Source: Patescibacteria group bacterium (GTDB taxonomy: Bacteria; Patescibacteriota; Patescibacteriia; Magasanikbacterales; GWA2-37-8). Taken from it: 64,000 bases of DNA. Under the pieces are notes generated by a model. It was not told where the DNA came from, did not search any database, and saw only the letters and a program-made list of their open reading frames with translations. Below are positions 1 through 64,000 of the stretch, piece by piece. The stretch spans positions 343,296 through 407,295 of the forward strand of contig JAKLGL010000001.1 of NCBI GenBank assembly GCA_022710645.1, in the 5' to 3' direction. Both the position numbers and the translations under genes were made by a program. Numbering within the stretch: position 1 is the first letter of the stretch; every line of letters starts with the position of its first letter.

Positions 1-553
1 ACGTCCCGGAATAATTCATCGTTTGGACAAAGAAGCTTCAGGATTATTGGTAGTGGCACGCAATCAAAAAATGTTTAATTTCCTCAAAAAACAATTTCAG
101 GAAAGAACCGTAGATAAAGAATATTGTGTATTGGTTCATGGAAAAGTTTCGGCCGATACCGGATTTATAGATTTTCCATTGGAAAGATCCAAAAATAACG
201 AACGTATGGCGGCTATTCCCAAAACCGTTCGCGGAATGGAAAACGATGAAGGTAAAAAATCTTTAACTGAATTTTGGGTTGAAAAAAAATTTGTAAATTT
301 TTCACTTCTAACGGTAAAGATTCATACCGGTCGCATGCACCAAATCCGCGCTCACTTTTTGGCTTACGATCACCCGGTAGTCGGCGACCCTCTTTATTTT
401 CAAAAAAAACAAAAAAGGAAATGGGATGACGAACTCGGCCGTCTATTTTTACACTGCTTTAAATTGGAGTTCACAGATTTGCAAGGTAATAGACAAAAAT
501 ATGAAATTCCATTACCCAAAGAGTTGACGGATTTTTTGAAAAAATTAAAATAA
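1..553 (+). CDS. RluA-family pseudouridine synthase, C-terminal part (5' end lies outside the window)
   Basis: Reading frame is open from the window edge; the upstream extension translates to GIIHRLDKEASGLLVVA, matching the HRLDKxTSG catalytic-Asp motif of RluA/RluD; ORF track 23..553. Confidence 0.6.
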   Translation, partial: RPGIIHRLDKEASGLLVVARNQKMFNFLKKQFQERTVDKEYCVLVHGKVSADTGFIDFPLERSKNNERMAAIPKTVRGMENDEGKKSLTEFWVEKKFVNFSLLTVKIHTGRMHQIRAHFLAYDHPVVGDPLYFQKKQKRKWDDELGRLFLHCFKLEFTDLQGNRQKYEIPLPKELTDFLKKLK

Positions 554-610
554 AAAAGTTGTTAATTATTGTTTGTTCGTTAACAAAAACAATACTTAAT
601 AAACAATAAT

Positions 611-1186
611 ATGAATAAACAAGGCTTATTAGTAGTAATTTCAGCGCCATCAGGCAACGGCAAAGACACTGTTATCAACGCTTTACTGAAAATCATTCCT
701 GATTCCGTCCGGCTTATCACCACCACCTCTCGCCCACCGCGACCGGGAAATATCGAAGGGGTTGATTATTATTTTATTTCTAAAGAAGAATTTAAAAATA
801 AAATAGAAAATAATGAATTTTTGGAATATAATTTTTATGCCGAAAATTATTACGGAACTGAAAAATCAGTTTTAGAAAAGAACCTTGCGGAAAATAAAGT
901 TGTTTTTCTCAATATGGATGTTAACGGGAAACATAATTTGGATAAAAGAAGAATAAAAAATCTTTCTATATTTTTATTACCTGAAAGTTTAGAAATATTA
1001 AAAAACAGAATAAAACTTCGTGGCGGAGTCAGTGATGATTTGATAGAAGAAAGAATGAAGATCGCTCAAAAAGAAATGGAAGACTCTATCGATTATGATC
1101 ATAGGATAATCAATTATGATGGTAAAATAGAAGAAACTATTGATAAATTAGCCAAAATAATCAATTTGGCCATAAACAAATCCTAA
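611..1186 (+). CDS. gmk: guanylate kinase
   Basis: P-loop ISAPSGNGKDT and guanylate kinase motif TTTSRPPRPGNIEGVDYYFIS; size 191 aa. Confidence 0.85.
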   Translation: MNKQGLLVVISAPSGNGKDTVINALLKIIPDSVRLITTTSRPPRPGNIEGVDYYFISKEEFKNKIENNEFLEYNFYAENYYGTEKSVLEKNLAENKVVFLNMDVNGKHNLDKRRIKNLSIFLLPESLEILKNRIKLRGGVSDDLIEERMKIAQKEMEDSIDYDHRIINYDGKIEETIDKLAKIINLAINKS

Positions 1187-1252
1187 AATATTGACAAAAA
1201 AAGAAAATTAGGCTAAGATAATAGCACTTTATTAATATTCAACGTTAAACAT

Positions 1253-1594
1253 ATGACCGAAGAAATCAACAAAACGGCCGCTCCGGTAGAATACAAACCG
1301 GGTATGGTTGTCAAAGTACACCAAAAAATCAAAGAAACTAACACTAAAGGCGAAGAAAAAGAACGTATTCAAATTTTTGAAGGCACTATTATCTCCGCCA
1401 AACACGGCAAAGAAATCGGTGCTACTATCACGGTACGTAAAATTTCCGAAGGGGTTGGTGTGGAAAAAATATTTCCTATCAAAGCTCCGGTAGTTGCCAA
1501 AATAGAGGTGGTCAAACAATTGGCAACTCGTCGCGCCAAATTAAATTTCTTACGTGATCCGAAATTCAAAAGAAAAATGAAAGAGGTTAAGTAA
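1253..1594 (+). CDS. rplS: 50S ribosomal protein L19
   Basis: 113 aa; ERIQIFEGTIIS...TVRKISEGVGVEKIFPI...RRAKLNFLRD pattern typical of L19. Confidence 0.85.
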   Translation: MTEEINKTAAPVEYKPGMVVKVHQKIKETNTKGEEKERIQIFEGTIISAKHGKEIGATITVRKISEGVGVEKIFPIKAPVVAKIEVVKQLATRRAKLNFLRDPKFKRKMKEVK

Positions 1595-1640
1595 GTCTAA
1601 AGTCTATAATGTCCATAAAGTCCGTAAAGTTAAAAATTAA

Positions 1641-1668
1641 AAAACTTTCCCTAACAGGAAAGTTTTTT
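1641..1668. terminator. rho-independent terminator hairpin between convergent rplS and uvrA
   Basis: aaaactttcc-ctaaca-ggaaagtttttt; perfect 9-bp stem with flanking A/T runs, so bidirectional. Confidence 0.7.
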
Positions 1669-1719
1669 AATACGCTATAAAAAGACATTAAGGACTTTTG
1701 ACTTTATGGACTTTACAGA

Positions 1720-4539
1720 CTATTTCAAATACTTTCCCGTCCAACTCTTTTTGGACTTTAATATATCCTTAACCGTTCCGGCAGCTACCAATTCCCCGCC
1801 TCGTTTTCCGCCTTCCGGGCCCAATTCTATTACCCAATCGGAGTTTTTAATAACATCCAAATTATGTTCAATTATCAAAATAGTATTACCTTTTTCCACC
1901 AATTGTTTCAAGACTAATAATAATCTTTTTATATCTTCAAAATGCAAGCCTGTAGTCGGTTCATCTAAAATATAAAGAGTTTTCCCTGTGGAAGCGCGCG
2001 CCAATTCGGTTGCCAATTTTATTCTTTGCGCTTCACCGCCCGAGAGTGTGGTGGCCGGCTGACCAAGCTCCAAATAACCCAATCCAACTTGACGTAAAAC
2101 GTTTAATTTATCGGCTATTTGTCTTTGATCCACAAAAAACTTGTAAGCTTCTTCCACGGTCATTTTCAAAACTTCGGCAATATTTTTTCCTTTATAATGA
2201 ATTTCAAGCGCTTCCTGATTATATCGAGAACCGTTACAGTCATTGCAAGTCACAAAAACATCGGCTAAAAATTGCATTGGAATTCGGATATATCCTTCTC
2301 CGGCGCAAGTTTCACAACGTCCTCCGCCTTTGACATTAAAACTAAATTTTCCAGCATCATAACGTCGCATACGGCTTTCCGGCAAAGAAGAATATAAATC
2401 TCTAATCAATGTAAATATCCCGGTATAGGTGGCCGGATTACTGCGCGGGGTTCTACCTATCGGACTTTGATCAATAGCTATAACTTTATCTATATTGTCG
2501 ACTCCTTTGATTTCTTTATGTTTTCCGGGCTCGTCTTTGGCGCGGTAAAAATATTTGGATAAATATTTTCCCAAAATATCCACGACTAACGTTGATTTAC
2601 CGGAACCGGACACACCGGTGACGCAAACCAATTTAGAAAGCGGGATGTCCACGTTTATTTTTTTCAAATTAAAACCTTCAGCACCGATAATACTAATCTT
2701 TTTCTCCGCTGTTTTTTTGGTGTCTTTTTTCTCACGCAAATCATTCTCAAAATCGTCAGAAACACTAGCTCTTCCAAATAAATAATCTGCAGTTAATGAA
2801 TTCTTTGCTTTTTTGATCTCCGGTAAAGTTCCGGCTGCAATTATTTGTCCGCCATAAACTCCGGCTCCCGGACCGACATCTATCAAATAATCAGCTTCTT
2901 TCATGATAGCTGCATCATGTTCCACCACTATAACCGTATTACCAAGATCTCGTAAATATTTCAAAGTGTCTATCAATTTTTGGTTATCTCTGGCGTGTAA
3001 ACCGACAGAAGGTTCATCCAGCACATAAACCACACCGGTTAAACCGGAAGACAACTGCGTAGCCAAACGAACACGTGTCGCTTCTCCACCGGAAAGAGTG
3101 TTCATCGATCTGGTAAGATTCAAATAATTCAAACCTACGCGAGACAAGTTTTCCAAACGCGTCAAAATTTCTTTAACTATCGGCTCTACTATATTTTTTT
3201 TCGGCAATCCGGCTTTCTTCAAAAGATTTTTGAAAAAAATCACACTGTCTTCAATATTCATTTCCGATAAATCAGCGATATTGCGATCTTCAAATTTTAC
3301 CGATAAGGATTCTTTTTTTAATTTTTTACCTTCACACATTGAGCAAACCTGCTCTTTCATGTATTGTTCTATTTCTTTACGAATATAATCGGAATCCGTC
3401 TGAAGATGTCTTTGTCTGAGATCTTCCATGACTCCGGGGAAAACGATTTTTTTACCTTCAACTTCATAAAGTTCTTTACCTGTACCTTTCAAAATCAAAT
3501 TCATTATTTTGTCGGAAAAACCGGAAACCGGAACTTCCAACGAAAAACCATGCCTATCAGCCAAGGCCTTGAGTATCTTTTGGTAATATGTTTGATTTCC
3601 GGTTATACGTGTCCAAGGTTGAATAGCTCCTTCAAGCAAAGAAAGTCGCGGGTTAGGTATCACCAAAGCGGGATCTACTTCCATGGTTATACCAAGACCG
3701 GTACAACGAGGACAAGCCCCAAAAGGACTGTTGAAACTGAAATTACGTATATCAAGATCAGGCATGATTCTTCCGCATTTCATACAAAGTCCGACTGTTG
3801 AAAACATTTTATCCCCTTGATCCGTACCTATATAAATCAAGCCATTGCTTAAATCTAAAGCCGTTTCAACCCATTTTGTAGGATCTTGTCTTTTAATATC
3901 TGTTATCCTTCCGATAAGTAATTCTATTTGGAAATTTTTTTTCGGATCAAAAGCCAATGTCGCCAATTCATTTATTTTCATTACTTTACCGTTAACTCTC
4001 ACATGATCAAAACCCGATTGTTCAACTTTTTCCAATAAAACTCGCGGCTGCTCCACAATATCATTGCGAATCAAAGGAGAAAGAATTAAAATTTCTTTAT
4101 TTTTTCTACCCAACTCGCGTACCATTTCTACGATTTCTCCATATGAATAAGAGATAACTTCTTCTTCACAATCCGGACAATATTGTTTACCTGCGCGAGC
4201 AAACAATAACCTCATAAAATCATAAACCTCAGTAACAGTCCCGACGGTAGAGCGCGGATTTTGGGTATTGATACGTTGATCTATGGCGATAGTCGGTGAA
4301 AGACCTTCTACACCGTCAATATCGGGTTTATCGCGCACTTCCATAAATTGACGCGCATAAGAAGACAAACTTTCCGCATAACGACGTTGTCCTTCGGCAT
4401 AAATGGTATCAAAAGCCAAACTGGATTTTCCCGAACCTGACAAGCCGGTTATTACCACCATTTTATTTTTCGGAATATTTACCGAAATATTTTTGAGATT
4501 GTGTACTCTCGCTCCCCTTATTTTTATCATTTCTTGCAT
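1720..4539 (-). CDS. uvrA: excinuclease ABC subunit A
   Basis: 939 aa; two ABC ATPase modules ([25 protein letters not shown]), zinc-finger Cys clusters, LSGGEAQR signatures. Confidence 0.95.
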
Positions 4540-4545
4540 AAAAAT

Positions 4546-6420
4546 TTATTCTGTTTTAGGACAGGTTATGAATATATCCTCCATATTGACATCGTTAGAT
4601 TTCCAAACCGTTTTAAAATCATTTTTATAATCGTTTATTTTTTCTTTATTTTGTTTTATACAAACACCTTGAATGGAATAATTGTTATCTGTCAAAGACC
4701 ACTCTCCCGTATTTTGGGTGGCAATACTTGATTTTAAAAACACCTGATCTATCATCTTATAATCACAGTCAAAATCCAATTTTCCACTAACCGTATTAAA
4801 AGAAACGGAAGTGAGAGCGGAGGTAAAACAAGCTAAACCAGTATTACATTCATCATTTAAATTGCAAATTTCACCTTCTTTTTTTTCAACACCTCCGGCA
4901 TTAACACAGTAACCATAATTACCACATTGTCCCGATTTACAATCAGAATTTTCCGAACAAGGCGCTGTAAAAGAACCATCTGTACAAGCTTTGATTTCAT
5001 TTCCTCCGATACTTGTAAAATTAACACATTTTGGAGCTTTTTCACTACAATCAGAATCGCCATTACAAAAAGAATTAACTTTACCGGAACTACAAACTCC
5101 TATTTGACTATTACCGCTCCAGCATTGAATTCCTCCCAATCCGGGAAAAGCTATACATTTACCTTCGGCACAAGGATTTTTATCCATATCACAAAGTTCT
5201 CCTTCCTTCAAAGACATCGCTGTGCATTTGCCGGGAATAATTTTTTTACTAGATATGGCTGCATCCACAGCATCAACAACCAAATCTCCAGCATAAACAC
5301 TGGTGCCACCGGCTGCAATCACGGCTGCAGACTTTGCTTTATTTGTCGCAACCCATTTCACACCATCCCAAGTCATTTTCCCTCCTGTCCAAAACCATTT
5401 ACCTCCTGTTTTAAAAGCTTCAACCAAAGCATTGCTTTTTACAGCTTCAGAAACCGATGTTTCCACCACCTCTTTAGCAATTTGTCTTCCGGTTTGTTCG
5501 GCAATAGATTGATTGACCAAATCAAACAACGTCGTCTGAACTGATTTGTTTTCTAACACGCCTTTTACAGAAATCTGCTGCGAAGATATTTTTAAAGCTT
5601 GAGACAAAGATTTTCTTGCTACCACTCCGGCCGCACCCTCAATCACACCACTTCCTCCGGTTGCCAAAAAAGCCACTGTTTCGCCTATTAACTCGGCAGC
5701 TTTAGCGCAAGGACAACTTCTCTCGTCTCCAATACCGCAACTTGCAACACCCATAGCAGTACAGAAAAATTTAACATCACCTTGGCTATTATTTTCACAA
5801 GCTACGGAACTCTCCGAACCTGAAGAGGCATCGCAAAATTCTCCCGGTTCAACGACTATTACAGAAGGTCTTATCATATAAACCTGTGGCAATCGCAAAT
5901 TTATAGTATTGGGATTAATCATGCCTAAAACCGTATATGACATATAAGCCAAAGCCAAACCTATAACAGCTCCTACTATTTTCTTTTTGGCGCTTCCTAT
6001 CATTTCTTGACTTCCGGCTGAACCTACATATTGAATGCCAGCAACGATAATCATTACCGCGGCCAAAATTCCTAAAATTACCAGAGCATAATTATAAATA
6101 GTTTTGATATAATCTCCAATATTGGAAAATTTAATATTTCCGCCAAAAGAAACTTGAGTGGTTGTAATACTTCCGGCTAAACATTTACCAAATTTAGAAT
6201 TTTCATCACCATCTTTTGCATAACCCGGACAATTTTCTTCATCAATAATAAAACCTTCTCCCGGCCAATTATTTTTTTGTCTTTCTTTTATACAGTTTGT
6301 TTTAGTCCAACAAACGGGATTATTCTTTGCATCAGTAATTGAAACAGCCGTATCTGTAAACAAAAAAACTCCCGCCAAAAAAAGAGTTAGAAACGAAAAC
6401 AAAAATATTTTTTTAAACAT
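4546..6420 (-). CDS. secreted/membrane cysteine-rich protein of unknown function
   Basis: 624 aa; N-terminal signal peptide [21 protein letters not shown]; Cys-rich N-domain; two central hydrophobic helices; Gly/Ala/Ser-rich linker; C-terminal tandem Cys-rich modules (CxxGxC / DCxSGQC-like). Confidence 0.6.
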
Positions 6421-6432
6421 AATTACCCGAAA

Positions 6433-7176
6433 TTAAGGGTTTAAAGCTTTGGAAATTATTTCTTCCCAAGTCGACAAAGGTATATTACCCGGAATTTTAT
6501 AACTATTTATAAAAAAAGTTGGCGTTCCGTTAATACCGTATTTATAACCGGTGGCATAATCGCGATTTACTTCCGTTTTAGTTTTATCACCAACCAAACA
6601 AGAATTAAATTTTTTACTATCAAGTCCTATTTCGGAAGCAAAAGCGTTAATGTTTTCTGCGGTTAAATTTTGAGTTAGATTATCTTGTTGCGCAAAAAGA
6701 TAGTCATGAGCCGGCCAATAAAGTCCTTGCTCAAAAGCGCAATAAGCCATTTCTGAAAGTTTGGAAGCGCCGGGATGAGAAGTTTCTATAGGAAAATTTC
6801 TTATTATCAATTTGATGTTTTGACCATTTTTGCCGATAGCTTGGCGAATAATAGTGTCTTGTTCCTTGCAAATCGGACATTTAAAATCTATAAACTCCAC
6901 TATTACCAACGAAGCGTCTTTATTTCCCAAAAAAGGCCTATCAACACCTTCCAGTTCGGCTCGGGCCGCTAAAACCTTCTGATCAACCTGGGTTTCGCCA
7001 TAAATATTTTTTCGCAATTCTTCACCATATCCTTGTTTTATCAAATTATGATATCGCCAAGTTAACAAGCTAAGAGCGATAACAAAAGACAATAAAATGC
7101 AAGAAACTGCTATTAAAGCAACTCCCCACCATTGTTTATACCAGCTTTTTTTGGCTAAAAATTGGAAATTTTCCAT
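6433..7176 (-). CDS. DsbA-like thiol:disulfide oxidoreductase, membrane anchored
   Basis: N-terminal transmembrane segment; thioredoxin-fold CxxC active site FIDFKCPICKEQ; 247 aa. Confidence 0.65.
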   Translation of the reverse strand: MENFQFLAKKSWYKQWWGVALIAVSCILLSFVIALSLLTWRYHNLIKQGYGEELRKNIYGETQVDQKVLAARAELEGVDRPFLGNKDASLVIVEFIDFKCPICKEQDTIIRQAIGKNGQNIKLIIRNFPIETSHPGASKLSEMAYCAFEQGLYWPAHDYLFAQQDNLTQNLTAENINAFASEIGLDSKKFNSCLVGDKTKTEVNRDYATGYKYGINGTPTFFINSYKIPGNIPLSTWEEIISKALNP

Positions 7177-7273
7177 AAAAAATATTATGGTTTTATCCTA
7201 CCACAAAATCCCAAGTTGATCAAGAGGCAAGCCATAACCAATAAAATATACAGACCGAAGAATTACTTACTGA

Positions 7274-7302
7274 TTGACAAAAAAATAAAAACATGCTAAA
7301 AT
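7274..7302 (+). promoter_or_regulatory. sigma70-like promoter TTGACA-17-TAAAAT upstream of secG
   Basis: ttgacaaaaaaataaaaacatgctaaaat, consensus -35 and near-consensus -10 with 17-nt spacer. Confidence 0.5.
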
Positions 7303-7332
7303 CTGTAAAGATACTAATTTTCTTATTCTTCT

Positions 7333-7554
7333 ATGAAAACTCTAATTTTGAACATAATTCAGCTTGTTTTAGCCATAATTTTGATTGTTATCATCCTTTT
7401 GCAACAAAAAGGCACCGGTCTATCCGGAGTTTTTGGCGGATCTTCTAATGTTTACAGTACCAAACGCGGAATTGATAAAATTCTTTTTTACGCTACTATC
7501 GTTATTTCCATACTCTTCTTCGGCATTTCTTTTGCCAGATTATTTTGGGCTTAA
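7333..7554 (+). CDS. secG: preprotein translocase subunit SecG
   Basis: 73 aa, two transmembrane helices with the LLQQKGTGLSGVFGGSS loop characteristic of SecG. Confidence 0.7.
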   Translation: MKTLILNIIQLVLAIILIVIILLQQKGTGLSGVFGGSSNVYSTKRGIDKILFYATIVISILFFGISFARLFWA

Positions 7555-7597
7555 TAATTTTTATTAAACCCGTTTCTCTTTTTTAACAACACCGAAA

Positions 7598-9535
7598 ATG
7601 TCTTTACCGGACTTTTTTAAATTCACCAAAAAGGAGGCTAAGGTTTTGGTAAAAAATTTTGATCAACAGCTGGTCAAAAAACTCAATAAAAAAAGTTTAC
7701 CTTCTTGGTCCCAATTAAGATATCTTTTCCGATTTTTTAACCGTAAAGAAAGGACTGTTTTTTGGTCTTCTCTTCTTTTGGCTTTAATAACCGGTTTAAT
7801 ATGGTTATCTTTTTTCGTTTTTTCACATTTGGCGGTTTTGCCGACTGACGGCGGAGAATACACTGAAGGCTTGATAGGCTCGCCGAAATTAATAAATCCT
7901 ATTTTTGAAAGCGTTAATGATGTGGATGGAGACATCTCTTCCTTGCTCTATGCCAAACTTTTTAAACACGATGAAAATCGTCAGATAAAACCCGACTTAG
8001 TCGAAAGTTATCAAATAAGTGAAGATAAAAAAACTTATACTCTTAAACTGAGAGAAGATATTTACTGGAGCGATGGCGAAAAAATAACCGCCGATGATTT
8101 GGCTTTTACTTTTGACACCATACAAAATCCTGAAGTCGGCAGCCCTTTTTATAATTCTTTTCAAGGAGTTGTTGTTGATAAACTAAACGAAACCAGTGTT
8201 TCCCTAACCTTAAAAGAACCTTTTGCTCCTTTTTTGAACAGTTTGGTTTTAGGGTTGATTCCCGAACATGTTTTCGGACAGATGAATCCGGCCAATATTC
8301 GTTTAGCTAAAGATAATCTGCAACCGATAGTTGCATCCGGACCTTATAAATTTTTTAAATTAATAAAAGACGGAAATACCAATAATATCCAGACATACAT
8401 CATAGAGAAAAATGAAAAATATTTTGGAGAAAAGCCTTATCTGCAAACCATAACTTTCAAATTTTACGATGATTTTGAACAAGCTTTGACAGACTTGCGA
8501 AACCAAACCATTAACGGTCTTGGTTTTATACCAAACACTTCAAGAGAAAAAACCGTTAGTAAAAATATCAACCTTTACGATTTACAATTACCACAATATA
8601 CGGCTTTATTTTTCAATCAAAACAAAGATAAGGTGCTCAAGGATGAGGTTTTGCGTTCTTGTTTGGCTATGAGTATAGATAAAAAATTCATTTTGGAAAA
8701 TATTTTGAAAAACAACGGTCAGATTGTTCACGGTCCGATTTTAAAAAATGAAATCGGCTATTATCCGGATATCAAAAAAACTGTTTTTAACACAGAGGAA
8801 GCCAACAATCTTTTGGATAAAAGTTGGAGCAGAATAGATCAAACAAGATTTTTGGAAATACGAAAAGAACAAATTATCAAAGAATTAAAAGATAAATACC
8901 AAATAAACAGCTCCACTGCCAGCACTTCTCCGGATATTGACTTGGAAAAAGAAACACAAGAACGCCTAACCAAAGAAACAGATTTAAAACAATCTTTTTA
9001 TCGTAAAGATAAAAACGATAATATTCTTTCTTTAACCATTACCACCGCAGACACGCCAGAATATACAGCTGTCGCCAATGCTATAGCCGATTTTTGGAAA
9101 AATATAGGAATTCAAACTTTCGTTGAGTTGATTGATGGCAAACAGTTAGTCAAAGAAAATATTCGCGATAGAAATTATTCCGTTTTACTGTTTGGAGAAG
9201 TACTAGGTAATGATCCTGATCCTTACGCTTTTTGGCACTCCAGTCAAACCCAATTTCCAGGTTTAAATTTATCTCTTTTCGTAGATAAAGATGCCGACAA
9301 ACTGCTTGAAGACGCCCGCGCCAGCGATGATATAACAAAAAGAACGGAAAACTATAAAAAATTTCAAGATGTTTTAGCAAAAAAAATTCCTGCAATTTTC
9401 TTGTATACTCCGGTTTATGCTTATGCTATCGATGCTAACATCAAAGGTGTTTCCGTAGGTTCTATAGCGATACCTTCGGATCGATTTTCTTCTTTGAATA
9501 AATGGTATATAAAGACGGCAAAACAGTGGAAATAA
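7598..9535 (+). CDS. ABC transporter substrate-binding protein, family 5 (oligopeptide/dipeptide type), N-terminally membrane anchored
   Basis: 645 aa; N-terminal transmembrane helix; OppA/DppA-like core (EKPYLQTITFKFYDDFEQALTDLRNQTINGL; C-terminal PAIFLYTPVYAYAIDANIKGV). Confidence 0.55.
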   Translation: MSLPDFFKFTKKEAKVLVKNFDQQLVKKLNKKSLPSWSQLRYLFRFFNRKERTVFWSSLLLALITGLIWLSFFVFSHLAVLPTDGGEYTEGLIGSPKLINPIFESVNDVDGDISSLLYAKLFKHDENRQIKPDLVESYQISEDKKTYTLKLREDIYWSDGEKITADDLAFTFDTIQNPEVGSPFYNSFQGVVVDKLNETSVSLTLKEPFAPFLNSLVLGLIPEHVFGQMNPANIRLAKDNLQPIVASGPYKFFKLIKDGNTNNIQTYIIEKNEKYFGEKPYLQTITFKFYDDFEQALTDLRNQTINGLGFIPNTSREKTVSKNINLYDLQLPQYTALFFNQNKDKVLKDEVLRSCLAMSIDKKFILENILKNNGQIVHGPILKNEIGYYPDIKKTVFNTEEANNLLDKSWSRIDQTRFLEIRKEQIIKELKDKYQINSSTASTSPDIDLEKETQERLTKETDLKQSFYRKDKNDNILSLTITTADTPEYTAVANAIADFWKNIGIQTFVELIDGKQLVKENIRDRNYSVLLFGEVLGNDPDPYAFWHSSQTQFPGLNLSLFVDKDADKLLEDARASDDITKRTENYKKFQDVLAKKIPAIFLYTPVYAYAIDANIKGVSVGSIAIPSDRFSSLNKWYIKTAKQWK

Positions 9536-9593
9536 CCAATTAAACTTTGGACGAGTGGCGGAAAAAGGTATACCTGCCCGCCTAGTGCCTAAT

Positions 9594-9675
9594 GCCGATG
9601 TGGTGAAATTGGTAGACACGCATGCTTCAGAAGCATGTGTTGAAAGACTTGCGGGTTCGAATCCCGCCATCGGCA
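9594..9675 (+). tRNA. tRNA-Leu(CAG), type II with long variable arm
   Basis: Acceptor GCCGATG/CATCGGC, anticodon stem CATGC/GCATG with loop TTCAGAA (U33, CAG, A37), 13-nt variable arm, T arm GCGGG-TTCGAAT-CCCGC; no encoded CCA. Confidence 0.8.
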
Positions 9676-9796
9676 CTAGGCATTAGGCAGGCGGGCGCGT
9701 ACGTCCAAACTTCTTTATCAAAAATTATTACTCAAAACAGACTTCACTAAACTGTTTTGAATGTTTTATTTAATTAATTAAAAAACTTTTTATTTT

Positions 9797-11605
9797 ATGA
9801 TTTTTAACAAAAATCCACAATCAGCGACAAAGCCCGGAACTCCGCAAAATGGCGGCCAAAGGTATTTTCGTCGCAACTCAGCCGGACGAAATCCGCATTA
9901 CAATCAAACGGCTCGTCCTTCTTTTGCGCGTTTTCGCGCAGAAAATCCAAAACTTCGTATTGCCGTACTTGGCGGACTTGAAGAAGTCGGTCGTAACTGC
10001 ACTTTGCTTGAATACGGCGATGATATTATCATCATAGATATGGGGCTACAATTTCCGGAAGAAGACATGCCAGGTATTGATTATATAATTCCCAACATGT
10101 CTTACCTTAAAGGCAAAGAGAAAAAAATCAAAGGCGTGATTATTACACATGCTCACTACGATCATATCGGGGGTATCCCTCATCTTATCCCGTTACTCGG
10201 TTATCCGCCTATTTTCGGTTTACCGCTTACCAATGCCATTATCAAAAAACGTCAAGATGATTATAAAAATCTCAAACCTCTTAATATTCACAATATCAAT
10301 ATTGACGATAAATTACGTTTGGGAAAATTTGAATTGGAATTTTTTCATTTGAATCATAACATTCCCGATACTATGGGTATTGTGATTAAAACTCCGGAAG
10401 GAAATATCGTTCATACTGGCGATTGGAAATTTGATTATCAACCAACAGGAGAAAAACCGGCCGATTTGCAACGTATCGCTCGCATCGGTAGTGAAGGAGT
10501 ATTGGCCTTACTTTCCGATTCTACCAATGCTTCACAACCGGGTCATCAAATGTCCGAATCTGAAATCAGTACCAATCTGGATGAAATAATTTCTAAAGCA
10601 CCAGGCCGTATCATTATCGGAACTTTTGCTTCTTTACTTTCTCGTATCAAACAAATCGTGGAAACTTGCGAACGTCACGGCAAGGTAATAGCGCTTGACG
10701 GTTTTTCTATGAAAAGTAATGTGGAAATCGCCAAACAACTCGGCTACATGAAATTTTCTCCAAAAACTCTCATCGATTTGCGTCATGTAAATAATTATCC
10801 AAATGAAAAAGTGGTGATTATCTGTACCGGAGCGCAAGGAGAAAAAAATGCATCTCTCATGCGTATTGCCAACGGCGAACACATGTCGGTAAAACTTGTT
10901 CCCGGAGATACGGTAGTATTTTCTTCTTCGGTTATTCCAGGTAATGAACGCACTGTCCAACGTCTCAAAGATACACTTTTCCGCAAGGGCGCGGAAGTTA
11001 TCCATTATCAAATGATGGACGTTCACGCCGGTGGCCACGCTAAAGCTGATGATGTAAAATTGATGATTCGTTTACTTAATCCCAAATACTTTGTACCGAT
11101 TGAAGGCAATCATTTCTTGCTTCATTACAACGCTCGCGTAGCCATGTCTATGGGTTTTCCCAAAGAGAACTGCTTTATTGCCGATAACGGACAAGTGATG
11201 GAATTCTCTGCGGGTACTGGAAAACTAACTAAAGAAAAAATCAATGCCGATTATGTATTCGTAGACGGACTCGGAGTATCTGATGAAACCAATATCGTTC
11301 TTCGCGATCGCCAAGTATTGGCCGAGGACGGTATGATAGTAGTCATTGCGACAGTTGATAGTAAAACCGGAAAACTCATTCAAAATCCGGATATTATTTC
11401 TCGCGGTTTTGTCTTTCTCAAAGAAAACAAAGAAATGATTGAGGATCTACGCCATCGCGTAAAAAAGATGGTTATTGATTCCGATCCTCTTTCTTGGGCT
11501 GACACTAATACTATTCGCAATAAGATTCGCGATTATGTAGGGCAGTTTCTGTATTCAAAAACAGAGAAACGACCAATGGTGTTGCCGGTGGTGATTGAAG
11601 TATAA
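9797..11605 (+). CDS. rnj: ribonuclease J (metallo-beta-lactamase / beta-CASP RNase)
   Basis: 602 aa; HAHYDHIGG zinc-binding motif, beta-CASP region, low-complexity N-terminal extension. Confidence 0.85.
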   Translation: MIFNKNPQSATKPGTPQNGGQRYFRRNSAGRNPHYNQTARPSFARFRAENPKLRIAVLGGLEEVGRNCTLLEYGDDIIIIDMGLQFPEEDMPGIDYIIPNMSYLKGKEKKIKGVIITHAHYDHIGGIPHLIPLLGYPPIFGLPLTNAIIKKRQDDYKNLKPLNIHNINIDDKLRLGKFELEFFHLNHNIPDTMGIVIKTPEGNIVHTGDWKFDYQPTGEKPADLQRIARIGSEGVLALLSDSTNASQPGHQMSESEISTNLDEIISKAPGRIIIGTFASLLSRIKQIVETCERHGKVIALDGFSMKSNVEIAKQLGYMKFSPKTLIDLRHVNNYPNEKVVIICTGAQGEKNASLMRIANGEHMSVKLVPGDTVVFSSSVIPGNERTVQRLKDTLFRKGAEVIHYQMMDVHAGGHAKADDVKLMIRLLNPKYFVPIEGNHFLLHYNARVAMSMGFPKENCFIADNGQVMEFSAGTGKLTKEKINADYVFVDGLGVSDETNIVLRDRQVLAEDGMIVVIATVDSKTGKLIQNPDIISRGFVFLKENKEMIEDLRHRVKKMVIDSDPLSWADTNTIRNKIRDYVGQFLYSKTEKRPMVLPVVIEV

Positions 11606-11660
11606 AATTAGCTAATAAGCTTGTAAGCAATAAAGCTGTAAAGCTAAAATAAAACAAACA

Positions 11661-11691
11661 AAAAAATTTCGCTGATTAAGCGAAATTTTTT
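11661..11691. terminator. bidirectional intrinsic terminator (rnj / hypothetical paralog A1)
   Basis: aatttcgc-tgattaa-gcgaaatt flanked by A-run and T-run. Confidence 0.6.
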
Positions 11692-11707
11692 AAATAAACA
11701 ATTCTAT

Positions 11708-12406
11708 TTAATTTTCCACATTTTCTTCTTGTTCTTTAAATTCTTTTTCTGTTAAGATTCTGCCAAGATAATTTACTTTATTTTCTCGTAAATTATTTAT
11801 GAATTTAGAAAATTCTACGCCCTTATCAAAAGCTTCTGCTATATTTATAATATTTCGTTCACTTTCAGCTGTGTAATAATTACCAACCTGAACAAACTCT
11901 TTAGGAGAAAGATACACTTTTAAACTACCGGAATTTTCCATACCATCAAAAATATCTTTCTTTTCCTCGTGCCATTCAATAAAAGGAGTGAAAGTTTTTT
12001 CTTCTTCCTTAGTAATAACTTTCTGCTCTTCAGCTAAAAGAGGTAACCCAGTATTCAAATCTTGTCTACTTGTAAATTCATCTTTAAATTTAATTATATT
12101 ACTGATTATTTCAATAGACTTTTTACTTAAATCTTCATCCTGTACATCTCTAATTCCAGTACGAAAACATGGCAATTCCAACTTTTCTGCTAATTTTGCA
12201 ATTTTAATTAATTTATCTTTGGTATTTTTATCTAATTCACCACTATTTTTAACAAAATTATCTTTTCCTTTATAGAATTCGTCTTCCAAAGGTTCGTCTT
12301 TTTCAAATAAATTTTGCATTTCTTTTGTAAACTGTTTTAATAGTTCTTTTGTAACTTTTTCTTCTACTTGGTTTTGTAATTCTGGATTATGTCCTTTTTC
12401 TCCCAT
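11708..12406 (-). CDS. hypothetical acidic Lys/Glu-rich protein, paralog A1 (no recognisable domain)
   Basis: 232 aa; roughly 60 percent identical to the ORF at 13449..14171 (shared blocks LIKIAKLAEKL.LPCFRTGIRD, SGSLKVY.SPK, EFSKFINNLR..KVNY.GRILT.KEFKEQEE). Confidence 0.6.
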   Translation of the reverse strand: MGEKGHNPELQNQVEEKVTKELLKQFTKEMQNLFEKDEPLEDEFYKGKDNFVKNSGELDKNTKDKLIKIAKLAEKLELPCFRTGIRDVQDEDLSKKSIEIISNIIKFKDEFTSRQDLNTGLPLLAEEQKVITKEEEKTFTPFIEWHEEKKDIFDGMENSGSLKVYLSPKEFVQVGNYYTAESERNIINIAEAFDKGVEFSKFINNLRENKVNYLGRILTEKEFKEQEENVEN

Positions 12407-12440
12407 ATATTTAAAGTTAAATTAATTAATAACACCCTAT

Positions 12441-12471
12441 ATTCTACCCCCCCCCTATAACTTTTTGTCAA
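12441..12471 (-). promoter_or_regulatory. promoter of paralog A1: TTGACA-19-TAGAAT with a C9/G9 homopolymer in the spacer
   Basis: minus strand reads cgatttcgTTTGACAaaaagttataGGGGGGGGGTAGAATatag; -35 lies within the conserved box ctttttgtcaaacgaaatcg. Confidence 0.5.
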
Positions 12472-12562
12472 ACGAAATCGGTCTTCGGACTACAGGTTAC
12501 TGCCATTCCCGCAAATCCGCCGGTTGACGGAAGGAATTCCGTAACCAATAAATTACACTAAC

Positions 12563-12593
12563 AAAAAACTTCGCCGATTAAGCGAAGTTTTTT
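12563..12593 (-). terminator. intrinsic terminator downstream of the membrane protein gene
   Basis: aacttcgc-cgattaa-gcgaagtt + T-run; near-copy of the 11661 terminator. Confidence 0.55.
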
Positions 12594-12608
12594 AATTCAT
12601 AAATTCAA

Positions 12609-13181
12609 TTATATTTTTTCTATATCCAAGAAACATCCCTCCGGTCTAGTCGGTCCATCTTGTGGTGAATACCAAACTACTAAATAATCGTTTTTTAATG
12701 TTAGCTCAATGCTAGGTTTATCTCTAATTTCATCGGCTTCCATTTTATTATAACCATCTACAGAAATAATACCCCAGCTAAACCAGGGTCCACCCCAATC
12801 TTTGTCTCCAGGAACAGATACAGAAAGTTCAAGGTCAAGTTCATCATGATTTTTTGTCTCTTTAACAGAAAAGTACCCTTTCGAACATTTATCTGTTACT
12901 ACAACTCTAAATCCATACTTTGTATTTTCATACAACACTTGAGAATTTTCTTTTGTTGTTGTAGCAATCACTTTTTCTGCAGGTAAATTTATTTTTTCTT
13001 CCAAACTATTTATTTTATTATTAACCGCAGTAATATCATTTTGTTGATTTACCGCCAAAGTTTGCAATCCTAAACTAATTTGCTTTGATAAGCTGTTATT
13101 TTGTATAAATAAAACTCCGGCAATTATAACAAAACATAATATTGCCACGACTGAAAGGATAAAACTTCTATTTTCCTCCAT
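12609..13181 (-). CDS. hypothetical membrane-anchored protein (N-terminal TM, extracytoplasmic domain)
   Basis: 190 aa; TM segment SFILSVVAILCFVIIAGVLFI; sits between the two A paralogs and has its own promoter and terminator. Confidence 0.55.
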   Translation of the reverse strand: MEENRSFILSVVAILCFVIIAGVLFIQNNSLSKQISLGLQTLAVNQQNDITAVNNKINSLEEKINLPAEKVIATTTKENSQVLYENTKYGFRVVVTDKCSKGYFSVKETKNHDELDLELSVSVPGDKDWGGPWFSWGIISVDGYNKMEADEIRDKPSIELTLKNDYLVVWYSPQDGPTRPEGCFLDIEKI

Positions 13182-13218
13182 ATTTTTAATGATTAAAATA
13201 ATTTAAAAACTGTTTATA

Positions 13219-13248
13219 TTTTACAGCTCCCTGTAACTTTTTGTCAAA
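13219..13248 (-). promoter_or_regulatory. promoter TTGACA-18-TAAAAT sharing the conserved upstream box
   Basis: minus strand cgatttcgTTTGACAaaaagttacagggagctgTAAAATat. Confidence 0.45.
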
Positions 13249-13270
13249 CGAAATCGGTCTTCAAGTTACT

Positions 13271-13376
13271 GTCATTCTGATCCGCCTCAGGCGGAGAAAA
13301 ACCTGCCTGCCGGCAGGCAGGTCTGCAATAAGCAATTATTTTACTTGCAGATCCTTCGTCTACGACTCAGGATGAC
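13271..13376. repeat. MITE-like palindromic element copy A (TIR GTCATTCTGA / TCAGGATGAC)
   Basis: 106 bp; terminal inverted repeats; internal palindromes ccgcctcaggcgg and cctgcctgccggcaggcagg; same family at 14264, 44562, 45306. Confidence 0.7.
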
Positions 13377-13395
13377 AAAAACACCTAAAACAAAT

Positions 13396-13433
13396 AAAAA
13401 ACTTCGTCCACCAACTGGCGGACGAAGTTTTTT
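13396..13433 (-). terminator. intrinsic terminator downstream of paralog A2
   Basis: cttcgtcc-(10 nt loop)-ggacgaag + T-run. Confidence 0.5.
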
Positions 13434-13448
13434 AATACACAAATCTTT

Positions 13449-14171
13449 TTAATTTTTTACTTTTTCTTCTTGTTCTTTAAATTCTTTATCTGTTAAAATT
13501 CTGCCAAAATAATTTACTTTAGTTGCTCGTAAATTATTTATAAACTTAGAAAATTCTACATCTTGATTCAACATCTCTGCTATATTTATAGTTTCCTGAT
13601 GACTTTCGGATATGTAATAATCACCAACTTGGATAATATCTTTGGGAGAAAAATACACTTTTAAACTACCTGACTCTTCCATATATCCACCGAGAGCATC
13701 TACGTCTTCTTTGTTCCATTCAATAAAAGGAATAAAAGATCTTTCTTCTTCATTAACAATGACTTCCTGTTCTTTCAATGAAATAGGAAATCCTTCTGAA
13801 TCTTGTCTGTTTGTAAATTCATTTTTAAATTTAATTTTATCATTAATTACTTCAATAGAATTTTTACTTAAATCTTCATCTCGTCTATCTCTGATTCCAG
13901 TACGAAAACATGGCAATCCTAACTTTTCCGCTAATTTTGCAATTTTAATTAATTTATCTTTGGCATTTTTATCTAATTTACCATCATTTTTAACAAGATC
14001 ATTTTCTCCTTGATAAAATTCGTCTGCCAAAGGTTCTTCCTCTTCAAAAAAACTTTGCATTTCTTCTGCAAGCTGTTTTAATAATTCTTTTTTTCTTTCC
14101 TCTTCTCTTTTAGAATCAATTTCTTTTTCCGTAGCTTTCCCTGGCTCAAAACCTGGTTTTCTCTCTACCAT
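13449..14171 (-). CDS. hypothetical acidic Lys/Glu-rich protein, paralog A2
   Basis: 240 aa; paralog of 11708..12406. Confidence 0.6.
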   Translation of the reverse strand: MVERKPGFEPGKATEKEIDSKREEERKKELLKQLAEEMQSFFEEEEPLADEFYQGENDLVKNDGKLDKNAKDKLIKIAKLAEKLGLPCFRTGIRDRRDEDLSKNSIEVINDKIKFKNEFTNRQDSEGFPISLKEQEVIVNEEERSFIPFIEWNKEDVDALGGYMEESGSLKVYFSPKDIIQVGDYYISESHQETINIAEMLNQDVEFSKFINNLRATKVNYFGRILTDKEFKEQEEKVKN

Positions 14172-14209
14172 ATATTTAAAGTTAAATTAGTTATTTAATA
14201 ATATCCTAT

Positions 14210-14240
14210 ATTCTACCCCCCCCCATTTACTTTTTGTCAA
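14210..14240 (-). promoter_or_regulatory. promoter of paralog A2: TTGACA-19-TAGAAT with C9/G9 spacer tract
   Basis: Same architecture as 12441..12471; C-run at 14216..14224. Confidence 0.5.
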
Positions 14241-14263
14241 ACGAAATCGAGCATTTAATTATG

Positions 14264-14352
14264 GTCATCCTGAGTGAAACGAAGGATCTCTTAAACAGTG
14301 CTTTGGAAAATAAGTTTAACTATAAGGGATTCTTCGCTGCGCTCAGAATGAC
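14264..14352. repeat. MITE-like palindromic element copy B
   Basis: 89 bp; gtcatcctgag...gctcagaatgac termini; internal cgaaggatc / gattcttcg blocks shared with other copies. Confidence 0.65.
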
Positions 14353-14375
14353 ACGTGGGCACGCTCTAAAACAAC

Positions 14376-14405
14376 AAAAACACCCATTGTCGGGTGTTTT
14401 TGTTA
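14376..14405 (-). terminator. intrinsic terminator at the 3' end of the putative RNase P RNA
   Basis: minus strand AAAAACACCC-GACAAU-GGGUGUUUUUGUU. Confidence 0.55.
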
Positions 14406-14411
14406 TATTTT

Positions 14412-15210
14412 CATCCAAAGCTATAAGCCGAATTTCGTCTGTCCGTTGTCTAGTAAAAGACACTGGAGAGATGGTCATTTATCTGGTCGGACACATCGCT
14501 GTGCCGATCTTTGCGAGCTAACTTTCTGAATTCCGACAAGTCGGAAAACATTGCTCTTGCGCCAGGCAGGGTTTGGCACGTCTTTGGCATTACTGCCAAT
14601 CGAGTATGATAGCCCATATATAAGACTTTCACACACTTTTCACCTTTGGCGAGGAAAATTTAATTTTCCGAGTCAATCCCGCCCTTCTTTGTTCCTAATG
14701 TATTCCCTAATCTATCTTTAACCTTTCTCCAAGCTCCACCATATTGTTTTAGAGCTTTTTCTCTATCAAGAGCATCTTGTTTATCAGCAAAAGCTTCATA
14801 ATAGATCAATTTCCAAGGTTTATATTGCTTTGTATAATCAGTACTTCCTGAGTTATGCTCATCAAGTCTTTTATCAGGACTGTGCTGAGTAAAGCCAATA
14901 TAAATTTTATTTGAAAATTGTAAACTTTGGAGAATGTAAATGAAATACATAATACTAAGAACAACGAAGGGCGGGATAACTCGCTGCTTGCGCAGCTCGT
15001 TAGTATAGTCTCTGTGCCACTTTCCCTTTTGCATTGTTACCAATGCAACGGCGGGTATTACCCGCTACCCCTTACCTTGCAAGTAAACGAGACCTCTGTT
15101 TACCAAGAAAAACTTGATTTACAGCCTGTCTATAATTGTTTACTTGATAGAGGCGTTCGGACTTTCCTCTCTAGTCGTATTCCGACTGGAGCGACCATCC
15201 GCTTTGAACC
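14412..15210 (-). ncRNA. rnpB: putative RNase P RNA (bacterial type) carrying a roughly 270-nt insertion in a peripheral helix
   Basis: Minus strand. P4 5' strand GAGGAAAGUCCGAAC (rc of 15154..15166) and P4 3' strand ACAGACGAAAUUCGGCUUAU (rc of about 14422..14441) covary as in E. coli (GGG/CCC replaced by GAA/UUC, bulged U kept). P1 is UCAAAGC/GCUUUGG. GNRA hairpins present; AGAUAAAUGAC resembles the P18-region AGAUGAAUGAC. Consensus promoter TTGACA-17-TACACT (15216..15244) puts the TSS at the P1 start. Terminator hairpin at 14376..14405. Confidence 0.55.
14660..14950 (-). CDS. GIY-YIG nuclease superfamily protein (YhbQ/UPF0213-like), nested inside the putative RNase P RNA
   Basis: MYFIYILQS...KIYIGFTQHSPDKRLDEHNSG...WKLIYYEAFADKQDALDREKALKQYGG matches the GIY/YIG/R/E core of the YhbQ family; start chosen at the Met that aligns with family N-termini. 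Longer ORF to 15043 rejected. Confidence 0.6.
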   Translation of the reverse strand: MYFIYILQSLQFSNKIYIGFTQHSPDKRLDEHNSGSTDYTKQYKPWKLIYYEAFADKQDALDREKALKQYGGAWRKVKDRLGNTLGTKKGGIDSEN

Positions 15211-15215
15211 TTACC

Positions 15216-15244
15216 AGTGTAGCACATTTTAAGGATTTTGTCAA
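15216..15244 (-). promoter_or_regulatory. promoter TTGACA-17-TACACT for the putative rnpB
   Basis: minus strand TTGACAaaatccttaaaatgtgcTACACT; TSS predicted about 7 nt downstream, at the P1 start. Confidence 0.5.
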
Positions 15245-15553
15245 GGGTATGACGACATTTTTTGGCTAAAAATAGCATAAAAAACTCAAATCTCAAAACG
15301 CAAAAGTCAAAACTACAGCCTTAAATGTCAGGGCTGGACAAGTTTTAAGGTTTTGAACTGTGGCTTTGAGCTTTGACACTTGAGTTTTGAGATAAGCCCC
15401 TTTTCTCTTTGACTAAAACCCAAATCTATAATAAAATAACAATAATTTCAATTAATCTTTTCCATACTTCTATATATCGCTTGCTTCGCAATGATATAGG
15501 CTCATTCGCTCAAAAATATTTATAAATAAACATTTTATTCACTCATTTAGCTT

Positions 15554-16972
15554 ATGAAACGTTTTGAACTTTTTTTCACTTTTCTTCAACTTCCCCTAGA
15601 TTATCTCATGATTGTTTTGGCCGGATTTTCCGCTTACAGTTTACGCTATACCGAATTTGTCAAAAGTATCCGTCCGATAATGTTTAATTTATCTTGGCAA
15701 AATTATTGGCCCATAGTGCTCTTTGTAGCCGCGGTTTGGGTAGTTATTTTCGCTTTTTCCGGACTTTACAACACTGACCTTAATCGTCGAATATTGAAAG
15801 ATATCAACCGTATCTTTTTCGCTTGCGCCACCGGTTTTGCCGGTATCACGATTTATGTTTTTTTTACTTTGCAAAAATTTGATTCTCGCTTTTTAGTGTT
15901 GATGGGTTGGATTTTAGCGTTCTTTTATGTAGTTTTTATCAGAGCAATAATTCGCGGAATAAAAATTTTTCTCTATAGCAAAGGATTCGGTTTGCGCAAA
16001 ACCATTGTTATAGGTTCACAAAATATAGCTTCACGTATTATAGATAATATCAATAATCGTCCGGCCCTTGGTTATAAAATAGTAGGCAATTTTGACACCT
16101 TCAACGAACAAATCGCCGTGCAAATTAAAAAATTAAAACCCGATGATATTATTTTTGCCGATCCAAAAGCCAATCAAGACGAAGCTCTCTCCGCTATTGA
16201 TTTTGCCAATGAAAACCACTTATCTTTCAAATATTCCGCCGACCTACTTGATACCATCACCACCAATATTTCCGTTAGTACAATAGACGATATTCCGATA
16301 ATAGAGTTAAAACGAACAAAATTATCCGCTTGGGGTAGAATTTTCAAAAGGATAATGGATATTATCGGAAGTTTTATTTTGATAATTTTATCTTCACCTG
16401 TTTATTTACTAGTTTCTTTGATAATTTTGATAGAAACCGGCAGACCGGTAGTTTACAAAAATGAACGTGTCGGGCAAAATGGTAAAAACTTTTTTACATA
16501 TAAGTTTCGTTCCATGTATCAAAAATACTGCACCGGCGCGCAATTTGGGGCTCAAGGTCAAGAAGCTTTGGAAAAAGAAAAAGAATTGATAAAAGAATTG
16601 AGCATAAAAAAAGGTCCGGTTTACAAAATAGCCAATGATCCGCGTGTTACTCCTTTTGGCCGTTTTATTCGCCGCTGGAGCTTGGACGAATTTCCGCAAT
16701 TTTTTAACGTTTTCATCGGCAATATGAGTTTAGTCGGACCACGACCTCATCAACCCCGCGAAGTGGAAAAATACAAAAAACATCACAAAATCGTATTGGC
16801 TATCAAGCCGGGTATCACCGGTTTGGCCCAAATTTCCGGACGCAGTGATTTGAGTTTTGAAGACGAAGTGCGTTTGGATACTTTTTATATTGAAAACTGG
16901 AGATTACTTTTGGACTTGATAATTCTCTTTAAAACACCATTTGTGGTTTTGAGTAGAAAAGGAGCGAAATAA
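15554..16972 (+). CDS. polyprenyl-phosphate sugar phosphotransferase (WbaP/CpsE-like initiating enzyme)
   Basis: 472 aa; N-terminal TM bundle; C-terminal bacterial sugar transferase domain ([16 protein letters not shown]...[24 protein letters not shown]). Confidence 0.8.
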
Positions 16973-16975
16973 AAT

Positions 16976-18094
16976 ATGAAAATTGCATTGGTCCATGATT
17001 ATTTAGCGCAAGACGGAGGGGCGGAAAAAGTATTATGGTCCCTCCACCAAATTTGGCCGGAGGCGCCAATTTTTGTTTTATTTCATGATGAAAAAAAATT
17101 GGACCAATTCAAAAAAGATCAAATAAAAGAAAGTTTTTTGAAAAATTTCCCTTTTGTAAATTCTCGTTATCAATGGTATCTGCCTTTGATGCCTATTGCC
17201 ACGGAAAAACATGACTTGAAAAATTTTGACGTGGTCATTTCTTCCACTTCACTGTTTGCCAAAGGCGTTATCACTTCTCCAAATACTCTGCATATTTCTT
17301 ATTGTCATACTCCCCCGCGTTTTTTATGGTCTGACACGCATAAATATTTGGATGACTTTCGTTATAATTTTTTCATCAAACTTTTTTCACCGAATTTTAT
17401 TCACCGTTTACGTATTTGGGATAAGATGAGCGCCGACAGAGTTGATGATTTTATCGCCAATTCTTTTACCGTTGCCAAACGTATCCAAAAATATTACCGA
17501 CGCGAGGCTGAAATCATCAATCCGCCAGTAGAAACGGAGCAATTTAAAATTTCTCCTATTCTTGGAAATTATTATCTTGCCGGAGGACGATTGGTGCCCT
17601 ATAAAAAATTTGATTTAATTGTTAAAGTTTTTAATCGCCTGGGAACTCCGCTAAAAATTTTTGGTGACGGTCCGGAATTAAAACATCTCAAAAAAATTGC
17701 GAAAACCAATATTGAATTCTTGGGACGTATTAACGAAGAACAAAAAGCGGAATTAATGAGTAAATCTCTGGCTTTTATCCATCCGCAAATGGAAGATTTT
17801 GGTATTACGGCGATAGAAAGCATGGCTGCGGGACGACCGGTTATTGCTTATGGTGTTGGCGGAGCGCAAGAAACCGTTATCGACGGCGAAACCGGAATAC
17901 TCATAAAAAATCAAACTTGGGAAAATCTTTTTGATACTATCTTAAATTTTCATCCTGAGAATTGGGACAGTGGAAAAATTCGCGCGCATGCGGAAAAATT
18001 TGATGAAAAAATATTCAAGGAAAAAATAAAAAAATTCATTGAAGATAAATACGAAGAATTCAAAAAAGGATTGGTTCAAGACAAACTTCTTTAA
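16976..18094 (+). CDS. glycosyltransferase family 4
   Basis: GT-B C-terminal motif FIHPQMEDFGITAIESMAAGRPVIAYGVGGAQETV (E-x7-E type). Confidence 0.75.
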   Translation: MKIALVHDYLAQDGGAEKVLWSLHQIWPEAPIFVLFHDEKKLDQFKKDQIKESFLKNFPFVNSRYQWYLPLMPIATEKHDLKNFDVVISSTSLFAKGVITSPNTLHISYCHTPPRFLWSDTHKYLDDFRYNFFIKLFSPNFIHRLRIWDKMSADRVDDFIANSFTVAKRIQKYYRREAEIINPPVETEQFKISPILGNYYLAGGRLVPYKKFDLIVKVFNRLGTPLKIFGDGPELKHLKKIAKTNIEFLGRINEEQKAELMSKSLAFIHPQMEDFGITAIESMAAGRPVIAYGVGGAQETVIDGETGILIKNQTWENLFDTILNFHPENWDSGKIRAHAEKFDEKIFKEKIKKFIEDKYEEFKKGLVQDKLL

Positions 18095-18096
18095 AT

Positions 18097-19230
18097 ATGA
18101 ACATCGGTATTGATATCCGTCCGTTGATGTCACCTATTCGCACCGGGGTCGGCGAATATACATATGAACTTTTAAACGCGATATTCCAAATTGATAAAGA
18201 AAATCAATATTTTTTGTTTTATAACAATCATAAAAACGTTGAAAACAATATTCCTCGTTGGGATCAACCGAACGTTCACTATGTAGTTAAAAAATATTCC
18301 AACAAACTTTTCAATTTGGCTCAGTTATTTTTAGCATGGCCAAAAATAGACAAAATGATCGCCAAACAAAACCGACTGGATAAGTTGGATTATTTTTTTT
18401 CACCCAACCTTAACTTTACAGCCCTAACCAAAAATGTAAAATATATTTTAACAATTCACGACTTGTCTTTTGAATTATTTCCGGAATTTTTCACTTACAA
18501 GGATTTTTTATGGCATAAAATATTAAATCCGAAAAAACAATGTCAACTCGCTTCTGTTGTTTTGACTCCGTCCAAAAACACTAAACGCGATTTGATAAAT
18601 ATCTATGCGCTTGATAAAAACAAAATAGAAACAATTTACCCCGGACTTTCTTCCGTTTTCCACACTTCAAAATCAAACGATGTCAAAAAATATAACTTGC
18701 CTGATAATTATGTTTTATTTTTGGGCTCAATCGAGCCGAGAAAAAATATTTTGAGTGTGATAGAAGCTTGGGAAAAAGCTTATTCCAAACTTCCACTTCC
18801 CTATCATTTGGTCATGGTCGGAGCCCCGGGATGGAAAAATAGCAAAGTTTTTGAAAAAATAAAAAACTCTCCTTTGCGAGAAAAAATAAATTTTATAGGA
18901 TATATAAAAAACGAAGATAAACCCGAAATATATCGTAAAGCGGCCGCGTTTATCTACCCTTCTTTTTATGAAGGCTTCGGTTTTCCGGTTTTGGAAGCTA
19001 TGCATTGCAAAACACCGGTTATCACCAGTAATAGATCTTCTATTCCGGAAATAACCGACGAAAACGCTTATTTGGTAGATCCGAATCGGCCATTACAAAT
19101 AACTGCCGGATTAATCAAAATATTAAACGACCAAAATTTATCAAATACTTTGAAAGAAACAGGTCAAAAAAGATCGCAAAATTTTTCTTGGGATATCGCG
19201 GCTAAGGAATTTCTAAAAATTTTGAAATAA
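18097..19230 (+). CDS. glycosyltransferase family 4
   Basis: IYPSFYEGFGFPVLEAMHCKTPVITSNRSSIPEI. Confidence 0.75.
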   Translation: MNIGIDIRPLMSPIRTGVGEYTYELLNAIFQIDKENQYFLFYNNHKNVENNIPRWDQPNVHYVVKKYSNKLFNLAQLFLAWPKIDKMIAKQNRLDKLDYFFSPNLNFTALTKNVKYILTIHDLSFELFPEFFTYKDFLWHKILNPKKQCQLASVVLTPSKNTKRDLINIYALDKNKIETIYPGLSSVFHTSKSNDVKKYNLPDNYVLFLGSIEPRKNILSVIEAWEKAYSKLPLPYHLVMVGAPGWKNSKVFEKIKNSPLREKINFIGYIKNEDKPEIYRKAAAFIYPSFYEGFGFPVLEAMHCKTPVITSNRSSIPEITDENAYLVDPNRPLQITAGLIKILNDQNLSNTLKETGQKRSQNFSWDIAAKEFLKILK

Positions 19231-19264
19231 AAAAGGAGGGAAAATCCCTCCTAAAAAAGAAAAT

Positions 19265-19579
19265 CTATTGCACGCAACGGATTTGAAATTTCTCCGCTAC
19301 GCCCTTTTCTTCTTGGGTGCGCAGAGGATTGCGCAAACAAGCCGAACCGCAACCCTTGCATTTTTCATGGTTACCTCGCCTGGTACAAACCAGACATTCA
19401 TAGATAATAGCCAGTTGCATTTCGTAAGAAAGTTTAAAGTCTAAACTCTTTTCTCCGCACGGCGGCGGGTCTTTCGAAAAAGATACAGCTTTTTTGTCCT
19501 CGACAACCCCGTTGGGATTACCGTAAGACCACCCTCTTTTACCTTCAAAAAAGGTTGGTGTGAAAGATGCCGATGCCAT
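19265..19579 (-). CDS. small Cys-rich hypothetical protein (possible metal-binding)
   Basis: 104 aa; CLVCTRRGNHEKCKGCGSAC cluster; strong SD (ggagg) 8 nt before the ATG; antisense-embedded within the plus-strand GT operon. Confidence 0.45.
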   Translation of the reverse strand: MASASFTPTFFEGKRGWSYGNPNGVVEDKKAVSFSKDPPPCGEKSLDFKLSYEMQLAIIYECLVCTRRGNHEKCKGCGSACLRNPLRTQEEKGVAEKFQIRCVQ

Positions 19580-19724
19580 GGATTTCCTCCGGCTGTGAAG
19601 ATTATTAAGAAAAAGATAAGGAGCGAAGACAATATTTTAAAACAGTTTTTTTTCATTGTCAAGCAATCTTTTAAAACCACTCAAAACTTGTCTTTTCTGA
19701 ATCTTAGGAGTTATAATAAAGGCT

Positions 19725-20840
19725 ATGAAAATAGGTATTGACGCTCGTCTTTACGGCCCCAAACAAGGCGGTTTAGGACGATACGTACAACAACTTATAG
19801 CAGGATTGGAAAAAACCGACGAAATAAACGACTACGTTGTTTTTTTGCGTAAAGAAAATTTTGAGCAGTATAACCCCGATAATCCTCGCTTTCAAAAAGT
19901 TTTAGCCGATATCCCTTGGTACGGTTGGAAAGAACAAATTTTACTACCGCAAATTTTAAACAAAGAAAAATGCGATTTTATTCATTTTCCTCACTGGAAT
20001 ATCCCCTTTTTTTATCGTGGAAATTTTATCGTTACAATCCATGATTTAATTCTCCTTCATTATCCGAGCCGCAAAGCCAGTACTCTGGGACCGTTTTCTT
20101 ATTTTTTAAAAAATATAGCTTACAAATTTATTCTGCGCTATGCAGTCAAAAAAGCCAAGCAAATCATAACTCCGAGCGAATTTACCAAACAAGATATCAT
20201 CAAAACATTGAGCGTTCCTGCGGAAAAAGTCATTGTAACCTATTTGGCTCCGACAAAATTAAATACTGACAACGAAAAAGAAATTTCATTGGCAAAATAT
20301 AATATCACTAAACCTTATTTACTTTATGTCGGGGTAGCATATCCGCATAAAAATTTGGAACGACTTGTCCGGGCTTGGAAAATTTTTGAAGAAAAAAACC
20401 AAAATTTTCAATTGGTTTTAGTTGGTAAAAAAAATTATTTTTATGACCGTTTGATAAATTCAAACATTTTTAAAAATTGTAAAAATATTATTTTTACCGA
20501 TTTTATTCCTGATAGCGAGTTATCTTCCTTATATCAAAATGCTATCGCTTACGTTTTTCCATCTTTGTACGAAGGTTTTGGTTTACCGCCGCTTGAAGCC
20601 ATGCAATACAATATCCCTGTTATTTCTTCAAAAAATTCTTGTTTACCGGAAATTTTAGGAAATGCAGCTTTATATTTTGATCCGAAAAACGAACAAGATA
20701 TGTATACGGCAATTTGTCTTGTTTTAACAAACGAACAAAAACGTCACGAACTTATCAACAACATCTCTTCTGTTTTGGCTAAATATAGCCAAGAAAATAC
20801 AACGGAAAAAACTTTATCGGTTTACCAAAAAATGGTATAA
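19725..20840 (+). CDS. glycosyltransferase family 4
   Basis: VFPSLYEGFGLPPLEAMQYNIPVISSKNSCLPEI. Confidence 0.75.
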   Translation: MKIGIDARLYGPKQGGLGRYVQQLIAGLEKTDEINDYVVFLRKENFEQYNPDNPRFQKVLADIPWYGWKEQILLPQILNKEKCDFIHFPHWNIPFFYRGNFIVTIHDLILLHYPSRKASTLGPFSYFLKNIAYKFILRYAVKKAKQIITPSEFTKQDIIKTLSVPAEKVIVTYLAPTKLNTDNEKEISLAKYNITKPYLLYVGVAYPHKNLERLVRAWKIFEEKNQNFQLVLVGKKNYFYDRLINSNIFKNCKNIIFTDFIPDSELSSLYQNAIAYVFPSLYEGFGLPPLEAMQYNIPVISSKNSCLPEILGNAALYFDPKNEQDMYTAICLVLTNEQKRHELINNISSVLAKYSQENTTEKTLSVYQKMV

Positions 20841-20897
20841 TAGTCACGTACGAATTACGAAACGATACGAAATTACGATCGGATTATATTTTTTTCC

Positions 20898-23396
20898 ATG
20901 TTTAAAAAAAGACTTCAACTTCGTCGTTGCAATTTTTGCAATAAACCCGGACACAACAAAGCAACTTGTCCGGAATTTTTGAATTTGCAAAAAGAAAAAT
21001 CTTTGATAAATGACGAAAAGAGAATTCGCGTTTTCTATCATAAACCCGAACAAAAAAACTCCGACACCGTCTCCCCTCACTTGTTAAGTTTAAAAAACAC
21101 TGGAAATTACTGGGAAAATTTGGAAACCGCATCTCCGGAACCGAAAAAAGACGAATGGGAAAAATTTTATGAAGAAATAAAAAAAGATTCGGTAACGCCC
21201 GTTTATAAAACAACGTCTAATTTTATTTTACCCGAAAAAGAAGAGGTTTGCCCGTCTTTTGAAAAAGACGACGACGGTCTTGATTTTGAAAAGATGGTAG
21301 CCTCAATTAAAAGAGAAAATGCAAAAATAAAACAAAATTCTCCAAAAAAACAAATAAATAAAATCCCTAAAAATTGGATTAAATATTCATTTTTGCGACA
21401 AAATAACTGGAGAAAAACTTTGGCCGGCGCCATGATGGCTCTTATTATTTTGGCTTTACCTTTGCAAACTCGAACATTTTACCAAAACATCAAAACCAGT
21501 ACCGGAAAAATAACCGCCAACAGTACCGAAGGATTTATGGCCTTGCAAGATTCCACAGCCGCTATAATTTCAGCCGATTTACCTTCAGCGCAAGGGTCAA
21601 TTACCGAGGCTTTACAAAAATTTAACGAAGCAATAGGAGAAATACAAAATCACAAAATCTTGCAAGCTGTGGTAAAAAGTATTCCTTTGGTAAGTTCAGA
21701 AGTACAGAGCCGACAAAATCTCATCACCGCCGGACAAAAAATCGCTTTGGGTAATACTTATCTAATCAAAGGAATATCCGAAGCCAATAATGTTTCTTCA
21801 ACTCCTTTACAACGACTAAAAGTTATTTCCGATCATTTAAATTTTGCCATTCCCAATTACGAACAAGCGTTTGAAGATTTAAATGAAGTAAAATTGGAAG
21901 TTTTACCTTTTGAATATCAAACTTCTTTCAAGGATTTTAAAACCCTTTTTGGCGGAATGCTAAGCGATCTCAAAAATATTTCCGAACTTGGAAGAAATAT
22001 CGATGAAATTTTCGGCGGACAAGGATTGCGTCGTTATTTATTGGTTTTTCAAAATGAAGCCGAACTTCGCGGTACCGGAGGATTTTTGGGCAGTTTCGCT
22101 ATCTTGGAAATAAAAGACGGAAAAATACAAAACCTGGAAATACCATCCGGAGGTTCTTATGATTTACAAGGTCAACTCAGTGTCTTGGTAGAACCGCCGG
22201 CTCCTTTACTTTTATCCAACAAAAAATGGGAATTTCAAGATGCCAATTGGTTCCCGGATTTTAAAGCTTCCGCGGAAAAAATGCTTTGGTTTTACCGTTA
22301 TAGCAGAAACATAACCTTGGATGGAGCGATAGCAATAAACTCTTCGGTGTTAACCAGATTACTTGCGCTAATCGGACCTGTTTCCGATGAACAAAGAAAT
22401 TTGATTTTGGACAAAAATAACGCTTTGTCTTCTTTGCAAACAGTAGTAGAAGAAGGAGCTGAAAAAGAAATTAATAAACCAAAACAAGTTTTATCCGATC
22501 TCGGACCACAAATACTTTCTTCTTTATTATCTTTAAAACCTGAAAATACTTTGCCTTTACTTTTTAATCTTAACGAAGCTTTGAATCAAAAAGAAATCCA
22601 GGCTTATTTTACCGCTCCAACCACGCAAAAAGCCATAGAATCTCTCGGATGGGGAGGAAGAATCATCAAAACTCCGGATGATCGCGATTATTTGATGGTA
22701 GTCAATAGTAATATTCAAGGACAAAAAAGCGATGCGCAAATAAAACAAAAAATTTATCACCAGGCTCTCGTTGAAGAAGACGGGTCTATTGTCGATAGTG
22801 TAACTATCACTCGAAATCATGAAGGTCAATCCGGTCAAAAATTTTACGGACAAACAAATATTGATTACATCAGAATTTATGTTCCGGAAGGAGCGGAATT
22901 GATCTCTGCTCAAGGTTTTACCTGGCCGGATGAAAAATATTTCCGCGCACCGGCCAAAGGAGCTGTTAAAGATACGGATCTTTTATCCTTGGAACAAGAA
23001 ATAGGTTTTGATCAAATATCCGGAACTCGTATTACCAAAGAATTTAACAAAACGGTTTTCGGTAATTGGATCATAACCGAACCCGGAGCAGTTAACACGA
23101 TTCAATTCATTTATCGATTACCTTTCAAGGCTTTTTCTAAAGAAAAAACCGATGACAAAAAAAGTTTATCCTCTTTGTTAATGCAAAATAAATACATTTC
23201 TCAATACCAACTTTTGGTTCAAAAACAATCAGGTTGTCGCAGCACTTTCGAATCTCAAGTCATCTACCCTGCCGGATGGGAATCGACTTGGAACGACGGA
23301 TTAAACAGCGGGTTAGCTCTTAATGGACATTTTGTAGCGGAGACATCTTTAAAAACCGATGAAATTTGGAGTTTAATAATGGAAAAAAACAATTAA
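20898..23396 (+). CDS. large membrane-anchored extracytoplasmic protein with N-terminal CCHC zinc knuckle; RGTGG region reminiscent of DUF4012-type proteins of polysaccharide loci
   Basis: 832 aa; CNFCNKPGHNKATCPE = C-x2-C-x4-H-x4-C; single TM (LAGAMMALIILALPL); LLVFQNEAELRGTGGFLGSFAILE block. Confidence 0.5.
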   Translation: MFKKRLQLRRCNFCNKPGHNKATCPEFLNLQKEKSLINDEKRIRVFYHKPEQKNSDTVSPHLLSLKNTGNYWENLETASPEPKKDEWEKFYEEIKKDSVTPVYKTTSNFILPEKEEVCPSFEKDDDGLDFEKMVASIKRENAKIKQNSPKKQINKIPKNWIKYSFLRQNNWRKTLAGAMMALIILALPLQTRTFYQNIKTSTGKITANSTEGFMALQDSTAAIISADLPSAQGSITEALQKFNEAIGEIQNHKILQAVVKSIPLVSSEVQSRQNLITAGQKIALGNTYLIKGISEANNVSSTPLQRLKVISDHLNFAIPNYEQAFEDLNEVKLEVLPFEYQTSFKDFKTLFGGMLSDLKNISELGRNIDEIFGGQGLRRYLLVFQNEAELRGTGGFLGSFAILEIKDGKIQNLEIPSGGSYDLQGQLSVLVEPPAPLLLSNKKWEFQDANWFPDFKASAEKMLWFYRYSRNITLDGAIAINSSVLTRLLALIGPVSDEQRNLILDKNNALSSLQTVVEEGAEKEINKPKQVLSDLGPQILSSLLSLKPENTLPLLFNLNEALNQKEIQAYFTAPTTQKAIESLGWGGRIIKTPDDRDYLMVVNSNIQGQKSDAQIKQKIYHQALVEEDGSIVDSVTITRNHEGQSGQKFYGQTNIDYIRIYVPEGAELISAQGFTWPDEKYFRAPAKGAVKDTDLLSLEQEIGFDQISGTRITKEFNKTVFGNWIITEPGAVNTIQFIYRLPFKAFSKEKTDDKKSLSSLLMQNKYISQYQLLVQKQSGCRSTFESQVIYPAGWESTWNDGLNSGLALNGHFVAETSLKTDEIWSLIMEKNN

Positions 23397-25297
23397 CAAA
23401 TTATTTTATGCCGGAGGAAAAAAATATTTTGGCGGCTCGACGTCCAAAAAAACGCCGAACCGATTATTTTGACAAAGAAATTGGCGAGGCTAAACAAAAA
23501 GAAATAGCTGATAAAATCGCTAAAATTTACGAGGATCCGGATGGAAAAATTCCAGACATGAAAGAGATAAAACAACGTCGCAAAAGTCCTCTTTTGCGTT
23601 TTTCCGTTTTTCTCTTGGTTTTGACTTCAATAATGGCCTTTTTTGCTTGGACCGGATTATTTTATTTTCCCAAGGGAGAAAAATTTTCCGAAGAAAAAAT
23701 ATCTCTTATTATCGAAGGTCCTTCGGAAACAGAACTTGGCGGATCCGGGATTTATAAAATAATAGTAAAAAACGAATTGGACGTTCCCTTAAAAAATCTT
23801 ATATTAAACGCTAATTATCCGGACGGATTTGTTTTTGTTAGCAGTACTATTTTAGCGCAAAATTTGGGAAATACGGAATGGACATTGCCGGATATCGGTC
23901 CTTTTGACGTTTTAGAGTTAAGCATCGCGGGAAAAACTTTCGGTTCTCTTAATCAACAGGGTTCTTGGCGTATTTTTCTCAATTATCAACCGGGAAATTT
24001 AAATTCTCAAATGCAAAAAATAACGACATTTAATACCAATCTGTCGTTATCCCCTTTTATTTTAACTTCCAAAGCGCCGGAAAAAGCAGCTTATGGAACC
24101 GACGTGGAATTATCTTATACCTTAGAAAATAAAAACGATTATTTGCCGGAAAAAATGTATTTAACTTTGAAAATACCGGATAATTTTTCTATTATTTCTT
24201 CTTCACCTTCTTTGGACAAGGACAATCGTTTTGTCATAACACCTACCAGTACTTCTTATTTTCCAAAAACTTTCAAAATAATTGGTCGTTTTAACGGTGA
24301 GATAGAAACCGAAGAACAAATTCAAAGTTTGCTTGAATTACCGGTTTTGGCCGCCAGACAAACTTATCAAATAGGAAAAACAGAAAACAAAATAGCTCTT
24401 TCTCGCACCGCTTACCTGATGACTTTAGCCATTAACGGATCCATAAACGATCTTAGTGCCAAACCCGGAGATCCGCTTAATATAACCGTAAATTTTAAAA
24501 ATGTCGGCAAGGCTTCTTTAAAAAACGCTTCTCTGTTTTTGAAACTTGACTCTCCGGCGATCAAAAAACAAAGCATAATGGATTGGCCGGAAATATCCGA
24601 TCCGCTAGACGGAGATATAGTCGGCAAACAAATAAACGACAACTTACGCAACGGCACCATAACTTGGAACAAAAATAAATTGAAAGATTTGACTGAAATA
24701 AAACCTAATCAGGAAATAAATGTAGATATTAAATTACCTATAAAAGACGGATCCAAAATAGAGCTTTCGGATTTGAAAGAATATATGATTTCCGTCGCAA
24801 CAGAGATAACTTTTACAGATGAAAACAAAACTCAAAAAACTATTTCCGGAAACCCTATACAGATCACCCTGAATTCAGATTTCAGTTTTGAAAAAAGAGT
24901 TTTAGTCGGAGAAAACGGTAGCGGCAAGGATCAAAGAAATTTTACCTGGATACTCCATAACACTTTCCATCCTTTAAAAAATATCGAATTATCAGCCGAA
25001 GCTTACGGCGATATTACCTTTGTCTCCTCTTCCTTACCTGCGGGAATTCTAAATTACAACCCTAAAGATAAGGTGATTGTTTGGACCATTGCCGAAATGC
25101 CGGAAAGTGTCGATATTCTGGCTCTACCTTTTTCTCTAATAGTCAACAAAAAAAATCCTTCTCAGCAGGTTCTACTATCAAAAGTCAAAATAAAAGCCGA
25201 AGATGTCGTAACCGGCCAACCAATCACTTTTATGGGTGGAGAAACACTGCTTTTTGAAGAAAACGACGGAACGCAAGAAGAACCTTACGGAGAATAA
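23366..25297 (+). CDS. hypothetical membrane-anchored extracytoplasmic protein
   Basis: 643 aa; basic N-terminus, one TM (LLRFSVFLLVLTSIMAFFAWTGLFYF), long beta-rich ectodomain; 31-nt overlap with the upstream gene; SD ggag before the ATG. Confidence 0.55.
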   Translation: MEFNNGKKQLTNYFMPEEKNILAARRPKKRRTDYFDKEIGEAKQKEIADKIAKIYEDPDGKIPDMKEIKQRRKSPLLRFSVFLLVLTSIMAFFAWTGLFYFPKGEKFSEEKISLIIEGPSETELGGSGIYKIIVKNELDVPLKNLILNANYPDGFVFVSSTILAQNLGNTEWTLPDIGPFDVLELSIAGKTFGSLNQQGSWRIFLNYQPGNLNSQMQKITTFNTNLSLSPFILTSKAPEKAAYGTDVELSYTLENKNDYLPEKMYLTLKIPDNFSIISSSPSLDKDNRFVITPTSTSYFPKTFKIIGRFNGEIETEEQIQSLLELPVLAARQTYQIGKTENKIALSRTAYLMTLAINGSINDLSAKPGDPLNITVNFKNVGKASLKNASLFLKLDSPAIKKQSIMDWPEISDPLDGDIVGKQINDNLRNGTITWNKNKLKDLTEIKPNQEINVDIKLPIKDGSKIELSDLKEYMISVATEITFTDENKTQKTISGNPIQITLNSDFSFEKRVLVGENGSGKDQRNFTWILHNTFHPLKNIELSAEAYGDITFVSSSLPAGILNYNPKDKVIVWTIAEMPESVDILALPFSLIVNKKNPSQQVLLSKVKIKAEDVVTGQPITFMGGETLLFEENDGTQEEPYGE

Positions 25298-25310
25298 TAA
25301 AGCCCATTTA

Positions 25311-25338
25311 AAATACCGCCTTTTGGCGGTATTTTTTT
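25311..25338 (+). terminator. intrinsic terminator
   Basis: ataccgcc-tttt-ggcggtat + ttttttt. Confidence 0.6.
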
Positions 25339-25370
25339 GACACAAACATCTAAATGACTTAAAATTAAAG

Positions 25371-26870
25371 GTGTTATTGGCCTCTTTGCTTCTCAATATT
25401 TTTATGTTCTCACGTTATCAAAAAATCTTGCTTTTTGTCAGTTTGGCGGCTATTTTTTTATTGGTTTATCAACCTCACAAAAGTTATCCGTATCCTTTTC
25501 ATGTTGATGAATGGCACCACATCACCGAAGCTATTCGTTTGGCAAATCCGACAAATTACTATCATTATTTAACCCTGGAACCAAACAGGCCCAACAGCGG
25601 TTTGGAAGTCGGATTCCATTTTTTTCTTTATTTGATTTCACTGGTTACGGATCTGGTTTTAAGTTATAAATTTTTACCGGCAATCTGGGCCTCTTTTACC
25701 GGCGCCACTCTCTTTTATATTGTTTATAAAAAAACTGAAAATAATTACTGGTTGGCTTGGTTAGCTCTTTTTTTCTTCGGTTCCATAAAAACCAATGCGA
25801 ATTTAATGGGGCTCTGGTTTTTCACGCCGATGACTTTTTCTTTACCTTTTATTTTGTGGTATTTTTATTTTTTTGACAAAGGAATACAAACACAAACCAA
25901 AAAAAACTTGCTTCTGGGATTGTTAATTTTGATTTTATTGATACCGTTTCACCCTCTTTCCGTGCTTTTTGCCCTACCAATTTTATCAATCTATTTTTTA
26001 ATCAATTATAAATTCTTAATCAAGGAATATAAATTCTTTGCAATTTTTCTTCTACCGGCGATTGTCGGCTTCGTTTTTTATAAACTAACGCATAATTTAT
26101 CTATTTTACAAACATTTAAAAATATTTTTGGACAATTGATTTTTAGTCATGGATGGGGAGTGTTGGAACTAAAGAACTCCCCTTTTGAACTTTACAACTT
26201 CATTGTTTATTTATTTGCTTTCTTGGGAATTTACTTTATTTTTCAACAAAAAAAACAAAAAGAGTTTTCTTTGTTTCTCATTTGGTCTCTATATCTCATA
26301 CTTCTTATTCTCATATACCGTTTTACCGGTTTTTCTCTTTTTAGCCCATATCAACGAAATTGGTATTATTTGGGGTTAAGCTTGCCGATTCTTAGCGCAA
26401 TCGGTTTTTATTATACGTTAATAAAAATAAAAAACTTTAACGAACATCCTCAATGGGCCAATCTGAGTAATTTTTTTATTTTGATCATAAGTTTGATTAC
26501 TCCGTTTTTTCTCTATGGAAATTATTACAAACTACCCCAAAACACCGACTTATATCGAGTTATTAGCCGAACCGATTACAAAGTTTTGGAATATTTGAAA
26601 GATTTACCTCGAGGCACGGTTATGGCTAACCCTCTGATTTCTACAGCTATTTTCCCTGTTTCAGGACAAGAAACCGTCGGAACTATAGCTTTTTATGGCA
26701 ACAGAAAAGACGCAGAAAATTTTTATCTTTCCAAAAGCTGTGCGGAAAAAAGAAGAATAGTTAAAAAACATCGAGTTTACTATGTTCTTACCAAAAACAA
26801 TCTTGGTTGTGTTTTTGGAACCTTACTTAAAGAAATCGGCGGAACCAAAATTTATAAGACAAATATATGA
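25371..26870 (+). CDS. polytopic membrane protein, putative GT-C fold glycosyltransferase (ArnT/PMT-like)
   Basis: 499 aa, more than 10 predicted TM helices; immediately followed by, and overlapping, a GT2 polyprenyl-phosphate glycosyltransferase gene (classic GT2 + GT-C pairing); function is inference. Confidence 0.4.
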   Translation: MLLASLLLNIFMFSRYQKILLFVSLAAIFLLVYQPHKSYPYPFHVDEWHHITEAIRLANPTNYYHYLTLEPNRPNSGLEVGFHFFLYLISLVTDLVLSYKFLPAIWASFTGATLFYIVYKKTENNYWLAWLALFFFGSIKTNANLMGLWFFTPMTFSLPFILWYFYFFDKGIQTQTKKNLLLGLLILILLIPFHPLSVLFALPILSIYFLINYKFLIKEYKFFAIFLLPAIVGFVFYKLTHNLSILQTFKNIFGQLIFSHGWGVLELKNSPFELYNFIVYLFAFLGIYFIFQQKKQKEFSLFLIWSLYLILLILIYRFTGFSLFSPYQRNWYYLGLSLPILSAIGFYYTLIKIKNFNEHPQWANLSNFFILIISLITPFFLYGNYYKLPQNTDLYRVISRTDYKVLEYLKDLPRGTVMANPLISTAIFPVSGQETVGTIAFYGNRKDAENFYLSKSCAEKRRIVKKHRVYYVLTKNNLGCVFGTLLKEIGGTKIYKTNI

Positions 26871-27997
26871 GCAATAAACTTATAAGCGTGATTCTACCGT
26901 GTCGTAACGAAGAAGAGGCTTTGCCGAAATGTCTACAAACGATACAAAAAATCATAGCTGAACAAAAATTAAACGCTGAAATAATTGTCTCCGATTCTTC
27001 CGTGGATTCTTCTCCGAAAATAGCTTTGGATTTTGGCGTAATTTTGGTCAAACATGATCAAGAAGGATACGGCCGAGCTTATTTAGAAGGTTTCCAAGCC
27101 GCCAAAGGTGATTTTTTCTTTATCGCCGATTGTGACGGTACTTATGATTTTGCCGAAATACCAAATTTTATAAAATTTTTACAAGAAGGATATGATTTTG
27201 TCATTGGAAATCGTTTGAAAGGCAAAATAGATAAAGGAGCCATGCCCTGGCTCCATCGATATGTAGGCAGTCCGGTTTTAAATTTTATCTTCAGACTTTT
27301 TTTTAGACGTAAAATCGGCGATATAAATTGCGGGATGCGCGCTTTTACCAAAGAATCTCTGCAAAAAATGAAACTGAAAACCGCCGGCATGGAGTTCGCT
27401 TCGGAGATGATTATCAAAGCTGTAAAAAAAGATTTACATATCAAAGAAGTCATTATCGATTATCACACTCGTTTGGGAAAATCAAAATTAAAAACTTTCG
27501 CCGACGGCTGGAGACATCTACGTTTTATGCTCTTATACAGCCCCGGTTTTCTCTTTTTGGTTCCGGGTCTATTTCTATTTTTTTTCGGCGCAGGATTAAT
27601 GTCGCTTTCTTATTTTAACAAATTGTCTTTTGCCGGTTTAAATTTTTATTATCACCCGATGTTTTTTGCCTGTTTATTTTTGATAGTCGGTTATCAGCTT
27701 CTTATTTTCGCCGTTTTTGCCAAAACTTACGCCATAACCCATTTAGGAGAACAGAGCAAAACTTTGGATAAAATACATAAAATTTTTACTATTGAAAAAG
27801 CCGGTTTGATAGGTTTATTTTTGGCAATAACTGGTTTATTGGTGTTTGTTTCCATATTTTATAAATGGTGGAGCGGAGGTTTTACTCAATTACAGGAAGT
27901 TAAAAATCTTTTGATCGCTTTAACTTTGGCTTCGCTGGGTTTTCAAACAATTTTTTCTTCATTCATGCTCAGTATTTTGGGTATTAAAGAACGCTAA
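26867..27997 (+). CDS. glycosyltransferase family 2 with C-terminal TM domain (polyprenyl-phosphate sugar synthase, GtrB/ArnC/DPM1-like)
   Basis: ISVILPCRNEEEAL, VSDSSVDSS, FIADCDGTYD (DxD) motifs followed by 4 TM helices. Confidence 0.7.
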   Translation: MSNKLISVILPCRNEEEALPKCLQTIQKIIAEQKLNAEIIVSDSSVDSSPKIALDFGVILVKHDQEGYGRAYLEGFQAAKGDFFFIADCDGTYDFAEIPNFIKFLQEGYDFVIGNRLKGKIDKGAMPWLHRYVGSPVLNFIFRLFFRRKIGDINCGMRAFTKESLQKMKLKTAGMEFASEMIIKAVKKDLHIKEVIIDYHTRLGKSKLKTFADGWRHLRFMLLYSPGFLFLVPGLFLFFFGAGLMSLSYFNKLSFAGLNFYYHPMFFACLFLIVGYQLLIFAVFAKTYAITHLGEQSKTLDKIHKIFTIEKAGLIGLFLAITGLLVFVSIFYKWWSGGFTQLQEVKNLLIALTLASLGFQTIFSSFMLSILGIKER

Positions 27998-29079
27998 TGA
28001 AAATCGCCATCTTCCACAATTTTTTGGATAATATAGGCGGAGCCGAAATGGTTACGCTTATTTTGGCCAAAGAATTAAAAGCTGATATTTATACCACAAA
28101 TATTGACAGAGAAAAAATCAAAAAAATGGGTTTTGATGACATTCACATTATTTCCATAGGCAAAGTTCCACTTAATGCTCCATTCCGACAACAATTTGCT
28201 TTTTGGCGTTTTCGATTTTTAAATTTAAAACAAAAATACGATTATTACTTAATTTGCGGCGATTGGGCAATGTCCGGAGCGGTTAAAAATAAACCTAATT
28301 TATGGTATGTCCACTCCCCTATCAGAGAAATTTGGGATTTGTACGAATACACCAGAAAAAATACCGTTCCTTTTCTGCTGCGTCCTTTTTTTGATTTATG
28401 GGTCTTTTTTAATCGTTATTACAACAAAAAATATGTTGCTCATGCGGAAAAAATAGTCTGCAATTCCGAAAATACGCGCCATCGCGTAAAAAAATTTCTC
28501 AATCGCGAAGCTGAAGTTATCAATCCGCCGATTGAAACGCAAAAATTCAAATATTCAGAAAACGGACATTTTTGGTTAAGCGTCAATCGACTAATCAACC
28601 ACAAAAGAATAGAAATGCAATTAGCCGCTTTTGCCAAAATGCCAGATAAACGTCTGATAATCGTCGGCAGTTACGAAGATTCAAAACATTTTAGACAATA
28701 TGCGAATTTTATCTTGAAAAACAAGCCTGACAACGTAGAGATAAAAAGTTGGACAACCAGAGAAGAGTTGATTGAACTTTATGCTCGTTGCCGAGGTTTT
28801 ATCGCCACTGCCAGAGATGAAGATTTCGGTATGACCGTATTGGAAGCCATGGCCGCCGGAAAACCGGTCATAGCCGCAAACGAAGGCGGATACAAAGAAA
28901 CGGTAATCAACGACATTACCGGAAAACTCATAGATGATATCAATGAAGAAAAAATAATTTTTGCCGTCAATGAGGTGGAAAAAGACCCTTCAAAATACAA
29001 AGATGCTTGCTTGGCGCAAGCATCCAAATTTGATACTGCTGTTTTTGTAAAAAAAATCAAACAAAAACTGCAAGATTGA
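27997..29079 (+). CDS. glycosyltransferase family 4
   Basis: FIATARDEDFGMTVLEAMAAGKPVIAANEGGYKETV. Confidence 0.75.
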   Translation: MKIAIFHNFLDNIGGAEMVTLILAKELKADIYTTNIDREKIKKMGFDDIHIISIGKVPLNAPFRQQFAFWRFRFLNLKQKYDYYLICGDWAMSGAVKNKPNLWYVHSPIREIWDLYEYTRKNTVPFLLRPFFDLWVFFNRYYNKKYVAHAEKIVCNSENTRHRVKKFLNREAEVINPPIETQKFKYSENGHFWLSVNRLINHKRIEMQLAAFAKMPDKRLIIVGSYEDSKHFRQYANFILKNKPDNVEIKSWTTREELIELYARCRGFIATARDEDFGMTVLEAMAAGKPVIAANEGGYKETVINDITGKLIDDINEEKIIFAVNEVEKDPSKYKDACLAQASKFDTAVFVKKIKQKLQD

Positions 29080-30195
29080 TCACCTTTTAAATAGACCTCT
29101 CAATCTCAAAATCAAACCTCGATATCCCGCCAAAAAACCGGGGTATTTTTTAAACATTCTTTTTAAAAACAAATCCCATTTTTCCAAAATTCTGAAAACA
29201 ATACCGCTTTTGATTTCGGCGATCTGTTTTTCTTTTTCAAAAATAATCTTATCTTTATTGTCGGATTCTTTTTTTTGTCTTGCGAGCATTTTTTCCCCAA
29301 CAATTATTTCTTTGTCTTTTTTTGAAATTATTTCGTTTTGTCTGATTATTTCTTCATTTTTTCGAGCGATAACATTATCTTTTTCTTCTAAAGCGGCTTC
29401 TTTTTCAATAATCATCTTTTCTCTTTCAACAACCAAAGAATTCAAATCAATATTTTTTTGTTCTTTTTCCAAATTTTTTTCAATTAACGAAATCAAACGA
29501 TCAACGGTTCGTACTCTGTAGTGTTTGAGGTCTTTTTCCAAAAAATCAATTACCTTATTTTTGCAATCTTCATAAGAACCGGAAATTTCCGGGATTTTTT
29601 TCTTTATTTTGAAAATAATCGTTTCCGGATCGTTCAATAATTCATCGAAATTTACAGTTATTTTTTCTTTATTCGAAATATTTTTTTCCAAAATATCCCA
29701 ATATTTTCGACAAAGTTTGATAGATTTTTCAAAATCAAAACTATCTCTTTTTTGGAGAGATTCCGCTATTTCAACTTCATTGCGCCAAACAGTTATTGTT
29801 TTTATTTCGCAACCAAAATCTTTCAAAACCTCTTCATACAAAGGAAGAAGCAGGCATAATCTGGGGTCTTTGATGCCGAATATTTTTTTATCCGCTAACT
29901 CCTTTTTTATGACTTCTTTCAACTCTTTTCTTATTTGTTCCAATTCCGGATTTTTCAAAAAGTCAGACGGAAATTCTCCGATATCGTCCCAAGTCGTACC
30001 TAAAATTTTCAATATTTTTTCGTTGATAAAATACAGATTTTGATTTTCAAAATAACCTTTTGAATTATCCTTTGTCGGCGGCATTAACTTGTCACCAAAA
30101 TCCAGACCCAGGATATTCAAAACCCCCGACAAAGCCGAGGTCCCGCTACGGTGCATCCCTAAAATCAAAATCACTATTCTGGAAAAATCTTTCAT
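29080..30195 (-). CDS. sulfotransferase-family protein with long C-terminal coiled coil
   Basis: N-terminal ILGMHRSGTSALSGVL (PAPS 5'-phosphosulfate-binding loop type) and IKDPRLCLLLPLY (3'-phosphate-binding RDPRD-like); C-terminal 110 aa are K/E-rich heptad coiled coil; 4-nt overlap with upstream wzt. Confidence 0.6.
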   Translation of the reverse strand: MKDFSRIVILILGMHRSGTSALSGVLNILGLDFGDKLMPPTKDNSKGYFENQNLYFINEKILKILGTTWDDIGEFPSDFLKNPELEQIRKELKEVIKKELADKKIFGIKDPRLCLLLPLYEEVLKDFGCEIKTITVWRNEVEIAESLQKRDSFDFEKSIKLCRKYWDILEKNISNKEKITVNFDELLNDPETIIFKIKKKIPEISGSYEDCKNKVIDFLEKDLKHYRVRTVDRLISLIEKNLEKEQKNIDLNSLVVEREKMIIEKEAALEEKDNVIARKNEEIIRQNEIISKKDKEIIVGEKMLARQKKESDNKDKIIFEKEKQIAEIKSGIVFRILEKWDLFLKRMFKKYPGFLAGYRGLILRLRGLFKR

Positions 30196-30959
30196 ATGGC
30201 GTTTTTAATATAAGCGTTTATCACTTCTTCCGGGTCGCCTGTCTTTTTCACAACTCCTTTGTCCATCCAAACCGCCTTATGGCAATATTTTTTTATAAAT
30301 TCCAAATTATGACTGACTATCACTATGTTCGCTCCTCCGGCCAACAGTTCTTCTATTTTGGAAGTCGCTTTATTGCGAAAAGTCAGATCAGCTCCGGCTT
30401 CCAAAGCTTCATCAATCAGAATTATTTCCGGTTGACGATGAGTAATACTGAAGATAGTGGCGGAAAAACTCAATCGTGAGGTCATACCGGAAGAAAATTT
30501 GAAAACTTGCGTATCTAAATAATCTCTCAGTTCGGAAAAATCGACGATTTCATCAAATCTTTCTTTTATTTCTTTATTGTTCAAACCCAACAACGAACAA
30601 ATAAGATAGATATTTTCTCGCATGGTTAATTTGGGCATTAAACCGCGACTGAAACCGGCCAAATATAACACTTGTCCGTTTATTTCCAATTTACCTTCAT
30701 CGGGTAAATAAATCCCGGCCAAAAGTCGTAAAAGGGTGGATTTTCCCGATCCGTTCCTGCCGACAATACCCAAAATTTTACCGTTTTCAAAATCCAAAGT
30801 TACGTTTTTGAGAGCCCAAAATTCTTTTTTTTCGACTTTACGGTTCAAAATTCCAAACAAACTGCCGAGCAAGCCGTCTTTTTTTTGTTTTCCCAAATCA
30901 AACTTTTTACCGATATTTTCAACAACGATTCTTTTTTTATCATCATTCTGGATAATCAT
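30192..30959 (-). CDS. ABC transporter ATP-binding protein, polysaccharide export type (Wzt/TagH/KpsT-like)
   Basis: Walker A GIVGRNGSGKSTLL, signature FSSGMTSRL, Walker B IILIDEAL. Confidence 0.8.
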   Translation of the reverse strand: MIIQNDDKKRIVVENIGKKFDLGKQKKDGLLGSLFGILNRKVEKKEFWALKNVTLDFENGKILGIVGRNGSGKSTLLRLLAGIYLPDEGKLEINGQVLYLAGFSRGLMPKLTMRENIYLICSLLGLNNKEIKERFDEIVDFSELRDYLDTQVFKFSSGMTSRLSFSATIFSITHRQPEIILIDEALEAGADLTFRNKATSKIEELLAGGANIVIVSHNLEFIKKYCHKAVWMDKGVVKKTGDPEEVINAYIKNAI

Positions 30960-31717
30960 ATATTTTCGGCAAATTTAGTTTTAAATTTTTCAAACAAAAA
31001 CAATCCGACCACAAAAGCGATAATTGCGTAAATAAAAGCCAAAAAAATAAAAATCGGTTCGGGAAAATGATGATAAATAACAAGATTGCGACTAATTTCC
31101 AAAAAAACCACTAACGGATTGGCTAAAAATAAAATTTTATTCGGAACAATATAAAAAATCGGCGTGGCAAAAAACAATATCCTGGAAATTATCGCCCAAA
31201 CATTGCTCAGGTCTGTTATATAAACTCCCAATGTCGCCAAAATAAAAGAAGTACCCAAAATAAAAATAAAAAACAACAAAAAAACCGGTAAATAAAACAC
31301 CATGCTTAAAGCAAAGATTTTAAAAGTAATAAGAAATAAAGCAAAAATCAATAATTCAAAAAAATGAGAAAAAGCCGTCTGTAATAAAACAGCTAAAACC
31401 AAAGATTCCGAAGTTATTTTCATGGATTTGATAAAAGGACCGTTTCCGGAAACAGCTTTTACCGCCTGAGTAGTGGCAAAAGAGAAAAAGTTAAATATTA
31501 TCAAGCCCCAGATAAGATACAGCGGGAAATACTCTATAGTAGAACCGAGATTTTTACGAAAAACAAAAAACAAAATCAGAAACATCAATAACGGATCGAG
31601 TAAATACCATAAAACTCCGAGGAATTTACCCTCGGTTCTCAATTTAAAATTGGCTCTAGCCAAAGAAAAACCCAAAAAAACAATGTCTTGAATTTTCTTT
31701 TTATCAAAAAATTTCAT
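30956..31717 (-). CDS. ABC-2 type transporter permease (Wzm/TagG-like)
   Basis: 253 aa, 6 TM helices, overlaps wzt by 4 nt. Confidence 0.7.
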   Translation of the reverse strand: MKFFDKKKIQDIVFLGFSLARANFKLRTEGKFLGVLWYLLDPLLMFLILFFVFRKNLGSTIEYFPLYLIWGLIIFNFFSFATTQAVKAVSGNGPFIKSMKITSESLVLAVLLQTAFSHFFELLIFALFLITFKIFALSMVFYLPVFLLFFIFILGTSFILATLGVYITDLSNVWAIISRILFFATPIFYIVPNKILFLANPLVVFLEISRNLVIYHHFPEPIFIFLAFIYAIIAFVVGLFLFEKFKTKFAENI

Positions 31718-32649
31718 TTTAAAAATTCGGTTAATATTTTTTCCGCTTGTTTTTCATTTTCCACCCAATGAATATTTTCATCTTTTTTAAACCATGTCAT
31801 TTGACGCTTGGCATAATGTCGAGTATCTTGTTTCAACCAATCCAAAGCTTCGTCTAAACTCATTTTTCCTTCGATATAGTCTCTCATCTGACGATAACCT
31901 ATTCCGCTCATCGACGGTAAATCCCAAGAATATTTTTGTGCCAATTTTTTGGCCTCTTGAACCAAACCTGTTTCAATCATCCTTTCGCAACGGCTATTTA
32001 TCCTATCGTAAAGCGATTCTCTGTCTATTTTAATTCCAAGCTGTAAAGCGTTAAATAATGATTTACCTTTTTTTTGTTGGCTCAAAAAAGATTCCCCTGT
32101 GGAAAGCACCACTTCCAAAGCGCGAATAACCCGTCGCGGATTTTGTAAATCTATTTTTTCGTAAGTTTCCGGATCATTTTCTTTGAGTAGTAACAATCTT
32201 TCTTCCGGAGTTTTATTTTCCAATTCGCGACGTAAAGCTAAATTCGGTTCGACTTTGGGAATATCCAAATTATCAACAATAGCTTTGATATAGAGGCCGG
32301 TTCCGCCGACCAAAAAAGGAGTTTTATCCTTTTTAATTATTTCTTTTATTGCCTTGAAAGCTTGTTCTTTATAATCACTAAGCGTAAAACTTTCATCCGG
32401 CTTTATTATATCCAACAAATAATGATTAATACCATCAACTACATATTCATTAAAACTTTCAGCTTTCAACTTTTGACTTTCAACTCGTAACGGCTTAGCC
32501 GTGGCAATACTCATTTCTTTGTAAATTTGTCGGGAATCGGCATTTATAATTTCTCCGTTAAATTTTTTGGCTAAATCTATAGCCAAATCGGTTTTCCCCG
32601 AAGCGGTTGGTCCGCAAATAACCACTAATTTTGGAAGTTTGTTTTTCAT
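31714..32649 (-). CDS. miaA: tRNA dimethylallyltransferase
   Basis: VVICGPTASGKTDLAIDLAKKFNGEIINADSRQIYKEMSIATAKP. Confidence 0.85.
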   Translation of the reverse strand: MKNKLPKLVVICGPTASGKTDLAIDLAKKFNGEIINADSRQIYKEMSIATAKPLRVESQKLKAESFNEYVVDGINHYLLDIIKPDESFTLSDYKEQAFKAIKEIIKKDKTPFLVGGTGLYIKAIVDNLDIPKVEPNLALRRELENKTPEERLLLLKENDPETYEKIDLQNPRRVIRALEVVLSTGESFLSQQKKGKSLFNALQLGIKIDRESLYDRINSRCERMIETGLVQEAKKLAQKYSWDLPSMSGIGYRQMRDYIEGKMSLDEALDWLKQDTRHYAKRQMTWFKKDENIHWVENEKQAEKILTEFLK

Positions 32650-32726
32650 ATTATTTTCATTATATCAAGTTTGTTTTTTTAGTCAAAAAAAAAGCTCCTT
32701 AATAAGGAGCTTTGAACAGAGTTTGG

Positions 32727-32984
32727 CTACACATAATCCCGGGTGAATTCTTCACGAAGCTCACGAAGGATTTCCGATAAAGGTCGCTTACCCGGTTTAG
32801 CGGGCTGATCAATAACATTGCCAAGCTCGCACTCATTGATAAGGTCTTTGACCAAATCAATGTTTGGCGAATCATACCAGACTTCCACCAACGCGGAAAG
32901 CGTGGTAGGATCGAATTTTTCCCCGAATCTTTTGATCTCTCTGATAAGACCGACAATTTTCTTTCTGCGACTGGCCATAGCCAC
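32727..32984 (-). CDS. hypothetical small protein (GC-rich relative to surroundings)
   Basis: 85 aa; strong SD cggaggtgg before the ATG; local GC clearly above window average. Confidence 0.45.
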   Translation of the reverse strand: MAMASRRKKIVGLIREIKRFGEKFDPTTLSALVEVWYDSPNIDLVKDLINECELGNVIDQPAKPGKRPLSEILRELREEFTRDYV

Positions 32985-33091
32985 CTCCGTTTAAAAGGAC
33001 TGCTATTCGTTATTTTGAAATTATTCCGAATTTTTGTCAAGAAAGTGTAAAAGGGCTATAATAAAAATATTATTAATTTAATAACTTTCTT

Positions 33092-33727
33092 ATGCAAAAA
33101 ATCTTTTTTTATTCGTTAATCGTTTCTTTGTTTTTTCTAACCGGTTGTTTTAATTCAGGCAACAAAACGCCTACACCGGCAACACCAATAACAAACCAAC
33201 AGTATTATGAAACTGCGGATCTGAAAATACCTTTGCCGGCAAATATGTTTGTAAAAGATGAAAACGGTGCAATTACGCTTTTTCATGCCGTAGAAACTTT
33301 TTCTCATACTGATTTTTGCGATTTCAAAGGCGATTCTCTACCAACTACCACTTTTCACGATTTTACGGCTAAATTTTCTTTTACCACCCTGACTATGGAT
33401 AAAACGATTTTGAAATTTGGCGGAGAATATCTCAAAGAATATATAGATGCCGATGGAATTATCAAAGAAAGTGAAGGGTTTTTGGAAAAAACAAAAATCG
33501 GAGATTATGCGGGATATAAACTCACCCAAGGTGTTGAGGGTTGTGGTTACGATCAATATTTTTTGACCGCACCTAATGGAATTTTGGTGGTGAAAAAAGA
33601 TTTTGTTCCCGAACTGACCGATCTTAATATGCAAAAAGAAAAATACCAAACTATCCCAAATGTCATTTTACCCGAAAAATCCGAACAAATTTTTGAAGAA
33701 GTGGTGAAAAATATTGTTGTAAAATAA
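33092..33727 (+). CDS. hypothetical lipoprotein
   Basis: Signal peptide with lipobox FLTGC; promoter TTGTCA-17-TATAAT at 33034..33062. Confidence 0.6.
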   Translation: MQKIFFYSLIVSLFFLTGCFNSGNKTPTPATPITNQQYYETADLKIPLPANMFVKDENGAITLFHAVETFSHTDFCDFKGDSLPTTTFHDFTAKFSFTTLTMDKTILKFGGEYLKEYIDADGIIKESEGFLEKTKIGDYAGYKLTQGVEGCGYDQYFLTAPNGILVVKKDFVPELTDLNMQKEKYQTIPNVILPEKSEQIFEEVVKNIVVK

Positions 33728-33750
33728 AAAATCCCCGCAGGTGCGGGGCT
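33722..33750 (-). terminator. intrinsic terminator (ccccgc-aggt-gcgggg) mainly serving the minus-strand gene
   Basis: GC hairpin followed by U-run on the minus strand. Confidence 0.5.
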
Positions 33751-34153
33751 ATAAATCTTCTCCTATCAACTTTTCCCCTACAATATCTTTTACGATTTGT
33801 AAGGTTTTGTTTTCGAAAAAGAACAATTCTATGGGAAGATCCTCTCTCAAAATTTCTACCAAAAATCTGATATTTCTGGTAGCTTTCAAAGAATTATGGA
33901 CTTCAATGACCACTCCGGCCACTTCCGCCAATTCTTTTTTATCAAGAAAAAACTTTCCCACTACGGTAGCCTGGGAATTGGATTCATCCGAGGATATGTA
34001 CTTCACTATAAAGTCCACATCCTCGTTGATTCCAAACCTTTCTTTCACTTTTCCCAAAAAATACCGGATGAATTTTTCCCATCGGAAATTTCTCCAGGTA
34101 TCTTTTGGATCGGAAAAGGTAATGAGAATTACCCTTTTCATTTCCTCCTCCAT
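33749..34153 (-). CDS. hypothetical protein
   Basis: 134 aa ORF, no motif recognised. Confidence 0.4.
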   Translation of the reverse strand: MEEEMKRVILITFSDPKDTWRNFRWEKFIRYFLGKVKERFGINEDVDFIVKYISSDESNSQATVVGKFFLDKKELAEVAGVVIEVHNSLKATRNIRFLVEILREDLPIELFFFENKTLQIVKDIVGEKLIGEDL

Positions 34154-34288
34154 TTATTTTATTATTAATGTACTATAATTAAATTACATCATAATATAGC
34201 AAAAAAAGCGAGTTTTGTCAACCCGACGCTAAGCGTGACCCCGACTATATAAATAAAAAACCGCGGGTTTTAACCGCGGATAAACTTC

Positions 34289-34687
34289 CTATTTTTTTGA
34301 AGGAAAAATAAGCTCTTCTCCTTCAAAATATATTTTTTTGAATCCTTCTACCTTGAAAAAGCCTTCTTCTGTCCCATAAACCATAAGAACATTTTTAGGG
34401 AAATTTTTGGACCATTCCAAAATAGATTCGTCTTTCCCTCTGTCTCCGGTAGATACAATTATAATCTGGTCAGGATCTGTCTTTTTGGAATTGTCAGTTA
34501 ACATCCTAAAAAAACCAAGCAAACCCGCTTCAACTCCCATATCGGAATCACAATCTTCAAACAATACAATTTCAGCCTTATCAACTGAAAATTTTTCCTT
34601 CAACTTTTCCAAGGCGTTTTTATAATTTTCTTCATAAAGTGCCTTGTTCAACAGACTGCCAAAAACAACTAAAATAACTTTTTTCAT
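34289..34687 (-). CDS. hypothetical protein
   Basis: 132 aa ORF; N-terminus KKVILVVFGS resembles that of the neighbouring 33749 ORF (VILITFS). Confidence 0.4.
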   Translation of the reverse strand: MKKVILVVFGSLLNKALYEENYKNALEKLKEKFSVDKAEIVLFEDCDSDMGVEAGLLGFFRMLTDNSKKTDPDQIIIVSTGDRGKDESILEWSKNFPKNVLMVYGTEEGFFKVEGFKKIYFEGEELIFPSKK

Positions 34688-34788
34688 CTTTATCTCCTTT
34701 TAAATAAATTGGTAACGAACTGCTTAAAAATTAACATGGTCAAACAAAAAAGTCAATAATAAAACCCCGCCAAAACAGGGTTATTGGT

Positions 34789-34859
34789 GTCATTCCCGCG
34801 AAGGCGGGAATCCAGTGGCTATCTTAATTTTCCTGGATCCCCGCCTTCGCGGGGATGAC
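34789..34859. repeat. palindromic element with 20-bp terminal inverted repeats gtcattcccgcgaaggcggg / cccgccttcgcggggatgac (variant of the GTCATYC family)
   Basis: perfect 20-bp TIRs seen directly; followed by a partial copy gtcattctaaaatcatcaatctaaaatc also present at 45412..45440. Confidence 0.65.
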
Positions 34860-34887
34860 AGTTGGAGGTTTTGTCATTCTAAAATCA

Positions 34888-36288
34888 TCAATCTAAAATC
34901 CTTTCGCCCTTCAATATCCATTTCTCTGCAAAGTTTATTTTCACTTTTACAAACTGTCCGATCATTTTTTTATTTCCCAAAAACTGTACCATTTTCATTT
35001 CATTGCTATTACCAGTACAAACCCCATCTTTGAATTCATCCACCAACACCTCCACTGTTTGTCCCAAATACTTTTGATTTTTACGCAAAACTATTTCTTC
35101 CATCAAATCCTGCAAGACGCGCCAACGGCGTTTTTTTTCAGTAATTTCCACATCATCTTTATAAATTTTCGCCGCTACCGTTCCACTGCGCTGACTATAC
35201 ATCGCCAAATAAGCGATATCAAAATCGCATTGTTTGTACAAATCCACTGTTTGTTCAAATTGTTTTTTATTTTCACTACAAAATCCAACGATGATATCCG
35301 TACCAATGGCGATACCCGGAACTTCCGCGCGAATTTTTTTCACCAAATTTATAAATTCTTCGCGTGTATATTTACGATTCATTTTTTTGAGGATCTCATC
35401 GTCTCCCGCTTGCACCGGTAAATGAAGGTAGTTAACCATTTTAGGCAAGCTTAGAGCTTTGATTTGATAATCATCAAAATATTGCGGATCGGGAGCGGTA
35501 TAAAAAATACGAAAATCTCCGGGTATATTATTTATTTCCCAAAGTAAAGCACCAAAATCAGAATACTTTAATTTTTCAGTTTTTGAAAGCGGCGGATAGA
35601 AAGGATTTTTCTTATTATAATTTTCCGGATCAGGCGCGCGATAATTATTTACCACTTGACCGAGCAAAGTGATTTCTTTGGTGCCATTTTTTACCGCTTT
35701 TTTAATTTCTACCAAAATTTCTTTTATCGGTCTGTTTTTTTCTCTACCGCGGGCGTAAGGCACCACGCAATATGAACAAAAATTATTACAACCGATTTGA
35801 ATAGTGATAGAAGCTTTATAATCCAAATCTCTTTTGGGATCTATATTCCAATATTCCCCCACTTCTTCAAAATTTATCTTGAACCAACCAGGTCGAAGTT
35901 CACGCAACCAAACTGGCAATCTTGGTAAATCAATAATCGGAAAAAATAAATCCGCGCTGGGAATTTTTTTTCGCAAACGTCCATCTTGGTCTCGTCCGGG
36001 CATACAACCGGTCACAGCAAAAACCAGTTCCGGTTTTTGATTTTTCAATTTCAAAATTTTTCTGTTTATCCCGCTGGTTCTGTCTTCCGCCATTTGACGC
36101 ACACTACAAGTATTTACCAACACCAAATCCGCTTTTTCCAGAACAGTTGTTTCTTTCATCCCCAAAGACGTCAAAAGCGCCCCAGCGCGTTCTGAGTCGT
36201 TTTTATTCATCTGACAGCCGAAAGTGACTATGTGATACTTCTTAGTCATATTTAAGGCCATTTTAAACGTTTTGAGCGGGTTTAGCAA
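34888..36288 (-). CDS. miaB: tRNA-i6A37 methylthiotransferase
   Basis: UPF0004 N-domain YHIVTFGCQMN, radical-SAM CNNFCSYCVVPYARG, TRAM C-terminus. Confidence 0.85.
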   Translation of the reverse strand: MLNPLKTFKMALNMTKKYHIVTFGCQMNKNDSERAGALLTSLGMKETTVLEKADLVLVNTCSVRQMAEDRTSGINRKILKLKNQKPELVFAVTGCMPGRDQDGRLRKKIPSADLFFPIIDLPRLPVWLRELRPGWFKINFEEVGEYWNIDPKRDLDYKASITIQIGCNNFCSYCVVPYARGREKNRPIKEILVEIKKAVKNGTKEITLLGQVVNNYRAPDPENYNKKNPFYPPLSKTEKLKYSDFGALLWEINNIPGDFRIFYTAPDPQYFDDYQIKALSLPKMVNYLHLPVQAGDDEILKKMNRKYTREEFINLVKKIRAEVPGIAIGTDIIVGFCSENKKQFEQTVDLYKQCDFDIAYLAMYSQRSGTVAAKIYKDDVEITEKKRRWRVLQDLMEEIVLRKNQKYLGQTVEVLVDEFKDGVCTGNSNEMKMVQFLGNKKMIGQFVKVKINFAEKWILKGERILD

Positions 36289-36337
36289 GGGTTAAAGTCT
36301 CTAAAAGCCTTTTATCTAATAAAAACAAAGAAATGGA

Positions 36338-36427
36338 TTGACTTAATAGTCCAAACAATATATTTTAAAATTAGTATATTAATTTCTCAGACTTCCTTCC
36401 TAAGTCCGCCAAAAGCGGACTTTTTTA
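36338..36427 (+). promoter_or_regulatory. tiny transcription unit: promoter TTGACT-17-TATTTT followed about 35 nt later by intrinsic terminator gtccgc-caaaa-gcggac-tttttt (candidate sRNA of about 55 nt)
   Basis: promoter-like and terminator elements in plus orientation with no plus-strand ORF between them; transcript would contain CUUCCUUCC. Confidence 0.3.
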
Positions 36428-36442
36428 TACACATAAAACTAT

Positions 36443-36471
36443 TTGACAGTTATTTTACATAGTTGTAAAAT
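36443..36471 (+). promoter_or_regulatory. consensus promoter TTGACA-17-TAAAAT
   Basis: ttgacagttattttacatagttgtaaaat. Confidence 0.5.
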
Positions 36472-36761
36472 TCCTTTTGGTCCTTTTATTAAAAAATCAT
36501 GGAAAATGCAATCATGCCTAACGAAAACAATAGGAAGTTCGGTCCCAGACCAGAAGAACATTCGTGTTCTTGCGGTTATCCGGAAAAAAATTGCAAGAAT
36601 TGCAAAGAAACAACTGTCCAAAAAAAACTCTTTATTGGGGTGGCTCTGAAAAAACTTTTACTACAAAAACAGAATGTAGTCATTGCGGACACATAGAAGA
36701 GGAAACAATTACAAAAGAGGAGGCTGCAAAATTCACACCTCTTGTGAATAATGAATCTTGA

Positions 36762-36786
36762 TTTTTTACGATCCTGACCTAGTCAG
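36762..36786 (+). terminator. intrinsic terminator tcctgac-cta-gtcagga-cttttttat
   Basis: perfect 7-bp stem plus T-run, closes the 36478..36790 unit. Confidence 0.55.
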
Positions 36787-36881
36787 GACTTTTTTATTTC
36801 CAAACCCTTGACATTTTATAATAAAAAAGGCAAGATACAAACGTTCTTTAAAAACTAACAATTTCCTAGGAGGAATAAAAA

Positions 36882-37388
36882 ATGAATGAAAGAAAAGAAC
36901 AAGATCTTCGTTATATCGAAGATACAAACAGATGGAAAAATGATTTGATTTTGTCAGCTGAAAAACTAACTGACAAAACAAAATTGAGCGTAATGGGTAT
37001 GGATATGCTTGTTGATCACAAAACAGTTTTTACTTCTAAATTACAAACATCACACAGAACAGTCTTTGAAATCATGACTGATGAAGAAAAAGAAAAAATT
37101 TGGGAAATCATCAAAGATGATATTCCGTGTTTATTCAAATTAGTAGAAACCAATCGCAGTGATGTTTTTCCGGAAAAAGCATTCAATTACACCACTCTTG
37201 GAGAAATTTTTTCTAAGGGCACAAAAGGAATCGTTGAAAAATTTATCCATTCTCAGTTTTACCGGGAAGGGTTGAAACAATTTTTGTATTCAAAAAAGTA
37301 TCGCCGACTGATTAAGGATAAAATCGGCGAAAAACTTTATGCGGAGATTGTTATGAAAATTTATACGGAGACTATCACGCAAATATAA
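36882..37388 (+). CDS. hypothetical protein
   Basis: 168 aa; excellent SD (ctaggaggaataaaaaATG). Confidence 0.55.
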   Translation: MNERKEQDLRYIEDTNRWKNDLILSAEKLTDKTKLSVMGMDMLVDHKTVFTSKLQTSHRTVFEIMTDEEKEKIWEIIKDDIPCLFKLVETNRSDVFPEKAFNYTTLGEIFSKGTKGIVEKFIHSQFYREGLKQFLYSKKYRRLIKDKIGEKLYAEIVMKIYTETITQI

Positions 37389-37463
37389 TCTCCCAATCTA
37401 TCCCAACTTTACGTTGGGATTTTTTTATATAAAAACCCGCCACTTTTGTGGACGGGTCTTTTT

Positions 37464-39299
37464 TTAAACTCTTTCTTTTACTTCTTTCAAAATCTTCTCA
37501 ATAAATTTTTCTTTACTCATTTTTTCTTGTTTTTCCACCCCCCTGATTCTGATCATCCAATCTTCCCCTGCCAATTCTTTATCTCCCACTACGATGATAT
37601 ATGGAATTTTTTGTTTTGCAGCTTTACGAACTTTGTTGCCGAGAGTTTCATCCGCTTCATCGCTATCCACACGCAATCCGAGTTCAAACAATTCTTCTCT
37701 TATTTTTCTCGCGCCTTCCACATGTTTTTCACTCACTGGCACGAGCATGATTTGAGTTGGCGCAAACCAAACCGGAAAAGCTCCAGCATAGTGTTCTATC
37801 AACAAACCAATAAATCTTTCAAACGAACCAAACAGCGCGCGATGCAACATATACGGTCTTTCTTGTTCACCTTTATTATTAACGAAATTCAAATCAAATC
37901 TTTCCGGTAAATTAAAATCAAATTGCAAAGTGGAACATTGCCATAAACGACCCAAACAATCTTTGATTTTGAAATCCAACTTCGGGCCGTAAAAAGCAGC
38001 TTCACCTTCTTCTTCTTTGAAATTCAATTTTTTATCTATCGCCACTTTACGCAAAACACTTTCCGTCAGTTCCCAACCTTCGTCACTACCAACATATTTT
38101 TCTTTATCTTTGGGGTCACGTAAAGAAAGAAATACTTGTACATCATCAATATTAAAACCAAAAGATTTATAAATAAACAAAATGAAGTCAATTACTCTTT
38201 TGAGTTCGTCTTCTACCTGTTCTTTGGCGCAAATAATATGCGCATCATCTTGAGTAAAACCGCGCACGCGAGTCAAACCCGAAAGCTGACCTTTTTTCTC
38301 ATGACGATAAACCGTACCGCACTCGGCCCAACGAAGCGGGAGTTCACGATAGGAATAAGGACGATTTTTGAAAATCTGTACGTGGAAAGGACAGTTCATC
38401 GGTTTGAGCAAATAAGTTTCAGGCTCTTTTACTTCTTGATTTGTCTGACTTTCTTTGAGAGTTTGTCCGACCTCTAGTGGCGGATACATACTGTCATTAT
38501 AAAATCCCCAATGACCACTGGTTTCCCAAAGAGCTTTATTGCCGATATGCGGAGTGCGAACCAATTCATATCCGCCAAGCAAATGATATTTATACCAAAA
38601 ATCTTCAATGACTCGCCACATTATGGCGCCCTTTGGATGCCAAAGCGGTAAACCCAAACCAACCATATCATCAATATGGTATAGATCCAATTCTTTACCG
38701 AGTTTTCGATGGTCTCTTTTTTCCGCTTCTTCAAGCAATGTCAAATAGTCGTCCAATTCTTTTTGTTTGGCAAAACAAACTCCGTAAACGCGAGTCAATT
38801 GCGGATTTTCACTTTTACCGCGCCAATAAGCGCCGGCTAATTTGGTTAATTTGAAAACACCTATTTCAGAAGAATCTTTGACATGGGGACCACGACATAA
38901 ATCAATAAACTCTCCGGTTTTATACAAACTAACTTTATCAATATTTTCGCCTATTTCAGCCAATTCTTCATCATTAACTTTGGTAGTTCCTTTGGTTTTC
39001 AAATCTTTGAGAAGTTCCACTTTATAAACTTGATCGTTTTTTTCAAAAAGGCCTATCGCCTTGTCAAGGGATACCTCTTGACGGGAAAACTCAACTTTTT
39101 GTTTTTGCATTTCTTTGGCCTTGTCCTCAATTTTTTGCAAATCTTCTTCATTGATAGAAGTACCAAAATCTATATCATAATAAAAACCGTTTTCGACCGT
39201 CGGACCAACACCAAATTTAGCTTTTGGATAAAGCTCGGCTACAGCTGCAGCCACCAAGTGCGCGCAACTGTGACGCATCATCTCAATATCTGTTTTCAT
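37464..39299 (-). CDS. thrS: threonyl-tRNA synthetase
   Basis: 611 aa; TGS/editing N-terminal region (HSCAHLVAAAV), class II core motifs, anticodon-binding C-terminus. Confidence 0.9.
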   Translation of the reverse strand: MKTDIEMMRHSCAHLVAAAVAELYPKAKFGVGPTVENGFYYDIDFGTSINEEDLQKIEDKAKEMQKQKVEFSRQEVSLDKAIGLFEKNDQVYKVELLKDLKTKGTTKVNDEELAEIGENIDKVSLYKTGEFIDLCRGPHVKDSSEIGVFKLTKLAGAYWRGKSENPQLTRVYGVCFAKQKELDDYLTLLEEAEKRDHRKLGKELDLYHIDDMVGLGLPLWHPKGAIMWRVIEDFWYKYHLLGGYELVRTPHIGNKALWETSGHWGFYNDSMYPPLEVGQTLKESQTNQEVKEPETYLLKPMNCPFHVQIFKNRPYSYRELPLRWAECGTVYRHEKKGQLSGLTRVRGFTQDDAHIICAKEQVEDELKRVIDFILFIYKSFGFNIDDVQVFLSLRDPKDKEKYVGSDEGWELTESVLRKVAIDKKLNFKEEEGEAAFYGPKLDFKIKDCLGRLWQCSTLQFDFNLPERFDLNFVNNKGEQERPYMLHRALFGSFERFIGLLIEHYAGAFPVWFAPTQIMLVPVSEKHVEGARKIREELFELGLRVDSDEADETLGNKVRKAAKQKIPYIIVVGDKELAGEDWMIRIRGVEKQEKMSKEKFIEKILKEVKERV

Positions 39300-39360
39300 A
39301 ATAAAATTATTAAATTATTATTTATTAATTATTTTTTATTTTGCAATCTTTCAATCTTAC

Positions 39361-39400
39361 AATTAAAATACCCCGACACCTCAAAATAGAGATATCGGGG
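39361..39400 (-). terminator. terminator-like hairpin inside the thrS leader (possible attenuator), about 60 nt before the start codon
   Basis: minus strand CCCCGAUAUCUC-UAUUUU-GAGGUGUCGGGG followed by UAUUUUAAUU. Confidence 0.45.
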
Positions 39401-39598
39401 TCCTAATTTTAAACGAAATCCGACTTAAGACATCCTCTGATTGATTGTCAGATGGACGGCTTGCCGGTCCGAAGCCCCGAAGGGGCGAAGGACGGTTCCA
39501 CCCGTTGTTTAGCTTTTGGTAATAAATTGTCAGATCTCCAAAGAGTGGTACCATGATGGTTTGCGCCATCTGGGCTGGTTCTTTTGACTAGTAATCAA

Positions 39599-39627
39599 TT
39601 TATATCAATTAAAAGTAAAATTGTCAA
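39599..39627 (-). promoter_or_regulatory. consensus promoter TTGACA-17-TATAAA driving a roughly 290-nt thrS leader
   Basis: minus strand TTGACAattttacttttaattgaTATAAA; overlaps the terminator of the upstream minus-strand gene. Confidence 0.5.
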
Positions 39628-39628
39628 A

Positions 39629-39655
39629 TAAAAAACCGCCTTTTTAGGGGCGGTT
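39629..39655 (-). terminator. intrinsic terminator of ORF 39673..40326
   Basis: minus strand AACCGCC-CCUAAAAA-GGCGGUU-UUUUU. Confidence 0.55.
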
Positions 39656-39672
39656 GGAAAAAAGAACGGTAT

Positions 39673-40326
39673 TTATTTCTGGAATGAAAGACGTTCTTTC
39701 ATCCAGTTCTCAATAGCGCTGACAACAGGCTTTCTGAAATCCTCCCGATAGTATCTTACAAGTTCCTTCAGTGTAGGCTTATAGATGTTTATATCCACCC
39801 CTAAAGCGAACGCAATACATCTGAAAGATTCCAGAGCTGATACCGTATTCTCGGTATTCCTGATAAGGTCATCAATGAAAGAACTCCACAGGAACATATG
39901 GAGGAGTTCCACAGCTTCGCAGGAACCCGGTTTAATGTTGAGGCTTCCCTTGCTGAATGTTTTCAAAAAATCCAAAACTTCTTCAGGGCTTTCGAAATCT
40001 CCTTTGCACAAAACGACGACCGCCGCTCGGTTGATAAAACAATCAGGCAGATCTTTTTCGAAAACCTTGAGAAACTGCAATGCTTTGGGAAACTTTTTCT
40101 GTCTGAGGAGCCTTTCCAGATTGAAACTCAATAGCTCCTGAATTTCCGATAAGTTCAACTTTTCCTCTTTGAGGAACTCACTGAGAATTTTTCCCCTGTT
40201 AAAAAACCTCCTTACCGAAAGGTCCGGCAACAGGTCAAAATCTGACCTTTCGAAAATTTCCAACGGTTCAAAAAAACCACTGATTGTTGAAAGAAGCGCA
40301 GGCTTGGCGGGCTGTTTTAACGGCAT
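39673..40326 (-). CDS. hypothetical protein, compositionally atypical (higher GC)
   Basis: 217 aa; clearly more GC-rich than neighbours; no motif recognised. Confidence 0.45.
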   Translation of the reverse strand: MPLKQPAKPALLSTISGFFEPLEIFERSDFDLLPDLSVRRFFNRGKILSEFLKEEKLNLSEIQELLSFNLERLLRQKKFPKALQFLKVFEKDLPDCFINRAAVVVLCKGDFESPEEVLDFLKTFSKGSLNIKPGSCEAVELLHMFLWSSFIDDLIRNTENTVSALESFRCIAFALGVDINIYKPTLKELVRYYREDFRKPVVSAIENWMKERLSFQK

Positions 40327-40578
40327 GGTGTTTCCTCCAAAAAAGATGATAACTAACGTTTATTTGAAAAAGAACATCAAATCTACAGCTGCAGAATTGA
40401 CTGCTTATCTTAATAAAAAAACGGTCTTTTGTCAAGTATTTTCATATATTGACAATGAGACAATGATATTTTCCTATTTTAGCCAAAATATGCTATAATA
40501 TCTTTGTTCCAAAAAAATACGATTTTTGTATTTTTGGACTTTATAAACTTTATAACTTTACAAACTTTATAAACTTTT

Positions 40579-41547
40579 ATGACTTACGAACCGAGTTATC
40601 GCGAGGCTTTAAAACATGCCTTTTCTCTCGTTTGGAAAAATAAATCTCTTTGGGTATTTGGCATTCTGGCCGCGCTTTTTGTCAGTCCTTTCGGTCTGGG
40701 CGGATTTTGGGGGCAATTTTTGCTGGTAGGCAAAGAATCTCTCAGTATTAGCTATTTTCCTTGGTCCGGAATTTTCAATTGGTTAGCAAATAGCGATCCG
40801 GCCAATTTCGTTTCTTTGGTTTGGTTTTTGGAAATAATATTGGCAATTTTTGCCATCGTAATTTTCATTTCAGTTTGTTCGCAAACTTCTCTTATTATCA
40901 ATACTTGCGAATATTACAAAAAGAAAACTCATTCCAAACTGAGCGACACTTGGCATAAAAGTTATAAATATTTTTGGAAAATACTCGGTATTGATGTGAT
41001 GCGCAAATTGATTTTAACTTTAGCAATAGCTTTTACCGCCGGACTTTGGTTTATAACATCAACCAATGATTTTTGGACATCATTATTCCTCATTTTATCC
41101 TTTATAATTGTGCTTTTCTTGGTCTTGGCGGTTTCTTCGATAACTATCTATGCTTCCGGTTACGCGGTTATTGATAATGAAAATTTTTGGGGAAGTTTAA
41201 AAAAAGGATTTTTACTTTTCAAAGACCACTTTTTGGTTTCTTTTGAAATAAGCCTGTTGATGTTGATGATGGATTTGATCTTGGCATCTTTCATGTCTAC
41301 CGTTATTATCCTCTCTTTTGTTCCTGCAACTATTTTATGGTTCTTGGCTGCTTTGTTTAACAGCTTGTTTTTATTGAATTTTTCCATTATTTTGAGTATT
41401 TTGACCATTACCGTTTTGATAGTGCTCGCGGGCGGATTTTATAACGCTTTTAACACCGGAACTTGGATGTATCTTTTTATGAAGATGCATCATAAAGGAA
41501 TTTTTTCTCGCATCGGTCACCTTTTTATTAAAATTTTCCAAAAATAA
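40579..41547 (+). CDS. hypothetical polytopic membrane protein
   Basis: 322 aa, about 7 TM helices; preceded by tandem ACTTTATAA repeats; ends 4 nt before the pilB-like gene. Confidence 0.5.
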   Translation: MTYEPSYREALKHAFSLVWKNKSLWVFGILAALFVSPFGLGGFWGQFLLVGKESLSISYFPWSGIFNWLANSDPANFVSLVWFLEIILAIFAIVIFISVCSQTSLIINTCEYYKKKTHSKLSDTWHKSYKYFWKILGIDVMRKLILTLAIAFTAGLWFITSTNDFWTSLFLILSFIIVLFLVLAVSSITIYASGYAVIDNENFWGSLKKGFLLFKDHFLVSFEISLLMLMMDLILASFMSTVIILSFVPATILWFLAALFNSLFLLNFSIILSILTITVLIVLAGGFYNAFNTGTWMYLFMKMHHKGIFSRIGHLFIKIFQK

Positions 41548-41550
41548 ATT

Positions 41551-43254
41551 ATGTCCGATTTTCAATCTATCAATGATTTGATGAAAAAAGGAGGGGCTAA
41601 AAAAAAGACGGATGACGTCCAAGATTTGTTGAATCAAAAAATAAAAACCATTCGTCAAAAAGGCAGAGAAGAAGATGTGGAAAAAAAAGCCAAAGAATTG
41701 GGCGTTTCTTATATAAATCTTTACGGCTTTCCGGTTTCCGCCGAATCTCTGCGTGTGATTCCCGAAACACAAGCGCGAGAAAAAAAACTTGTTTGTTTTT
41801 ACGCCACTCCGGATAAAATAAAAATCGCCGGTACAGACATAAACGATGAGATCAAAGAATTGACTTATCAACTTGGCGAAAAAAATCATGCTGATACCGA
41901 ACTTTATCTGATTTCTCAAAACAGTTTGGAATATGTTTTCAAAATGTATGCCAATTTGCCGGTAATAAAACCCATTACCAAAGATATCAACATCACTCAA
42001 GAAGAACTTGACAGATATCAAGTAGAAATGAGCAATATCCAATCTCTGGAAGAGAAATTCAAAAATATCAACATCACCGATATCTTAACTTTGATTATTG
42101 CCTCGGCTTTGAAATTAAACAGTTCCGATATCCATGTGGAAGCCGAAGAAAAAGGTATTGCCGTTCGTTACCGCATTGACGGGGTTTTGCATGATGTTGC
42201 CAATCTGCCTATCGATCAATGGAAAAGATTTGTTTCGCGTATCAAACTGCTGGCCGCTCTCAAAATTAACATTACCGATAAACCTCAAGACGGTCGGGTT
42301 ACTTTGAAATTACCTTCCGGCAATATAGATGTTCGCGTCTCCACTATGCCGACAACTTATGGTGAAAGCGTAGTAATGAGAATTTTATTCTCCGGCAGTA
42401 AAGGAGTCACTTTTGATGATTTGGGTTTTTATGGGGATTCCTATGATCGCTTAAAACGCGAAATTGAAAGACCCAACGGCATGATCATCACTACCGGTCC
42501 GACCGGTTCCGGTAAAACAACCACTCTTTACGCTATTTTACGCACCCTCAATAAACCGGGAGTAAAGATTATCACTTTGGAAGATCCGGTAGAAATCAAA
42601 ATGGAAGGAGTTAATCAAAGTCAAGTTGACCCAACTCGCGATTATACTTTTGCCAAAGGTTTACGCAGTATTTTACGTCAGGATCCCGATATTTGTATGG
42701 TCGGCGAAATCCGTGATTTGGAAACTGCGGAAATTGCTATTCAATCCGCGCTTACCGGTCACTTGATGCTTTCTACCATCCATACCAACAGCGCTTCCGG
42801 AGCTCTACCACGTTTTCTTTCCATGGGTGTAAAACCTTTTTTATTGGCTCCGTCTCTCAACGCCATCATCGGTCAACGCTTGGTGCGTCGCATTTGTCCA
42901 AAATGTATTATTGAAGACAAAATAGACGAAGAGAAAATGAAAAGAGTAAAAGAACAATTTGAAAAATTACCGGAAAATGAAAAAAATAAAATTGATTTTA
43001 ATAATCTGAAATTTTATAAAGGACAAGGTTGCGAATTTTGTTCCGGATTAGGCTATAAAGGACGTATCGGTATTTATGAAATTTTTACCATGAACAAAGA
43101 AATAGAAGAGATCATCCTCACCGGACAAACCAGTGAATACGCCATTCAAGAAATTGCGGTGAAAAACGGCATGGTTACCATGGTGCAAGACGGATTGCTT
43201 AAGGCTTTAAATAAAGTAACTACAGTAGAAGAAGTATTCAGGGTGACGGAATAG
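41551..43254 (+). CDS. pilB: type II/IV secretion ATPase, PilB/GspE family
   Basis: Walker A TGPTGSGKTTTL, Asp box, His box LSTIHTNSA, tetracysteine CPKC...CEFC zinc motif. Confidence 0.8.
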   Translation: MSDFQSINDLMKKGGAKKKTDDVQDLLNQKIKTIRQKGREEDVEKKAKELGVSYINLYGFPVSAESLRVIPETQAREKKLVCFYATPDKIKIAGTDINDEIKELTYQLGEKNHADTELYLISQNSLEYVFKMYANLPVIKPITKDINITQEELDRYQVEMSNIQSLEEKFKNINITDILTLIIASALKLNSSDIHVEAEEKGIAVRYRIDGVLHDVANLPIDQWKRFVSRIKLLAALKINITDKPQDGRVTLKLPSGNIDVRVSTMPTTYGESVVMRILFSGSKGVTFDDLGFYGDSYDRLKREIERPNGMIITTGPTGSGKTTTLYAILRTLNKPGVKIITLEDPVEIKMEGVNQSQVDPTRDYTFAKGLRSILRQDPDICMVGEIRDLETAEIAIQSALTGHLMLSTIHTNSASGALPRFLSMGVKPFLLAPSLNAIIGQRLVRRICPKCIIEDKIDEEKMKRVKEQFEKLPENEKNKIDFNNLKFYKGQGCEFCSGLGYKGRIGIYEIFTMNKEIEEIILTGQTSEYAIQEIAVKNGMVTMVQDGLLKALNKVTTVEEVFRVTE

Positions 43255-43389
43255 CGCTGTTTTAAAAAAAATGGTATACTATAATTAAGAAATTTTCAAT
43301 TTACAATTTTCATTGAATTTTTAATAAACTAATTTTCAATGTCTTACTTTATAACTTTATAACTTTAAGAACTTTATAAACTAAACACT

Positions 43390-44538
43390 ATGTACGCTCA
43401 TCGTCTCTCTACCAAACCGGCTCATGAACCGCCGGTAAAGACTTATCGCGTCATTGCCTTCTCTTTTCTGGCTTTGACCGTAGTGTTGTTAACTATCGTG
43501 ATTTTTTCCGCTTTGAAAAAGACCGAAATTACCGTTATTGCCAAAGAAGATAAAAAAACTATCAATCTCGCGGTTAGTGCAGCCAAAGAAAAAGCCGGCG
43601 AAAAATCTTTATCCGCGATAGTTACTACTACCAAATTTTACTTTAGTGAAAATTATTCTCCGACCGGAGCCAAAACCGTAGAGGGGCTATCCAAAGGCGA
43701 AGTAACCGTTTATAACAAAACCAACGAATTGGTGACACTGGTGAAAACCACCAGGTTATTATCCCCCAATAATGTTTTATTTCGCTTGAGCGATCGTATC
43801 AACATCCCGGCTCAAGGGAAAATAACAGCCAAAGTTTATGCTGATCAAGGCGGAGCAAGTAGTGATATCGGTCCGACTTCTTTCACGATTCCCGGTTTAT
43901 CAACTGAAAAACAAAAATCGGTTTATGCGGAAAGCGCACAGCCGATGGCTGGCGGCTCTGGTAAAATAGGCATTGTTTCCGAAAGCGATATTTCTTCCGC
44001 CAAAAATGATTTTAAAGAAAAAGTTAGACAAGCATATCTCAAACAAATCAAAGAAACCGAAATTTGGGCTGATTTAAAAATAGTCAGTATTTCAGATAGT
44101 GAATCTGTTTCTTCTCATAAAGTCGGCGATGAAGCCGGAAATTTCTCTTTAACCGGCACTTCTACGGTTGTCGCGGTATTTTTGGCCAAAAAAGATCTTG
44201 AAGAATTATTAAACAAAGAAATAGGAAAAACAGTTGATAATAACTCGGAAAAAATATTATCCTTTTCCGGAGAACCTGTTATCAGCATAGCTTCAACCGA
44301 TCTTACAAAACAATCCGCAGAATTAAACGTTTCTCAAGAAACTTTGGTAACTCTAAACGTTGACGCTCAAAGTTTGGCAAAAACAAACTTTGCCGGCAAA
44401 GATAAAAGTGAAATAGAAAGATATGTCGTGAGTTTACCACACGTCACCGGAGTCAATGTAAAGTTCTCCCCTTCTTGGAGTGATACTGCGCCAAGTTCTC
44501 CGGATAAGATTAAGGTTGTGGTGAAGAATGTGAAATAA
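43390..44538 (+). CDS. hypothetical membrane-anchored extracytoplasmic protein
   Basis: 382 aa; one N-terminal TM (VIAFSFLALTVVLLTIVIF) then beta-rich domain. Confidence 0.5.
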   Translation: MYAHRLSTKPAHEPPVKTYRVIAFSFLALTVVLLTIVIFSALKKTEITVIAKEDKKTINLAVSAAKEKAGEKSLSAIVTTTKFYFSENYSPTGAKTVEGLSKGEVTVYNKTNELVTLVKTTRLLSPNNVLFRLSDRINIPAQGKITAKVYADQGGASSDIGPTSFTIPGLSTEKQKSVYAESAQPMAGGSGKIGIVSESDISSAKNDFKEKVRQAYLKQIKETEIWADLKIVSISDSESVSSHKVGDEAGNFSLTGTSTVVAVFLAKKDLEELLNKEIGKTVDNNSEKILSFSGEPVISIASTDLTKQSAELNVSQETLVTLNVDAQSLAKTNFAGKDKSEIERYVVSLPHVTGVNVKFSPSWSDTAPSSPDKIKVVVKNVK

Positions 44539-44561
44539 AAATTTTAAAATTTACTTCAACT

Positions 44562-44644
44562 GTCATCCTGAATGTAATGAAGGATCTGCAAAAAAGATTA
44601 TTGCTTATTACAGATTCTTCTCCGCCTAGGCGGATCAGAATGAC
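44562..44644. repeat. MITE-like palindromic element copy C (inverted orientation, lacks the internal 20-bp palindrome)
   Basis: gtcatcctgaatg...ccgcctaggcggatcagaatgac; reverse complement aligns with copy A end to end except for the CCTGCC...GGCAGG core. Confidence 0.65.
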
Positions 44645-44728
44645 AAATAAAAAACTCGATCGTAATTGATCGAGTTTTTGTTTAAAAAAACGACGGACCC
44701 GCAGGTCCGCCTATAGCTTTGACGAAAT

Positions 44729-45157
44729 TTATTCTTCAAAAAGGAAATCGCATTTTTTTACCGCCCATCTACATTCCATTTCACCATTTTTATCCTTTTT
44801 GAAAGTATTAAGTCTTAAAGGAAAAGAAATATTTTTGGGAATAGTATTAGCACATTTAGTGCTAACTTTATAATGCTTATCATCTTTGACGAATTCTTTG
44901 GAGAATTCATTGTAAATTCCCTCAGTAAACACTGTGGTCACCATCACTATTTTGTCACTCTCTAAATCAAAACCTTCGTGTAAAGCCCAAACTTGATAAA
45001 TTTGATCTTCTTGTAAAAAACCTTCCGATTTTTTGAAATTATAAATTGCTAATTTCATTATTAAAAGAATTAACAATGTTATTCCTATCAAAATTCCTGA
45101 ACTAAAAAGGAAATCTCGAATATACCTTTTTACTTTTTTCATCTCATTCTCCTTCAA
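44729..45157 (-). CDS. hypothetical small membrane-anchored protein
   Basis: 142 aa, one TM (FLFSSGILIGITLLILLIM). Confidence 0.45.
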   Translation of the reverse strand: MKENEMKKVKRYIRDFLFSSGILIGITLLILLIMKLAIYNFKKSEGFLQEDQIYQVWALHEGFDLESDKIVMVTTVFTEGIYNEFSKEFVKDDKHYKVSTKCANTIPKNISFPLRLNTFKKDKNGEMECRWAVKKCDFLFEE

Positions 45158-45305
45158 AAAAATTATTAAAATTTAAAGAACTGTAACTAACTAACAGCAA
45201 ATTATAGCACATTTTCGCACTTTTGTCAAGGGGTAAATTTGGCTATTATGAGGCAAAGTATAAAATAAAAAACCGCCCTTGCGAGCGATTTTAGTTATTT
45301 TATTT

Positions 45306-45407
45306 GTCATTCTGAGGAGCTTAGCGACGAAGAACCTGCCTGCCGGCAGGCAGGTCTGTAAAAAGCAATAATTCTGTTTACAGATCCTTCACTGCGTTCA
45401 GGATGAC
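45306..45407. repeat. MITE-like palindromic element copy D (contains the cctgcctgccggcaggcagg core)
   Basis: gtcattctgagg...aacctgcctgccggcaggcaggtctg...gttcaggatgac, 102 bp. Confidence 0.7.
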
Positions 45408-45432
45408 AAATTGTTTCGTCATTCTAAAATCT

Positions 45433-47310
45433 TCAATCTAAAATACTTTTTATTTCCTCTTGTTCAATCGTTTCTTTCTCCATCAAAACCGCTACCATCT
45501 TTTCTAAACTTTCTTTTTTACTTTCCAAAATATCTTTGGCTCTTTTTTCCGCTTCAGTCAAAAGTTTGGAAACTTCTTCATCTATTCTTTCCGCGGTTTT
45601 ATCGCTGTAATCTTGTTGTTCATGAATTTCTTTACCCAAGAAAATCATTTCTTCATGTTCACCGAAAGTACGAGGTCCTAGTGGACTCATACCATAACGC
45701 ACCACCATATCACGAGCTACTCTAGTGGCATTTTTGAGATCAGACGAAGGACCGGTGGAAACATTATTTTCTCCATAAATCATTTTTTCCACTACATAAC
45801 CGCCGAGCATCATCGCTAATTCGTCTTTGAATTGAGAAAGAGTGTAATAGTGTTTATCTTCAGACGGCATCTTGAGAGTATAACCTCCGGCTTGACCGCG
45901 AGAAATGATAGATACTTTGCGAACTTGATCGCAATCAGGTAAAACATGTCCGACTATGGCGTGTCCGGCTTCATGATAAGCAGTCATCTTTTTTTCTTTT
46001 TCACTGATAACTCTGCTTTTACGTTCCGGTCCGAGCATGACTTTTTCAATACTTTCCAGAATTTCCGTTTCATTAATTTTTTTCAAATTACGACGCACAG
46101 TCAAAATAGCGGCTTCGTTGAGTAAGCTTTCCAAATCCGCGCCGGAAAATCCCGGGGTGCGTTCCGCAATTTTACGAAGCGAAACTTCTTTGGTAATCGG
46201 TTTATTCTTGGCGTGAATCTTGAGAATTTCTTCACGGTCTTTGATGTCCGGCATTGTCAAAACAACTCGACGGTCAAAACGTCCGGGACGAAGAAGAGCT
46301 GGATCCAAAACATCGGGACGATTGGTAGCAGCCATCACTATAACCCCGCTATTTGGTTCAAAACCATCCATTTCCACCAAAATTTGATTGAGGGTTTGTT
46401 CACGTTCATCATGACCTCCGCCAAGCCCTGTCCCGCGTCTACGACCCACAGCATCAATCTCATCGATAAATACGATGGCTGGAGCGGATTTCTTGGCTTT
46501 GGAAAACAAATCACGCACACGGGAAGCACCAACACCCACAAACATCTCTACAAATTCCGATCCGGACATGTGAAAAAACGGAACATTAGCTTCACCGGCC
46601 ACGGATTTGGCCAATAATGTTTTACCAGTTCCGGGAGACCCCATGAGTAATACGCCTTTGGGAATTTTGGCGCCCATATCGGAAAACTTTTTCGGACTTT
46701 TGAGAAATTCCACGATTTCTTGCAATTCTTCTTTGGCTTCATTGGCACCGGCCACATCGGAAAATGTTTTACGGTTTTTATCTTTTGGATTAACCATACG
46801 GGCACTACTTTGACCGAAACCCATCGCTTTGTTATTTGCCCCTTGGACTCCACGAGTCATAAAATAGAAGAAAGCTATAATTATCAAAAGTGGCAATAAA
46901 ATCGGCATGATAAAATTGATAAACCAAAATTTAGCAGAGCTTTCATCTCCTATTTCAACAGCTAAATTTTTTCTGGCTTCCTCGTTAACACCATAATTTT
47001 TCAAAATATCACCAAATGATTCTCCTGATTCTTTCTTGACTTCTTGCGGTTTGGCGTTGGTGTCATTTAACTCTATTTTCAACAAATCGCCTTGCACTGT
47101 CACTTTTTTCACAGCTCCGGCGTTGATTTCTTCTACCAAGCGACCGATTCCCACAGTCTCGGGTTTTTTATCTTCGCTTTGTTGAAAATAACTCAAAATC
47201 CCGGCTGCAAAAAGCAAACAGATAAAAATTATAATAAAATTTTTTGCAAAATCTTTCATAAATATACTTTTAAAATTAATATTCAAGTAAAGTAATTTTA
47301 CAATAAACAA
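45433..47310 (-). CDS. ftsH: ATP-dependent zinc metalloprotease FtsH
   Basis: N-terminal TMs, AAA Walker [14 protein letters not shown], zinc motif HEAGHA. Confidence 0.9.
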
Positions 47311-47362
47311 TCGAAAAAATCAATAAAGAAAACCCTCCGCTTGAGGCGGAGGGTTTTTGTTT

Positions 47363-48550
47363 TTATTCTTCTTTCTTTTCTTCCTTGGTCTCTTCTTTTT
47401 CTTCTTTTGTCTTTTTGTGTTTCTTTTCCGCTTTTTCTTCTTTTTCTCCAGTCTCTTTTTCGGCTTTCTTAGATTTACCTTTGACTCCGGCCACACGTAA
47501 ACCTAAGCGATGTTCAGTAGGTTCCAGAGAAACAACGGTGAAATCAACTTCTTGACCAATTTTGAATTTATTATGAATATTGGCGATAGGTTCGTCGGAA
47601 AGCTCGGAAATATGAGCCAAGCCGTGGATATCTTTGTCCAATCCGATCATCAAACCAAACGGTTCGATTTTCAAAATTTTACCTTTAACAGTGTCGCCAA
47701 TTTTATATTTTTCTTTTACCATTTTCCATGGATCATCAACTAAACGTTTCATGGAAAGATAAATTTTGGAATGATCAAGTTGAATAATCTGGGCATGTAC
47801 TCTATCTCCGACTTTGAGTAAATCTTTCGGATGATCGATACGTTGCCAAGCAATTTCAGAGATATGAATAAGACCTTCTAAACCATTGCCAAATTTGACG
47901 AAAGCGCCAAAAGAAGTAAGAGCAGAAACTTCTCCATCAACAGCATCGCCGACTTTATAAGCTTCCAAAACCGCTTTTTGAGCATCTTCCCAAACACTTT
48001 TTTCAGAAACTATAAGCTTTTCTTCGTTTTCATCAGCATCAATAACTTTTACTTCCAAATCTTTGCCGATAAGTTCTTGAAGTTTTTCCAAAATTCTATT
48101 TTTGTCTCCACCCATAACTCTCGGATAATGATCCGGATTAAGTTGAGAAACAGGCATAAAACCGGCAATAGCCCCGACTTGCATCATAATACCGCCTTTA
48201 TTAGCGGCCAAAACTTTAGCTTTGATAGTCAAGCCGTCTTTCATCCATTTACGTAAATTATCCCAAACACGTTGCATACCGGCAACTTTGAAAGAAAGTT
48301 CCATTTCGCCGTTTTCGTTTTCCAAATCAATGACAGTGCCTTCTACTTCATCTCCGGGTTTTAAATTGGCATATTCATGAGATTCGGTAAACATCTCAGC
48401 ACCACGCACGATAGCGGTAGTTACACCTTCAATATCGATACGCACTTCACCTTTATCAACGGAAATAACTTTTCCTTTGACAATATCCCCCACTTTGGGA
48501 AAATTAACCACATTTTCCGCCAAAAGTGTTTTAAAATCTTTGTTAGACAT
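47363..48550 (-). CDS. rpsA: 30S ribosomal protein S1 (four S1 domains, K/E-rich tail)
   Basis: repeated S1 OB-fold modules (GDIVKGKVISV..., VGDAVDGEVSALTSFGAFVKF..., IGDTVKGKILKIEPFGLMIGL...). Confidence 0.8.
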   Translation of the reverse strand: MSNKDFKTLLAENVVNFPKVGDIVKGKVISVDKGEVRIDIEGVTTAIVRGAEMFTESHEYANLKPGDEVEGTVIDLENENGEMELSFKVAGMQRVWDNLRKWMKDGLTIKAKVLAANKGGIMMQVGAIAGFMPVSQLNPDHYPRVMGGDKNRILEKLQELIGKDLEVKVIDADENEEKLIVSEKSVWEDAQKAVLEAYKVGDAVDGEVSALTSFGAFVKFGNGLEGLIHISEIAWQRIDHPKDLLKVGDRVHAQIIQLDHSKIYLSMKRLVDDPWKMVKEKYKIGDTVKGKILKIEPFGLMIGLDKDIHGLAHISELSDEPIANIHNKFKIGQEVDFTVVSLEPTEHRLGLRVAGVKGKSKKAEKETGEKEEKAEKKHKKTKEEKEETKEEKKEE

Positions 48551-48773
48551 ATATTAAAACAAAAAAATTCGCTTATCCCTTCCGCTTTTTTCTTCACGGA
48601 TAGAGTGTTAATCTCTAAATCGGATTAACTTATTTAAATGAATTTTAAAGTATTATACACAGTTTAACTAAACTTGTCAAGAGTTGGCTAATATTAGCCA
48701 ATTTTTATATACTTTTTGCCCTTGCGGACATTTAAAAATCATGATAAAATAATGACGAATAAATTCGTCTAGT

Positions 48774-48850
48774 TTAAAGTCCATAAAGTTCATAAAGTCC
48801 ATCAAGCCGTGACTTTATAGACTTTCGACTTTACAGACTTTTAACTTTTA
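48774..48850. repeat. inverted array of 9-bp repeats (ATAAAGTCC x3, then inverted GACTTTAYA x3) in the rpsA / 48855 divergent promoter region
   Basis: taaagtccataaagttcataaagtccatcaag...gtgactttatagactttcgactttacagactttta. Confidence 0.6.
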
Positions 48851-48854
48851 TATT

Positions 48855-49475
48855 ATGCACATAAACTGGCTCGGACAAACTTGCGTCAAATTGCAAACTA
48901 AAAATCTCAAAGATGAAGATATCGTTATTTTGATTAATCCTTACAAGCCCGACAGCGGTGATTTTCCTCGTAATTTTTCTCCGGATGTGGCTCTTTACAG
49001 TCATTCATCCAAGGATTCCGTCACTGTTTCCGATTCAGCTTTTATGGTAGAAACTCTCGGCGAATACGAAATCAAAGACAACATGATTTATGCTATCGCG
49101 GCCAATGAAAAAGAAATGATTTTCAAAATTTCAGCCGAAGGCATGAATATCGTTCACTTGGGAAGTATTAAAGAAAAAATTTCCGAACATATTATAGAGA
49201 AACTCGGCACTCCGGATATTCTTTTTGTGCCGGTCGGAGATGCGGGAAAAACCTTGGACCCGAAAGCGGCACGCGAAGTTGTGTCTATGCTTGAGCCGCG
49301 TGTAGTTATTCCCATCGCCTATCAATGCGATACCGATCCGAAAGCTCTGCCTATAGAAAATTTCATCAAAGAAAGTGGCTTAAAATCGGAAACAACCGAA
49401 AAGAAAATTATTTTAAAGAAAAAAGATTTGCCTCAAGAAGAAACAAAAATGTTTATTCTGGAGAAAAACTACTAA
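48855..49475 (+). CDS. MBL-fold metal-dependent hydrolase-like protein (UPF0173-like; His motif degenerate)
   Basis: MHINWLGQTCVKLQTK...ILINPY...IVHLGSIKEKI...LFVPVGDAGKTLDPKAAREVVSMLEPRVVIPIAYQ matches the UPF0173 layout. Confidence 0.45.
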   Translation: MHINWLGQTCVKLQTKNLKDEDIVILINPYKPDSGDFPRNFSPDVALYSHSSKDSVTVSDSAFMVETLGEYEIKDNMIYAIAANEKEMIFKISAEGMNIVHLGSIKEKISEHIIEKLGTPDILFVPVGDAGKTLDPKAAREVVSMLEPRVVIPIAYQCDTDPKALPIENFIKESGLKSETTEKKIILKKKDLPQEETKMFILEKNY

Positions 49476-49478
49476 ATT

Positions 49479-49916
49479 ATGAACAAAAAGAAAAACACGG
49501 AAAAAAACCAAGACAATTTGGAAAAATTCGCCGTTTTTTTCGAACAACAAAATTCCAAAGCTCCGGCCAAAAAACTGATGTGGGTCGGCGTTCTGATAGT
49601 CGCCGCGGGGATTTTTTCTTTTGTTGTTTACGCAACCAAATTACAGATCAACGCTTTTGCTTGGGATAAAACAACGCTTGAAATAAAAAACACTTTGGAA
49701 AATCAATGGTCTGAAAGTTTTGATAAAAAAGAAAAAGAACAAAATTTGGTTGAAATCAAAAAACAAATGGGAGAAATAGTTTCTCAGATAGTCAGTTCTA
49801 CCGCGAATGCTAATACAAATACTAACGCTCTGATTTCAACTACTACCGTTTCCACAACAACTTTATTATCAACCGGCACTATTCAAAATACTACCACTAT
49901 AAAAAATAAAAAATAA
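49479..49916 (+). CDS. hypothetical membrane-anchored protein with Thr/Asn-rich tail
   Basis: 145 aa; TM LMWVGVLIVAAGIFSFVVYA. Confidence 0.45.
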   Translation: MNKKKNTEKNQDNLEKFAVFFEQQNSKAPAKKLMWVGVLIVAAGIFSFVVYATKLQINAFAWDKTTLEIKNTLENQWSESFDKKEKEQNLVEIKKQMGEIVSQIVSSTANANTNTNALISTTTVSTTTLLSTGTIQNTTTIKNKK

Positions 49917-49923
49917 TTATTCT

Positions 49924-52413
49924 ATGGCTCAAGAAAAAATGAAATTGGTCAAAGGAGATATCGGTAGAATTACCGACGCTTCCCTTTCCGAGGAGGTAAA
50001 ACAGTCTTATTTGGAATACGCAATGAGTGTCATAGTTTCTCGCGCATTGCCAGACGTTCGTGACGGACTCAAACCCGTACATCGCCGTATTCTTTATGCT
50101 ATGTGGGATATCGGATTAAAACACACTTCTAAATTTCGCAAATCCGCTCATGTGGTCGGTGAGGTAATGGCTAAATATCACCCTCATGGAGACGCCGCTA
50201 TCTACGACTCTATGGTACGTATGGCTCAAGATTTTTCCATGCGTCATCAATTAGTCGACGGTCAAGGTAACTTCGGTTCCATGGATGGAGACGGTGCTGC
50301 TGCTATGCGTTATACCGAAGCGAAACTTAAAGCCCTAGCCGAAGAAATGCTCACTGACATAGAAAAAAGCACAGTCAATTTCGCTCCAACTTACGACGGA
50401 TCTCATAACGAACCAATGGTTTTACCTACCAAAGTCCCTAATTTACTTTTGAACGGCACTATGGGTATCGCGGTCGGTATGGCCACTTCTATCGCCCCTC
50501 ACAATTTGGGAGAATTATGTGACGGTATTATAAAACTTATAGAGGAACCTGAAACTTCTATTGAAGATTTATGTGAATTGATAAAAGGACCGGATTTTCC
50601 AACCGGTGGTATTATTTATAATAAAAAAGATATTTTTGCTTCTTTTGCCACAGGTAGAGGTGGTGTGGTTTTGCGAGCTAAAGCCGAAATAGAAGAAACA
50701 AAAGCCGGACAATTTCGTATAATCGTATCCGAAGTTCCTTATCAAATAAACAAAGCCGTACTGTTGGAAAAAATAGCGACTTTGGTTCAAGAAAAAAAGA
50801 TAGAAGGTATCAAAGATTTGCGTGATGAAAGTAATAAAGACGGAGTTCGCGTAGTCATTGAATTGAAAAAAGACGCTTATCCGAAAAAAATTCTCAATCA
50901 ATTATATAATCTTACCGAACTTCAAACTACATTTCATACCAACATGTTGGCGTTGGTTGATGGTATTCAACCTCGCGTACTCAATCTCAAAAGCGTTTTG
51001 GAAGAATTTATCAAACACCGTCAAGAAGTTGTCCGACGTCGCACTGAATTTGATTTGGATAAAGCCAAAGAACGTGCTCATATATTGGAAGGTCTCAAAA
51101 TGGCGCTTGATAAGATAGATTTGATAATAAAAACTATCAAAGCCAGTAAAGACAAAGAAGAAGCCAAAGCCAATTTGATGGAAAAATTCAAATTTACCGA
51201 ACGACAAGCTACCGCAATCTTGGAAATGAAACTTCAACAACTTGCCAATTTAGAAGCAAAGAAAATAGAAGATGAATTAAAAGAAAAGAAAGAGTTAATC
51301 AAAGAATTGGAGAGTATTTTGGCTTCTAAAACTAAAATATTCAAAATAATCAAGGATGAAACCGTGGAAATCAAAGAAAAATTCGCCGAACCACGCCGGA
51401 CACAGATAGTCGCTCACGGTATCAAAGATTTTACCGTGGAAGATTTGATTCCGAACGAACCGACTATGATCCTTATCACTACCGACGGTTATATCAAACG
51501 TATGCCGCCGGATACATTCCGCCAGCAAAGCCGTGGGGGTAAGGGTGTCATCGGTGTAACCACCAAAGAAGAAGAAGCAGTAGAACAACTTCAATCCACC
51601 AATACTCATGATAATATCTTATTTTTTACCAATCGCGGTCGTTGTTTTCAACTCATGGCTTATGATATTCCTCAAGCCTCTCGCACTGCCAAAGGACAAG
51701 CTTTGGTAAATTTCTTACAATTGGCGCCTAATGAAAAGGTCACCGCATTCCTCGCTATGTCTGATTTGGAAAAAATAAAATATTTGGTCATGGTAACTAC
51801 CAAAGGCACGATAAAGAAAACTCCGCTCGCTGATTTTTCCAATGTTCGCAAAAGCGGATTAATTGCTCTCAAAATAAAACCTGAGGACAATTTGGAATGG
51901 GTTAAACCAAGCACGGGAAAAGACGAAATAATGATTGCCACAAAGGAAGGACAATCTATACGCTTTGAAGAAAGCGATGTTCGTTCTATGGGCCGCACAG
52001 CTTCCGGGGTAAAAGGTGTACGATTACATGAAGGAGACGAAGTTGTCGGTATGGATATTATTAACCCGGAAAATAAAGAGTTAAAATTCCTGACAGTTGG
52101 CGAAAACGGATTAGGTAAACTTACCCCGCTTGACGAATATAAAGTTCAGGGACGCGCCGGTTCCGGGATAAAAACCGCTAAAGTCACGGAAAAAACCGGA
52201 CATATTATTCATGCCAGTGTTATTAATCCGACATTATCCGAAAACCAAGATATTATTCTCATGTCTGCAAAAGGGCAAGTTATTCGCATGCCTTTCAAAA
52301 CTATTCCGACAACCGGTCGAGCCACACAAGGTGTTCGTTTGATGCGTTTCAAAGAAGAAGGTGACAGGGTAGTTTCCGTAACCATGGTATTACAAGACAA
52401 AGAAGCTGAATAA
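49924..52413 (+). CDS. gyrA: DNA gyrase subunit A
   Basis: 829 aa; HRRILYAMWD, active-site Tyr region AAMRYTEAKL, GyrA box RQQSRGGKGVIGV in the CTD. Confidence 0.9.
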   Translation: MAQEKMKLVKGDIGRITDASLSEEVKQSYLEYAMSVIVSRALPDVRDGLKPVHRRILYAMWDIGLKHTSKFRKSAHVVGEVMAKYHPHGDAAIYDSMVRMAQDFSMRHQLVDGQGNFGSMDGDGAAAMRYTEAKLKALAEEMLTDIEKSTVNFAPTYDGSHNEPMVLPTKVPNLLLNGTMGIAVGMATSIAPHNLGELCDGIIKLIEEPETSIEDLCELIKGPDFPTGGIIYNKKDIFASFATGRGGVVLRAKAEIEETKAGQFRIIVSEVPYQINKAVLLEKIATLVQEKKIEGIKDLRDESNKDGVRVVIELKKDAYPKKILNQLYNLTELQTTFHTNMLALVDGIQPRVLNLKSVLEEFIKHRQEVVRRRTEFDLDKAKERAHILEGLKMALDKIDLIIKTIKASKDKEEAKANLMEKFKFTERQATAILEMKLQQLANLEAKKIEDELKEKKELIKELESILASKTKIFKIIKDETVEIKEKFAEPRRTQIVAHGIKDFTVEDLIPNEPTMILITTDGYIKRMPPDTFRQQSRGGKGVIGVTTKEEEAVEQLQSTNTHDNILFFTNRGRCFQLMAYDIPQASRTAKGQALVNFLQLAPNEKVTAFLAMSDLEKIKYLVMVTTKGTIKKTPLADFSNVRKSGLIALKIKPEDNLEWVKPSTGKDEIMIATKEGQSIRFEESDVRSMGRTASGVKGVRLHEGDEVVGMDIINPENKELKFLTVGENGLGKLTPLDEYKVQGRAGSGIKTAKVTEKTGHIIHASVINPTLSENQDIILMSAKGQVIRMPFKTIPTTGRATQGVRLMRFKEEGDRVVSVTMVLQDKEAE

Positions 52414-52419
52414 AAAAAT

Positions 52420-52466
52420 AAAATAAAAAATCTCTCGTCTAAATAAGACGAGAGATTTTTTATTTT
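52420..52466. terminator. bidirectional intrinsic terminator between gyrA and the FemAB gene
   Basis: tctctcgtc-taaataa-gacgagaga flanked by A- and T-runs. Confidence 0.65.
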
Positions 52467-52477
52467 ATACAGTGCTA

Positions 52478-53539
52478 TTATTTTTTTAACAACATCCTCA
52501 AAAACTTTATAAACCTGCCTACCGGTAGGCAGGCTTTTATAATTTTATAAACTCTATATTTTAAAGGTATTTCAAAAGTTCCGGGAGCTTTAAAATATTC
52601 TCCACCAAAACCAAGTTTAAATCTGGTCACGCCCGCATACTGATGTTTTTCGTCGTAAACCCATTCGTCGTCCGTACCTTTTACAACAGGTGCAATTCCA
52701 AAAAAATCATAATTTGCACAACCTTCTTTTTTGGCTTTATTTAAGCCAAAATCCTGTACCAAATATGGCGCCATTAAGCTACGATATTCATGGTCGGAAG
52801 CACCGTAAAGATAAGTAAATGTTTGACCAAAGCGGACAAACACGCCAGTGGCAATAGGTTTATTTTCAAAATAAATTATTACTTGTGAAACCATCTCGGA
52901 ATTTAAAACTTTTTCATAATGTTTTTTTTCATGAAGACGAAAAGCATCGCGCTCCCCTGTTCTTTTCATCAAATCCCAAAATATTTCCAAATCTTTTTTC
53001 TCTTCTACGCGTAAATCTTTTTTCTTGCTCAGTCCGATATTATATCTGGTTTTGGAATGCATGGCAGAAAGTATTTCTTCATAGCTCTTATCTAATTTTA
53101 AAATAAGAGTGTTGGAAGGGTTTACGTCTTTAACTTGAACCAATTTATGATTTTTGAATTCAGATTTTTGAATGATATTTGGTTCTATTCGCCAGAAGAC
53201 ACATTTTTTATCTTTTAAATACTGTGAAATAACATCCACGACATTGGTCATTGGGAACCTGCCTGCCGGTAGGCAAGGTTGGTCATTGGTCATTTTAATA
53301 ACCGGCCCTTTCGGACTAAAGGCGTATTTAAAACCAAACGGCAATTTTTCATAAACGACTAAAGCTACAGCTACATGTTCATTGCCTTCAAATAAAGCCA
53401 ATTTTTCCACTTCTTTTCCTTCTGTTAATAAAATATCGCCCCAAGCAAAAGACTGTTCAAAAGGGTTAAATTCAGAAAATTGAGATAAAAAACTATCCCA
53501 TTGTTCTTTGTTTAAATTTTGTTTAATTTCTAGAGCCAT
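52478..53539 (-). CDS. FemAB-family peptidyl/aminoacyl transferase (FemX/MurM-like)
   Basis: about 353 aa from MALEIKQNL (SD aaggaaatt); FemAB-like blocks (FAWGDIL, FSPKGPV, YLYGASDHEYRSLMAPYLVQ); contains two in-frame copies of the CCTGCCTRCCGGYAGGCAGG palindrome. Confidence 0.6.
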   Translation of the reverse strand: MALEIKQNLNKEQWDSFLSQFSEFNPFEQSFAWGDILLTEGKEVEKLALFEGNEHVAVALVVYEKLPFGFKYAFSPKGPVIKMTNDQPCLPAGRFPMTNVVDVISQYLKDKKCVFWRIEPNIIQKSEFKNHKLVQVKDVNPSNTLILKLDKSYEEILSAMHSKTRYNIGLSKKKDLRVEEKKDLEIFWDLMKRTGERDAFRLHEKKHYEKVLNSEMVSQVIIYFENKPIATGVFVRFGQTFTYLYGASDHEYRSLMAPYLVQDFGLNKAKKEGCANYDFFGIAPVVKGTDDEWVYDEKHQYAGVTRFKLGFGGEYFKAPGTFEIPLKYRVYKIIKACLPVGRFIKFLRMLLKK

Positions 53540-53676
53540 AATTTCCTTTATCTTACTCAAAAATTTAAAAAAAAGCAAATCCAGACATACCACTTGCCAA
53601 AACCTGACTTTTGATATATAATTGAAGCAAATCGCTTCCAAACGCGAAAATTTTAATGTTATTTAACTAAAAATAT

Positions 53677-53874
53677 ATGGGTTTACCTGGTCATCGTCGA
53701 ACTTCTTCGGACAAACGAAAGAGATCGGCTCATTTTGCTCTAAAAGCCACAACTATGAACGCTTGCCCGAAATGCGGGAAAGCTACTCGTCCGCATCGCG
53801 CTTGCGCTTTTTGCGGTACTTACAAAGGAAGACAAATCACCAAAGTCGGTAAAAAATTAAACAAGAAAAAATAA
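53677..53874 (+). CDS. rpmF: 50S ribosomal protein L32
   Basis: 65 aa; [18 protein letters not shown]...[25 protein letters not shown] zinc-ribbon L32. Confidence 0.8.
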
Positions 53875-53885
53875 TTCTTTATATT

Positions 53886-54422
53886 ATGTCCAATCGCCAC
53901 TTAGCCCGCAGTATTGCGATGCAAGTTTTGTTTGAATGGGATTTCCGTGGAAAAGAACAAAAATCACTCGGTCATATAGTAGAACACGATTTGACCGAAT
54001 TTGGCGCAGGATTAAACGAAAAAGATTTTACTCTTTCTTTGGTAAACGGAGTTATCGACAATCTGGAACAAATAGATGCTTTGATTTCTCAATATGCTCC
54101 TTCCTGGCCGATAGAGCAAATCACCAATATCGACAGAAATGTCTTGCGTTTGGGTATTTATGAATTAAAATTTGCCGAAGAAGTTCCTCCAAAAGTAGCT
54201 ATAAACGAAGCTATTGAATTGGCCAAAAGTTATGGCGGTCCTTCTTCTGGAAAATTCGTCAACGGAGTATTGGGCTCTATTTACAAAGATATTCCCGAAG
54301 ATGAAAAAATAGCCTTGGAAGAAAAAACTAAAAAGAAGGCGGATCCCCTCACCGAACAAAGTTCTGGCGATAAAGCTAAAGACGAAACTCTTGATGAAGA
54401 AACTCCAAATATTGAAAAATAA
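53886..54422 (+). CDS. nusB: transcription antitermination factor NusB (with acidic C-terminal extension)
   Basis: [18 protein letters not shown]-terminus typical of NusB. Confidence 0.75.
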
Positions 54423-54433
54423 TTTTACCCTTT

Positions 54434-55237
54434 ATGCCGATCAAGAAAAATATTATTAAAATCAAAAAGCAAAATTTACGAGAACTTCCTGAAATAGCGG
54501 AGCGTAATTTTGAAATTTTAGAAGAAAAAATCGGTATTAAATTCAAAAATTTTGAATATCTAGTTCAAGCGTTTGTCCATCGTTCTTATCTCAACGAACA
54601 TCATGATTTTCCTCTTTCTCACAATGAACGACTGGAGTTTTTGGGTGATGCGGTGGTTGAACTCATTGTAACCGAACATCTTTTCAATGAATACGGTAAC
54701 CCCGAGGGCGAGCTAACCAATTGGCGCGCAGCTTTGGTAAACGCCAAAATCCTCTCCTCTATCGCCTATGAGATAGGCACTGAACCATTTCTCTTTTTGA
54801 GTCACGGCGAATCCAAAGACGCCGGCACCAAAGCTCGCGATTATATCATGGCCAATTTGTTTGAAGCGCTGGTCGGGGCGATTTATCTAGATCAAGGATA
54901 TGAAGCTACTACTAAATTTTTACAAACCTGGGTATTGCCAAAATTACCCTATATTTTAGAAAATGGCTTATATTTGGACCCTAAAAGCAGGTTCCAAGAA
55001 AGCGCTCAGGAGCTGGTTGGAGTAACGCCGACTTACAAAGTTATCAGTGAAGAAGGTCCGGATCATGCCAAAAATTTCAAAGTCGGAGTTTATCTGGACA
55101 AAGAATTGGTGGCCGAAGGAAACGGCACCAGCAAACAAGAGGCTCAAACAGAAGCTGCAGAAATAGCACTCAAAACCAAAGGATGGAAAGGCCCGAAGAT
55201 AGATATTATTAAGAGAAAATCTGGTGATCCTATTTAA
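54434..55237 (+). CDS. rnc: ribonuclease III
   Basis: RNase III signature ERLEFLGDAVVELIVTEHLF plus C-terminal dsRBD. Confidence 0.85.
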   Translation: MPIKKNIIKIKKQNLRELPEIAERNFEILEEKIGIKFKNFEYLVQAFVHRSYLNEHHDFPLSHNERLEFLGDAVVELIVTEHLFNEYGNPEGELTNWRAALVNAKILSSIAYEIGTEPFLFLSHGESKDAGTKARDYIMANLFEALVGAIYLDQGYEATTKFLQTWVLPKLPYILENGLYLDPKSRFQESAQELVGVTPTYKVISEEGPDHAKNFKVGVYLDKELVAEGNGTSKQEAQTEAAEIALKTKGWKGPKIDIIKRKSGDPI

Positions 55238-55291
55238 CCGAGCTTAGCCCCTCACCAATGAATTTTATAAAAAATAAAATTTATTGGTGAG

Positions 55292-55364
55292 GGGTCGCTA
55301 GCTCAGCTGGTAGAGCAGGTCCCTCTTAAGGACAAGGTCCGGAGTTCGAATCTCCGGCGACCCA
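55292..55364 (+). tRNA. tRNA-Lys(CUU)
   Basis: Acceptor GGGTCGC/GCGACCC, D stem GCTC/GAGC, anticodon loop CTCTTAA (U33, CUU, A37), 5-nt variable loop, T arm CGGAG-TTCGAAT-CTCCG, discriminator A; no CCA. Confidence 0.85.
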
Positions 55365-55410
55365 CTAAAAAATAACTTCTCATTTATGAGGAGTTATTTT
55401 TTATTATGTT

Positions 55411-55547
55411 GAGCCGGAGATTCGAACAAAGGGGTGGTGGGGAAAGTATTTCCCCACATTACCGAGGAGGAGCTGTTGAGGAACCCGAAGGTTCCTCAAG
55501 GAGGAGGCCAAAGGCCGACGACGTTCGATTCCTCCGGCGACCCACTA
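55411..55547. repeat. tRNA-Lys-derived fragments: inverted T-arm copy (55411..55427) and direct 16-nt 3'-end copy ctccggcgacccacta (55532..55547) bracketing GC-rich hairpins
   Basis: exact 16-nt identity with 55352..55367, extending 3 nt past the tRNA end; rc of 55411..55427 equals gttcgaatctccggctc. Confidence 0.6.
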
Positions 55548-55582
55548 TCCCACCCCTGTACACAGGGGCGGGATTTATTTAA

Positions 55583-55620
55583 TCAAAAACCGCTCCTATT
55601 TATTAGGAACGGTTTTTATT
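55583..55620. terminator. intrinsic terminator at the 3' end of the giant gene (works on both strands)
   Basis: aaccgctccta-tttat-taggaacggtt with A-run before and T-run after. Confidence 0.6.
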
Positions 55621-55626
55621 ATTTTT

Positions 55627-58600
55627 TTATTCCACAGGAACATCTACCGGCGTTTCAACTGGATCTACAGGATCTTCAACCGGCGGTTCTTCCGGAGCTG
55701 GTGCCGGTTCTTCTACCGGCGGTGTCTCTATCACAGGTTCTGTCGGAGTTTCCACCGGAGGCGTTTCTTCTACCGGAGGTGTTGATGTCCCTGACGGCAT
55801 AGCCGGAGTAGATTCACCACTACTTCCGCTTTGCGGGATATTTATCAACGGATTAAAGTCCAAATAAAAATCTTTTAATAGTTGTATACTACCGTCAGAA
55901 CTGTGTATTTTCGTATCATCCTCCACCACATAGGCTTGCCAATTGAATAACACGTTATCTATTGCCTGCTCAACAAGCGAGATTTCAAATCCGCGAGTCG
56001 TCACATTTTGTAATTTCCATCGTCCGTCAAAACCAAGAGGGGTAACACCCATCATCGGCGGTACGGCATATTCACCGTCAAAATCCACTTGTACCAAACT
56101 GTCGCCCGCTTTTATTTGCGCCATACCAAAAATATTTTTCTCAATATATTCCGGAATTTCTTCCACAATTTCTTCAATAACTGTTTCCGCCGAATCATCT
56201 TGCCATACGCGATAATAATCAATATCAATCTGTTGCGCCCCGCCTCCGGCTACGGTGTTATTCATAATCATAGAAGTCAATCCGACAGTCGGAATATTGG
56301 TCGTTGCTTGACCGCAATAAAACCAATCCACTCCGTCAGTTGCATCGTTATCAATATAAAAATTTATCTCTCCCGTCCCGTCACCATTACTGGAAACTAC
56401 TTCTATTTTTGCCACCCCAAATACAGCAGTGTTGATAGCTTGTCCCGCACAATCAACAACAGTGGAAGCTCCGGCGCGACGCGAAACACCCTGCCACTCT
56501 CCGTTGGTGGTGTTATTGGTAAAATAAACACCGTTTAGAGGGTCTGCAGTTTGAGCTTGAGACAGATTACTCAAACCAATTCTAAATCGGATATTGGCAG
56601 TAACAGCGGACGGAGAAGCTTTGAAAGTTATGACAGGTAAATTGGCGGTATTAAAGACAAGATTGGCGGTTCCGGCAGTTGTAATCCCATGATATGCCAA
56701 ACAAGAGTTGGCGCCATTTGCCGCTTGCTGTCTGCCGATACCGTTTACTCCGTTTGCCACTGAACTCCAAGTACAAGCCTTATTTTCATCAACTGTGAAT
56801 TGTTGAAAATCACCCCAAGCATACAAAGTATCTGCAGTCACATTTCCTCTACCGCGCATAAATTCTTCGCCAAAATAAGAATTTTTTGCAATCAAAGCTC
56901 CTGTTTCCAAACTCATCCCAAAATTTTGCGATAAATATTTACCTTCCAGTAATATATATCCCGTGGAACTGTTGGTTATCAAAAGCACTCCTTCGTTGTT
57001 TGAGGATAAGGTAAGTAAATGAGACGGTGTTGATGTGCCTATACCAACTGTTCCTCCGTTTAAAATAGTAAACAAATTATCTCCTCCGCCATTAATGGCA
57101 TTATATATTGCTAATCCAGCATCAACAGGAGAATTAACTGCTGTTACTTCCAGACTATAATCACCTGTTTCACCAGCCCCCCAGCTAGTTACAACGATAT
57201 TATAAGTAGAGCTGGCATCATAAATAAACTCTAAATAAGAGTTTGTTCCTGTGCCTCCGTCATCATCAAAATAAGTTACTGATCCGGTGTCGGATGTTAT
57301 TTGCAAATAAGTATCAAAATTTCCCGAGGTTATAGAAACCGTCATATTTGAACCATTTGGAATCCCTGGAAATAAAGTAGCAATATTATAAGTGTCCATA
57401 TATCTACCGGTCCTATTGGGATTGTCCGGATCAGTAATTGCCAAAGCTCCGTTTATATTTGTTGAGGTCGGACCATAACTACCCGTAGATTCAATAGCTC
57501 CTATAGAATTTTGATTATTAATATTTATAGTTTTTGCCCATAAACGTAACCAGTTATGATCAAAATTACCCAAATTATAAGAACCGTTGGCCGGTATGAT
57601 ATTTCTGGCTGTCGTGGTTCCGCTGATTGTTAATAAGCTTGTTGGTGATTTGGTACCAATACCTACATATCCATTTTCAGCAGAATAAATTGACGGTTGC
57701 GAAGAGCTGGTCTGTACATAAAACAAAGGATAAGTGGAAGTTCCTTTTATACCAAGCATGGCTTCCGGGTTTTCATTATTAATGCCGATAGTTCCGGTTG
57801 ATCCAAGTGTCAAAATATTGGTAAATAAACCGGCGTCATTTACAAAATAAAATATAAATTTATCATCTTGATTATCGTCTCTTTTGGAAAGTTGCCAATA
57901 TTTATTATTTTGAGTTACAAAATTTAAATTAGTCGCTCCGGCTATAGTTTTTTGTAAAATTGTCATCGCTGGGCCAGAATTATCAGTTACAACGTGCAAC
58001 GGCGCCCCTGGTGTAGTAGTGCCAATACCCAGTCGACCATTACTATTATCCCAAAATAAATTTGAAGTGGCACTAAAAACACCATTACCATCGTTAAACT
58101 GAATCGCGCCAGCAATACCTTGGGCCAAACCAAGAGACGAAGTACTAACCCATTGACCGCGGCCAATACTATCAGATGACCATAATTGCCCAGCTGTCCC
58201 AGCACTATCTATAAAAAACTGACCATAATCAACTCCATTCATGCGATAAGTATCATTAGTGTCAAAACCGTTCCCTGCATACATATTGCCAGTGGTAGAC
58301 ACCCCGCCAGTTATAGACAAACCATTTGATAGTTCAAATTGTGTCGCGGAATTATTCCAACGCAAATAATTGTTTGTATTATTATTAAAATATAAATTAT
58401 TGTTTCCGACAGTGGAAAATTGAACATAATCTCCAAATAAAACCGGACCAGTTAATGTAGACGTGCCTGTAACATTATTTTTTCCGGTTATCAACACATC
58501 TCCTCCAAGCTTGGTATTGCCCAATACTTCAAATTTTACATTACTGCTGGTTGCGCTATTTCCTATCACTACCGCATAATTTCCAGCTAAATCCGGATAA

Positions 58601-61600
58601 GCTACATTTTCCGTGGTAGTTGTCCAAACACTATCTCCTCCACCTCCGGTCGGCCAAGTATTACGTGTAACTCCGCCCAAAGTTATAGAATCAGCAACCA
58701 AAATATCGGTTGTGCTAACCGTACCTAAAACATTTATATTATTCACAGTTAAATCGGAAATCGTAGTGGTGGCCAAAGTAGAATTCCCTAAAACATTCAA
58801 AGTCCCATCAACATACAGAGACGAACTGGCATAAATAATATCTTTGAACCAAACCGGCAAAGTCGTAGAAGTAGTCAAAACATTTCCACCATTGTGTGAA
58901 GTTAATAACCAATTGGCAGTCGCACCGCCAGCGCTAGCGAGCAAATTTCCGTTCCAATATAAATCTCCGCCAATGTTATAAATAGAATTGGTAGTAGTGG
59001 CTGAAGCCGTATCTCCGATATAGATTCCTCCATCAACATGTAATTTATTCAACGGGTCATACAATGCTTGACCTATACCGACATATCCCGTCCCGGCTTG
59101 TATTGTCAAAACATCATCGCCTTCAGCTCCGACAGAATCATCCCACAAGCGAAAATCCAAAGAGCTGGTAGGCATATACCAAGACCAACCATTGTCGTAA
59201 CTTCCGCTATTTACGCGGCGAACATAATGCCCGGCTTCTCCATTACCGTTGGCTACTATGGTAATATAATTGCGCGATGAAGAAGCGGTTGAACTTAAAT
59301 CACTACCCCAAACTTCCAAAAGATCATAAGGTGTGGAAGTGCCTATACCAAAGGAACCTTCGTAAGTAGAAAAAGATAAATTTTGTAAATCTCCATGACC
59401 GTTACTAATAAAATATTCCACTGTTCCGGAAACTCCGTCCGCCGTATACCTAACCGGGAAAATATCAGTGTCTGTTTTAAATTGATTGGAAGTTAAAACT
59501 ATATGATCATTGATTGTGTTTGCCGAACTGAGATAAACATCGTTTTCACTAATACCAGGCCCAGCCCAAGCAAAAGAGGAATTGGTTATTTGTACTCCGG
59601 ATAAAACCGTGGAACTGTTAACATAAGCCGGCATCAATTCAACCGAACCAGGAGAGACGGTCAAAGCCGTAACAAAAGCCGCATCAACATAAGTATTGAA
59701 ACGAGCATTTTCATGATTAAACATTTTTATTTTATTGCTTGGAAAAGAAGCGTAGATAGGAAAAGTGACAATCGCATCTTTTATTGTCGCTATACTACGA
59801 AAACTTTTATTATCTGTATAGAGCACAGACAATTCATCGTCACTATCATAAGTATTTACAAAAATTTCCGGATTATAAACATAGGCATTAGCAATGGTAG
59901 AGCTGGTAATATAAAAAATCGTATTTATCTTTGTTCCCGCTGTGCTGGTGGTCTGAGTGAAATTATATTTATTGGCGGTAAAACTTTCCAAGGTTCCGTT
60001 TTCTTGATAAATCACAGCTTGGATATTTTTACTATCATCTGTATATTCCGCTCCGACTTCCACGTTTTTCAAAACCGACTTACCGGCACTTTTTATCTCC
60101 ACTGCATAATCATCATAATTTTTGAGATTAACCATTGACAACACACTACCATAGGTCATGGCAAAAGTAACTTTACCGACAACAAAGGTATTGCAACCGG
60201 CACCTTTGACTACTACAAAATCTTTCATATCTAAATCTTCGGTAAATGTCCCGGCAGAAACAGAAACCGTGTAAGGATTAGTGGAAGATGATAATAGAGC
60301 GGCGGCATCTATAGCATTTTGAATAGTTTTTTTAGCTCTGGCTGGACTTTTTCCATCAAAACCATCTTTACCGCTTACTGCATTAACATAAATAATATTA
60401 CCCTCGATAAGCGCGTCGTTAATCACGATTTCCGACCAAATATTATGATTATTATTTATATTGCGAAGCTCCATGATACCGTTATTATCACGAAAACCAT
60501 ATCCTGCCGCCCCAGTCGTAGTACCAAAATTAATATATCTATTTTCTCCTTCTATAAATATATTTCCATTTACCGATAAAGGAGCCAAAGGAGTTGAAGT
60601 GGCAATACCCACATAGCCGTTCGTACCATTGATAATTAGGCTTCTTTGCTCATCTGTCGGGTCAATATCAAAAATAATATCTCCACCTGACGCCATAGTA
60701 GAGAAAAATAAATCACTAACTGAATAAAGAGCCATCACCCCGGAAATTCCCGGTAAACCATCATTCCAATTGGAAGAAAGAGCTGTCAAACCACCGAGTT
60801 TGCCTAAATCATTATACAAGCTGAACTCCGCCGTGGAAGAAACTCCGGAATTATTGTTGTGAATAGCCAAATTAAATTCGTTATTTGTATCACCATATAC
60901 ATAAAATGCTTTTCCATTCTCCGTAGTGGTATTTATAGCAATCAAACCGTTTTCATCTATAACTATTCTTTCTATTCCGGCTGTTTGAAAATGAATTCTG
61001 TTTTCATTTGGCGAAGCTTCGGTTTCTACTTTGGTGTCTCTATCCGAATCTTGGATATAAGTACTGGTGTTTCCTCCGATAACCGGTGAACCGTTCCAAT
61101 AAAGTTGTCCACCGAGATTATAAAGTGTATAAGCAGTCACCGCAGGAGAAGTACTACAAATGGATAATCCGCCAATCAAAGTTAAAGCATTTTTCGGAGT
61201 AGTTGTTCCAATACCTATAAAACCGCTACTGGAAACAAAAATATTACTGGTCGGTGCCCAAGAATCTCCATCCCAATACGCAATCTGACCTTGAGTAATG
61301 CCGGGATCAACCGGAGTTAACGGGGTTCCATTCATTAAATAACTACCAGTTATATTAATATCTCCGTCTACTGTCAATTGTGAATCCGGAGTGGAAGTGC
61401 CAATACCAACATTATCGCTACTACCTTGAACAAATAAAGTGTAATCATTGTCCGGAGTTTTAACTTGAAAATCATAATTTCCGCTACTAGTGTTGAAAAC
61501 AGCACCGCCTCGAAGAAATAACTGTGAATTAAACCCATCTAAAGTCATCATTTTATCATCAATCAAACTTTTTGCATCACCGGAATCATTGTTATAAAAA

Positions 61601-64000
61601 CCGAAAAGCAAATTGGAATTTTCACCGGTTTTACCAACTAACCAACCTCGCATACTGGAGGTGGAACCAAAACCATCCGTATCTGAATACAAATATAAAC
61701 CGGCGATTGCGTTTCTGTCTCCACTTATAGCCGACAATTTCGCTTCGCTACTGGTAGCTTGTACCCCAAGCATCGTTCTTTCTCCGGGATTATCATTAAC
61801 AAAAATTAATCCATTATTTCTGTAATAATCGGCCTGATAAGATAATTTTGGCAAAATAGCCATACCCGTATCAATTTTGATAATATCTTGGTTGATATTT
61901 GAATGTCTACCAAATAAAACGACGCCCTCTTCTTCGGCTAAAGCATAAAAATAAACATTGGTCGGATCATTAATATTGATATCTGAGCTGGAAAAAGCTC
62001 CATCACTGGAAGAAATGTTTATTGCCGAACTGTCTTTTTGATCGATATTCAAGGTGGCTGCTTTTTGTAAATAACTGGCGGTAACCTTGGTATGAGAATT
62101 ATTATTAGTTATTATATTATAGTCCAAACCCCACATATTGGAGTAACGAATCTCCGCGTAAGAATTATCATCTTCGATAAAAAGACCTGTTCCCAAACCA
62201 TTGTTTGATCCAAATTCACTACCAGCCATATAAAAAGAGGAGGAACCAGTGGTACTTTTTAAATGAACAAACCTATTTTCTACATCTTCCATATAAACAT
62301 TTTCTACTTGAGCTGAAGCGCCATTATCCAAATTTACACCTATATTACCAATACGATAAAAATCTGTTTTAAAGATATTTAACAAATTGGCTACCTGCAT
62401 ATCTATACCGATTTCAGTTTCGATAAATATCAATTCGGAAAAATCCATCCAGACACTACCCGTACTATTAATTTTGATAGCATCACATCCTACAGTATTT
62501 TGAAAACCGGCTGTTTGCGAACCGTCAATAGTTAACAAACGAATAGAAAAATCATTTTCTTCTGGAAAATCTATTTCAAAAACCGGACCAGGAGAGGTTA
62601 CCATGTCTGATGTCGGACGAATTATAACCGCTTCTCTACTCATACCGCGGATACTTTTGATATGTGTACTGGTAACTAACAAGGTTGAAGATACTTCATA
62701 AACCCCGGGGTAAATATTTATTATTGTGTCATAATCTACGCTATTAGCGAAAGCCACAGCATCCTCCAAATTATCAAAATCTCCGCCACTTTTTGCAACA
62801 TTGACAATGTGATTAATTTTGGTAGAAAAATTATTCCATTGTCCGCTTGCGTTTTTCCATTGCATCACTCCACTATTGTCACGAATACCATAACCGTCAG
62901 TCCCAGTGGCTGAACCGAAATTAACATATCTATTTAAACCAGTGATAGAGAGATTACCATAAACATCTAAAGCGGAAAGAGGCGAAGATGTTCCAATACC
63001 GACTTTACCGCCAAAATAGTTTACCGAAGTAGAACCGTCAGAATAGATATTGAAATTGGAAGTATCGGCAAAATCTTGCTGTTCAATATAAAGACCATAA
63101 AGATTATTTATCGTTCCCGAAGCAGAGCCCGTAGGATTATATATTTTCATACCGTGGGCTGTCCCGATATTGCCGTTTTCAACACTAAAGTTTGATTGGA
63201 AAGCTGAGGCATAACCTATAGTGCCTCCTCCCATACCATTTTCTATATTACCGCTTACACCGACGGCACTACCTATAATCCCGTTGTAAGAAACATCATC
63301 AATTCCATTACTTACCGCCCCTTGAATACCTACCGCTAAACCAATACTACCGGTTGGTGTTTCCAAATCCACCCCAAATAATTGTCCGAACAATATCCCC
63401 ACATTACCGGAACCATAATGTTGAACTTGATTTAAAACACCGGCCAAAACATCAAAATTTTTATCATTGTTTGCATTGGTAGTGACATTAAACAAAGTAT
63501 TGATAGTTGTAGAAGCATCTTCATCCGGGTTTAACTCTATGCCTAAAATATTCCCCACTTCAAAACCATCTCCGGTATTATTTAAGTGGTTATAATTTTT
63601 ATAAGAAGCAAAATTAAAATTTAAATCACTTGGAATATCTGCCGGCAAACCATTACCAACCATAAGTCGCGAAATAGTTGAAGTGGCTAAAGTAGAAGTA
63701 CCGGTTACACTCAAATTATTATTAATTATCAAAGCCCCGGACATAGTATCACCTGTAATATCCACCCAATTATCCGTACTGGAAGACATAAAGCTGGAAC
63801 TGGTAAAACCACTGCCTACTAAGCTGGCGCCATTAAACCAAATAAATTCATTGTTTGTAAAAGAATTGGCGTTAGTACCGCCGTTGGCAATTGGTAAAAT
63901 TCCCGCAATATCGGAAGTTAAATTTACAGTTGAAGTTGACCAAACACCGTTGTTGATTTTTACAAAACCAGTCCAATCACTAGTGTTTTGTCCCGTCCCG
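55627..64000 (-). CDS. giant repetitive cell-surface protein (over 2790 aa; N-terminus lies beyond the window)
   Basis: Frame stays open from the first Met (63789) to the window edge, so the true start is outside; Thr/Ser/Asn/Gly-rich beta-type sequence with at least 9 recurrences of VGIGT(S/T)TP...L.V.G.I.I.G; Pro/Glu/Val-rich C-terminal tail. Confidence 0.8.
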   Translation of the reverse strand, partial: GTGQNTSDWTGFVKINNGVWSTSTVNLTSDIAGILPIANGGTNANSFTNNEFIWFNGASLVGSGFTSSSFMSSSTDNWVDITGDTMSGALIINNNLSVTGTSTLATSTISRLMVGNGLPADIPSDLNFNFASYKNYNHLNNTGDGFEVGNILGIELNPDEDASTTINTLFNVTTNANNDKNFDVLAGVLNQVQHYGSGNVGILFGQLFGVDLETPTGSIGLAVGIQGAVSNGIDDVSYNGIIGSAVGVSGNIENGMGGGTIGYASAFQSNFSVENGNIGTAHGMKIYNPTGSASGTINNLYGLYIEQQDFADTSNFNIYSDGSTSVNYFGGKVGIGTSSPLSALDVYGNLSITGLNRYVNFGSATGTDGYGIRDNSGVMQWKNASGQWNNFSTKINHIVNVAKSGGDFDNLEDAVAFANSVDYDTIINIYPGVYEVSSTLLVTSTHIKSIRGMSREAVIIRPTSDMVTSPGPVFEIDFPEENDFSIRLLTIDGSQTAGFQNTVGCDAIKINSTGSVWMDFSELIFIETEIGIDMQVANLLNIFKTDFYRIGNIGVNLDNGASAQVENVYMEDVENRFVHLKSTTGSSSFYMAGSEFGSNNGLGTGLFIEDDNSYAEIRYSNMWGLDYNIITNNNSHTKVTASYLQKAATLNIDQKDSSAINISSSDGAFSSSDININDPTNVYFYALAEEEGVVLFGRHSNINQDIIKIDTGMAILPKLSYQADYYRNNGLIFVNDNPGERTMLGVQATSSEAKLSAISGDRNAIAGLYLYSDTDGFGSTSSMRGWLVGKTGENSNLLFGFYNNDSGDAKSLIDDKMMTLDGFNSQLFLRGGAVFNTSSGNYDFQVKTPDNDYTLFVQGSSDNVGIGTSTPDSQLTVDGDINITGSYLMNGTPLTPVDPGITQGQIAYWDGDSWAPTSNIFVSSSGFIGIGTTTPKNALTLIGGLSICSTSPAVTAYTLYNLGGQLYWNGSPVIGGNTSTYIQDSDRDTKVETEASPNENRIHFQTAGIERIVIDENGLIAINTTTENGKAFYVYGDTNNEFNLAIHNNNSGVSSTAEFSLYNDLGKLGGLTALSSNWNDGLPGISGVMALYSVSDLFFSTMASGGDIIFDIDPTDEQRSLIINGTNGYVGIATSTPLAPLSVNGNIFIEGENRYINFGTTTGAAGYGFRDNNGIMELRNINNNHNIWSEIVINDALIEGNIIYVNAVSGKDGFDGKSPARAKKTIQNAIDAAALLSSSTNPYTVSVSAGTFTEDLDMKDFVVVKGAGCNTFVVGKVTFAMTYGSVLSMVNLKNYDDYAVEIKSAGKSVLKNVEVGAEYTDDSKNIQAVIYQENGTLESFTANKYNFTQTTSTAGTKINTIFYITSSTIANAYVYNPEIFVNTYDSDDELSVLYTDNKSFRSIATIKDAIVTFPIYASFPSNKIKMFNHENARFNTYVDAAFVTALTVSPGSVELMPAYVNSSTVLSGVQITNSSFAWAGPGISENDVYLSSANTINDHIVLTSNQFKTDTDIFPVRYTADGVSGTVEYFISNGHGDLQNLSFSTYEGSFGIGTSTPYDLLEVWGSDLSSTASSSRNYITIVANGNGEAGHYVRRVNSGSYDNGWSWYMPTSSLDFRLWDDSVGAEGDDVLTIQAGTGYVGIGQALYDPLNKLHVDGGIYIGDTASATTTNSIYNIGGDLYWNGNLLASAGGATANWLLTSHNGGNVLTTSTTLPVWFKDIIYASSSLYVDGTLNVLGNSTLATTTISDLTVNNINVLGTVSTTDILVADSITLGGVTRNTWPTGGGGDSVWTTTTENVAYPDLAGNYAVVIGNSATSSNVKFEVLGNTKLGGDVLITGKNNVTGTSTLTGPVLFGDYVQFSTVGNNNLYFNNNTNNYLRWNNSATQFELSNGLSITGGVSTTGNMYAGNGFDTNDTYRMNGVDYGQFFIDSAGTAGQLWSSDSIGRGQWVSTSSLGLAQGIAGAIQFNDGNGVFSATSNLFWDNSNGRLGIGTTTPGAPLHVVTDNSGPAMTILQKTIAGATNLNFVTQNNKYWQLSKRDDNQDDKFIFYFVNDAGLFTNILTLGSTGTIGINNENPEAMLGIKGTSTYPLFYVQTSSSQPSIYSAENGYVGIGTKSPTSLLTISGTTTARNIIPANGSYNLGNFDHNWLRLWAKTININNQNSIGAIESTGSYGPTSTNINGALAITDPDNPNRTGRYMDTYNIATLFPGIPNGSNMTVSITSGNFDTYLQITSDTGSVTYFDDDGGTGTNSYLEFIYDASSTYNIVVTSWGAGETGDYSLEVTAVNSPVDAGLAIYNAINGGGDNLFTILNGGTVGIGTSTPSHLLTLSSNNEGVLLITNSSTGYILLEGKYLSQNFGMSLETGALIAKNSYFGEEFMRGRGNVTADTLYAWGDFQQFTVDENKACTWSSVANGVNGIGRQQAANGANSCLAYHGITTAGTANLVFNTANLPVITFKASPSAVTANIRFRIGLSNLSQAQTADPLNGVYFTNNTTNGEWQGVSRRAGASTVVDCAGQAINTAVFGVAKIEVVSSNGDGTGEINFYIDNDATDGVDWFYCGQATTNIPTVGLTSMIMNNTVAGGGAQQIDIDYYRVWQDDSAETVIEEIVEEIPEYIEKNIFGMAQIKAGDSLVQVDFDGEYAVPPMMGVTPLGFDGRWKLQNVTTRGFEISLVEQAIDNVLFNWQAYVVEDDTKIHSSDGSIQLLKDFYLDFNPLINIPQSGSSGESTPAMPSGTSTPPVEETPPVETPTEPVIETPPVEEPAPAPEEPPVEDPVDPVETPVDVPVE

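Follow-up and report, generated by a model that had tools for sequence, protein, structure and literature searches.

Palindromic repeats that enter genes in frame are already known as a kind of element. The Rickettsia palindromic insertion RPE-1 measures about 100-150 bp, the GC clusters of yeast mitochondria are short GC-rich hairpins of which some invade coding regions in frame, and MITEs, which derive from IS elements, create target-site duplications. The Rickettsia palindromic elements as a group (RPE; Ogata et al. 2000, as cited in PMC3733652) are in-frame insertions in functional protein genes, and shorter intragenic forms, RPE-4 and RPE-6, are listed in PMC3733652. The GTAG- or CGTC-tagged REPs (Di Nocera et al. 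2013, PMC3733652) are GC-rich stem-loops of 20-40 bp that are mostly intergenic; some are found inside ORFs, including tRNA-synthetase genes, where they add residues, and they have been proposed to be mobile via hairpin DNA (PMC3733652). Bacterial MITEs (Correia/NEMIS; Coxiella QMITEs, PMC5896051; review PMC10969869) are non-autonomous elements of 70-300 bp (PMC3733652) that end in inverted repeats and can contribute peptide segments to proteins. Repetitive hairpin-forming elements of sponges (PMC2800124) are short GC-rich hairpins in AT-rich organelle genomes. Finally, free-standing GIY-YIG homing endonuclease genes occur in tRNA clusters, as for SegB of phage T4 (PMC2988022, PMC13096335), and in our literature search SegB was nowhere linked to a palindrome.

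The window, by which we mean the whole 64-kb stretch of DNA analysed here, comes from an uncultured bacterium of the Patescibacteria type. It contains four matches to a 20-nt perfect palindrome, CCTGCCTRCCGGYAGGCAGG, hereafter P, while none was obtained in 100 shuffles (0 expected). The size of P, 20 nt, and its extragenic bias would fit a REP; its copy number here is 4 per 64 kb. Two copies lie within a single cell-wall enzyme gene of the FemAB/FemX family, and their in-frame reading as ACLPVGR and PCLPAGR, proposed in the initial annotation, was confirmed. As judged from alignments with uninterrupted orthologues, fem carries two independent in-frame palindrome insertions that the enzyme appears to tolerate. 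Both segments are probably independent insertions of a dispersed, non-autonomous 20-nt hairpin repeat, P, which is REP/RPE-like.

The fem gene was delineated from its ORF, Pfam match, synteny and fold and occupies positions 52478..53539 on the minus strand. The ORF is intact, with the ATG at 53539 and the stop codon at 52478-52480, and encodes 353 amino acids that match PF02388 (FemAB) with an E-value of 5.9e-44 and 150.9 bits, against a gathering cutoff of 24. A search with the protein retrieved 584 homologues. The gene order rnc-nusB-rpmF, fem, gyrA is conserved in four related loci (L001-L004), which are therefore true orthologues. The AlphaFold (AF2) model of the protein has a pLDDT of 81.9 and could be superposed with Foldseek on FemX from W. 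viridescens (1xe4/1xf8/1ne9; E about 1e-21, TM 0.72-0.78), so that the predicted structure has the same tandem GNAT-like two-domain fold. We thus predict that the gene product is an aminoacyl-tRNA-dependent peptidyltransferase of the FemAB/FemX family. Independent assemblies, which came from different runs and pipelines, all contained the allele with both insertions at 100% identity, and no empty-site allele of the same strain was found among them.

Insertion 1 is a segment of 21 nt at 53258..53278 (minus strand) that encodes PCLPAGR, residues 88-94, and was delimited by codon alignment with the orthologues L001 and L002. Its gene-strand sequence, CCT TGC CTA CCG GCA GGC AGG, corresponds to the 20-mer plus one internal extra base (CCTTGCC on that strand, GGCAAGG on the plus strand). 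The palindrome core at 53258..53277 contains one mismatch, and its hairpin has decayed in part, with an RNA fold of -11.9 kcal/mol (z -1.5). In L001 and L002 the uninterrupted site reads AAA ATG ACC AAT GAC CAA / TTC CCA ATG ACC AAT GTC, where the slash marks the position of the insertion; 18 nt are identical on each side and the gain is exactly 21 nt, or 7 codons. Correspondingly, a 7-column gap was present in 22 of 22 homologues in the protein alignment. Residues 85-93 were modelled as coil with pLDDT below 50, and the insertion is thus predicted to form a low-confidence or disordered loop after the SPKGPV strand.

The initial annotation had instead described a 42-nt gain (14 codons) at this site, including a 10-bp target-site duplication that a repeated MTN would reflect. 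Direct repeats do flank the site: CATTGGTCATT is found at 53242-53252 and 53284-53294, with a spacing of 42 nt. They belong to an ancestral tract of heptamers (ATGACCA-like units), one side of which, CATTGGTCATTGGGAA on the plus strand, is located at 53242..53257 and is contiguous with its partner in L001 and L002, while the other, TTGGTCA in 2.3 copies (TRF period 7), is located at 53279..53294 and is likewise present in these orthologues. Since both MTN repeats are already there in the uninterrupted L001 and L002, there was no target-site duplication at site 1. By the refuting test that the initial annotation set, homologues with the same 14-residue segment, the flanking seven residues (MTNDQ/FP-MTN) count as ancestral, being shared with the orthologues, but PCLPAGR does not.

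Insertion 2 is also 21 nt long, is located at 52514..52534 (minus strand) and encodes ACLPVGR, residues 336-342, as delimited by codon alignment with L003. Its sequence on the gene strand, GCC TGC CTA CCG GTA GGC AGG, is a perfect 20-mer (52514..52533; a rare A..T allele) plus one base, and its predicted RNA fold is more stable (-16.6 kcal/mol, z -4.4). The position is the centre of a dyad, TATAAA/TTTATA, within the C-terminal helix, which in the AF2 model is split into H328-337 and H340-352; the insertion is thus predicted to kink a basic helix. A 7-column gap was again seen in the alignment, and the uninterrupted site in L003 reads ATA AAG / TTT ATA AAG TTC CTT AGG TCA TTG TTA AAA AAA TAA. 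The repeats noted previously around this copy are real, with AACTTTATAAAC at 52503-52514 and AATTTTATAAAC at 52541-52552, but the ATAAAG/ACTTTATAA repeats are ancestral, being already in tandem in L003, where the palindrome is lacking, and do not indicate a target-site duplication. Nor did the C-terminal copy capture 3' UTR sequence, as had been suggested. The tail FIKFLRxLLKK is kept in orthologues, with a basic C-terminal helix even in homologues of about 50% identity, and since L003 has the same tail, the last 11 residues are ancestral.

The distribution of the insertions was examined in 120 Fem homologues, among which only the protein of the window has the palindrome at the two sites (0 of the 119 others). 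The 11 closest homologues, with 60-75% identity, all lack it. The earlier proposal that a mobile palindrome had entered an enzyme gene in frame and been tolerated thus holds, given the uninterrupted orthologues and the 119 homologues without it. By parsimony, we infer that the polarity at both sites was gain rather than precise loss.

The two other copies in the window are intergenic and perfect 20-mers, at 13302..13321 and 45335..45354. The former is part of a 108-nt composite element (13270-13377) that is closed by TGTCATTCTGA and TCAGGATGACA and contains three internal hairpins (DNA fold -26.6 kcal/mol, z -5.4). The latter is part of a 104-nt composite element of the same architecture (45305-45408; DNA fold z -5.6) that adjoins the 3' end of ftsH and includes a 67-nt repeat, family D8, with 85% identity. 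A search of the window with Rfam at the gathering thresholds yielded two tRNAs only, and no known RNA family for P.

Outside the window, searches for P gave letter-for-letter matches at over 120 loci in genomes of many phyla, and the flanks are unrelated between loci. The genomes include GC-rich ones and those of cultured isolates, for example Winogradskyella echinorum KCTC 22026, Olivibacter oleidegradans CCM 7765 and a Flagellimonas. It was present in 48 viral stretches, compared to 0 for an arm-swapped palindrome and 2 for a palindrome of the same composition. Allelic variants and decayed copies exist as well. Other genes read P in all three frames, and P is therefore an element at the DNA level rather than a peptide motif. 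Full-text searches for the 20-mer and keyword searches, in a literature that they cover incompletely, yielded no description of the family, which appears to be undescribed.

The unit of insertion could be read directly from nested copies. Excision of exactly 20 nt restored a perfect outer 20-mer in 4 of 4 cases, always with the junction C/CGG; the unit is thus 20 nt and is inserted without target duplication. The clean coding copies, at both fem sites and in TrpRS, are of the type 20+1. To characterize the targets, we compared the flanks of P with controls. Stems of at least 8 nt were formed by the flanks of 9.8% of the copies versus 1.2% of the controls, and periodic runs of at least 8 were seen at 15.6% versus 2.2%, with the run continuing across the junction in 9% versus 1.3% (p=2e-7). 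P is thus enriched at hairpin apices and in short tandem repeats. At flank positions -5 to +5 there was no conserved target of 4-5 nt 5' of the insertion, and the junction biases were weak: T is avoided at -1, A is avoided at +1, and G/G is enriched. Identical bases at -1 and +1 were observed 49 times against 27.8 expected. A 1-nt target duplication was ruled out by the nested copies and by both fem sites, where no base is duplicated, and we read the excess as a preference for G/G steps. Only 14% of the copies were located in long ORFs, compared to a background of 73.5% (p=5e-36), and this approximately 5-fold depletion reflects purifying selection.

Insertions were also identified in other genes. 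In TrpRS, the residues GLPAGRQ correspond to an exact 7-residue gap relative to the solved structures 2a4m and 1yi8, and the filled DNA site, GAA G(G + 20-mer)TT, corresponds to GAA GTT when empty. Across Daviesbacteria the site is polymorphic: of 120 homologues, 8 are filled, and these belong to 7 clades. Either gain is recurrent, therefore, or precise loss is frequent; two distant carriers have the same GGS-LPAGRQ allele. Independent frame-restoring events could not be established, the two filled alleles differing by two transitions. ScpB, FtsK and RfbB also carry P, RfbB as a nested pair with a total of 42 nt, but their alignments to solved structures were too ambiguous for sizing of the inserts. 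In a viral sequence (L159), P is located in the variable loop of an apparently intact tRNA-Met. Two loci (L025 and L056) had been considered as tRNA genes split by P, but removal of P in silico restored no tRNA, and they are partial 5' tRNA copies beside GIY-YIG genes.

GIY-YIG nuclease ORFs were present in 10 of the 168 P loci. Eight of these ORFs lie no more than about 350 nt from P, where about 10% would be expected, and in 7 of the 10 cases P was 5' of the ORF. In L056 and L170, tRNA nucleotides 1-22 are followed by P, tRNA nucleotides 23-30, the GIY-YIG ORF and an intact tRNA, and the layout is similar in L097 and L029. An HsdS gene in L093 contains an in-frame fusion to a GIY-YIG domain, with P located before that domain. 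The window encodes a small nuclease of this type (14660..14950, minus strand), identified in the ORF list and by tblastn against the ORFs adjoining P in L029, L097 and L056 (E 3.6e-13). It is located 1.4 kb from the nearest copy of P, adjoins none, and is unlinked to the fem sites. Overall, the link involves about 4% of the P copies, while about 95% have no GIY-YIG gene nearby. A cassette with P at both ends, in which solo copies would be comparable to solo LTRs, was rejected since P was never found on both sides. The association could be indirect, if both accumulate beside tRNA-gene remnants; the small GIY-YIG family is the best statistical candidate for a trans-acting partner of P.

Several alternatives to an independent insertion of P at the two fem sites were considered. 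The model of the initial annotation, a MITE-like insertion of about 32 nt with a 10-bp target-site duplication (42 nt in all) and a second copy that fused the 3' UTR to the frame, accounts for the position and 42-nt spacing of the direct repeats, and the arms of the palindrome might be taken for terminal inverted repeats. It is highly improbable given that the uninterrupted sites have both repeats 21 nt apart (MTNDQFPMTN) within flanks identical over 18 nt, that the 11 C-terminal residues are conserved in orthologues and that the nested copies reveal a 20-nt unit without duplication. No IS element related to P was found in the P loci examined. Palindromes are deletion-prone, and the two copies might thus be ancestral in the fem lineage, retained here and precisely deleted in the relatives. 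The scattered filling of the TrpRS site, hard to explain without a strong hotspot or frequent precise loss, and the allele shared by two distant carriers are in line with such a scenario. For fem we consider it very unlikely, because the window's protein is the only one that is filled, the closest relatives all being empty, because site 1 (CAA/TTC) lacks bounding direct repeats that could guide a deletion of exactly 21 nt and because the flanks in the orthologues contain no scar. For a perfect palindrome seen in many MAGs, one might suspect that an adapter, a chimeric junction or another artefact of sequencing or assembly had been picked up, but the probability of this is negligible in view of the identical allele in independent assemblies, the copies in cultured isolates, the allelic and decayed variants and the frame-keeping, evolved state of the genic copies.

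Two further alternatives concern the mode of transfer. P could be a REP that is moved by a RAYT/IS200-type HUH tyrosine transposase via single-stranded hairpin DNA. The absence of target duplication and the preference for hairpin- or single-strand-prone targets would fit, in-frame intragenic REPs are documented (PMC3733652), and IS200/RAYT-like ORFs were identified in 3 of the 168 loci, one of them 34 nt from P. However, none of these three RAYT-like genes was flanked by P on both sides and none was found in the window. P has neither a GTAG nor a CGTC tag nor a conserved 4-5-nt target 5' of the insertion, and REP/RAYT pairs are normally species-specific while P is identical across phyla, which makes this origin quite unlikely. 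Somewhat less so, though still unlikely, is that P represents the end, target or immunity scar of a free-standing GIY-YIG homing cassette that enters tRNA genes, with solo copies, such as the two in fem, arising from off-target hairpin cleavage and capture of P. The proximity and 5' position of P relative to the nuclease ORFs, the recurrent tRNA-P-GIY-YIG-tRNA layout, the HsdS fusion and the nuclease gene in the window all argue for a connection. Against it stand the large majority of copies without such a gene, the lack of P on both sides, the need of homing for flanking homology, which is absent at the fem sites, and the possibility that neutral tRNA remnants simply act as sinks for P.

Under the favoured explanation, the insertion of P as a dispersed repeat, the element enters DNA as a 20-nt unit without duplicating its target and lands preferentially at single-strand- or fold-prone places such as dyad centres, hairpin loops, its own copies and short-period tandem repeats. 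Most genic insertions are lost. The survivors are those with a length that is a multiple of three (20 nt plus one base, or 7 codons) at places where the protein tolerates seven residues. In Fem these are the middle of the basic C-terminal helix and, behind the SPKGPV strand, a disordered loop. It counts against this explanation that an insertion of 20 nt would shift the frame of an essential gene, so that the additional base has to come with the insertion event itself or very close to it. P would probably move through a hairpin or a single-stranded intermediate and be mobilised in trans. More tentatively, P may be among the smallest mobile DNA units, spreading within and between phyla, probably by phages, and integrating into single-stranded hairpin loops or slipped tandem repeats without target duplication with the help of a widespread structure-specific nuclease in trans, for which the small GIY-YIG family found beside P at tRNA genes is a candidate, and thereby repeatedly adding 7-residue loops to Fem and TrpRS and extra arms to tRNAs; we regard this broader scenario as possible but doubtful.

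For the Fem enzyme itself, the effect is modest, with seven extra loop residues and a kinked C-terminal helix in a transferase that is otherwise intact. Nested copies, and the comparison of filled with uninterrupted sites in orthologues, reveal the exact boundaries of P. This makes it possible to test how integration without duplication occurs, how landing sites in hairpin loops, tandem repeats and tRNA loops are chosen, and at which rate essential proteins are remodelled. For annotation, P accounts for the recurrent CLPxGR, LPAGRQ and PACRQAG peptides in proteins, and likewise for small spurious ORFs in metagenomic bins of the CPR, Bacteroidota and others.

Compared with the described systems, P resembles the RPEs in being palindromic, in-frame and tolerated by proteins in a small AT-rich genome. 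It is set apart from them by length and taxon, since the RPEs are restricted to a genus and RPE-1 is much longer, whereas P is a perfect palindrome of 20 nt with a cross-phylum and viral distribution. Unlike REPs, P has no GTAG/CGTC tag, does not belong to a REPtron and is not species-specific; its palindrome is perfect and its unit is defined, at 20 nt. Transposition of the IS200/IS605 type shares with P the absence of target duplication but has a fixed 4-5-nt 5' target, which P lacks. From MITEs, P differs in its size of 20 nt and in the absence of target-site duplications at the fem sites and in nested copies. The organelle hairpin elements are, like P, short GC-rich hairpins that spread in AT-rich genomes, but they are organelle-confined and lineage-specific, whereas P is bacterial and viral and occurs also in GC-rich genomes. 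The loci L056, L170, L097 and L029 resemble SegB in having a small GIY-YIG gene directly beside tRNA genes. The known in-frame palindromic repeats of Rickettsia and of REP-rich proteobacteria are lineage-specific, while P is a bare 20-nt perfect palindrome that is unchanged across phyla and viral contigs.

The fem gene (52478..53539, minus strand, 353 aa from the ATG at 53539) encodes a product that matches the Pfam FemAB family (5.9e-44) and has 584 homologues, mostly in Magasanikbacteria-like Patescibacteria. Its AlphaFold model (mean pLDDT 81.9) superposes on FemX of Weissella viridescens with TM scores of 0.72-0.78. The loci of the closest homologues (60-75% identical) share the gene order rnc-nusB-rpmF / fem / gyrA, and these proteins are therefore orthologues. 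The palindrome core CCTGCCTRCCGGYAGGCAGG, a 20-nt unit here called P, matched four times in the window as compared to none in 100 shuffles; two copies are intergenic (13302 and 45335) and two are located in frame inside fem, one perfect (52514) and one with a single mismatch (53258). In an alignment of 23 sequences each fem copy corresponds to an exact 7-column gap, and the encoded segments PCLPAGR and ACLPVGR were confined to the window's own protein among the 120 Fem homologues compared. The proposal that a dispersed palindrome has been inserted twice, in frame, into fem thus stands.

The initial annotation further described a 42-nt insertion with 10-bp direct repeats. The repeats are indeed present, as CATTGGTCATT at 53242-53252 and 53284-53294 with a spacing of 42 nt, and as AACTTTATAAAC and AATTTTATAAAC flanking the copy at 52514. 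At site 1 (53258..53278) the window reads AAA ATG ACC AAT GAC CAA [CCT TGC CTA CCG GCA GGC AGG] TTC CCA ATG ACC AAT GTC, and the orthologous loci L001 and L002 are identical except for the bracketed 21 nt. Since these loci already carry both repeats, the gain is 21 nt rather than 42, no target site was duplicated and the MTN...MTN repeat is ancestral, being part of a heptamer-like tract, ATGACCA/ATGACCA/ATTCCCA/ATGACCA. At site 2 (52514..52534) the window reads ATA AAA [GCC TGC CTA CCG GTA GGC AGG] TTT ATA AAG TTT TTG AGG ATG TTG TTA AAA AAA TAA and the orthologous locus L003 reads ATA AAG TTT ATA AAG TTC CTT AGG TCA TTG TTA AAA AAA TAA. Compared with L003, the gain is again 21 nt without duplication, the ATAAAG repeats pre-existed as a tandem, and the C-terminal 11 residues are ancestral, which refutes the suggested capture of a 3' UTR. 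In the homologue alignment the 7-residue segments are insertions, whereas the 14-aa segment as a whole and the C-terminal tail are not, as MTN and the tail are ancestral; the earlier observation is therefore confirmed in part, and its interpretation likewise supported in part. The base in excess of 20 is found within the palindrome at site 1; at site 2 it can be read equally well as a neighbouring G or as one more A in the A-run. Independent assemblies (Logan SRR5007146, ENA ERZ795054 and NCBI HRY36618.1) matched the window's fem allele with 100% identity over stretches of 4.4 kb and 21 kb, which excludes an assembly artefact, and no empty allele was found among them.

In several lineages heptamer tandems encode the loop after SPKGPV (53244-53294), as MTNDQFPMTN or ISNFQFPISN, the homologues with a heptamer-type loop being P0005, P0010, P0012, P0028 and P0043. 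ISNFQFPISN is also present in Fem homologues that are only about 50% identical and, to judge from back-translation, is probably encoded by ATTTCCA repeats. The heptamer of the site 1 tract, TTGGTCA, may resemble the STRR heptamers of cyanobacteria.

In the protein model, insertion 1 (PCLPAGR, residues 88-94) is located in a coil (residues 81-96) between a strand and the helix 97-110, coincides with the sole long stretch of pLDDT <50 (residues 85-93) and falls in a loop that is hypervariable among the orthologues. Insertion 2 (ACLPVGR, residues 336-342) interrupts the basic C-terminal helix, leaving H328-337 and H340-352 as separate helices. As RNA, copy 2 retains a strong hairpin (-16.6 kcal/mol, z -4.4) and copy 1 is decayed (-11.9, z -1.5), with a bulged extra base and a mismatch. 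The gene fem itself is affected only modestly. Of more interest is the family, a pan-bacterial palindrome of minimal size whose junctions are exact and readable.

A scan of one genome per species recovered P in at least 120 stretches, and the taxa among the matches listed were CPR groups, Bacteroidota (cultured isolates included), Omnitrophota, Planctomycetota, Nitrospirota, Ignavibacteria and proteobacterial lineages. The flanks bore no relation from locus to locus. On viral contigs P was present in 48 stretches, as opposed to 0 for an arm-swapped palindrome and 2 for a palindrome of the same composition, indicating that the sequence itself is over-represented rather than such palindromes generally. 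Three alleles were observed, G-C/G-C (79 copies), the asymmetric G..T / A..C (42) and A..T (1), which is the type at fem site 2. There was no Rfam match at the P copies of the window, and full-text sequence and keyword searches, covering journals in part, gave no description of the family. One putative viral contig of 29.5 kb (IMGVR_UViG_3300037242_000417; L155, L164, L166) contained at least six copies, some of them within longer repeated units in both orientations.

In all four nested copies, removal of exactly 20 nt restored a perfect (or one-mismatch) outer 20-mer, and the junction was always C|CGG, one base off centre. P is thus a 20-nt unit that enters the tetraloop of a hairpin already in place and duplicates nothing. 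Where coding copies are clean they measure 20+1 nt (both fem sites and TrpRS), and a nested pair in RfbB (L036) totals 42 nt. A purine at -1 or a pyrimidine at +1 was found at 120 of 127 copies (p=7e-9), and identical -1/+1 bases, mostly G|G, were observed 49 times versus 27.8 expected.

Potential flank-flank stems of at least 8 nt (30-nt flanks) accompanied 9.8% of the copies versus 1.2% of control positions, with terminator-like hairpins carrying P in the loop among the examples. Exact tandem runs of at least 8 with a period of 5-11 nt were present in the flanks of 15.6% of the copies versus 2.2% of controls, and in 9% versus 1.3% the period was maintained from one side of P to the other (Mann-Whitney p=2e-7). 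The two fem sites belong to the tandem type: site 1 is in the heptamer tract, and site 2, in a 9-mer tandem, doubles as a dyad centre. At AT-rich loci, 14 of 101 copies were well inside long ORFs as compared to a background of 73.5% (p=5e-36), so that the copies within genes are the few that have survived. Genuine genes with P include those for TrpRS, FtsK, ScpB, RfbB, a histidine kinase and glycosyltransferases. P is translated in each of the three reading frames, most often as LPAGRQ, and is therefore an element of DNA rather than a peptide motif. In a tRNA-Met (CAT) gene of another viral contig (IMGVR_UViG_3300033148_008720; L159, 2284) P is placed exactly in the variable loop; ARAGORN called the gene intact at 92 nt, and as a canonical 72-nt tRNA once the 20 nt were deleted.

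In a Daviesbacterium TrpRS (L098), GLPAGRQ is an exact 7-residue gap relative to solved TrpRS structures, and the DNA reads GAA G[G + 20-mer]TT versus GAA GTT in uninterrupted alleles. (G/S)LPAGRQ was present at this site (KFNxxYGE|VFPIPE) in 8 of 120 Daviesbacteria homologues. With the insert masked, the carriers (P0123, P0129, P0136, P0146, P0155, P0174, P0232 and P0237; loci L098, L197 and L217) were scattered over 7 neighbour-joining clades, and the insert was missing from their closest relatives (85-90% identical). This is a site-specific presence/absence polymorphism; such a scatter requires that insertion strongly favours this site, that precise loss is frequent or that recombination spreads the insert. 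The two filled alleles differ by two transitions, so that their origins need not be independent.

Other repeats are found in the window and in Fem homologues. Two composite elements of about 105 nt (13270-13377 and 45305-45408), closed by TGTCATTCTGA and TCAGGATGACA, contain three internal hairpins, one of which is the 20-mer, and fold as DNA into a cloverleaf-like shape (z -5.4 and -5.6). A third related element (14264-14352) is of the GTCATCCTGAG...CTCAGAATGAC type, which is read in frame in other Fem homologues (P0090, and as ...PQDDK in P0016, P0045 and P0077). Further in-frame repeat-derived Fem segments are a TCCGCC...GGCGGA mini-hairpin, a GTCATTC...GGATGAC-type element and a (CAACTTT)n tract. 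In the fem gene of P0013 (L125, 398-1600) the P variant CCTGCCTACCGGTAGGTAGG, flanked by TTTCCAA and ATGACCA heptamers, supplies the stop codon, and a different mini-palindrome, GGATCCGCCTTTGGCGGA, is inserted in frame and read as SSRGGSAFGGKDIIN. The window also contains a duplicated gene segment (11684-12357 and 13425-14098; 1741-nt spacing, 82-86% identical) and three copies of a 59-nt repeat that has a poly-C run and ends in CTTTTTGTCAAACGAAATCG (12422-12480, 13198-13256, 14191-14249), upstream of neighbouring genes. Arrays of the 9-mers TAAAGTCCA, GACTTTATA and ACTTTATAA are located at 1598-1721, 48775-48848, 40538-40577 and 43346-43379, two of which are paired in inverted orientation and might fold into long hairpins; the helix YKVYKVIKFIKF at the C terminus in this Fem lineage is encoded by a 9-nt tandem of the comparable TATAAAGTT type.

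Clustering of all ORFs of the P loci revealed no dominant partner. A profile search identified small GIY-YIG nuclease ORFs at 10 of 168 P loci, within about 350 nt of P in 8 of the 10 (chance ~10% within an 8-kb locus); P was 5' of the ORF in 7 of 10 and on both sides in none. At L056 (2100-2480) and L170 (490-850) the arrangement runs tRNA nt 1-22, P, tRNA nt 23-30, GIY-YIG, intact tRNA, and the layout is similar at L097 (1400-1832) and L029 (3446-3884). The association would be direct if the nuclease acts on P or on hairpins, and indirect if P builds up in neutral tRNA remnants beside nuclease genes. IS200/RAYT-like genes were present at 3 P loci, none of them flanked by P, and there was none within the window.

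The cassette of a partial 5' tRNA copy broken by P, a GIY-YIG gene and an intact tRNA recurs in WWE3, other Patescibacteria and a viral contig (the four loci named and L025, about 4020-4165), with P at the D-arm, GGTA(GA)|G(A)GC. An HsdS-like type I restriction specificity ORF (L093, 2751-4892) has a GIY-YIG domain fused in frame centrally, directly preceded by P, read as PACRQAG. In the window, a small GIY-YIG gene (14660-14950, minus strand), 1.4 kb from the composite at 13270-13377, belongs to a repeat-rich island at about 11.7-15.4 kb and is adjoined by heptamer arrays at 15281-15314 (AAAACTC) and 15352-15391 (TTTGAGC).

We consider it likely that the fem segments represent P, a non-autonomous hairpin repeat integrating as a 20-nt unit without target duplication at DNA that is prone to single strands or has dyads; the identity of the mobilising enzyme is far less certain. 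Selection would purge genic copies except those of length 3n in tolerant places. The data establish where the insertions begin and end, how long the unit is, that targets are left unduplicated, which targets are favoured and that coding sequence is avoided, and that the fem copies fall in a loop and at a helix kink. That P passes through hairpin or single-stranded DNA, that it is mobilised in trans and when the extra base arises are inferred.

Rickettsia palindromic elements (RPEs) and intragenic GTAG/CGTC REPs contribute residues to functional proteins (PMC3733652), as does P, which also resembles the GC-rich hairpin elements harboured by AT-rich organelle genomes (PMC2800124). The GIY-YIG-beside-tRNA layout of P loci recalls SegB of phage T4 (PMC2988022). 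P is a member of none of the three repeat groups and, unlike them, is identical across phyla. It has no GTAG or CGTC tag and no REPtron (a RAYT gene with repeat copies), no target duplication and no IS-derived ends, and it is 20 nt rather than 70-300 bp in size. In-frame palindromic repeats as such are known, and the P family among them appears undescribed.
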